The notes beneath the pieces are model-generated. The model did not search any database. It saw only the letters and a list, made by a program, of their open reading frames with translations, and was not told the origin of the DNA. Below, piece by piece: positions 1 to 32,000 of a stretch of 32,000 nt of DNA (its first letter is position 1; every line of letters starts with the position of its first letter). The position numbers and the translations under genes are program-made. Origin of the DNA: Candidatus Iainarchaeum sp. (lineage in GTDB: Archaea; Iainarchaeota; Iainarchaeia; Iainarchaeales; 0-14-0-20-34-12); NCBI GenBank assembly GCA_030649345.1, contig JAUSKK010000016.1, forward strand, positions 36,788-68,787, in the 5' to 3' direction.

Positions 1-421
1 CAATGAAAATTTTTGGAAAAACCTCAATTCTTTCCCGATACTCTAACAAACTAACTTGTTCTAAGGTTTGTTCAATTCCTTGATTGGAGTAACAGTCTGC
101 TTCTTGTTCTTTTGCAATCTTTAAAGCATCGCTTAACAATAAATGCATTAAATCTCTCGTAGGCTTAGTGCAATAAATTTTTCCAGTAAAACCAGCTTCA
201 ACCAAAAACGGAATATATCCTGAATGATCTAAATGTGCATGGCTTACAATAATGCAGTCCATATTTTTTGCTTTCTTGATAATTCCAACTGGAAATCGTT
301 GTTCAGGCAATTGCGAGCCTAAATTAATTCCGCAATCCAATAAAATATTTTTTCCATTTGCTTCCAGCAAAAAACAACTTCTTCCCACTTCTCGGACAGC
401 ACCTAAAAAAGAAATCTTCAT
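1..421 (-). CDS. Metallo-beta-lactamase / beta-CASP ribonuclease, N-terminal part (aCPSF2- or RNase J-like); the gene continues past the window start
   Basis: Absent from the ORF track because its stop is off-window. Minus-strand ATG at 421-419, then MKISFLGAVREVGRSCFLLEANGKNILLDCGINLG...MDCIIVSHAHLDHSGYIPFL. This carries the HxHxDH motif, has no N-terminal KH domains, and is open for 140 codons down to position 1. Confidence 0.85.
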   Translation of the reverse strand, partial: MKISFLGAVREVGRSCFLLEANGKNILLDCGINLGSQLPEQRFPVGIIKKAKNMDCIIVSHAHLDHSGYIPFLVEAGFTGKIYCTKPTRDLMHLLLSDALKIAKEQEADCYSNQGIEQTLEQVSLLEYRERIEVFPKIFI

Positions 422-1047
422 CAATATTCATCCGCCAAAGGTGCAAATACAAATTTTCCATTCCGATAACCAACCAATACTAAATTTTGTGGAGTAATCT
501 CTGTTCGTTCTCTAATCTGTACTAATGCAATCAGCAAACGTCTTCCATCCAGATTATGCTTGCGTTGAATTTTTTCAAAAAATTTAGTGCCTCGAAGAGT
601 CGGTTCTGATTTGCCCCCAATGCCTAAAATTTCCATGACCGGTATGCCGTGTGTTTTTCCCATGGCAATTAATTCTTTACTAATTGCATAAGCATTCAAT
701 GGCAATAATTGATATAGTTTCGATTTGTATTTTCGATTATGATCCCGGATTCTTTTTTTGATAAAGTCAATGGTTTCTTGCGCTGTGAACTGGAGTTCAT
801 TAACTGAATCTATTCCCATTCTTTGAACTCGCTTAATTACAATTCTTCGCGTTTTCGGAAAATTTCTGGAAACATTCATTTCACGTATTCGATAACCCCA
901 GTCTCTGGTGCTTGTTGGATCTTGATTAAATGGATTGGTTCCTTGTCTGGGATCAATGTTTTTCATTCTGCGCAATCTTGTATCTATTTTAGGCGCTGCT
1001 TTTTTCAAGCGTTTAATCAGTTTTTTCGGCAAAATTCGAGTAACCAT
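421..1047 (-). CDS. Hypothetical basic protein (208 aa), apparently translationally coupled to the downstream beta-CASP nuclease gene
   Basis: Complete ATG-started ORF. Its TGA stop shares one base with the ATG of the next gene (TGATG at 423-419). Lys/Arg-rich N-terminus. No family recognised by eye. Confidence 0.7.
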   Translation of the reverse strand: MVTRILPKKLIKRLKKAAPKIDTRLRRMKNIDPRQGTNPFNQDPTSTRDWGYRIREMNVSRNFPKTRRIVIKRVQRMGIDSVNELQFTAQETIDFIKKRIRDHNRKYKSKLYQLLPLNAYAISKELIAMGKTHGIPVMEILGIGGKSEPTLRGTKFFEKIQRKHNLDGRRLLIALVQIRERTEITPQNLVLVGYRNGKFVFAPLADEY

Positions 1048-1107
1048 TTCAATCCTATCAATACTTCAAACGCATTATTTAAGCCTATTTTGGTTGGCTT
1101 ATTGAGT

Positions 1108-1698
1108 ATGACTGAAGAACCAATTCAACCTGAACTAAAGCTATACCGTGCTTTATTGGAAAAATATGCTGATATTATTAATGAACATGAACGCAAAACC
1201 ATTGGGCAATTAAAAGCTTTAGTCAATCCAGAAAACTTAAGCATTCAAGCCTTGCTGTCAGATTTTCTGCCAGAAAATTATTCGTTTGAACAAGATTATT
1301 TAACTGTTTTAGAAAAAGTGTACACTTATTTAAAAAATGAAGTTCAATGCATCAAAACAGATTTGAATATTAATTATTGGATGTCGACTGAAGAAATTTT
1401 GCAACACCAAGTTGCAGATGACGAAGACATTGCAGTTTTATTGTGCGCTTGCATGCATGCCTTAGGTGACAAACAAGCTTTTGTCACAATTGCTGAATTA
1501 TCCAATCTAAGCACGCATGCTTTTGTTTTAACTGAATACAAAGATCAAGCTTTGCTGTTAGATTTGTTTCAAAAATATGAATTTCAAAAATTTTTTGGAA
1601 CCAAAGTTACAGTTTTAGAAAATTATACTTTCGAAGAAACAGCCATTAAACAATTCATGTACCAATTCAATCACTTTGAATACAAGCAGTTTCTCTAA
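1108..1698 (+). CDS. Hypothetical protein (196 aa), possibly a transglutaminase-like fold with the nucleophile Cys replaced
   Basis: I use the internal ATG at 1108 of track ORF 823..1698, because the 5' extension overlaps the minus-strand gene 421..1047. The segment VADDEDIAVLLCACMHALGDKQAFV...STHAFVLTEY...LLLDL resembles the G-x-C-x-x-F-A-x-L ... H ... D layout of the transglutaminase core, with Asp where Cys is expected. Confidence 0.6.
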   Translation: MTEEPIQPELKLYRALLEKYADIINEHERKTIGQLKALVNPENLSIQALLSDFLPENYSFEQDYLTVLEKVYTYLKNEVQCIKTDLNINYWMSTEEILQHQVADDEDIAVLLCACMHALGDKQAFVTIAELSNLSTHAFVLTEYKDQALLLDLFQKYEFQKFFGTKVTVLENYTFEETAIKQFMYQFNHFEYKQFL

Positions 1699-1702
1699 AC
1701 CT

Positions 1703-1724
1703 AAACCGCGGAAACCTGCGGTTT
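1703..1724. terminator. GC-containing hairpin between convergent genes (possible bidirectional terminator)
   Basis: aaaccgc / gcggttt forms a 7-bp stem with an 8-nt loop. It sits in the 83-bp gap between the stop at 1698 (+) and the stop at 1782 (-). A T7 run follows at about 1773-1779. Confidence 0.3.
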
Positions 1725-1781
1725 CCCCAGTTCCAAGTTCCTCCTGACCCTTCCCTTATTGGTCTTTCTATTTTTTTAAAA

Positions 1782-2405
1782 TTAGCGTGCCGGCCTGAAT
1801 CGTTTAATGGTGCCAACATCTAAAATATACAAACTTCCAGTTTTGGTCTTAGGGTCTAACTCAATTGTAAATGCTTCCATAGGAATTACCCAGCCATTTT
1901 TTGCAGCTAGTGTGACTGCTGTTTGAATTTGTTTTTGAATCACTGGATAATTTTTAATTCCACGAAAAGTTCCTGCCTGTTCCATTAACACCAGCAAAGA
2001 ATTCGCTCCAGCCGGCCAGTGATTTTCTGGCAACTCAATAAATCTTCCAGGATTTAAGTCCATTAATTTTTTTCCTTTTAATCCCAATCGTGTTAAAATT
2101 AAACTGGCAGCTCCAGAACTGTTAACTTTTAATCGTACTGTTCTCGGAAAAAGTTTTCTAGGTAAAAATCCCATCAAGCTTTTGAATGTTAAATAATCCT
2201 GCGAAGCTGTAGTTTTATGCGAAGGCGGATTTTCATGATATCTTTTTTCAGCTAAACTAACTCGATGTTTTCCTCTTCTATATTCCAAAGCTTCAACAAC
2301 CCCTTGTCCACCGCGTCCAATTTCTCTTCCCTGAACAATACTTCCCTTCAAAGTATTTCTTCTTCCGCCTGCTAAATGAAATCCTCGTAGTTTACGTGCC
2401 TGCAT
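1782..2405 (-). CDS. Uncharacterised basic protein, paralog A (207 aa) with a Gly-rich loop
   Basis: ATG-started ORF. By eye it aligns along its length with the product of 2895..3449. Shared blocks: GGR+, GKH-x-x-x-LAEK-x-Y, FLP+KLF, TVRLK, SLI-x-T-x-LG, LDL, LYI-x-D-x-G-x-I. It also contains GRGGQG. Confidence 0.75.
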   Translation of the reverse strand: MQARKLRGFHLAGGRRNTLKGSIVQGREIGRGGQGVVEALEYRRGKHRVSLAEKRYHENPPSHKTTASQDYLTFKSLMGFLPRKLFPRTVRLKVNSSGAASLILTRLGLKGKKLMDLNPGRFIELPENHWPAGANSLLVLMEQAGTFRGIKNYPVIQKQIQTAVTLAAKNGWVIPMEAFTIELDPKTKTGSLYILDVGTIKRFRPAR

Positions 2406-2438
2406 ATATAATTATTCCCTTCAGTTCTTTTTATACTA
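2404..2438. promoter_or_regulatory. Interdigitated divergent promoters in a 34-bp intergenic gap
   Basis: atatataatta (2404-2414) lies about 26-35 nt upstream of the + ATG at 2440. ctttttatac (2427-2436) lies about 22-31 nt upstream of the minus ATG at 2405. There is no room for a Shine-Dalgarno leader, which fits leaderless transcripts in both directions. Confidence 0.4.
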
Positions 2439-2439
2439 T

Positions 2440-2892
2440 ATGATTAAAGAAAAAAGTGCCGGAATTCTAATCTTTTTCTTAGACGCCCAGCAAACACCCC
2501 AATATCTTTTACTGCATTATCCGTTAGGCCATTGGGATTTTCCGAAAGGCCATGTAGAACAAAATGAAACTTTAGAAGAAACTGCTCTCCGCGAACTCGA
2601 AGAAGAAACCGGAATTTCCAAAAATCAAATTGCAATTATCTCTGGATTTGAACAATCTTTATCTTATTCCTATAATCACAGCGGAAAAAAATTCTTCAAA
2701 GAAGTAACTTTTTTCTTGGCAAAAACTCAAACTCAAACAGTAAAAATTTCGCGCGAACACATTAATTTCACTTGGTTGCCGTTTGAATTGGCGTATTCTA
2801 AATTAACCTATGAAAATGCTAAAAATATCCTAGAAAAAGCTCACATTTTCCTAAAACAAAAATTCAGCCAGAAAAAATTAGAGCAATTTTAA
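2440..2892 (+). CDS. Nudix hydrolase (Ap4A-hydrolase-like)
   Basis: Complete Nudix box GHVEQNETLEETALRELEEETGI (G-x5-E-x7-R-E-U-x-E-E-x-G-U). 150 aa. Confidence 0.93.
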   Translation: MIKEKSAGILIFFLDAQQTPQYLLLHYPLGHWDFPKGHVEQNETLEETALRELEEETGISKNQIAIISGFEQSLSYSYNHSGKKFFKEVTFFLAKTQTQTVKISREHINFTWLPFELAYSKLTYENAKNILEKAHIFLKQKFSQKKLEQF

Positions 2893-2894
2893 TT

Positions 2895-3449
2895 TTATTT
2901 TTTAGATTGAATTTTCCGAATACTTCCTAAATCCACAATATATAATTTTCCATATCCTGTGCTTGGATTCCAGTCTGCCATGAATGCATTAAACGGCAAA
3001 ATAAATCCATGCGCCTTTGCAGTTTCCATAACTGTTTCCATTTCTGTAAATAAAGCTTTCCTGTTTTTTACTTGACCTAAAACTTCCGAGTATCGTACTT
3101 TCCATAAATCCAATACCTGATTTCCATTTCTTCCAAGTTGAGTCATTATCAAACTAGGTCTTTTTCCTTTTTCTAACTTTAAACGGACTGTGGGTAAAAA
3201 TAATTTTTTTGGCAAAAATGTCTGCAAGGCTTTAACCATTTGAAAATCTCTTCGCGCATTTGTAAACGGATAATAAGTTCTATATTCTTTTTCTGCTAAA
3301 TGGATTGTATGCTTTCCTTTTGAATACGTAAATTCAAATATAGTTCCATCGTCTCCGCCTAAATCCAGCATTTTTTTCTGAACTCCTGTATTTCCTGTAA
3401 TTTTTTTCCTTCCACCCAGTAAGCGAATCTTTGGTTTTGGTTTAAACAT
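2895..3449 (-). CDS. Uncharacterised basic protein, paralog B (184 aa) of the 1782..2405 product
   Basis: ATG start with GGTTGTGA upstream. Shares the blocks LLGGRKK, KGKHTIHLAEKEY, FLPKKLF, TVRLKLEKGK, SLIMTQLG, LDL and KLYIVDLGSI with paralog A. Its stop is 2 bp from the Nudix stop (convergent). Confidence 0.75.
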   Translation of the reverse strand: MFKPKPKIRLLGGRKKITGNTGVQKKMLDLGGDDGTIFEFTYSKGKHTIHLAEKEYRTYYPFTNARRDFQMVKALQTFLPKKLFLPTVRLKLEKGKRPSLIMTQLGRNGNQVLDLWKVRYSEVLGQVKNRKALFTEMETVMETAKAHGFILPFNAFMADWNPSTGYGKLYIVDLGSIRKIQSKK

Positions 3450-3611
3450 TTCACAACCTTTTATTCACTAATTTGTGTGCTTTGCTTTAGATTAAAGTTA
3501 TGGTTTAACTTACTTTCAGGTCTGTATTAGTGCATATTTCAAAATGTTCATACTTGCTCATACTGTGTCCTATTCGTTCGCCTATTTAAATTTTCGAATC
3601 GTTTTCTTAGT

Positions 3612-5006
3612 ATGGAACAAGTTGTTCAAATTGAACCCACTCTTTTTCGTGAATACGATATTCGAGGCATAGTAGATCAAGATTTAACACCGCAAACCAT
3701 TCAATGGATTGGTCAAGCTTTTGGAACATATTTAAAAAACAAAAAAATTTCTGATTGTGTCGTAGGCTTTGATGCCCGTTCGTATTCTGAAAAAGTTTCC
3801 AAAGACCTTATTCAAGGTTTACTGAAAACTGGAGTCAATGTTATTTCCATTGGCACATGTTTAACTCCAATGCTGTATTTTGCTCAATTTAATTTAAATA
3901 TTTCTGCCGGGGTCATGGTGACAGCTTCGCATAATCCGAATGGCTGGACTGGATTCAAACTAAGTTATACTCCGGGTTTGACTTTAGGCACGGAAGAAAT
4001 TCAAGAACTGCATCAAATGATTTTAAATCAAAACTTTGTTTTCGGAAAAGGAATTGAAAAACAAAAGTCTATCACTGAACCGTACATTAAAGAATTGGTT
4101 CAAAAAATTAAGCTTAAACAAAAACCCAAAATTGTAGTCAATACCAGAAATGGAACAGCTGCTTTGTTTGCGCCAGAGTTATTTAAGTTAGCTGGCTGTC
4201 AAGTGATTGAACAATTTTGTTCTCTGGATACTTTATTTCCAAACGGAAACCCCAACCCAAGTTTGCAAGATATGCTGGAAGAAACTGGAAAAAAAGTAAT
4301 CCACGAAAAAGCAGACTTGGGTTTTGCTTTTGACGGCGATGGAGACAGATTGGGAATTGTGGATTCTAAAGGTAATCCAATTTATGCTGACAAAATTGCC
4401 TGCGTTTTATCCCAGCATATTTTGAAAAAACAACCGTATGCTTCCATTGTATTTGATGTCAAATGTTCTCAGGCTTTGCCGGATGTTATTGCTCAAAGTA
4501 AAGGAATTCCAGTTATGTGGAAAACAGGACATTCGCACATTAAACATAAAGCTAAAGAAATCAAAGCAGCCTTTGCAGCTGAACGCTCTGGCCATTTCTT
4601 TTTCTTTGACAGATACTATGGCTATGATGATGCCTTGTATACTGGTTTGCGTGTCTTGGAAGTTTTAGAATCTGAAAAAAAATCTTTGCATGAGCTCATT
4701 CAACAATTGCCGCATTATGTTACAGCTCCAGTTTATGCTGTAACTTGCAGAGACACTGTCAAATATCAAGTGGTTGAAAAAATGGTGAAAAATTTAAAAC
4801 AAAAATTTCCCAAAGTCAATGACATTAATGGAGCTCGTGTAGAATTTCCAGACGGCTTTATGCTGGTGCGCGCTTCCTCCAATGAACCTATCCTGGTTTT
4901 AGTATTTGAAGCCAAAAGCGAAAAAAGATTGGAAGAATTTAAAACAATTATGAAAACAGAATTAAGCCAATATCCTGAAATTGGAAAAGAATGGCATTAC
5001 AATTAA
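3612..5006 (+). CDS. Phosphomannomutase / phosphoglucomutase (alpha-D-phosphohexomutase family)
   Basis: FREYDIRG N-terminal motif, active-site loop TASHNPNGWTGFK, metal-binding loop FDGDGDRLG. 464 aa. A TATA-like tatttaaa lies about 27 nt upstream of the ATG. Confidence 0.95.
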   Translation: MEQVVQIEPTLFREYDIRGIVDQDLTPQTIQWIGQAFGTYLKNKKISDCVVGFDARSYSEKVSKDLIQGLLKTGVNVISIGTCLTPMLYFAQFNLNISAGVMVTASHNPNGWTGFKLSYTPGLTLGTEEIQELHQMILNQNFVFGKGIEKQKSITEPYIKELVQKIKLKQKPKIVVNTRNGTAALFAPELFKLAGCQVIEQFCSLDTLFPNGNPNPSLQDMLEETGKKVIHEKADLGFAFDGDGDRLGIVDSKGNPIYADKIACVLSQHILKKQPYASIVFDVKCSQALPDVIAQSKGIPVMWKTGHSHIKHKAKEIKAAFAAERSGHFFFFDRYYGYDDALYTGLRVLEVLESEKKSLHELIQQLPHYVTAPVYAVTCRDTVKYQVVEKMVKNLKQKFPKVNDINGARVEFPDGFMLVRASSNEPILVLVFEAKSEKRLEEFKTIMKTELSQYPEIGKEWHYN

Positions 5007-5019
5007 TGGTGATTAATTT

Positions 5020-6030
5020 ATGAAAAAATTACGAATTGCAATCAATGGTTTTGGAAGAATTGGACGATTATTTTATCGAATTGCTTTAGAACATCCAAAT
5101 CTAGAAGTGGTTGCAGCCAATGATTTAGGTTTAACTCCTGTTCTGGCTAATTTATTAAAATTTGATTCAGTTTACGGAAAATTCAATCATTCTATTTCAG
5201 TCCAAAACGAAACCATTCAAGTAGATCAACATTCAATTCAATTTTTTCACGAACGCGATCCTGTAAATTTGCCTTGGAAAAATTTAGACATTGATTTAGT
5301 TTTGGACGCTACCAGTTTGTTTCGAAAACGAGAACAATTAGAACCTCACTTAAAAGCCGGAGCCAAAAAAGTACTCATTGCAGTGCCGCCCAAAGATGAA
5401 AGCATTCAACAAATTGTCTTATGTGCGAACAAACCAGTATACGATCCAAAAAAACACGATATTGTAAGCATGGCTTCTTGTACTACCAATTCAGCAGTTC
5501 CTTTAGCTTTGGTTTTACACAAAGAATTTGGAATCGAAAAAGGATTCATTAACACTACGCATGCTGTAACCATGGATCAATCTTTACTGGATGCATCCAA
5601 CAAAGATATGCGCCGGGCCAGAAATTCTATGTTGAATATTATTCCAACCAGTACAGGTTCGGCCAAAGCAGTAGGAGTTGTTATTCCAGAACTTAAAGGA
5701 AAATTAAACGGAGTGGCTATGCGGGTGCCCATCAGTGCAGGATCGATTACAGACTTAACCGTTAAATTATCTAAAGCAAGCACTGTTGAAGAAGTGAATC
5801 AAAAATTCAAGCACTATGCGCAAACTTCTTTGAAAGGCTTTTTAGAATACTCTGAAGAAGAATTGGTCAGCTCAGATATTGTTGGAAATTCAAATACGTG
5901 TATTTTTGACTCCAAACAAACCATGGTTATTGGAGATTTAGTGAAAGTCTTAGGCTGGTACGACAATGAATTTGGGTATGCCAGCAAACTAGCGGATTTT
6001 GCAGATTATATTTTAGAACAAGGTTTTTGA
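5020..6030 (+). CDS. gap: Glyceraldehyde-3-phosphate dehydrogenase, class I (bacterial/eukaryotic type)
   Basis: INGFGRIGR Rossmann motif, catalytic SCTTN, WYDNEFGY near the C-terminus. GGTGAT Shine-Dalgarno upstream. Starts 13 bp after the previous gene. Confidence 0.96.
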   Translation: MKKLRIAINGFGRIGRLFYRIALEHPNLEVVAANDLGLTPVLANLLKFDSVYGKFNHSISVQNETIQVDQHSIQFFHERDPVNLPWKNLDIDLVLDATSLFRKREQLEPHLKAGAKKVLIAVPPKDESIQQIVLCANKPVYDPKKHDIVSMASCTTNSAVPLALVLHKEFGIEKGFINTTHAVTMDQSLLDASNKDMRRARNSMLNIIPTSTGSAKAVGVVIPELKGKLNGVAMRVPISAGSITDLTVKLSKASTVEEVNQKFKHYAQTSLKGFLEYSEEELVSSDIVGNSNTCIFDSKQTMVIGDLVKVLGWYDNEFGYASKLADFADYILEQGF

Positions 6031-6031
6031 A

Positions 6032-7258
6032 ATGCATGATTACGAAAAATTGCCTTACATTAATGGACAAGATTTAACTGGAAAAACTGTTCTAGTTCGA
6101 GTTGACTTAAACACCAGTGTCCAAAATGGAAAAATTACTTTAAGTCCAAGATTATTCGAGCACAGCAATACTTTAGAAGATTTATCGGACCGCAATGCTA
6201 AAGTTGTAGCTGTAAGCCATCAAGGAAGAAAAGACAGAGATGATTTTGTTTCCTTAGAACAACATGCTGAAGTCTTAGAACATTTAACTGGAAAACATGT
6301 ACAATTTTGTTCCTGGGATGATGACTATATTTCCAAAATTAAAGAACTTAAAAACGGAAATATTTTGGTTTTAGACAACACACGTTTTTTAGATTACGAA
6401 ACTCAAGAACTAAGCGCAGAAGAACATGCTGAAAATCCTAAAGTTAAAGAATTAGCCAAAGTATGCGATATGTTTGTTTTAGATACTCTAAGTGTAGCGC
6501 ATAGATCTCATGCTTTGGTGGTAGGTTTAATGCCGTTATTGCCGAGTTTTATTGGTCCAGTTTTAAGAAAAGAATTAAAGGCTTTGAAAAAAATTGTGAC
6601 AGCCGATCATGGTTCTGTTTTAATTTTAGGCGGAGCCAAAGTAGAAGAATCTTTGGAAGCCATGAAAAAAATGTTAACTGCGGAAAAGGTTGACTTAGTT
6701 TTATTGGGTGGAATTCCAGGCGAGCTTGCAATCATTGCAAAAGGAGAAAATTTAGGAAAAAAACAACACTGGCTTCAAGAAAAAGGATACATTCAATTCG
6801 TGCCTTTGCTGAAAGAATTTTTAGAACGCTACGAAGATCGTATATTAATTCCGGTTGATTTTGCAGTTGAACGAAATTTGCGCAGAAAAGAAATTTCTTT
6901 AGCTGAATTACCCATGCATGAAACCATCTATGATATCGGAGAAGTCACAGCACAAATGTATGCCTCCAAATTAGAAAATGCAAAACTCGTAATTTTTAAC
7001 GGGCCAGTTGGAGTATTTGAAAAATATCAATTTTCGTATGGCACCAGAAAACTTTTGTCAGCTTTAGCAGACTCTCGTGCCTTTTCTGTAATTGGCGGAG
7101 GAGATACTTTGACTGCCATTTCTTCTTTGGGTTTTAAAGAACGAGAATTTTCTCACACCAGTTTAGCTGGAAAAGCTTTGCTGGATTTCTTGGCAGGAAA
7201 CAAAGTAGCTGCCTTGGCTGCTATTGAAAAATATGCACCGAAAGTTGAAATAAAATAA
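6032..7258 (+). CDS. pgk: Phosphoglycerate kinase (archaeal-type sequence)
   Basis: VLVRVDLN, VSHQGRKDRDDFVSLEQHA, LDNTRF and GGGDT. 408 aa. Starts 1 bp after the gap stop. Confidence 0.95.
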   Translation: MHDYEKLPYINGQDLTGKTVLVRVDLNTSVQNGKITLSPRLFEHSNTLEDLSDRNAKVVAVSHQGRKDRDDFVSLEQHAEVLEHLTGKHVQFCSWDDDYISKIKELKNGNILVLDNTRFLDYETQELSAEEHAENPKVKELAKVCDMFVLDTLSVAHRSHALVVGLMPLLPSFIGPVLRKELKALKKIVTADHGSVLILGGAKVEESLEAMKKMLTAEKVDLVLLGGIPGELAIIAKGENLGKKQHWLQEKGYIQFVPLLKEFLERYEDRILIPVDFAVERNLRRKEISLAELPMHETIYDIGEVTAQMYASKLENAKLVIFNGPVGVFEKYQFSYGTRKLLSALADSRAFSVIGGGDTLTAISSLGFKEREFSHTSLAGKALLDFLAGNKVAALAAIEKYAPKVEIK

Positions 7259-7273
7259 TTATTTTTTTAACAT

Positions 7274-8020
7274 TTAGTCGTACGCACTTATTAATTCACT
7301 GATGAGACTTTTTGCTTGGTCTAAAGTACAATAACTGGATGCTGGAGTATTTTGATAGTTTACAGTTCCTGCATTTTGGTTACTGGTTACATTCGTTTTT
7401 CCATGAGAATCATGATACTCGTAGACATACCCATTTTTTAGAAGAACAACTATGTCATAAGCAAAATCATCAATATTTTCTCTGTTGCTGCCAACTGCAT
7501 TGGAAGTATTAATATACTCTGCAAAAGCAGCTTGTCCAAGATCTGAAATGGGAACAACTGTTCGCTGTGTAGTTTTTTCATATTCCATATCTTCATTAAA
7601 TTGAGCCAAAGTAGATTTACTAAGCATACCGTTCTGAGCACCAAAAGATATGTCAAAGCTAAATTCATCTCCAATAATCGTCATGCATGATCCATCGCTT
7701 CCAACATTCCTGCGATTCCCTTCTGTACTGGGACAAGATATATTTCCTGTTATAGTACAATATCTTTTGACTAAATCTGCATTAAGACAAATTGTGCCTG
7801 GAGTGGCAATTTCGCTAGTGCAACTGTATTTTGAAGGTTCAATTGCAGAATCAACAGTAGCTGCTGTTTCAGATGAAGCTGTATTGGTATTTGTTTGGCT
7901 AATTGAATTCTGTGAACTTCCAGTTTCATTTGTTGAAGTTGTCTGCGTGTCTGATTGTGTGCATCCAGTTAAGACTGCAAGAACTAAAATTAAAATACCA
8001 ATTTTCAGTTTTAATTGCAT
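7274..8020 (-). CDS. Secreted lipoprotein-like protein with a Ser/Thr-rich linker (248 aa)
   Basis: I use the internal ATG at 8020. The N-terminus MQLKLKIGILILVLAVLTGC has an L-T-G-C lipobox-like end. A TQSDTQTTSTNETGSSQNSISQTNTNTASSETAAT linker and a Cys-containing globular part follow. No family recognised. Confidence 0.7.
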   Translation of the reverse strand: MQLKLKIGILILVLAVLTGCTQSDTQTTSTNETGSSQNSISQTNTNTASSETAATVDSAIEPSKYSCTSEIATPGTICLNADLVKRYCTITGNISCPSTEGNRRNVGSDGSCMTIIGDEFSFDISFGAQNGMLSKSTLAQFNEDMEYEKTTQRTVVPISDLGQAAFAEYINTSNAVGSNRENIDDFAYDIVVLLKNGYVYEYHDSHGKTNVTSNQNAGTVNYQNTPASSYCTLDQAKSLISELISAYD

Positions 8021-8112
8021 GTGATCTAATAAGAATCTTATTCTTTTTAAATCTTTCAGTTGAAAATGGACTTGTTTAATATCCAATTGCATCAGCTGTT
8101 GACTTGTGCATT

Positions 8113-8394
8113 TTATTTGACTTCAACACCAAACTTTGTTTTCAAAGCATCAATTAAATCTCGGACTTGTACTCCATTGGTTCTAGCAATTGCTTTAACT
8201 CTGCCTAAATTAATTATACGTAAATCGCCTTTCACACTTTTCACTAAATTGGTGGCAGTTATAGCAACCTGAGAAGCGTACCGTTTGGGCACCCGATTCG
8301 CTCTGAGTTTCTTTACATCCAAGTGACGTGTAGTTCTTTTGGGTGTCAGCACTGGCTTTCCTTTAGGTCGAACTCTTCCAGCAGGCATATACAT
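8113..8394 (-). CDS. Small basic protein (93 aa), probably nucleic-acid binding
   Basis: Arg/Lys/Pro-rich N-terminal tail (AGRVRPKGKPVLTPKRTTRH). C-terminal helical segment LGRVKAIARTNGVQVRDLIDALKTKFG, which looks SAP/HeH-like by eye. G+C is higher than in the neighbours. No firm family call. Confidence 0.6.
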   Translation of the reverse strand: MYMPAGRVRPKGKPVLTPKRTTRHLDVKKLRANRVPKRYASQVAITATNLVKSVKGDLRIINLGRVKAIARTNGVQVRDLIDALKTKFGVEVK

Positions 8395-8423
8395 TTAGTT
8401 GTTCAGGTTCCCTAATATACTTA
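8387..8423. promoter_or_regulatory. Second interdigitated divergent promoter pair (28-bp gap)
   Basis: atatacattta (8387-8397) lies about 26-36 nt upstream of the + ATG at 8423 and overlaps the first codons of the minus gene. ctaatatactta (8412-8423) lies about 18-29 nt upstream of the minus ATG at 8394. Confidence 0.4.
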
Positions 8424-9580
8424 TGTCTAAAGAACAAAACTTAGTTCCGGCTTTAGAAATTCCGAATATTACTTTGGCTTTCTTGGTTCAAGAACTCCAG
8501 CCTCAATTATTGAATGCCTATGTCAACAAAATCCAACAAATGTCCAATCAAATTCTTAAATTCAAAATTCACACAAAAACCGGAGATCGCACTTTATTAA
8601 TTACATCCAATTCAATTTACTTTACCAATTATTCTACGCAAGCTAAACCCAATCCTACTTCATTTGCTTCTTTTTTAAACAAACACTTGTACAATGAACG
8701 CATTTTAAAATTTGAACAAATAACCAGCGAACGAATTATTGTACTTGAATTTCGTTCCTGTAAATTATATTGTGAATTGTTTGCGCAAGGAAACATTATT
8801 CTCACCGATTTAAACAATCAAATTTTGATGCCATTCAAACCCAAATCTTGGAGTGTACGTACTCTCCGAAAAGGAGAAACCTATCAATTGCCTCCAGCCC
8901 GCGGTTCCAATCCATTTACTGTTTCTGTCCAAGAATTTTCCAAAGCCATTCAAGCCAGTCCTAAAAATTTAGTTCAATCTTTAATTGCAACTGTCAATTT
9001 AGCTCCCGTAATTGCTGAACAAATTTGTGCGGATATAAAACTCGAAAAAACAATTCAACCCAATACTTTGACTTCCAAACAAATTCAATCCTTATTTCAT
9101 CAACTGCAATTTTATTACATCCAATCTTTGCAAAAAATACCCCAACCCAGCTTATTGGAAAACCCAACTAAAACTATTCTTTTACCTTATTCTTTGCCTT
9201 TACACGTTCAATTTGTATCCAAAGAATACACTTCTTTTACAGAAGCCTTGGATGAACTTAATTTAGGAAAAATTACTCAATCCAATCCTCAAGAAGTTGA
9301 AGAACAAAAAACTCAAACCAAAAAATTTTCAGAATTAGAATATTCCATTCAACAACAGCATGTTTTATTCAAAGAATGCGAAGAAAATGCTGTTCTGTAT
9401 GCTCAATTGGGCGAAAAAATTTATGAAAATTATTCAGCTTTGTCTGAAGTAATTTTATGGATTCAAGAAAATACAAACCCGAAAATAAATTCCCCTGAAA
9501 TTCTTGAAAAACTTAAGCAAAAATTTCCATTCATTCAAGAAATGGATCTCCGAAAAAAAGAATTAATTGTGGATCTATGA
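8423..9580 (+). CDS. NFACT-family protein (RqcH / Rqc2 / NEMF / FbpA-like), short form (385 aa)
   Basis: I use the ATG at 8423; the track start at 8399 is TTG and abuts the divergent gene. NFACT-N signature by eye: LVQELQPQLLNAYVNKIQQ, LLITSNSIYFTN, FASFLNKHLYNERILKFEQITSERIIVLEF, LYCELFAQGNIILTD. Only a coiled-coil-like region follows. Confidence 0.8.
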   Translation: MSKEQNLVPALEIPNITLAFLVQELQPQLLNAYVNKIQQMSNQILKFKIHTKTGDRTLLITSNSIYFTNYSTQAKPNPTSFASFLNKHLYNERILKFEQITSERIIVLEFRSCKLYCELFAQGNIILTDLNNQILMPFKPKSWSVRTLRKGETYQLPPARGSNPFTVSVQEFSKAIQASPKNLVQSLIATVNLAPVIAEQICADIKLEKTIQPNTLTSKQIQSLFHQLQFYYIQSLQKIPQPSLLENPTKTILLPYSLPLHVQFVSKEYTSFTEALDELNLGKITQSNPQEVEEQKTQTKKFSELEYSIQQQHVLFKECEENAVLYAQLGEKIYENYSALSEVILWIQENTNPKINSPEILEKLKQKFPFIQEMDLRKKELIVDL

Positions 9581-9652
9581 AATAAACTATTTTATTTTAA
9601 AATAATATTATTCCTAAAAAAATTATTGAAATGAACCAAAATTAAATTTGAA

Positions 9653-9688
9653 TTCAATATGTTGAATATTAACATTCAACATATTGAA
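9653..9688. terminator. Perfect 15-bp inverted repeat between convergent genes
   Basis: ttcaatatgttgaat (9653-9667), loop attaac, attcaacatattgaa (9674-9688). It lies between the stop at 9580 (+) and the stop at 9709 (-), in A/T-rich flanks. Confidence 0.45.
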
Positions 9689-9708
9689 CTATGCAAGCCT
9701 TTGTATAT

Positions 9709-9975
9709 TTACTCTAAAGGACCAGCTAATTCTCGTTCATCTACAATAAAAACATCGCTTACTGCTGTGACAGCCGAGTAAGGTACTTCAATGGTTTTAT
9801 CTCTTGGCTGAATTTTTTTCACAATCTTACTGGTGCGATCTACTTCAATTAAAAGTTTTTCAATTTCACCGGTTTTTTCGTTAATTAATAAATCGGTTAA
9901 TCTTCCCAATTCATCGCCCCTATTGGTTATGACTCTTTTTGCAGCTAATTGTCTTGCAATCGTATATTTGTACAT
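9709..9975 (-). CDS. PRC-barrel domain protein (88 aa)
   Basis: VITNRGDELGRLTDLLINEKTGEIEKLLIEV...IEVPYSAVTAVSDVFIVD matches the PRC-barrel pattern. GGGGTGA Shine-Dalgarno 5 nt upstream of the ATG. Confidence 0.85.
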   Translation of the reverse strand: MYKYTIARQLAAKRVITNRGDELGRLTDLLINEKTGEIEKLLIEVDRTSKIVKKIQPRDKTIEVPYSAVTAVSDVFIVDERELAGPLE

Positions 9976-10056
9976 TGCTTCACCCCAATATCTAGAAAGA
10001 ATCTTCTTTTTATAAACTTTTCTATCTTTGCTTCTACATAAGAACCAGGGATTGAT

Positions 10057-10407
10057 TTGGCTAAAGATTTAAGTGCAAAAGAAGGCTTTCCGCCTGTTAA
10101 AGAAAAAAAGCCTTCAAACCCTAAAGGTTTCCAAAAATACCTAGTTATGTTTGTAGTGTTTTTTGCAATAGGTATTGCAGTTCAACACTTTGTAATTGAA
10201 CCTATTTTAAATCCCCAACTATGGCAAGAATTGGATCAATTAAAACGAGATAAAGCCTTATTGAATGCAGAAAACAATTCTTGTCTTTCCGAAAAAGCTT
10301 TAACCTCTAACCAAGATCAAACCTGCCAAACTGAATTAAATGCCTGCAATGAACAAAGATTGCAAGTTCAGCAAGAATTAACGGATTGTACGCTCAATTC
10401 GCAATAA
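10057..10407 (+). CDS. Single-pass membrane protein with a coiled-coil, four-Cys ectodomain (116 aa from the TTG start, 86 aa from ATG 10147)
   Basis: TM helix YLVMFVVFFAIGIAVQHFVI. The C-terminal part is Q/E/L-rich with four Cys. ttttataaa lies about 46 nt upstream, with AGGGA before the TTG. The start codon is uncertain. Confidence 0.55.
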   Translation: MAKDLSAKEGFPPVKEKKPSNPKGFQKYLVMFVVFFAIGIAVQHFVIEPILNPQLWQELDQLKRDKALLNAENNSCLSEKALTSNQDQTCQTELNACNEQRLQVQQELTDCTLNSQ

Positions 10408-10446
10408 CCAGCTTGTTTAAAAATTTTCTCTAGCCTAATTCTTTTA

Positions 10447-13400
10447 ATGGCTAAGAGAGTTGCGTTGCGCACAGTTCTATGCATAGCATTATTTTTCTTT
10501 AGCTTAGGCTGTTTGGACCAAAAAAATTTTGCAAAAAACCAACAGCTCTGTTACCAAGTGTCTGTTCTATCTTCACCCAATATTCCTTCATGCACTTCCC
10601 AATCTGCTTGTTTTGAAAAAGTTAATTCTTCTATTTTAAACTTTGATTACTCTGCATTTGATTTACAAATTACTCAAAAATTTTTTGAATACAAAAACCA
10701 GCTGGCTTTATCTTGGCATTATTTTAATCAATCCAAAAACGAATTTGAAAAACTTCAAACCCTGTGCCAATCTGCAGACTTTCAATCTCTGCCAGAACAA
10801 TTAACTCAAATTAGTTTTTACTTAAATCAAGCATTTGAATCTGCCTTGAAAACCAATCGCATTTCTTTTGAAATCATTGCCTTGGAAGCATTCCTTTTAG
10901 AACAACAACACATTGACTTAATTCCAGAAAGCAACCTGCACATACACTACACTATTTTATTGGATAATTTAAATCAAGCTCATTCTCAAATAATTATTCC
11001 CAATTCCTATTACCAAAATTATTCGCAAGCCCTTCAAGAGTTTGAAAATTTTGCACAACTCCAAGGCTTCCAATCTTTTATTGCAGAACCTGTTACTTTT
11101 TTAGATTTATTCCATATTTCGAGTCAGCGTTTTCCCAGTAAACTAAATTCTGAAGAACCTTTCTTTTTTCCAACTCTTAAAACATATGTTCCAAAAGTGT
11201 TCAATTTTGCCTATCAATCCCAGCGCATTCAGGATTCAACTACTTTCCTTCAGCAGCTTCAATCCTTTGATTTAATTCAAAAATATTCACAAATCGCAGC
11301 AGTCCAAAATTCTGTGCCCTCCCAGTTTTCAATTCTTTTTTCCACTCTGGCGTATGAAAAATCTTTTACAATTTCGCAAAATCAAACTCAGTTTAAAATT
11401 CTCCAAACTAAATTAAACGGTCTTGAACTGCGCTGGCAGTCGTTTCAAGAACTAGACTTTAATCGAACATTTCCTGTTCTGTTTTCCTCCATAAATTCAA
11501 AATTGATTCAGCTCCAAGACAAAATTATGCGAAAACGAATTACTTTCGGTGAAGCTTCCAAAATTATTTCCAATTTATCCAGTAATCTTTCCGGAATAGA
11601 TCAAAAACTTTCTTTTTGGTCTTCCGCGATCCAACAAGAACTTTCCAATTGTTCGGAGATTCCCAAAAATGTTTCGCTTAAAGAAAAACTTTGGATTTGC
11701 AGAAATCCACCCAAACCTTTGCTGGAAGTGTCTAAACAATCTATGCATTGCTTAAACGATTGGAATTTACTGCAAAACATTGACTGGATTCAACGCAAAC
11801 TTGATTTAGATTTCAAAACAATTTCCTATTCTGGCTGTCCGCAAACACTTTTTTTGCGTTTAACTCAAATTCATTCTTGGCCGGAAATTCAAAATCTACT
11901 TTTAATTCGAACAGAATTTTTAACCTTATTAGAACAAACGCAACCACTCCGGCCTTTTCTTTCGGAAACACTGCGTATGCGATTTCAAGCACTTGAAAAA
12001 AAAACTTCAGAATTTGAAGTTAATTTTTTTGAAAATAAAATTTCCATTCAAGGTCTTCAAATTTTTTCAACACTTCCTTCTCTTCTGTTGAAACTCCACC
12101 AAGAACTTTTAGATTTGTCTGCAGAAAGTTTAGCATACTATTTTTCTCAAAATCCAATCTTGGAATTTTCTCCAACATACACTCAAGGTAAACTTAAATT
12201 TGAAAACTCTTTTTTTGATTTAAATTATCCAGTTCAATTTTCCATTCCTTGGCCTTTGTCCATTTTAGATTTAGATTTAAATTCTATGAATTCCAGTAAA
12301 ATTCAAATCAGCAAAGATCATTCTAAAATTACGTTTATTTTTCCCCAAATTTCCATGGGAACGTTATCCATTCCTTTTTTTGGAAATACGTCAGCATTTT
12401 TTTCCGAAAATGTGTCTTTTTTGAAAATAACTTCAGAAGAACTCTTGATGAAAAATCAATTAAAAATCCATCAAACCATTCAGCCAGCTAATTTTTTGGT
12501 TGCACTTTCCAATTTTGATTTATCCATAAATCAAGTATTTGTTTTCTTTAATCAATCCAGTATTCCAGCTTACGCTGAAAATAATTCTTTAAAATTTTCA
12601 CTTCCAGTGGTTTCTGCTCAAGATACTTTAGAAATCTTATATTCTTTAAATCAGCCAATACTCGTAACTATTCAATCGCAACAAAACATTCCGGAAAATA
12701 CCCCAAAGTTTACTCAAATTTTGACTTTTTCTGTTCAAAACAAAAGTTCTACTGAATTTTCGAATATTCAAATTACTCTGCCATTTTCTTCCAATCCGTT
12801 CATTGAATCCATTTCTGCTTTTTCTGAAAACGAAAAAATTCCAGTGCAAATGCATTCAGATAGTCTTTCCATTATTTTTCCAAAACTTTATCCTAAAGCG
12901 CAAGCTGTTTTTTCTGTAAATTTGGACATCGAAAACCGTTCTCAATTTTTTCAAGCACGCATAACTGAACTCGAAGAAAAATCACTCCAGCTTCAAAATC
13001 CAGAAATGTATTCTATGCAAATACTGGCATTTAAACAAAAACAAGGATTGTCTGAAGATTTTGACCAATTATTGGCATTGGAAAAACAAATTCAAATTTC
13101 TCTGGAAACCGAAATTAAAAATCAAGAATTTTTAGATCAATTTCGTTTTAAAGAAAATTTGTTTTTAATCCAGCAAAAAAATTTGACTCATGACTTTAAT
13201 TTACTGAACCAGTCTTTACCGATTGAGTTTCAGCAAGCTCAGCAATTCTATCAAGACGCACGCTCCAGTTTAAATTCTGATCCAGTTCAATCTATGCGCT
13301 GGCTAACCCAAGCTCAAATAACTTTAAATAAAATAAATTTTGAAACCTACTTTAAGTCAACTCAGCAGGTATTGGAAGAAAAATTTCTGGAATTAAAACA

Positions 13401-14256
13401 AGTCCACGAATTTCTTGCAAGTCTGAATATTTTAGATTCCAGTGAAACAACATTGTTTTTTTCTCTTCAAGACAAAATCCAATTCATTTCTTCTGTTCAA
13501 ATCATTCAATCTTCTTTTTACGATGTATTTAAAGAATTTTTTTCCAACTCTCAAGACTTGAATTTAACCCAAATACGTTTGCTGAAAACAGCTCAAGCTC
13601 ATGCTGGGACTGAAATTAAAAAATTTCGTACTCTGCTGGAGTTTCCAGAATTACCTAAACTTAAAGCAGAACTGGAAGCTGTTCAGTCTCATTCTTGGTT
13701 GTCGGATTATTATTTTCCTTTGTTAACTCTTAAAGATTTAGATTTAATGCAAACCACTATAGACAAAATTATTCAAAGTTCTTTGTTTTCCAAATTGGAA
13801 TCTTTTGAAAATGATCTTGAAACCAATATGCTGCAAGCCTTGAAAGCTTTTCATAAAATTGAACCAGAATTAATTCAAAAAATTCAATTAATGGAGTCAT
13901 TTCAATTTTCGCTGCGTTCTTTTTCTGCAGAATTGCAAAAAGACGCTATGCTTTTTTATGAAAAAGCTCAAGCAACAGGATTAGATACTGCTGAATTCAA
14001 AACTGCTTTAGATAAAGCCAAACGCTTAATTGAAAATAAAAATTACTTGAAATCTATTTCCATTACAGGTTTACTAACTACAGTTCCATCTTCTTCTGTT
14101 TTTCCCATTCATTGGGTTTTATTATTTTGCGTTTTATTGATTACCTCATTTTTAGGATATAAAAAAATAACGCAACCCAAACTTAAAAAAAGAAAACGCA
14201 AATTGCGTTCTTTACTTTCGAGTCCAAAGAACAATCAAGATAGCCAAAGCCACTAA
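10447..14256 (+). CDS. Giant surface protein (1269 aa): signal peptide, long Q/L/F/S-rich helical regions, central beta-rich region, C-terminal TM anchor with a poly-basic tail
   Basis: N-terminus MAKRVALRTVLCIALFFFSLGC is a signal with a Cys at its end. I hand-counted about 19 N-x-S/T sequons. The central segment (FSVQNKSSTEFSNIQITLPF...) looks like a beta-sandwich. The C-terminus is VLLFCVLLITSFLGYKKITQPKLKKRKRK. No family recognised. Confidence 0.85.
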   Translation: MAKRVALRTVLCIALFFFSLGCLDQKNFAKNQQLCYQVSVLSSPNIPSCTSQSACFEKVNSSILNFDYSAFDLQITQKFFEYKNQLALSWHYFNQSKNEFEKLQTLCQSADFQSLPEQLTQISFYLNQAFESALKTNRISFEIIALEAFLLEQQHIDLIPESNLHIHYTILLDNLNQAHSQIIIPNSYYQNYSQALQEFENFAQLQGFQSFIAEPVTFLDLFHISSQRFPSKLNSEEPFFFPTLKTYVPKVFNFAYQSQRIQDSTTFLQQLQSFDLIQKYSQIAAVQNSVPSQFSILFSTLAYEKSFTISQNQTQFKILQTKLNGLELRWQSFQELDFNRTFPVLFSSINSKLIQLQDKIMRKRITFGEASKIISNLSSNLSGIDQKLSFWSSAIQQELSNCSEIPKNVSLKEKLWICRNPPKPLLEVSKQSMHCLNDWNLLQNIDWIQRKLDLDFKTISYSGCPQTLFLRLTQIHSWPEIQNLLLIRTEFLTLLEQTQPLRPFLSETLRMRFQALEKKTSEFEVNFFENKISIQGLQIFSTLPSLLLKLHQELLDLSAESLAYYFSQNPILEFSPTYTQGKLKFENSFFDLNYPVQFSIPWPLSILDLDLNSMNSSKIQISKDHSKITFIFPQISMGTLSIPFFGNTSAFFSENVSFLKITSEELLMKNQLKIHQTIQPANFLVALSNFDLSINQVFVFFNQSSIPAYAENNSLKFSLPVVSAQDTLEILYSLNQPILVTIQSQQNIPENTPKFTQILTFSVQNKSSTEFSNIQITLPFSSNPFIESISAFSENEKIPVQMHSDSLSIIFPKLYPKAQAVFSVNLDIENRSQFFQARITELEEKSLQLQNPEMYSMQILAFKQKQGLSEDFDQLLALEKQIQISLETEIKNQEFLDQFRFKENLFLIQQKNLTHDFNLLNQSLPIEFQQAQQFYQDARSSLNSDPVQSMRWLTQAQITLNKINFETYFKSTQQVLEEKFLELKQVHEFLASLNILDSSETTLFFSLQDKIQFISSVQIIQSSFYDVFKEFFSNSQDLNLTQIRLLKTAQAHAGTEIKKFRTLLEFPELPKLKAELEAVQSHSWLSDYYFPLLTLKDLDLMQTTIDKIIQSSLFSKLESFENDLETNMLQALKAFHKIEPELIQKIQLMESFQFSLRSFSAELQKDAMLFYEKAQATGLDTAEFKTALDKAKRLIENKNYLKSISITGLLTTVPSSSVFPIHWVLLFCVLLITSFLGYKKITQPKLKKRKRKLRSLLSSPKNNQDSQSH

Positions 14257-15432
14257 ACCCAAAATTGCACCCTGCATTAATAAAAGAGCTGTGGTATTTT
14301 CTCGGAATCCAATGCTTACTGGTTCACAGGCCGCTAAAACTTTCTCGTTTTCAGTAATTTGGCAGCCTACTTGATAGTTTCCAGTTTGAGTACTGCTGGC
14401 TGTGAATACAATTTCTTTTTCTTCGCCTACATTCATGCGGTTAATATTCACTATTGCATTCCGATCCAATTTTAAATTTTCGTTGTCTTGAATTAATTCA
14501 AATTTTAAATCAAATAAAGGCTGGGTTGAATTGTTTCGAATAACTGCTTTAATTTCTGTATTTTCTGAAGTATTTAAAACTGCCTGCGTAACCAGCAGTC
14601 CGGAAGTTACTTCTATTTTTTCCACAATTTGCAATAAAATATAATTGGAATGCAATTCTTGCTGTTCTTCAAACACATTGGTGTACAATAAAATAGCTGG
14701 AACAAATCCAATCAAATCATGCTGAGAATTTAATTTGGCAGTATACGTAAATGTTTTGCTTCCTTTAGCTGGAATCACTGCGTTTTCATAATACGTGTCT
14801 CCAACCACAGTTAAATCATGCAAGTATTCTTCAGCTACTGGTCGTGCAAAATTTACGTCTACAACAGCATCCTGGCTGCCTGTATTGGTTACTGTAATTT
14901 CAATAGGAATATCTTCTCCCACAAAATACTTTCCATTTTCTGTACTTTGCGTAAAATTCACAGTTTGAATAATGGGTGTTTTATAAAATCCAATTTTTGA
15001 AGACTCCAATAAAACAGCTTTCGTAATACTGTCGCTGGTGCTCAAACATATTTCTAAAGTATTTTCTTCTTGAATTGCGTTTTGGTCTGCCCAAACTCTT
15101 AAAGTACAAGCTGAATCTTCGGAACAATTCATTAATTCGTTGCTGGTTTGTACATTCATTAATTCAATATTATTTAATTTTACTTTTATTGTTCCAGTTC
15201 CTTGACGGGTTGGAGTAAATACTGTATTCAAAGAAAATACAGGATAAAAATCCGCGTCCAAATTTTGACTTAAAAAAGAAACTTCCAAACAATCGGAAAG
15301 ATTTTTTCCATCGATCACTAAATCAGAATATCCTTTTTCTTCAAATGAAGTTTCAGAAAAATCAATCTGAGCACTAACCAGGCCACTTAAACTAATTAAA
15401 CATAACAAAAAAACAATAAATTTTCTATTCAT
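14212..15432 (-). CDS. Surface protein with two CARDB/DUF11-like beta-sandwich domains and a C-terminal TM anchor (406 aa)
   Basis: Signal MNRKFIVFLLCLISLSGLVSA. IEITVTNTGSQDAVVDVNF and IKAVIRNNSTQPLFDLKFEL resemble CARDB-type repeats. The C-terminus is GAILGLVALAILIVLWTRK. GGGGCA Shine-Dalgarno. The 3' end overlaps the 1269-aa gene by 45 bp. Confidence 0.85.
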   Translation of the reverse strand: MNRKFIVFLLCLISLSGLVSAQIDFSETSFEEKGYSDLVIDGKNLSDCLEVSFLSQNLDADFYPVFSLNTVFTPTRQGTGTIKVKLNNIELMNVQTSNELMNCSEDSACTLRVWADQNAIQEENTLEICLSTSDSITKAVLLESSKIGFYKTPIIQTVNFTQSTENGKYFVGEDIPIEITVTNTGSQDAVVDVNFARPVAEEYLHDLTVVGDTYYENAVIPAKGSKTFTYTAKLNSQHDLIGFVPAILLYTNVFEEQQELHSNYILLQIVEKIEVTSGLLVTQAVLNTSENTEIKAVIRNNSTQPLFDLKFELIQDNENLKLDRNAIVNINRMNVGEEKEIVFTASSTQTGNYQVGCQITENEKVLAACEPVSIGFRENTTALLLMQGAILGLVALAILIVLWTRK

Positions 15433-15453
15433 TCTAAATTGCCCCTTGGAATT

Positions 15454-15954
15454 TTAAAAGCTTTTCAAGAGCTTTTGTTTCCCCAATACTAATAGTATTT
15501 TACCAAGCGTTTCTTTTATACTATTATTGTTTTGCACGCAAACAACCTTTTTGGTGCCATATTTTCGTAAAGCATGCTTTTTACAATACTCTATGCCTTC
15601 ACAAAAAACATTGTCCAATAATTTTTCCATTTTATACTGTTTGTATTCTAGTCTTTGCTCTAATAACTCTGGATGAACTTGCAAGACAATCGCTAAATCT
15701 ACAGGTAACTTAATTTCGCAAACCATATGCCCTTCAATTACATAGTTTTTCAAGCCTTTAACCTGTTTTTCCAAAGCTTTCTTGAGTTTAGGCAAAGGAA
15801 CTACTAACTCATTTTCTACAGTATCCCAGTGTCCAATATTTTGTTTTACAGATACTTCCATTTCATTAAAGTATTTGAGTTTCAGTTCTTTAGCTAAAGC
15901 TCGAGCAATAGTTGTTTTTCCTGTGCCTGGAGTTCCAGTAATTAAAAGACGCAT
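15454..15954 (-). CDS. Fap7 / adenylate kinase isoenzyme 6-like NTPase
   Basis: MRLLITGTPGTGKTTIARALA P-loop right at the N-terminus. 166 aa, the size and layout of archaeal Fap7-type kinases. Confidence 0.85.
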   Translation of the reverse strand: MRLLITGTPGTGKTTIARALAKELKLKYFNEMEVSVKQNIGHWDTVENELVVPLPKLKKALEKQVKGLKNYVIEGHMVCEIKLPVDLAIVLQVHPELLEQRLEYKQYKMEKLLDNVFCEGIEYCKKHALRKYGTKKVVCVQNNNSIKETLGKILLVLGKQKLLKSF

Positions 15955-16012
15955 ATTGAATTAATTAAAGAAGGAATTAAAGAACAAATGGCTATTGCCT
16001 AAACTCTAGGTA

Positions 16013-16396
16013 TTATTTGCGAGTTTTCTTTCGACTGCCTGGGCCATATTTTGGATTCCAGTCTGCTTGTGTTGAAAGGCTTCCCTGAGTTAATCTTTCA
16101 CTTTTTTCTCTAACCTCTTCATAAGAAAGTGGTTTTTTACCACGGCTAACCAAGCGACCCTTTTCTAATTTAAGTTCATGTGGTTTAAGAAAACGATCAA
16201 AAGCTCTCAAATCAGATGCACGCTCAGCAGGTCCTGTGTGTGTAGTAAAACGATTTCCTTTATTTCTTACTGATATATAATGAACCTGAGCCGAAACTCT
16301 GCCTCCACTAGTTCCACGGTCTGTAATTGTTGCACTCAAACGTCCGCCTGCTTTTCTTCTATTTGCAGTTGGTTTTTTTCTAAGTAAAGGTTTCAT
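16013..16396 (-). CDS. Basic hypothetical protein (127 aa), possibly a truncated third member of the paralog A/B family
   Basis: I use the ATG at 16396, preceded by AGGTGA; the track start at 16405 is a GTG lying inside that Shine-Dalgarno sequence. KAGGRLS, GTSGGR, KGNRFTTHTGPAER, DRFLKPHELKLEKGR line up by eye with LLGGRKK, LGGDDG, KGKHTIHLAEKEY, QTFLPKKLF..LKLEKGK of paralog B. Confidence 0.65.
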   Translation of the reverse strand: MKPLLRKKPTANRRKAGGRLSATITDRGTSGGRVSAQVHYISVRNKGNRFTTHTGPAERASDLRAFDRFLKPHELKLEKGRLVSRGKKPLSYEEVREKSERLTQGSLSTQADWNPKYGPGSRKKTRK

Positions 16397-16496
16397 AAGT
16401 TTCACCTAAATACAATGCCTTAATTAGATTTAATTCTAACTTTTTCGAAACTAATAGGGGCTTGGTAGGGGGGAATATGGGGTGAATAGCAAAACA

Positions 16497-16610
16497 TTAA
16501 TTTTTAGTAAAGGCTAGTTTATTGTCTTGTAGGACAAAGCCGCCTTTTTCTAAAATTTCAACTAGTTTTAGGGCTCTTTCTTGACTGATTTTGCCATGCA
16601 TTTCATTCAT
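16497..16610 (-). CDS. Candidate small ORF (37 aa), below the track length cut-off
   Basis: The reverse complement reads ATG AAT GAA ATG CAT GGC ... AAT TAA, which translates to MNEMHGKISQERALKLVEILEKGGFVLQDNKLAFTKN. GGTGTGAGGGGG lies 6 nt upstream and a TATA-like gatatataaa about 45 nt upstream. It could instead be a relic of a winged-helix regulator. Confidence 0.35.
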   Translation of the reverse strand: MNEMHGKISQERALKLVEILEKGGFVLQDNKLAFTKN

Positions 16611-16930
16611 TCTTTTCCCCCTCACACCTTCTACAATATATTCTAACTCCTTTATATATCTACCGTTTAACAGAGCCTAAATTAACCCTCTTTTTGTTAA
16701 TTAATAACTATATTTGGTTATTTTGCAAAATAGAGCTTAAAATAGCCTTATTTTTTATGTATATTTGCAAAATTAGAAAAAAATAATTTTTTAAAAAAAA
16801 TAAAAAGTTTGGGCGTTATGTATATGTACTTTATTTTGCGTTTTTAGGCACTTTTGTTTAGTTCTAATTTTTTGACTTATTTTTTTCAAATCCAAAACCT
16901 ATTTATACTTCTAATTCAATTATTTATTTT

Positions 16931-18028
16931 ATGCATAATTTTGTTCAAAAAACATCCATGCTTTTCTTGTTAGTCTTAGTTTTGGTTAGCTTAGGGTGTA
17001 CTTCAAGTACTCCTTCAGATCAAACAACCAATTCACTGCCTGCAGACACTCAAACAACACTTGGCCAATCGAATGATTCTGATACCACTGTTGATGGCAC
17101 AGCTGGAACTAGTCCAGATACTGACGTTGTTGTAGTTGAATATGAATTTTCTTTGTCTTCCAGTGAACCTATTTCGAGTTTATCTGACTCTGAATTAAGC
17201 TCTGCTGCTGAAGGTTTTTCTAGAATAATTCCTAAAAAAGTCAAATTAGTAAACAGTTTTTCGTTTTCAGATATTGAAACCATTTTAAGTAATTCTGAAG
17301 ATCTGCAAAGTTTTGGATTTAACACTGTCTTGATTCGTATACCGTATACTGTGACTTCAGAAGGATTATTTGAATTAATCCAAAAAGGAAATTTGTCGGA
17401 ATCTGATACTGAAAAATTGTTTGAAACCTATGTTGTTTTAGCTAAACAAAAACATTGGGCTGTATGGATAGCTCCTTCTTTTTCAGTGTCTGAATCATTG
17501 ATTGCATTGCCGGACTTTCAAGTTAAAGCCAAAGAACTTTCGTTTAAATGGGCTGCAGTTGCACAAAAATATTTCGCAGACTTTTTTTCTCCTGCAATTG
17601 TTATAGAATCTGCTTTTCAAAAATTAACGGATAGCGAACGCAGAACTTTAGATGAGACTACTTCGTTTTATGAATCTATTGCATTTAGTTTGCCTACTTA
17701 CTATACTGGCCCGTGTATTGTTTATTTAGCCAATTCAAGTCAGTCAGGTTATTTTAATAAAGGAACTTGCAAATGGGTGGCTTTTGATTTAACTAAAACT
17801 TCAAGTCAATTAACTGCTTCGATTGAACGATTTGAAGCCATTGCAGATAACTGGCAGGTAAAATTTATTCCAGTTCAAATTGTGGACGGAAAAGAACTAT
17901 ACTCAGACTTATTTACCGCACTCCAAGGACAAGAATTCGCTGGCGGTTTAGGCTTAACGAATTTGTCTTGGTTAAATGACAAAGAATTTAGAGATTCTTT
18001 TAAAGAATTTTTAATAGAATTTAAGTAA
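16931..18028 (+). CDS. Secreted lipoprotein-like protein (365 aa), possibly with a TIM-barrel glycosidase-like domain
   Basis: MHNFVQKTSMLFLLVLVLVSLGC signal ending in Cys, then a T/S/D-rich linker. FGFNTVLIRIPY resembles the first strand motif of GH5-type barrels (weak). atttatac lies about 27 nt upstream of the ATG, which suggests a leaderless transcript. Confidence 0.8.
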   Translation: MHNFVQKTSMLFLLVLVLVSLGCTSSTPSDQTTNSLPADTQTTLGQSNDSDTTVDGTAGTSPDTDVVVVEYEFSLSSSEPISSLSDSELSSAAEGFSRIIPKKVKLVNSFSFSDIETILSNSEDLQSFGFNTVLIRIPYTVTSEGLFELIQKGNLSESDTEKLFETYVVLAKQKHWAVWIAPSFSVSESLIALPDFQVKAKELSFKWAAVAQKYFADFFSPAIVIESAFQKLTDSERRTLDETTSFYESIAFSLPTYYTGPCIVYLANSSQSGYFNKGTCKWVAFDLTKTSSQLTASIERFEAIADNWQVKFIPVQIVDGKELYSDLFTALQGQEFAGGLGLTNLSWLNDKEFRDSFKEFLIEFK

Positions 18029-18044
18029 TTAATTTATGGTTGAT

Positions 18045-19937
18045 TTATTTTAATCGTACCATATCCAAGTTTCTCATGGCTGTGCTTGGAATTTTCATTT
18101 TTTGAGAAATGTATTGAGAGAATGCAATGGCTTTGCTTTTTTCTCCATGATTGACCAAGACTCTTTTTGGTTTTGGATTAATGCGTTTCAAATAACTTAA
18201 CAATTGCAGAATATCGCTGTGTCCAGAAAAGCCGTCGACTGTTTCTATTCGCATATTGATTTTCAATGCTTTGGTTCTTCCATGAGAATCTGTGATGGGT
18301 AATTCTTTGATTCCTTCTTGGATTTTTCTTCCAGTAGTTCCTTGTGCTTGGAATCCTACAAAAATTAAAGTATTTTTAGGGTCTTCAGCTAATTCTTTAA
18401 AGTAATAATAACTCGAGCCTCCAGTTAACATTCCAGAACTGGCAATAATTACGGATCCGCCGTCTTCCAAAATTTGTTTTCGATCCAAGTTTTTGGCGTT
18501 CTTAAAAATTTCACTAATAAACGGAGAATCGTTTTGCAGAATTCTTCGTTTGACTTTTTCGCGTAAATATTCAGGATATGCTGTATGCACTGCACTGGCT
18601 TCATTGGTCATTCCATCTACATAGCATTTGGGTTTCATTAATCCTGTTTTGAAAAAGTTTTCAATCACCAGCATGATTTCTTGTCCTCTCCCTACTGCAA
18701 ATACTGGAATTAATACATTTCCGCCTTGGTCTATGGTTTGTTTTACAATGTCAAATAATTGTTTTTCTGCAATCTCTCGGTTCGGCTGATAATCTGATTT
18801 TCCTCCATACGTACTTTCAATAATTAAAGTTTCCAGTCTAGGATAATTCAAATCAATATTGTCAAACAATCGAACAAAACCATATTTGATGTCTCCAGAG
18901 TAAACCAAATTATGGTCTCCTTCGCCTATGTGTAAATGAACACTGGCACTTCCTAAAATATGAGCTGCATTGTGTAAAGTTAATCGCATATCTGGGGCAA
19001 TATCTGTAACTTTTCTGTAATCTCTCGGAATACAGTACTTAAGCATTTCTTTTACATCGCGTTCCGAATACGGAGCGTCTCGTCCTTCTTTGGTTAATAC
19101 ATCAATAAAATCAAATTGCATTAAAGTCATTAAATCTCTTGTTGGCAGAGTACTGTACACTGGTCCTTTGTATCCCATTTTGAATAAGTAGGGCAAAAAT
19201 CCGCAGTGATCCATGTGCGCATGGCTAATGATCACAGCATCTAATTCACTTAACGGGAAATGCAAGGTTTCCAAAAAAGGATACGAGTCTTTGGTGGCAT
19301 TGGATACATTTAATCCGCAATCCAATAATACTTTGGTTTGCGGAGTTTCTACCAGCATACAACTTCGGCCTACTTCTTGAAATCCTCCCAATGCTCCTAT
19401 TCGAACCCATTCTGCTTGTTTGTTGGCATCTCTATAAATTCGTTCAGCTACTTGTTTAAGAATTTCTTTTCGTTCTTTCGAATATTTGTTTAAATGATGT
19501 CGTAATCCTGTTAAAATTTCAGATTCTTGTGTTGGCGCTCGCACAATATTGGGAGTCCATCCAGTTTCTAGAATAATTCTTTTCGAAGTTTCTCCGCCTT
19601 TTCCAATAACCAGTCCTGGCTTTAAGGCTTCAATAACTGCTTCCGAAAAACATTCATTGAATGTAATATCTTTGATGCCTGCATCCACTGGAATAATTTC
19701 TTTAATTTTTTCCAAAGCTTCATCTTTATCCATCAGTAAGCTTTTGTCGGTGCGGATATTCATCATTTTTTTTAATTCATGAGACAATTTGGAAACCAAA
19801 TTATCGTTTTCAAAAAATGCTTTTGGATTTTTGGTGTAAATTGCAATTTCCGGTCCTTCCATTTCAATTTTAGTAATTTCTGCATTGTTAGGTGCAATAT
19901 TGTGAATGGTTTCTTTAATTTGGTTTATAACTTCCAT
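18045..19937 (-). CDS. fttA: aCPSF1 (KH-KH-MBL-beta-CASP ribonuclease; archaeal transcription termination factor FttA family)
   Basis: 630 aa. N-terminal KH region with VIGKGGETSKRI, the MBL motif ISHAHMDHCG, then beta-CASP and C-terminal segments. GGAGGA Shine-Dalgarno. Confidence 0.94.
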   Translation of the reverse strand: MEVINQIKETIHNIAPNNAEITKIEMEGPEIAIYTKNPKAFFENDNLVSKLSHELKKMMNIRTDKSLLMDKDEALEKIKEIIPVDAGIKDITFNECFSEAVIEALKPGLVIGKGGETSKRIILETGWTPNIVRAPTQESEILTGLRHHLNKYSKERKEILKQVAERIYRDANKQAEWVRIGALGGFQEVGRSCMLVETPQTKVLLDCGLNVSNATKDSYPFLETLHFPLSELDAVIISHAHMDHCGFLPYLFKMGYKGPVYSTLPTRDLMTLMQFDFIDVLTKEGRDAPYSERDVKEMLKYCIPRDYRKVTDIAPDMRLTLHNAAHILGSASVHLHIGEGDHNLVYSGDIKYGFVRLFDNIDLNYPRLETLIIESTYGGKSDYQPNREIAEKQLFDIVKQTIDQGGNVLIPVFAVGRGQEIMLVIENFFKTGLMKPKCYVDGMTNEASAVHTAYPEYLREKVKRRILQNDSPFISEIFKNAKNLDRKQILEDGGSVIIASSGMLTGGSSYYYFKELAEDPKNTLIFVGFQAQGTTGRKIQEGIKELPITDSHGRTKALKINMRIETVDGFSGHSDILQLLSYLKRINPKPKRVLVNHGEKSKAIAFSQYISQKMKIPSTAMRNLDMVRLK

Positions 19938-20128
19938 TTAAAATCCTCCGGATTTTAATATATAAAATTCCTTGAATTTTATAATTGTAAAAATTCTTCA
20001 AATTTTTACAAATTTTTTAAATTTTCGTTAAAATTTAAATCCATAGTTTCTTCCCGAGTGTGTTTATATAAAAATGCAAAATAATTTTTTCCTAGCAAAA
20101 GGCATGCTAGTTTTTTTAGCTCTCTTTT

Positions 20129-20779
20129 TTAGTTGATTGTTCTATTTTTTTCTTCTTCTACTAATTTTTTGATAGCTTCGTCATCCAATAGTCTGGCTCC
20201 GTTTGTGTCAATGACCATGATGGTAATGCTTCGTCCGCCAGTATAAATGTCTCTTTTTTTGCTGGCTAAAATAGCGCGAGTCACTAAATGCAGTCCGTCA
20301 TCTAAGTTCATATTGTCTTTATAGTTTTGATCCAATACAGTTAAAGCCAAAGTAGTTCCGCTTCCAGAAGTTGCAAATTGGCTGCGTTCTAAATATCCGC
20401 CAAAAGGCATTAATTCAAATAATTCTGGTTTGCGAATCATTCCAGCTAAAATAAATTGCACTTCAAAAGGGAAATATCGATTGGCATTTAATACATTGGA
20501 TATGTAGGTTGCCATGGCTTTAGCTGTCATAGGCGTGTCTCGTTCAATTTCATATAATTTAGCATGGGCTTGCAAGAATCGAAGTAAAGTCATACTGTCT
20601 GCAACGCTTCCTGCAGTTGTAAGTGCTGTCTTGTCTGTGACTTTGTATATTTTTTGAGATTCTTGATCGTAGCTTAAATGCCCTAAAGTAGCTTGCATAT
20701 CTGCAGCTAAAATAACCGCGTCTTTGACAACAATTCCTACTGTTGTTGTTCCTGTTTTCAATTCATTTTGTGAAACCAT
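20129..20779 (-). CDS. psmB: Proteasome subunit beta
   Basis: Short propeptide MVSQNELKTG followed by TTTVGIVVKDAVILAAD (catalytic Thr1 context). 216 aa. Confidence 0.95.
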   Translation of the reverse strand: MVSQNELKTGTTTVGIVVKDAVILAADMQATLGHLSYDQESQKIYKVTDKTALTTAGSVADSMTLLRFLQAHAKLYEIERDTPMTAKAMATYISNVLNANRYFPFEVQFILAGMIRKPELFELMPFGGYLERSQFATSGSGTTLALTVLDQNYKDNMNLDDGLHLVTRAILASKKRDIYTGGRSITIMVIDTNGARLLDDEAIKKLVEEEKNRTIN

Positions 20780-20897
20780 TAAAAAACCTGTTTTTTTTAA
20801 ATTTTGTTACAAAATTTAAACCCATAAAAATTCCTGATAGAAACTAGAACCCTCTATATCCATGAACTACGGTTTATTTTAAAAAGGTTCCGTCCGT

Positions 20898-21626
20898 TTA
20901 GTTTTCTTCTTCACTGTGCTCATGTTCTTCGGTTTTATTGTAATTTTTTAAGTCTTCTTTTTTGAATTCATCAATGAATTTTACTTTTTTGACATCGTCT
21001 AAATATTTTAACAAAGCAACAGCTGTATGGTGTCTTCCGTGCATGGATTTAAAGAAATCTTTTCCATCCAATTCAATACTGACTTCTGCATTTCCGGACT
21101 TTACATTTTCGGAATTCACAAAAGGCAAATATTTTTTGGCAATGGCTTTCATTTTTTCATTTTTATCTGTAATTTGATCAACTACTTTAATATCATATTC
21201 TAAAGTTTTTCCTGCCAATGGGTGATTGAAATCTACGCGGACTCTTCCTCCGCTGACAGTTTGAACTCTTCCTTGCATATCATTTAAGCTAACTGCCAAT
21301 CCTGGAACTGGCATAATGTTTCTGTTTTTAAATTCCTGTAATGGAACTAGGCGCACCAACTCTGCCTTTCGTTCTCCGAATGCTTTGCTTGAATTAATTT
21401 GAATGTTTTTGTTTTCTCCAATTTTCATTGTCTTTAAGTTTTCCTCTAATTCTGGCAAAATTTCATGGTTTCCTAAAATAAGTGTTAACGGCTGATAGTT
21501 GAAATCTTTATTGTAAATCCCTGCTTCAATGGCTTTTTGTTCATTCGTAGTATCAAATATTTCTTGTTTTTCTTTGTCTTTTGCTGTAAAATCAATCTGT
21601 ACAATATCTCCATCTTTTAATGCCAT
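20898..21626 (-). CDS. FKBP-type peptidyl-prolyl cis-trans isomerase, long archaeal form
   Basis: DGDIVQIDFTAKD..., an IF-type insert, VDFNHPLAGKTLEYDIKVV, and an acidic/His C-terminal extension. GGAGGT Shine-Dalgarno 7 nt upstream. Confidence 0.9.
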   Translation of the reverse strand: MALKDGDIVQIDFTAKDKEKQEIFDTTNEQKAIEAGIYNKDFNYQPLTLILGNHEILPELEENLKTMKIGENKNIQINSSKAFGERKAELVRLVPLQEFKNRNIMPVPGLAVSLNDMQGRVQTVSGGRVRVDFNHPLAGKTLEYDIKVVDQITDKNEKMKAIAKKYLPFVNSENVKSGNAEVSIELDGKDFFKSMHGRHHTAVALLKYLDDVKKVKFIDEFKKEDLKNYNKTEEHEHSEEEN

Positions 21627-21753
21627 TAAAAAACCTCCTTGTTTTTTAAAGTTTTTAAATTCTTCAAATTTATCGCCATTAGAAATCGTTTTTTTACTAG
21701 CTATTAAAGATATTAGTAAAAGGTATGTTTTTTAACCTTCTGTTAAGGCTGTT

Positions 21754-21821
21754 CAGAGTGTTGAATGAATAAAAATCATTGATCCATAAGTTTATTCCAT
21801 TAATTAGTATTCAACACTCTG
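21754..21821. repeat. 13-bp perfect inverted repeat with a 42-nt spacer in a divergent intergenic region
   Basis: cagagtgttgaat (21754-21766) and attcaacactctg (21809-21821). They lie between the FKBP start (21626, minus) and the ATG at 21887 (+). Confidence 0.35.
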
Positions 21822-21886
21822 CCGAACCAAATCCATGCCTTTTTAACTTTTTGTTTTATTATATATCTATTCACTATTCTGCGGGG

Positions 21887-23323
21887 ATGTACTTGAATTC
21901 AAATGGATTAACTTCAAATCAAATTTTTATTATTGTAATTGCTGTCTTAATGATTACATCTACAGTAGGCTTTTCTTTAGCTTTTGGAAACAATTCTTCT
22001 ACTCAGCCAGTGGATGATCCTTTATTGAATCAAGCCAATACTTCTACATCTATTGTTTTGGAAGCTAAAGAAGTAGAAGGAATCATTGATCGTTTTTTGC
22101 CTCAAGTTCGAATTGCAGGCTACACCGATAATTTGAATATTGACGAAATTGATGCCCAAATTTTAGCCACGGATTCAGTTGAAACTGTTTTATCTTCTGA
22201 ATTTTCGACCCAAGCCAATTCCAGTCAATTAGTTTATGTTGCAGATGTTGTTCTCCAACAAGACATTACTGCTTTAGATGCCGCAAATGAGTTAACTGAA
22301 AAAGCCAATTTTTTGTCTGAATTGCAAATGATTTCCAAAGCTTTAATTAAATTGCCGGAAAAAGTCACGGCAACCAATGCGGAATTAAATATTTCCAAAG
22401 AATATTCTTTGCCTCAGCCGTTTGTAGAAGCTTTAGCTCAGCTTACGTTTAATGAAGGCGATATTGTTTTCTTGGATCTGCGAATGAATTTAGTTAACAA
22501 TGTAATTCAAATCACCAATGCAGCTATTACTGGAAATGTCAGTCAAACACAATTTGAATTTTCTACACAAGCTAAAGTTAAAGTTGCGGAATTAGAACCT
22601 AGATTGGTTTTTTCCGGAGAATTTATTTACTCTGGTTTTGACGTAAATGTCATTGAACAAGAAATAAAAGAAGAAGTTCAAGACGTAAATGAAACCAAAG
22701 TTCGTGTTTATTTTGGTGAACGCAATATTTTGGTTGGATTAGAACTTATTCGAAATGATTTAAATATTCAAGATTTACAAGCATTGGCTGCAAGAGCTTC
22801 CCTCAATTTTTTAGGAAGTGAAATTTTAACTGACAACAACACAACCACTTTAGCTATTGAATACAACGGAGGTCAATTGGATTATTTTCTTATTCGGGAA
22901 GATTTACTGGCTGCACTTGAAGAAGCAGGCTATCAAAAAGATGTGGATTTTACTTTTTTAGATACCCAAGCAACCATTCAAGGAGAAGTTGTTTTTTCCA
23001 GCCTTGAAGAAATGACTGCCAAAGTAATTGCTTTACGAAAAATTTTATCGGAAAAATACAAAATTACCACAACCGATGTTCCAGTTCATCAAGTCGCAAA
23101 ACTCCAAGCCTTAGAGCCTTTAGTGGATTCGTCTCGAAATCAGTCATTTGATTACAATACTTTGTTTTCGGGTCTTGTATTGGTCGGAAACCAAGTTAAT
23201 GATGAAATTACTTTACCTATTGCAGTACAAGTCCAAGGCCGAACGATTACCTATGCTCAAGGAGTTCAAGGAACCCAGCAAGACATAATTGTAACTCACG
23301 GTCCTGAAGAAGAATCTGAATAA
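21887..23323 (+). CDS. Membrane-anchored or secreted hypothetical protein (478 aa)
   Basis: I use the ATG at 21887; the track start at 21779 is TTG in promoter-like sequence. ttattatatatc lies about 25 nt upstream. The N-terminus is MYLNSNGLTSNQIFIIVIAVLMITSTVGFSLAFG. The remainder is acidic and Q/E/L-rich. No family recognised. Confidence 0.75.
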   Translation: MYLNSNGLTSNQIFIIVIAVLMITSTVGFSLAFGNNSSTQPVDDPLLNQANTSTSIVLEAKEVEGIIDRFLPQVRIAGYTDNLNIDEIDAQILATDSVETVLSSEFSTQANSSQLVYVADVVLQQDITALDAANELTEKANFLSELQMISKALIKLPEKVTATNAELNISKEYSLPQPFVEALAQLTFNEGDIVFLDLRMNLVNNVIQITNAAITGNVSQTQFEFSTQAKVKVAELEPRLVFSGEFIYSGFDVNVIEQEIKEEVQDVNETKVRVYFGERNILVGLELIRNDLNIQDLQALAARASLNFLGSEILTDNNTTTLAIEYNGGQLDYFLIREDLLAALEEAGYQKDVDFTFLDTQATIQGEVVFSSLEEMTAKVIALRKILSEKYKITTTDVPVHQVAKLQALEPLVDSSRNQSFDYNTLFSGLVLVGNQVNDEITLPIAVQVQGRTITYAQGVQGTQQDIIVTHGPEEESE

Positions 23324-23396
23324 AATTAGTATCATTTAAATAAAATTAGTTTTATTTTTTAGTACTTTTAATTTTTAAAAGTTTTCAATTTTGAAA

Positions 23397-23729
23397 TCAT
23401 TTTTTTAGCAAAGTAATTGCTTTAGCAATATCTTGATCATTTTCTTCCAAGGCTTTTCGTGCAATTTCTTTGGAAACATTGGCTTGTTCTGCCACCAGTA
23501 CAATATCTTCTTCTGAAAGATTTTCTTCTATTTTTTCTTTGCCCATTATGGTATATGTTTTTTGTCCTTGCATTTCAATGGCTGTTACATTGGGTTGTTC
23601 AATTATAATTTTTTTCCCATTTTGTTCAATGATAACGCGTACAGCTGGAATTTCTTGAGATTTAATGCCCAATTGCTGCATCATTTTTTGCATTTGTTTG
23701 GGGTCCATTCGACCCATTCCAGGAATCAT
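23397..23729 (-). CDS. nac: Nascent polypeptide-associated complex protein (archaeal NAC, NAC domain plus UBA)
   Basis: MIPGMGRMDPKQMQKMMQQLGI, then the NAC beta-barrel segment VIIEQNGKKIIIEQPNVTAIEMQGQKTY, then C-terminal UBA-like EDIVLVAEQANVSKEIARKALEENDQDIAKAITLL. Confidence 0.92.
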   Translation of the reverse strand: MIPGMGRMDPKQMQKMMQQLGIKSQEIPAVRVIIEQNGKKIIIEQPNVTAIEMQGQKTYTIMGKEKIEENLSEEDIVLVAEQANVSKEIARKALEENDQDIAKAITLLKK

Positions 23730-23789
23730 TCAATCACGTCAGTAATTATGTACAGTAACTTTAATATATCATTTTACATTAATTGGTAT

Positions 23790-24452
23790 ATGGTTGTAGA
23801 CAAAAATCAGGAAAAAATCATTTCGTCTCTTGAAGACTTGAATTCATTTGTGCAAATTGATTGGGTCAAACAAGAAGCCCGCAAGCAGTCATTAACTCAT
23901 TATTTTGCCAGCGGCGGAGTTATTCGTATTCAAATTAATTCAGCTCAAGAACCTACATTGGTTTATCCCAATAAAAATCGTGTCAAAAATTTGCTGGAAA
24001 CCAAAAATAGTCTTAAACAAAATTATTCACAAAAATTAAATTTATGGCAAAAAAAATTAACCGAAGCCAAATTCTTTAACACCATGAATGAATTGAAAAA
24101 ATTCACCAGTCCTGTTTTTTGGAAACATATTCAAAAATATTTTATGGACCCGGAATACAAAAAGCACGCCGACAGTATTCAATTGCCTGTGGCTTTAGTG
24201 AATGATCCGAGATACAAGCCTATGATTCAAATGTTTGTACGCGATCCAGATTACCGAAAACAATTGGTAGACACAGTTCAAGAATCTGTAGTGTATGCCA
24301 ACAACCGCAAAGTTGCACAATTTGCTGAATTTGTGCAAGACTTCCGAAAACAAGAATGTTTGCGCAGAATCAAAGAATTGGACCACAAAATTGCAGAATT
24401 AAATTTAGACATTCAAGCCCTGCAAGAACTCAACAAAAGGTCTTTGTTTTAA
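23790..24452 (+). CDS. Hypothetical protein (220 aa) with three DP-x-Y-[KR] motifs and a C-terminal coiled coil
   Basis: I use the ATG at 23790; the track extension back to 23562 is antisense to nac. tttaatatatc lies about 27 nt upstream. The motifs are DPEYKKH, DPRYKPM and DPDYRKQ. Confidence 0.65.
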   Translation: MVVDKNQEKIISSLEDLNSFVQIDWVKQEARKQSLTHYFASGGVIRIQINSAQEPTLVYPNKNRVKNLLETKNSLKQNYSQKLNLWQKKLTEAKFFNTMNELKKFTSPVFWKHIQKYFMDPEYKKHADSIQLPVALVNDPRYKPMIQMFVRDPDYRKQLVDTVQESVVYANNRKVAQFAEFVQDFRKQECLRRIKELDHKIAELNLDIQALQELNKRSLF

Positions 24453-24457
24453 TTATT

Positions 24458-25156
24458 TTATTCAATTCTTGTAATCACATAACAAAAACTATCTGGAATA
24501 TGAAATTCTTTTATAACACGCTTTTTAGAATAGTTTACAATTTTAACTTGAATGCCTGGAATTTTCCTCAGATCATGCAATAATTCCAAATCAGAAGAAT
24601 TAAACACAATCTTTCCGCCTATTTTCATTTTTGGCAGCAATCTTTTAACATCGAATGGAATGTTACTTGATTTAGACAAACCATAATGAGAATATGCATA
24701 ATCAATTTTTTTCTTGCCAAACAATCTTGGAAAATCGAAACTGCTTTCATGGACAAATTCTACATTTCTGTTTTCTTTCCATTCATCATAAAATTCTTCT
24801 GAAAAACCAAAACAACGAGCATTCGGAAAAGCTTGTGCCAATTCTGTAATGGCCGTGCCTTTTCCGCAGCCATAATCCACAATCACTGGTTTTTCACTTT
24901 TTTGAACTCTAACCCGAATGGCTTTCACTAAATCAAAACCAAAAGTTTGACTAATTCTTGCCAAAGAAGAAGAAACCAAACTCCATTGCCTGCCGCTAAA
25001 TATTCGCGTTGTTCTAGGCCTTGTTTTTGATTCAAGTTCTGGGCGAAAAATAGTGGCTGTATGTTTTGGATATACTGGCTTTCTGGGCGAATTTCGTTTT
25101 CCATATACTGGCATACAATCATTAAACTGTTTTTCAATAAAAACCTTCTTTTTCAC
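24458..25156 (-). CDS. Class I SAM-dependent methyltransferase with a basic N-terminal extension
   Basis: Motif I is VIVDYGCGKGTAITEL, followed by a Rossmann-like pattern. The track start is GTG (25156). An ATG at 25114 is an alternative start. Confidence 0.85.
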   Translation of the reverse strand: MKKKVFIEKQFNDCMPVYGKRNSPRKPVYPKHTATIFRPELESKTRPRTTRIFSGRQWSLVSSSLARISQTFGFDLVKAIRVRVQKSEKPVIVDYGCGKGTAITELAQAFPNARCFGFSEEFYDEWKENRNVEFVHESSFDFPRLFGKKKIDYAYSHYGLSKSSNIPFDVKRLLPKMKIGGKIVFNSSDLELLHDLRKIPGIQVKIVNYSKKRVIKEFHIPDSFCYVITRIE

Positions 25157-25228
25157 CGGAAATACCGGAAGTCTACCTCCGAATTCTTTTTAAATAAAAA
25201 AATTCCAATTTGTTTGGAGTGTGGTTAA

Positions 25229-25474
25229 ATGAAGCCAATTAAAAAATTTAATTCAGGAACCATCAGCGCAGCTGTATGGGAAAACAGCGGAAAAGAAGGA
25301 AATCAGTTTTACACTGTAAGTATGCAGCGCAGTTACAAATCTAAAGAAAGCACTGAATGGAAACAAAGCCATTCTTTGCGTGTACACGACTTGCCCAAAG
25401 CAGTTCTGGTCCTGCAGGAAGCTTACAAATTTCTGGCGTTAAAAGAACCCAATGGAGCCACTGAAGGATTATAA
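25229..25474 (+). CDS. Small conserved-looking protein (81 aa), possibly a PC4-like ssDNA-binding fold
   Basis: GGAGTGTGG Shine-Dalgarno. ISAAVWENSGKEGNQFYTVSMQRSYKSKESTEWKQSHSLRVHDLPKAVLVLQEAYKFL reads as beta strands plus a terminal helix. The fold call is a guess. Confidence 0.55.
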   Translation: MKPIKKFNSGTISAAVWENSGKEGNQFYTVSMQRSYKSKESTEWKQSHSLRVHDLPKAVLVLQEAYKFLALKEPNGATEGL

Positions 25475-25523
25475 ATTCTAAAATGGGGTCTTGAGGATTA
25501 TAACTCAGAGAAACTCTTATAAA

Positions 25524-25535
25524 TATGTGCACATA
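25524..25535 (+). promoter_or_regulatory. 12-bp perfect palindrome, candidate operator of the RHH-PIN operon
   Basis: TATGTGCACATA overlaps the 3' edge of the TATA-like cttataaata (25516-25525) and extends downstream. An extra half-site, cacatat, lies at 25548-25554. The GGGGGTGA Shine-Dalgarno is at 25561 and the ATG at 25575. Confidence 0.4.
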
Positions 25536-25574
25536 ATTTATTTATTACACATATTTTATAGGGGGTGACTTTAA

Positions 25575-25820
25575 ATGGTGACTATTACTCTTGCAGTTTC
25601 TGCTGAACTAAAACAAGATATGGAAAAGTTTCCGGAAATGAACTGGTCAGCTGTAGCTCGTGCAGCGATTCAACAAAAAATCAATGACTTAAAATTCTTG
25701 AAAGAATTCAAGAAAGACAGTGAGCTTACAGAAGAAGATGCTGTTCGAATGGGCCGAGAAGTTAGTATTGCTTTAGGCAAACGATTATTGCAATTGAAAA
25801 AAAAAGAGGCAGCAAAATGA
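25575..25820 (+). CDS. Ribbon-helix-helix antitoxin (VapB/CopG-like)
   Basis: An N-terminal beta-strand (TITLAVSAEL) followed by helices (NWSAVARAAIQQKINDL). 81 aa. Its stop overlaps the PIN gene start (ATGA, 25817-25820). Confidence 0.8.
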   Translation: MVTITLAVSAELKQDMEKFPEMNWSAVARAAIQQKINDLKFLKEFKKDSELTEEDAVRMGREVSIALGKRLLQLKKKEAAK

Positions 25821-26221
25821 ATTTGATTGTAGATGCCAATATTGTTTTTGCTGTTTTAATCAAACAAGGCATTTCCGAAGATTTGTTATTTGATGAACAG
25901 TTTACAATCTATGCTCCAGAGTTCCTTTTCATTGAATTTGAAAAATACAAGTCTTTTCTATTAACAAAAACCCATCGGACTGAAATAGAATTCATTCATG
26001 TTTTATCCACAATCCGAAATCACATTGTTTTAGTTCCATCGCAAGAACTTGAACCTTTTTTGGATCCCGCAAATCTAATTTCACCAGATCCGCGAGATAT
26101 TCCATATATTGCCTTAGCTATTAAACTGAATGCAGTTATTTGGTCCAATGATCGTTTGCTGAAAGAAAAATTGCCATCGTATGTTAAGGTCTATACTACT
26201 CAAGAACTCTTAAAGCTGTGA
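25817..26221 (+). CDS. PIN-domain nuclease (VapC-like toxin)
   Basis: LIVDANIVFAVLI (first acidic residue), FIEFEKY, DPRDIPYIALAIKLNAVIWSNDRLL (distal acidic residues). 134 aa. Confidence 0.85.
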   Translation: MNLIVDANIVFAVLIKQGISEDLLFDEQFTIYAPEFLFIEFEKYKSFLLTKTHRTEIEFIHVLSTIRNHIVLVPSQELEPFLDPANLISPDPRDIPYIALAIKLNAVIWSNDRLLKEKLPSYVKVYTTQELLKL

Positions 26222-26231
26222 ATTTTTTTAT

Positions 26232-28340
26232 ATGCCTCAAAATATTCAAGAAATTGTGTTAAAGTTAAATTCGTTTTCTTCCTTTAATCCAGTGCAAACT
26301 CAAGCGCTTGAACAGAATATTTTAACCAAAACTACTGTTGTAAGTGCTCCTACTAGTTCAGGCAAAACTTTGCTGGCTCACTTAACTGCTTTGGATTGTA
26401 TTTTGAATCGCAGAAAAAAAGTAATTTATACTTGTCCTTTGCGTGCTTTGGCTTCCGAGCATTTTCATGAATTTAAAGAAAAATATTCCAAAGAATTAGA
26501 TATTCGAATTGCAGTAAGCACTGGAGATTTAGATTCAACGTCCAAATATTTGAGTAAATACGATTTGATTGTAAGCACAAATGAAAAATTAGAAAGTTTG
26601 CTTCGCCATAATGCAGACTGGCTGAAACAAGTAGGCTTGTTGATTGTGGATGAAATTCATACTTTGGATTCAGACCGCGGACCAGTTATTGAAATGGTGA
26701 TTGCCAAACTCAAAATGTTAAATCCAGATTTGCAAATTTTAGCACTGAGTGCCACAGTGCCGAATTCGAAAGAAATAGCTGACTGGTTAAATGCTGAGCT
26801 TATTCAATCCAATTACAGGCCAGTGCCATTGCAAGAAGGAGTTTTGCTAGAAAATACTGTATATTATTCTGATTCTGAATTAGAAGAACTCAAACCTAGC
26901 ACAGATAGTATTCATTCGGCTGTACAAAATGTTTTAGAAAGAGAAAAACAAATTTTGGTATTTGTGCAAGACCGAAGAAGAGCTGAAAGCTTGGCTAAAA
27001 ATTTAAGTAAACGTATTTCCAAACAAGTATCTGAAAAAGAAAAAATTGTTTTGGAAAAACTTTCCAAGAAAATTTTACATTCATTGGAAAGTCCAACCGA
27101 GCAATGCAAAACTTTAGCTGAAGTTGTTAGTCAAGGAATTGCCTTTCATCATGCTGGAATTGTTCAAAAACAACGGAAATTAATTGAGGATGCTTTTCGT
27201 GCTCGTACTCTGAAAGCCATTATTGCAACTCCGACTTTAGGTGCAGGTCTCAATATGCCGTGCGAAACAGTTTTGGTTACCAGCATTCAAAGATATACCG
27301 AAAATGGAATGACTCCAATTTCAGTGAATGAATTCAAACAAATGGTTGGCCGTGCCGGCCGGCCGAAATACGATCAAACCGGCCGTGCTTGGGTTATTGC
27401 CAAACACAAGCATGAAAAAGATGATTTGTTGCAAAATTATATTCAAGGTTCTTTGGAAGACATTCATTCCAAGCTAGGAATTGAGCCAGTCTTGCGAATG
27501 CATGCTCTTTCTTTAATCGCGTCTAGATATGTTTTTGACTATCCTTCTCTTGAAAACTTTTTTTCAAAAACATTTTATGCAAAACAATACGGTGATCTAA
27601 AACAATTGCTTTCCAAATTGCATGAACTCATTCTTGAATTAGCTGAATTAAAATTTATTCAATTCAATTCTACTCAAACTGCATTTACGTGCACTCCTTT
27701 AGGCAAGCGAATTTCTGATTTGTATTTGGATCCTTTAAGTGCAAATACTTTACTGCAGTCTTTGGAATTTAATTTAGATTATTTTTCTTCCGTGTTTGCT
27801 TTATGCAATACTTTTGAAATGAAACCATACATTAATATTCCGGCCAAAAAAGAACAAACTATTTGGTTGAATTTGGTTGAACAAAAAGATTCATTGCCTT
27901 TGAATTTTGATCAAGCTCAATTTACGGATCCAGACTTACTGCAAAAGTTTTATTCGAGTTCAGTTTTTCAAGATTGGATTCAAGAAGTTTCCGAGCAAAC
28001 GATTTTAGAAAATTATAATTTACGGCCAGGAGTCCTGCATGCAAAATTGCAGCGCATGGATTGGCTGGCCTATGCTGCAATTGAATTAGCTAAATTGCAA
28101 GGAAAAGAAAAAACAGTCCAATTGTTTTATAGACTGCGAGCAAGGCTCAAACATGGATGTAAAGAAGATTTGTTAGAATTGGTTGAATTAAAAGGCATTG
28201 GAAGAGTGCGAGCCAGAAAACTAGTTCAAGCACATATTCGAAGTATTGCAGATATTAAACGCATTGATTTAGTTGATTTGGAGAAAATTATTGGAAAAAT
28301 CCCTGCTTTGAAAGTCAAACAACAGCTAAAACAAGCCTAA
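26232..28340 (+). CDS. hel308: Ski2-like DNA helicase Hel308/Hjm
   Basis: APTSSGKT (motif I), VDEIH (II), SAT (III), FHHAG, ATPTLGAGLNMP (V), QMVGRAGRP (VI), and a C-terminal HhH domain LVELKGIGRVRARKLV. 702 aa. Starts 10 bp after the PIN stop. Confidence 0.95.
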   Translation: MPQNIQEIVLKLNSFSSFNPVQTQALEQNILTKTTVVSAPTSSGKTLLAHLTALDCILNRRKKVIYTCPLRALASEHFHEFKEKYSKELDIRIAVSTGDLDSTSKYLSKYDLIVSTNEKLESLLRHNADWLKQVGLLIVDEIHTLDSDRGPVIEMVIAKLKMLNPDLQILALSATVPNSKEIADWLNAELIQSNYRPVPLQEGVLLENTVYYSDSELEELKPSTDSIHSAVQNVLEREKQILVFVQDRRRAESLAKNLSKRISKQVSEKEKIVLEKLSKKILHSLESPTEQCKTLAEVVSQGIAFHHAGIVQKQRKLIEDAFRARTLKAIIATPTLGAGLNMPCETVLVTSIQRYTENGMTPISVNEFKQMVGRAGRPKYDQTGRAWVIAKHKHEKDDLLQNYIQGSLEDIHSKLGIEPVLRMHALSLIASRYVFDYPSLENFFSKTFYAKQYGDLKQLLSKLHELILELAELKFIQFNSTQTAFTCTPLGKRISDLYLDPLSANTLLQSLEFNLDYFSSVFALCNTFEMKPYINIPAKKEQTIWLNLVEQKDSLPLNFDQAQFTDPDLLQKFYSSSVFQDWIQEVSEQTILENYNLRPGVLHAKLQRMDWLAYAAIELAKLQGKEKTVQLFYRLRARLKHGCKEDLLELVELKGIGRVRARKLVQAHIRSIADIKRIDLVDLEKIIGKIPALKVKQQLKQA

Positions 28341-28401
28341 TTTGTGTAAACTTTAAATAGTTAATATTCCTTTATTTCTTTAATACTATAAAGGGAAAAC
28401 T

Positions 28402-31400
28402 ATGCCTTTGGATATTAAACAATTTTTTTCAAATATAGGTCAAGGAATCAAAAATTTCTATTATGGTCTGGAAGACAAATATTATGATTTTGTTGACTGG
28501 CTAAAAGACCACGGAGTGCCTTTATACAAATTTACAGATTTTGTAGACCAATTTGCTCCCAGTTTTGTTGTATTGAGTTTAATTTTTTTATTATTAATTT
28601 TTTTAGGTTTATGGTTTTTTTTAGGAACTTCCATTACTGGAACAACCACTGAATTAACTGCAACTTTGATTGTATTGGATCCAGTGAATAATCCAGTGCA
28701 GGATGCCCAAGTTCAAGTTTTTTTGCCAGACAAAACTGAAACTCTTACAACCAATGTTTCTGGAAAAGTTCGTTTTATTCTTTCTGCAGAACAAGTGAGT
28801 GCGCGCGTCAAAATTGAAAAACAAGACTTCACAACATTTGATTCCAGTATAGATTTTGTTGCTGGATTGGAGAATACAATTAATTTAGGATTAATTACAG
28901 GCGGTCTAGCAGAATTTCAGGGAACCCAGTATACGGTTACTGTCACGAACTCTGAAACTGGAAGAAAAATCTCAGGCATTTCTATTGAAGGAAGTTTTAA
29001 TTGTTCCAATCCTGCTGTAGCTGATCCTTTACCTCAACGAACTACTCCTTTAGCGAATAGTCAACCTACGTTTACTTTTTCAGTTCCTGAAAACTGTAAT
29101 ACTTTAACTGGCACAATTTTAGCTTCAGGTTTTACGCAGGACACGAAACAAATTGGAAATCAAAATTTCATTTTTTCATTAACTCCGGAAGCAGTGCAAG
29201 CAGTTACTGGAACTTTAGATGTTCAAGTTTTGGATTCAAACAGCCGAGATGTCAATAATGCAATTGTCCGAGTTTTTAATTCAGACAATCAAGTTGTTAA
29301 AGAAGGAATTTCAGATTCGCATGGTTCTGCACGTTTAACTGAAATTCCTGCTGGAACTTATAAAGTAACTGCAACTAAAGCAGGACAAAGCAAGACCAAT
29401 GATTCTGTAGAAATTCAAGCTGGAAGAACTACAGCTATTACTCTTCAGTTTGCTCGTGCTGTATCTGGCCAAAAATTGTTTTTCAAAATTATAGATTCCA
29501 ATACTTCTCAAAATTTAGTTGAAGCTATTGTTTTAATTTACAAAAACTCGGATTGGGTTTCAGATATTTTAACCACAGATAATTCTGGAACAATTTCGTT
29601 TGCTTTAACAGATGCCGTGGATTCCAATACAACTTTTACTGCTTTGGTTTCCGAAGAAGGCTACAAAACTCAGTTGTTTAGATTAACGGTTCAACTTGCA
29701 AGTTCTACTGTTCCTCAAACATTCCAATTGGTTCCTGTGGATCCCGATTGTTCTGGTAATTGTGGAAATATTTTGGTGACAGTTCAAGATTCTGAACAAG
29801 TTGTACAAAATCAAGCGCAAGTAAATATTTATCGTGTAGAATTTTCCAATATTCCCATTAATTCTAATCCTTTATCTTTCTTTGACACCAATACAGACGG
29901 TCAAGTTTTATTTCAAGGAATGGCAGATGGAACTTATTATGCCAAAGCTACGAAGACTGAAAAATTAGGCCAATCTCCAACTCGTTTGCTTGCCAATGGT
30001 TTAGACATTGAATTGCCAGTAACCATTATTTTAGGTAATGGTTTTGTTGAAGTTACGGTTAAACAAAAAGATTCAGATCAACCAGTTGTTGCAGATGTAA
30101 ACTTTGTCAGCAATTTTAATGGTGCTTTGTTGGGTTCGTGTAGAACACAAGCTTTAGATGGAAAATGTACTAGTCAAAGTATTCCTGCGAATGAATTTGT
30201 TTGGGTTCAAGTAAGTGCGGAAGGATTTTTTCCTGTAGAGATTGGAGACAATGGTCGTGCTATTGATATTATTCCTGTAACTCCGAAACGAATTGAAGTA
30301 GAATTAACTTCTTTGGCCAATATTCCTGCAGGTGAAAAAATTAGATTAGAGTTAGACAAAATTTGTGCTTTTAGTCCTTCATGGGATTGCTCCAGTAATA
30401 CTTTATTGAATTCGAATGCATCTAGAGATACTCCTTATTTAGCAGTTTTCAATCTTCAATTTTTAGAACCTGCCGTGAATCCTGTTTTTCATTTACACAT
30501 AGGTTCGGATTTATTGCAAACATTGTATGAACAAGGAACTGTTCCTCCTTTGGGTTATAAAATTAAAATAGAAGAAGTACGCGCTCCCCAATCTGTTGTC
30601 CAATTGTATACTTGTTTTAAGCCAGTGAATGATTCTTTTTTTACGCAAGATTCTTCGATTGTAGATTGTGCTACAACAGCTGCTCAAGCCAATGCCAAGC
30701 AAGCTATTCTTTCTTGGCCTTTAGTGAATGTAGGTGAACGAAAAGTATTTGCTAAAATTTGGATTGAGAAAGCTCAAGCTCGCGGTTCTAGTGTTGAGTT
30801 GCATGCTCAAACCAAAGGAGATTTTTCTGGAACTGAATTTTTGAGTCCAAGATTGGATATCATTCGTTTATTGGGTGAAGCGCGTTGTTCTCCGGGTCAA
30901 GATGTTTTATGGCAATTTGGTTTCCAAGCTCCTTTCCAAGGAATTTTATTTAATCCAGTAGAACGTATAGGACCGGATGGATTAACTCAAATTACTGTAC
31001 TGCAAGCTTCCGAGTCTTTGACGACTTCTCAAGATTATTCTTTGAATTATCAGTTCTCGAATTGTTCAAATCGAACTTTACAAAATGTAGATTTAAGAAT
31101 CAAAGCCACCAATGTTGGCTTGAATGACATTTTGCTAGAACAAGATTTAGTGTTTAATGCTGAACCCAATGGTATTCCTGCTCCAGATGGAAGAATTGTT
31201 TCCATTCCTTCTTTGATTCGAGATTCTTCTTTTGGGCCAGAAAATATTAGTTTGTTTGCTCCAACCAAAACTGCTGCCAGTACTGGTTTCCAGTTTGCTT
31301 TATTGCAAGCTGGTCAAGCGAATATTGATGATGGAGTTCAGCATCTTCGTTTTGTTGTTCAAGGTGGAAACCAATTTGCTTTTGAGGGAATTCCAGAATA

Positions 31401-32000
31401 CATTATTGCCAACACAGAGCAAACTTTGGAAGGTGTAGTCAAAGATTATGAAACTTTATTGCCTTTAGAAAATGTTATCGTAGAATACAGGCCTTATCCT
31501 GGCCGTGCTTGGTCTAGTTCAGTTCATTCTTTTTCTACTCGCACGAATGCAGAAGGCCATTATAGTATTCCACTTACAAGAAACAATGGATTAATTATTC
31601 AAGTAGGAGATTCTGCCAGATTAATGTTTACTAAACCAAATTATGTGGAAGCCAAATTTTGGCCAGAAGCTCAAACTCTTGCAGGCTTTTCCGGAATTCA
31701 ATGCTTAATTGCCCCTGATTTAATTCATGTTAGCAGAATTTCTAGAGAAACCATTATAATTCAAAACAATTGTTCTGCTTTAAAATATAAATTTTCTACA
31801 GATGATTCTGCGAATTTAACTTTAAGTCAAATGCCCGGCAGTTCAACAATTGCACAAGGCCAAGAATATGATTTAGCCAGCAATCAATCTTTGCAAATTC
31901 GAATTCGTTCTTCTTCTAACTCTAGATTCGGAATTCATCCATTGTATTTAATGGTTCAACAATCCGGAGAAGATACTTTTACGGTTGGAAAAATTATTGA
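28402..32000 (+). CDS. Giant membrane-anchored surface protein with tandem carboxypeptidase-regulatory-like beta-sandwich repeats; 3' end lies beyond the window (at least 1199 codons)
   Basis: Absent from the ORF track. The ATG at 28402 follows an in-frame TAA at 28381 and an AAGGGA Shine-Dalgarno. I translated every codon to 31998 and found no stop. TM helix FAPSFVVLSLIFLLLIFLGLWFFLG. Canonical repeat: LDVQVLDSNSRDVNNAIVRVFNSDNQVVKEGISDSHGSARLTEIPAGTYKVTATKAGQS. Confidence 0.9.
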   Translation, partial: MPLDIKQFFSNIGQGIKNFYYGLEDKYYDFVDWLKDHGVPLYKFTDFVDQFAPSFVVLSLIFLLLIFLGLWFFLGTSITGTTTELTATLIVLDPVNNPVQDAQVQVFLPDKTETLTTNVSGKVRFILSAEQVSARVKIEKQDFTTFDSSIDFVAGLENTINLGLITGGLAEFQGTQYTVTVTNSETGRKISGISIEGSFNCSNPAVADPLPQRTTPLANSQPTFTFSVPENCNTLTGTILASGFTQDTKQIGNQNFIFSLTPEAVQAVTGTLDVQVLDSNSRDVNNAIVRVFNSDNQVVKEGISDSHGSARLTEIPAGTYKVTATKAGQSKTNDSVEIQAGRTTAITLQFARAVSGQKLFFKIIDSNTSQNLVEAIVLIYKNSDWVSDILTTDNSGTISFALTDAVDSNTTFTALVSEEGYKTQLFRLTVQLASSTVPQTFQLVPVDPDCSGNCGNILVTVQDSEQVVQNQAQVNIYRVEFSNIPINSNPLSFFDTNTDGQVLFQGMADGTYYAKATKTEKLGQSPTRLLANGLDIELPVTIILGNGFVEVTVKQKDSDQPVVADVNFVSNFNGALLGSCRTQALDGKCTSQSIPANEFVWVQVSAEGFFPVEIGDNGRAIDIIPVTPKRIEVELTSLANIPAGEKIRLELDKICAFSPSWDCSSNTLLNSNASRDTPYLAVFNLQFLEPAVNPVFHLHIGSDLLQTLYEQGTVPPLGYKIKIEEVRAPQSVVQLYTCFKPVNDSFFTQDSSIVDCATTAAQANAKQAILSWPLVNVGERKVFAKIWIEKAQARGSSVELHAQTKGDFSGTEFLSPRLDIIRLLGEARCSPGQDVLWQFGFQAPFQGILFNPVERIGPDGLTQITVLQASESLTTSQDYSLNYQFSNCSNRTLQNVDLRIKATNVGLNDILLEQDLVFNAEPNGIPAPDGRIVSIPSLIRDSSFGPENISLFAPTKTAASTGFQFALLQAGQANIDDGVQHLRFVVQGGNQFAFEGIPEYIIANTEQTLEGVVKDYETLLPLENVIVEYRPYPGRAWSSSVHSFSTRTNAEGHYSIPLTRNNGLIIQVGDSARLMFTKPNYVEAKFWPEAQTLAGFSGIQCLIAPDLIHVSRISRETIIIQNNCSALKYKFSTDDSANLTLSQMPGSSTIAQGQEYDLASNQSLQIRIRSSSNSRFGIHPLYLMVQQSGEDTFTVGKII
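28657..30285 (+). repeat. About six tandem protein-level repeats of roughly 80-100 aa (CarboxypepD_reg / transthyretin-like) inside the giant ORF
   Basis: The recurring pattern is h-x-V-x-V-x-D ... A-x-V ... T-D/N-x-x-G ... G-x-Y ... A-x-K-x-G-[YF]. Examples: LIVLDPVNNPVQDAQVQVFL...SGKVRF, FKIIDSNTSQNLVEAIVLIY...TDNSGTISF...EEGYKT, ILVTVQDSEQ...QAQVNIY...TDGQVLF...DGTYYAKATK, VEVTVKQKD...ADVNF...AEGFFP. One more copy lies at about 31426-31659. Confidence 0.6.

Follow-up and report, generated by a model that had tools for sequence, protein, structure and literature searches.

Does this archaeal locus encode a dedicated complex of the cell envelope, and what is the giant protein of 1269 amino acids at its centre? 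The window, a stretch of 32,000 nucleotides from Candidatus Iainarchaeum sp., was originally predicted to hold a three-gene cell-surface module made up of a small membrane protein, an orphan giant and a 406-aa protein. Here we follow up this prediction with homology searches, structure models and a comparison of related loci.

Arrangement and transcription of the three genes

All three predicted open reading frames are present. The small membrane-protein gene (10057-10407, + strand) encodes 116 amino acids from a TTG start and is followed by the gene of the giant (10447-14256, + strand; 1269 amino acids). The gene of the 406-aa surface protein (14212-15432, − strand) is convergent with that of the giant, and the two share a stretch of 45 bp.

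A TATA-like element, TTTTTATAAA (10007-10016, + strand), can be read about 45 nt 5′ of the TTG start of the small gene, which is also preceded by the Shine-Dalgarno-like motif AGGGA (10047-10051, + strand). Comparable A/T boxes are located upstream of homologues, and the element may act as a promoter. A further TATA-like element, TTTAAAAATTTT (10416-10427, + strand), is centred about 26 nt before the ATG of the giant, and an A/T box was found at −20 to −35 in eight of the nine loci examined. Judged by archaeal promoter architecture, this suggests that the giant is transcribed from a separate promoter into a leaderless mRNA. At the other end of the locus, a terminator-like palindrome with the core AACGCAAATTGCGTT, followed by a T-run (14193-14211, − strand; consensus match only), is located directly past the stop codon of the 406-aa gene and within the 3′ coding end of the giant. 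Terminator-like sites across the region were not more numerous than expected by chance; the scan used was one for bacterial promoters and terminators, which gave chance-level counts and is ill-suited to archaea.

Directly upstream of the 406-aa gene, after a gap of 21 nt, we found an AAA_18/putative kinase gene (15454-15954, − strand; 166 amino acids), the product of which matches Pfam AAA_18 (2e-14) and, under the cut-off of that family, NCBIfam PRK03839 (6e-26). In relatives, the 406-aa homologue overlaps or abuts the kinase gene where both were seen (gap of at most 43 nt), with locus L008 as the exception. The two genes are probably co-transcribed, and the kinase gene is genomic context outside the surface module. 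Given the TATA-like element in front of the giant and the tie between the 406-aa gene and the kinase gene, the three genes are read as separate transcription units.

The giant belongs to a large family

The giant is not an orphan. An exhaustive full-library search retrieved 158 cluster representatives at E≤1e-3, from which 124 were found at E≤1e-10. Clustered at 50% identity, the family counts no fewer than 158 clusters, every one of them annotated as 'hypothetical'. Most representatives are 1050-1430 aa long, and two of them are named at source "hypothetical protein [Candidatus Diapherotrites archaeon]". Nearly all database matches to the giant fall within its first ~300-400 residues. A word-index search with the giant, and then with a 66-sequence profile, returned only the protein of the window itself and P0002; such an index is blind to a family this divergent, which was found by exhaustive search alone. 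A metagenome scan for the family yielded a single short fragment (L005), and a viral origin of the giant was rejected after a search of IMG/VR gave no relatives.

No Pfam, NCBIfam or PDB-sequence match was found for the giant, and 36 members of the family gave no consistent Pfam or NCBIfam match. When the PDB was searched with the family profile, only compositional matches appeared (designed helical bundles and apolipoproteins). No lectin or protease domain, nor any other that would suggest binding, was detected in the giant. Confident homology to a cytoplasmic family, which would be at odds with the predicted surface location, was likewise not found. Each locus contains the gene once, within a neighbourhood of the core genome; the architecture is uniform throughout the family, and the gene is part of neither a variable island nor a multigene family. 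Taken together, the giant is very probably a member of a large, previously unnamed family of membrane-anchored, extracytoplasmic cell-envelope proteins of DPANN (Diapherotrites-type) archaea.

Predicted membrane anchors at both ends of the giant

The giant starts with MAKRVALRTVLCIALFFFSLGC, in which hydrophobic windows span residues 4-24. Its signal peptide (residues 1-22; 10447-10512, + strand) ends in a lipobox-like S-L-G-C, and a positively charged n-region and a hydrophobic h-region were seen in the giant and across the family. Cys22 (10510-10512, + strand) is invariant in all 66 aligned members. In 133 of 151 members, [GA]-C comes after the h-region, with L/F and S/F/A/L at positions −3 and −2, respectively. 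Position −1 is occupied by G in 122 members and by A in 11, position −3 by L (81 members) or F (26), and position −2 by S (67), F (22), A (15) or L (12), making L-S-G-C the typical motif. Compared to the reference consensus, [L/V/I]−3 [A/S/T/V/I]−2 [G/A/S]−1 C+1, the S-L-G-C of the window giant is canonical at −1 and +1 and off consensus at −3 and −2. The same type of signal was found in two more open reading frames of the window, with LTGC in one and SLGC in the other (16931-18028).

At the opposite end, hydropathy of the translated ORF reveals a C-terminal transmembrane (TM) helix (residues 1219-1238; 14101-14160, + strand), which is present in 108 of 112 full-length members. It is followed in the ORF translation by the basic, presumably cytoplasmic tail KKITQPKLKKRKRKLR... 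(14161-14253, + strand), which includes KLKKRKRKLR. Thus, the signal ending in Cys, the C-terminal TM and the basic tail of the original prediction are all borne out. The archaeal lipoprotein lipidation enzyme AliA has been reported in Euryarchaeota and DPANN (PMC12462473). From its motif, Cys22 is a candidate for lipidation, and members of the family appear to be tethered to the membrane by either end, through the lipid-anchor motif and the C-terminal helix.

Topology prediction places the bulk of all three proteins outside the cytoplasm and not inside the cell, as was originally proposed. This extracellular location is well supported by the signal peptides, the positive-inside rule, the invariant ectodomain cysteines of the giant and the Ig-like domains of the 406-aa protein.

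Fold and conservation of the giant

The AlphaFold2 model of the giant, confident by its pLDDT of 84.5 but with a pTM of only 0.52, consists of an N-terminal all-alpha region (residues 23-568; 10513-12150, + strand), a beta-sandwich core of about 25 strands (residues 571-828; 12157-12930, + strand) and a C-terminal all-alpha region containing helices as long as 49 residues (residues 831-1209; 12937-14073, + strand). This matches the predicted helical arms around a beta-rich core. In the model, helices make up about 75% of the ectodomain, and beta structure is confined to residues 571-828. The heptad periodicity of the long helices is weak.

The N-terminal all-alpha region is the best-conserved part of the family. 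In addition to Cys22, eight cysteines (35, 49, 55 and 107 as well as 402, 418, 435 and 464) are invariant or near-invariant, and all of them are located within the ectodomain, which agrees with an oxidising extracytoplasmic environment. Conservation peaks beside both anchors, with 2.0-2.15 bits in residues 1-200 and ~1.6 bits in residues 1151-1250. Between these anchor-proximal ends, it amounts to 1.27-1.84 bits per 50-residue block, with a minimum of ~1.27 in residues 951-1050.

Foldseek searches of the PDB and BFVD with the giant gave only weak beta-sandwich matches, the best of them to chain E of the oligosaccharyltransferase (OST) and mu-homology domains (E 5e-4 to 1e-2), along with beta domains of aminopeptidases and a DUF11 protein.

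The sequence of the giant is rich in Q, F and S (1.7-2.0x the window background), in line with the predicted composition of the arms. The roughly 19 N-X-S/T sequons that had been counted by hand are indeed exactly 19, compared to 11.9 expected from composition (Poisson p=0.035); shuffled sequences had a mean of 11.6 (sd 3.0), and 1.3% of them attained 19. Among 66 family members, a mean of 11.9 sequons was observed vs 11.65 expected. The enrichment is therefore real in the window giant and gone at the level of the family, and we rejected it as a family trait.

The two smaller proteins

The 406-aa protein carries a signal peptide (residues 1-22; 15367-15432, − strand) and, as predicted, its own C-terminal anchor, a TM helix (residues 380-405; 14218-14295, − strand), both recognised from ORF translation and hydropathy. 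The AlphaFold2 model (pLDDT 68.9, third domain ~80) contains three beta-sandwich domains, comprising residues 25-157 (14962-15360, − strand), 174-270 (14623-14913, − strand) and 275-377 (14302-14610, − strand). With this model, Foldseek returned 354 PDB matches at E≤1e-3, all of them tandem Ig-like arrays (best 5.6e-10), so that model and search agree on Ig-like beta-sandwiches. Two CARDB-like domains had been proposed; we found one sub-threshold CARDB match (PF07705, residues 282-368, E=6.4e-4, 20.3 bits vs a cut-off of 22.7), whereas the model shows three beta domains. Among nine homologues, six matched CARDB at E≤0.1, the best with E=3.7e-6. Residues 169-271 weakly match Pfam TRAP_alpha. 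In the family, TRAP_alpha and TRAP_beta are each found in one of nine members, where CARDB and DUF11 are matched as well; this is indicative of a generic Ig-like fold.

The 116-aa protein contains a single hydrophobic stretch (residues 24-52), with the TM itself at residues ~28-47 (10138-10197, + strand; hydropathy), and cysteines at positions 76, 90, 97 and 111. The TM and the four cysteines of the original prediction were thus recovered from hydropathy and ORF translation, whereas heptad periodicity is weak and a coiled coil is only putative. The protein is predicted to be bitopic, with a basic N-terminal cytoplasmic tail, the TM and an extracellular helical tail of ~65 aa that contains the four cysteines. 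Just outside the membrane it has a conserved H-x-x-[VI]-E-P motif, and five aligned homologues have G39, H44, E48, L68 and C76 in common. An HMM built from these five matched 5 further loci, and a copy is encoded upstream of the giant in 10 of 11 loci. The small protein matched no Pfam family and gave nothing consistent in NCBIfam or among PDB sequences, and neither DivIC nor FtsB was matched in the Pfam search of the five homologues at E≤1.

Gene neighbourhood in related loci

Nearly all of the 11 related loci contain all three families, as expected if the trio is syntenic. In each of the nine loci whose sequence extends 5 kb or more past the giant, the 406-aa homologue is located at most 3.6 kb downstream of the giant. 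The arrangement is rearranged in L008, where the 406-aa homologue is co-directional with and directly downstream of the giant, away from the kinase gene, and where no small protein was found within 10 kb upstream of the giant. In L007, the 406-aa homologue has stayed beside the kinase gene and is separated from the giant by 3.6 kb. The small gene and the giant are kept apart by AMMECR1 and further unrelated genes in most relatives, and the tight adjacency of the two in the window is therefore derived. The PRC-barrel gene is divergent from the small gene in most loci.

A collinear housekeeping block of ~20 kb encloses the trio in L004, L011, L012 and L013. It contains the genes for NFACT, the PRC barrel, the small protein, AMMECR1, the giant, the 406-aa protein, the kinase, FttA, the proteasome, FKBP26 and Hel308. 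Moreover, insertions of unrelated genes and of toxin-antitoxin pairs separate members of the trio in relatives. Because the trio is part of such a block, gene order alone is no proof of a dedicated complex. Between loci, sequence identity is 21-31% for the giant and the 406-aa protein, compared to 67% for FttA and 59-86% for the PRC barrel of the same loci. Such fast divergence beside conserved neighbours is typical of exposed surface proteins. The proposal of a dedicated envelope complex thus keeps its extracytoplasmic, recurrent trio and loses some ground to the separate transcription units within a conserved block.

Possible roles of the giant and its neighbours

Our preferred, still tentative reading is that the giant is a vertically inherited, fast-evolving strut of the DPANN envelope, anchored at two ends and playing a structural role together with its partners. 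It would be exported by Sec, lipidated at the invariant lipobox Cys and retained in the membrane by its C-terminal helix, with the basic tail inside, so that the ectodomain of ~1190 residues would be held at the membrane by both ends. Two mostly helical arms would rise from a conserved, disulfide-stabilised, membrane-proximal base and present the more variable beta-sandwich module distally, which would give a hairpin-like strut; at a pTM of 0.52, this geometry is tentative. The TM-anchored Ig-like 406-aa protein may act with the giant to build or space an envelope outside the single membrane, possibly joined by the small bitopic protein. The product could be a surface layer proper or a layer that anchors one. 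Physical interaction among the three proteins and their structural role are what we infer from these data, and a structural function of the giant is most likely.

The neighbourhood also bears on whether the three proteins work together at all. They may be unrelated envelope proteins that are neighbours merely by lineage-wide collinearity, with the giant acting alone or with partners encoded elsewhere. The ~20-kb block conserved in four loci fits this explanation, as do the giant's own TATA-like element, the coupling of the 406-aa gene to the kinase gene, the genes and toxin-antitoxin pairs inserted between members, and the distance of the 406-aa gene from the giant in L007. We nevertheless consider it rather unlikely, given that the rearranged L008 keeps the 406-aa homologue immediately after the giant and co-directional with it, away from the kinase gene, and that all three proteins are extracytoplasmic, membrane-anchored and similarly fast-evolving. 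Alternatively, the giant could be an adhesin or contact protein, as in the original idea of host contact, and would then dock to a host or partner cell with its distal beta-sandwich module. Its rapid divergence and its variable ectodomain over a conserved membrane-proximal base fit this reading. DPANN archaea often live as episymbionts (PMC6349945), and the modules of beta-sandwich and Ig-like type are reminiscent of adhesin domains. However, a single-copy, core-genome gene of uniform architecture, without a detected lectin, protease or other binding domain, makes an adhesin unlikely.

PRC-barrel proteins have a role in cell division, and the highly conserved PRC-barrel gene next to the trio, together with the FtsB-like shape of the small protein, raises the question whether the giant contributes the extracytoplasmic portion of some other conserved machine, either for division or as an accessory of the translocon or of glycosylation. 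The top Foldseek match of the giant was human OST-A chain E (E=5e-4), with chain E of the yeast OST also among the matches; judging by chain lengths, chain E is presumably ribophorin I/Ost1. In addition, there are the weak TRAP_alpha and TRAP_beta matches in the 406-aa family. However, the OST match has a target-normalised TM-score of 0.15 and an rmsd of 38.8 Å, none of 36 giant-family members matched Ribophorin_I in Pfam, TRAP was matched in one of nine members each, beside CARDB/DUF11, and the small protein matched neither DivIC nor FtsB. Low TM-scores and absent sequence support led us to reject homology to ribophorin I/OST and TRAP, and a role in another machine is quite improbable. Finally, a doubly anchored helical hairpin with a distal beta module could serve as a cell-cell tether or fusogen-like device that would hold or remodel the membrane contact between a DPANN cell and its partner, with the 406-aa and small proteins as accessories, which seems very improbable to us.

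Envelopes mediate the unusual lifestyles of DPANN archaea, and to our knowledge almost none of their proteins are known beyond a few cultured species. What is new here is an unnamed family of giants, defined by a sequence signature, a fold layout and recurrent partners, at which metaproteomics, cryo-ET and lipoprotein biochemistry of Diapherotrites-type archaea can now be directed. Should the lipobox be used, a lipid anchor and a C-terminal TM would be combined across a whole lineage; we know of no archaeal surface protein described with both. It is conceivable, though doubtful, that the giant is the principal, non-canonical envelope layer of Diapherotrites, mostly alpha-helical and with two anchors. 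A cell-cell tether would represent a new class of archaeal membrane-contact machinery; if the giant is merely another structural surface protein, the value is mainly one of annotation.

Comparison with known systems

Known or predicted archaeal lipoproteins are typically lipid-anchored only. Like the lipobox substrates of AliA/AliB (PMC12462473), the giant family ends its signal in L-[S/A]-[G/A]-C with an invariant Cys, but it differs by the added C-terminal TM, and the window giant has the variant S-L-G-C.

CARDB domains have no function that we know of. The 406-aa protein shares tandem Ig-like beta-sandwiches with CARDB/DUF11/E-set surface proteins, although its CARDB score is below the cut-off and no family could be assigned to its Cys-containing N-terminal beta domain (residues 25-157). 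The small protein is similar in architecture to bitopic proteins of the FtsB/DivIC type (short cytoplasmic tail, TM, extracellular helix), a resemblance only. The core of the giant is a two-lobed beta-sandwich, as are the luminal domain of ribophorin I/Ost1 and mu-homology domains. These are its best, though weak, Foldseek matches, with TM-scores of 0.15-0.38 and without sequence-level support; for ribophorin I, we found neither a Pfam match nor a TM-score above 0.5.

Known archaeal S-layer proteins are beta-rich. The giant has the signal peptide and membrane anchor of canonical S-layer proteins but not their beta-rich ectodomain. In several DPANN phyla, the S-layer proteins are reported to be MSTP-like beta-sandwiches (bioRxiv 10.1101/2024.05.28.596244). 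These and the Micrarchaeum S-layer protein (bioRxiv 10.1101/2021.04.28.441871) are, like the giant, large secreted DPANN surface proteins that may be glycosylated; they carry recognisable S-layer domains (e.g. TIGR01567), whereas the giant has none and is mostly alpha-helical. S-layer domains from Pfam/TIGRFAM, including the MSTP/DUF1608 type, were absent from the giant and gave no consistent match in 36 members. The suggested S-layer-like function can thus still be entertained, but without a known S-layer domain and for an ectodomain that is ~75% helical.

The S-layer stalk or anchor proteins SlaB of Sulfolobales and tetrabrachion of Staphylothermus combine a C-terminal TM anchor with beta-sandwich module(s) and long helical segment(s). 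The giant has in common with them a Sec signal, a beta-sandwich, long helices, a C-terminal TM, rapid divergence and a second surface protein. It matches them in neither sequence nor fold, and the heptad periodicity of its helices is only weak. What sets it apart is that helices flank the beta module on both sides and that its N-terminus carries a lipobox.

A large protein family with two predicted membrane anchors

The three ORFs of the module were found exactly where the original prediction had placed them: a 116-aa protein (window 10057–10407, + strand), the 1269-aa protein, hereafter the giant (10447–14256, +), and a 406-aa protein (14212–15432, −). The giant indeed has a hydrophobic N-terminus up to Cys22, a TM helix at residues 1219–1238 and a KKRKRK-type tail. 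It is, however, not an orphan. When 1.84 billion cluster representatives were searched exhaustively by HMMER with residues 23–1210, 158 relatives were obtained at E ≤ 1e-3, 124 of them at E ≤ 1e-10. Nearly all relatives are 1050–1430 aa long and match mainly in the first 300–400 residues, with 21–30% identity. A word-index search returned a single relative, P0002 from the related locus L001 (29% identity over the first 300 residues and part of the beta core). Two members are recorded as 'hypothetical protein [Candidatus Diapherotrites archaeon]', and on the strength of these relatives the source organism is taken to be a DPANN archaeon of that type. No relatives were found in viral contigs. 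Searches of Pfam, NCBIfam and PDB sequences gave no match for the giant and none that was consistent among 36 diverse members. The family is previously undescribed, yet widespread, and has an unusual predicted two-anchor topology.

Bacterial and archaeal lipoboxes follow the pattern [L/V/I][A/S/T/V/I][G/A/S]C, archaeal lipoproteins bear thioether-linked archaeol, and the lipidation component AliA has been reported from Euryarchaeota and DPANN (PMC12462473). Judged from its sequence, the N-terminal signal, described earlier as ending in Cys, is most plausibly that of a lipoprotein. In 133 of 151 family members the h-region is followed by [G/A]-C, with L or F at −3 and S, F, A or L at −2; most have L-S-G-C or a close variant, and the giant itself has S-L-G-C. 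Most of the 18 members lacking a detectable lipobox are visibly truncated gene calls or fragments. Of these 18, at least 12 have their first residue inside the conserved N-terminal Cys-rich region and look like fragments or gene calls cut short in the way of P0001. This public gene model of the giant (1232 aa) begins only at Val38 and so misses both signal peptide and lipobox (window 10447–10557), whereas conservation in the family alignment identifies the ATG at 10447 as the true start. A C-terminal TM helix with a basic tail is present in 108 of the 112 full-length members. If the lipobox is used, the giant would have two attachments to the membrane, a lipid on residue 22 and the TM helix at ~1219.

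Seven cysteines (Cys22, 35, 49, 55, 107, 435 and 464) do not vary in a 66-sequence alignment, where Cys418 is almost fully conserved; in a 36-sequence alignment Cys402 and Cys418 are invariant too. The giant has exactly 19 N-X-S/T sequons, matching the earlier count, where ~11.6–11.9 are expected (1.3% of shuffles reach 19). Since the family mean (11.9 observed, 11.65 expected; n = 66) is close to expectation, this enrichment is peculiar to the window protein and not a family trait. Q, F and S stand at about twice the window background in the giant, but the mean Q content of the family is only 4.2%.

Predicted structure of the giant

An AlphaFold2 model built from a 93-sequence alignment (mean pLDDT 84.5, pTM 0.52) agrees with the proposed helical arms on either side of a beta core: an all-alpha region (residues 23–568, helices of up to 42 residues), an all-beta region of ~25 strands (571–828) and a second all-alpha region (831–1209, helices of up to 49 residues). 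The long helices show weak heptad periodicity. Against the PDB, Foldseek found one match at E ≤ 1e-3, chain E of human OST-A (6s7o; target TM-score 0.15, rmsd 38.8 Å), followed by the mu-homology domains of AP2 and COPI (TM-score 0.25–0.38), chain E of yeast OST and aminopeptidase beta domains; against BFVD nothing was found at E ≤ 1e-3. We read these matches as generic two-lobed beta-sandwich similarity and not as a sign of homology.

Conservation peaks beside both anchors, with 2.0–2.15 bits per column in residues 1–200 and ~1.6 bits in residues 1151–1250. The middle region ranges from 1.27 to 1.84 bits per 50-residue block, with its minimum of ~1.27 in residues 951–1050. Such a profile is consistent with a conserved base near the membrane and a variable part far from it.

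The 406-aa and 116-aa proteins

The 406-aa protein has a signal peptide and a C-terminal TM helix. Its homologues are either close (59% and 51% identity) or distant (21–31%). Pfam CARDB matches six of nine members (best E = 3.7e-6), the window protein scoring just under the cut-off, and stray matches to DUF11/BatD, Transglut_C, TRAP_alpha and TRAP_beta likewise indicate this Ig-like superfold. The AlphaFold2 model, built from three sequences only (pLDDT 68.9), has a signal helix, beta domains at 25–157, 174–270 and 275–377 and a TM helix at 380–405. All 354 Foldseek matches in the PDB (E ≤ 1e-3) are tandem Ig-like arrays, among them ciliary central-apparatus proteins, transglutaminase C-terminal barrels, alpha-2-macroglobulin MG domains and intimin. 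'CARDB-like' was therefore a reasonable description, but the protein appears to have three beta domains instead of two.

The gene of the 116-aa protein starts with TTG, and its product has a single hydrophobic segment and four Cys. Common to five aligned homologues are a basic N-terminal tail, the TM segment, a short helical tail, Cys76 and, on the outer side of the membrane, the motif H-x-x-[V/I]-E-P; no known family matched the protein.

Gene neighbourhood across related loci

HMMs of the three families were run over 11 independent loci in which the gene of the giant is complete, namely the window, L001, L004 and L006–L013. The small family is encoded upstream of the giant on the same strand in 10 of them, at a distance of 39 bp to ~6 kb; in L008 none was found within 10 kb. 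In most loci the small gene directly follows a divergent PRC-barrel gene. AMMECR1 and insertions (NUDIX genes, toxin–antitoxin pairs, a 1021-aa VWA protein, a DUF5667 protein and a wyosine radical-SAM gene) lie between the small gene and the giant, so that the close spacing in the window and L007 is the exception. Two stretches are insertion hot spots, one reaching from the PRC-barrel and small genes to the giant and the other being the gap that follows it (L006 2326–5391, +; L012 5902–8781, −; L013 14217–14728, +), with inserts including the VWA protein, the DUF5667 protein (959 aa), NUDIX genes and a ParE-type toxin–antitoxin pair. In eight of nine loci a TATA-like A/T box precedes the ATG of the giant by ~20–35 nt, which suggests that the gene is transcribed on its own and without a leader.

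A gene of the 406-aa family faces the giant convergently in seven loci and also in two short fragments. In the window the two genes share 45 bp (14193–14256 region), and a palindrome, AACGCAAATTGCGTT, with a minus-strand T-run lies just past the 406-aa stop codon, within the coding 3′ end of the giant. Relatives too have such convergent overlaps, of 22 bp in L006 and of 57 bp on the P0004 contig. Upstream of the 406-aa gene, an AAA_18 gene encoding a putative kinase (window 15454–15954, −; closest NCBIfam model PRK03839) abuts or overlaps it in every locus where both adjoin (17-nt overlap to 43-nt gap, nine loci), so the two are probably co-transcribed. A cytoplasmic kinase and a surface protein make an odd functional pair, which outlasts rearrangement in L007. 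In L001, a 74-aa ORF directly downstream of P0002 (5992–6216, +) carries an archaeal class III (type IV pilin-like) signal, MGFRAQAGLEYLMTYGWALVLIV, and again points to a neighbourhood of envelope genes there.

The window is a piece of archaeal chromosome of low GC content (~34%), encoding PGM, GAPDH, PGK, an NFACT_N protein, the PRC-barrel protein, the AAA_18 kinase, FttA/aCPSF1, a proteasome subunit, FKBP26, a PIN protein and a Hel308-type helicase; no tRNA or Rfam elements were detected in it. PRC-barrel proteins are implicated in archaeal cell division. Here the 88-aa protein (9709–9975, −) is nearly always encoded between the NFACT_N and small-protein genes, divergent from the latter, and is 59–86% identical across loci, versus only 67% for FttA (measured in L004 and L011). 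Two further window ORFs have a signal peptide with a lipobox-like end followed by an S/T-rich linker, one of 272 aa (7274–8092, −; LAVLTGC, hence L-T-G-C) and one of 365 aa (16931–18028, +; LVSLGC, hence S-L-G-C). Neither has a Pfam family, and predicted lipoproteins seem common in the source genome. A 514-aa ORF with a TTG start and one TM segment near residues 41–71 (21779–23323, +) also has no Pfam family. Its homologues in L004 and L011, which occupy the corresponding position, are 23–24% identical; it is another fast-evolving membrane protein of the collinear block. Small, very basic ORFs lie near the module in the window (16013–16405, −; 130 aa) and L004 (14259–14546, +; 95 aa), and no family was found for either.

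Possible roles of the giant

Between the window and L004 or L011, identity is 67% for FttA, 77–86% for the PRC barrel, 53–61% for the proteasome subunit and 53–55% for the kinase, but 24–26% for the 406-aa protein and 24–28% for the giant, of which the N-terminal ~300 residues alone align. Fast divergence with kept architecture is the behaviour of exposed envelope proteins. The giant is very probably a Sec-exported, extracytoplasmic, membrane-anchored member of a large lineage-specific family. Proteins of this family have an N-terminus of lipoprotein type and a TM anchor at the C-terminus, and between them helical regions that bear disulfides, with a beta-sandwich module in the centre.

What it does is a more tentative matter. 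We propose, as a reading somewhat short of probable, that it might serve as a structural strut or spacer of the envelope, anchored at both ends and working with the Ig-like 406-aa protein and perhaps the small bitopic protein. Recurrence of the trio supports a linkage, but it is confounded by general collinearity, which in L004, L011, L012 and L013 extends over ~20 kb of the housekeeping genes in the window. A link between giant and partner is favoured by L008, where the 406-aa homologue lies co-directionally and immediately downstream of the giant, flanked by MutL/MutS and an ELP3-like gene; a strict link is disfavoured by L007, where it lies 3.6 kb from the giant and remains beside the kinase gene. 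Mere neighbourhood of the genes, with no complex, is on balance rather doubtful. Host contact was originally suggested as well, and an adhesin for partner cells seems unlikely. A part in another machine, for instance in division or as an accessory of the translocon or of glycosylation, is quite improbable, and nothing specific favours a tether or fusogen-like role, to which we give hardly any weight.

The original observation was thus largely right apart from the orphan status and the number of CARDB-like domains, and its reading as an envelope complex finds partial support. As an annotation and target-discovery result the family is solid and of moderate interest; it is not a demonstrated new system. 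The giant belongs to no recognised S-layer family. Reported DPANN S-layer proteins are MSTP-like beta-sandwich proteins (bioRxiv 10.1101/2024.05.28.596244) or carry S-layer domains, whereas the giant is mostly helical and has no such domain.
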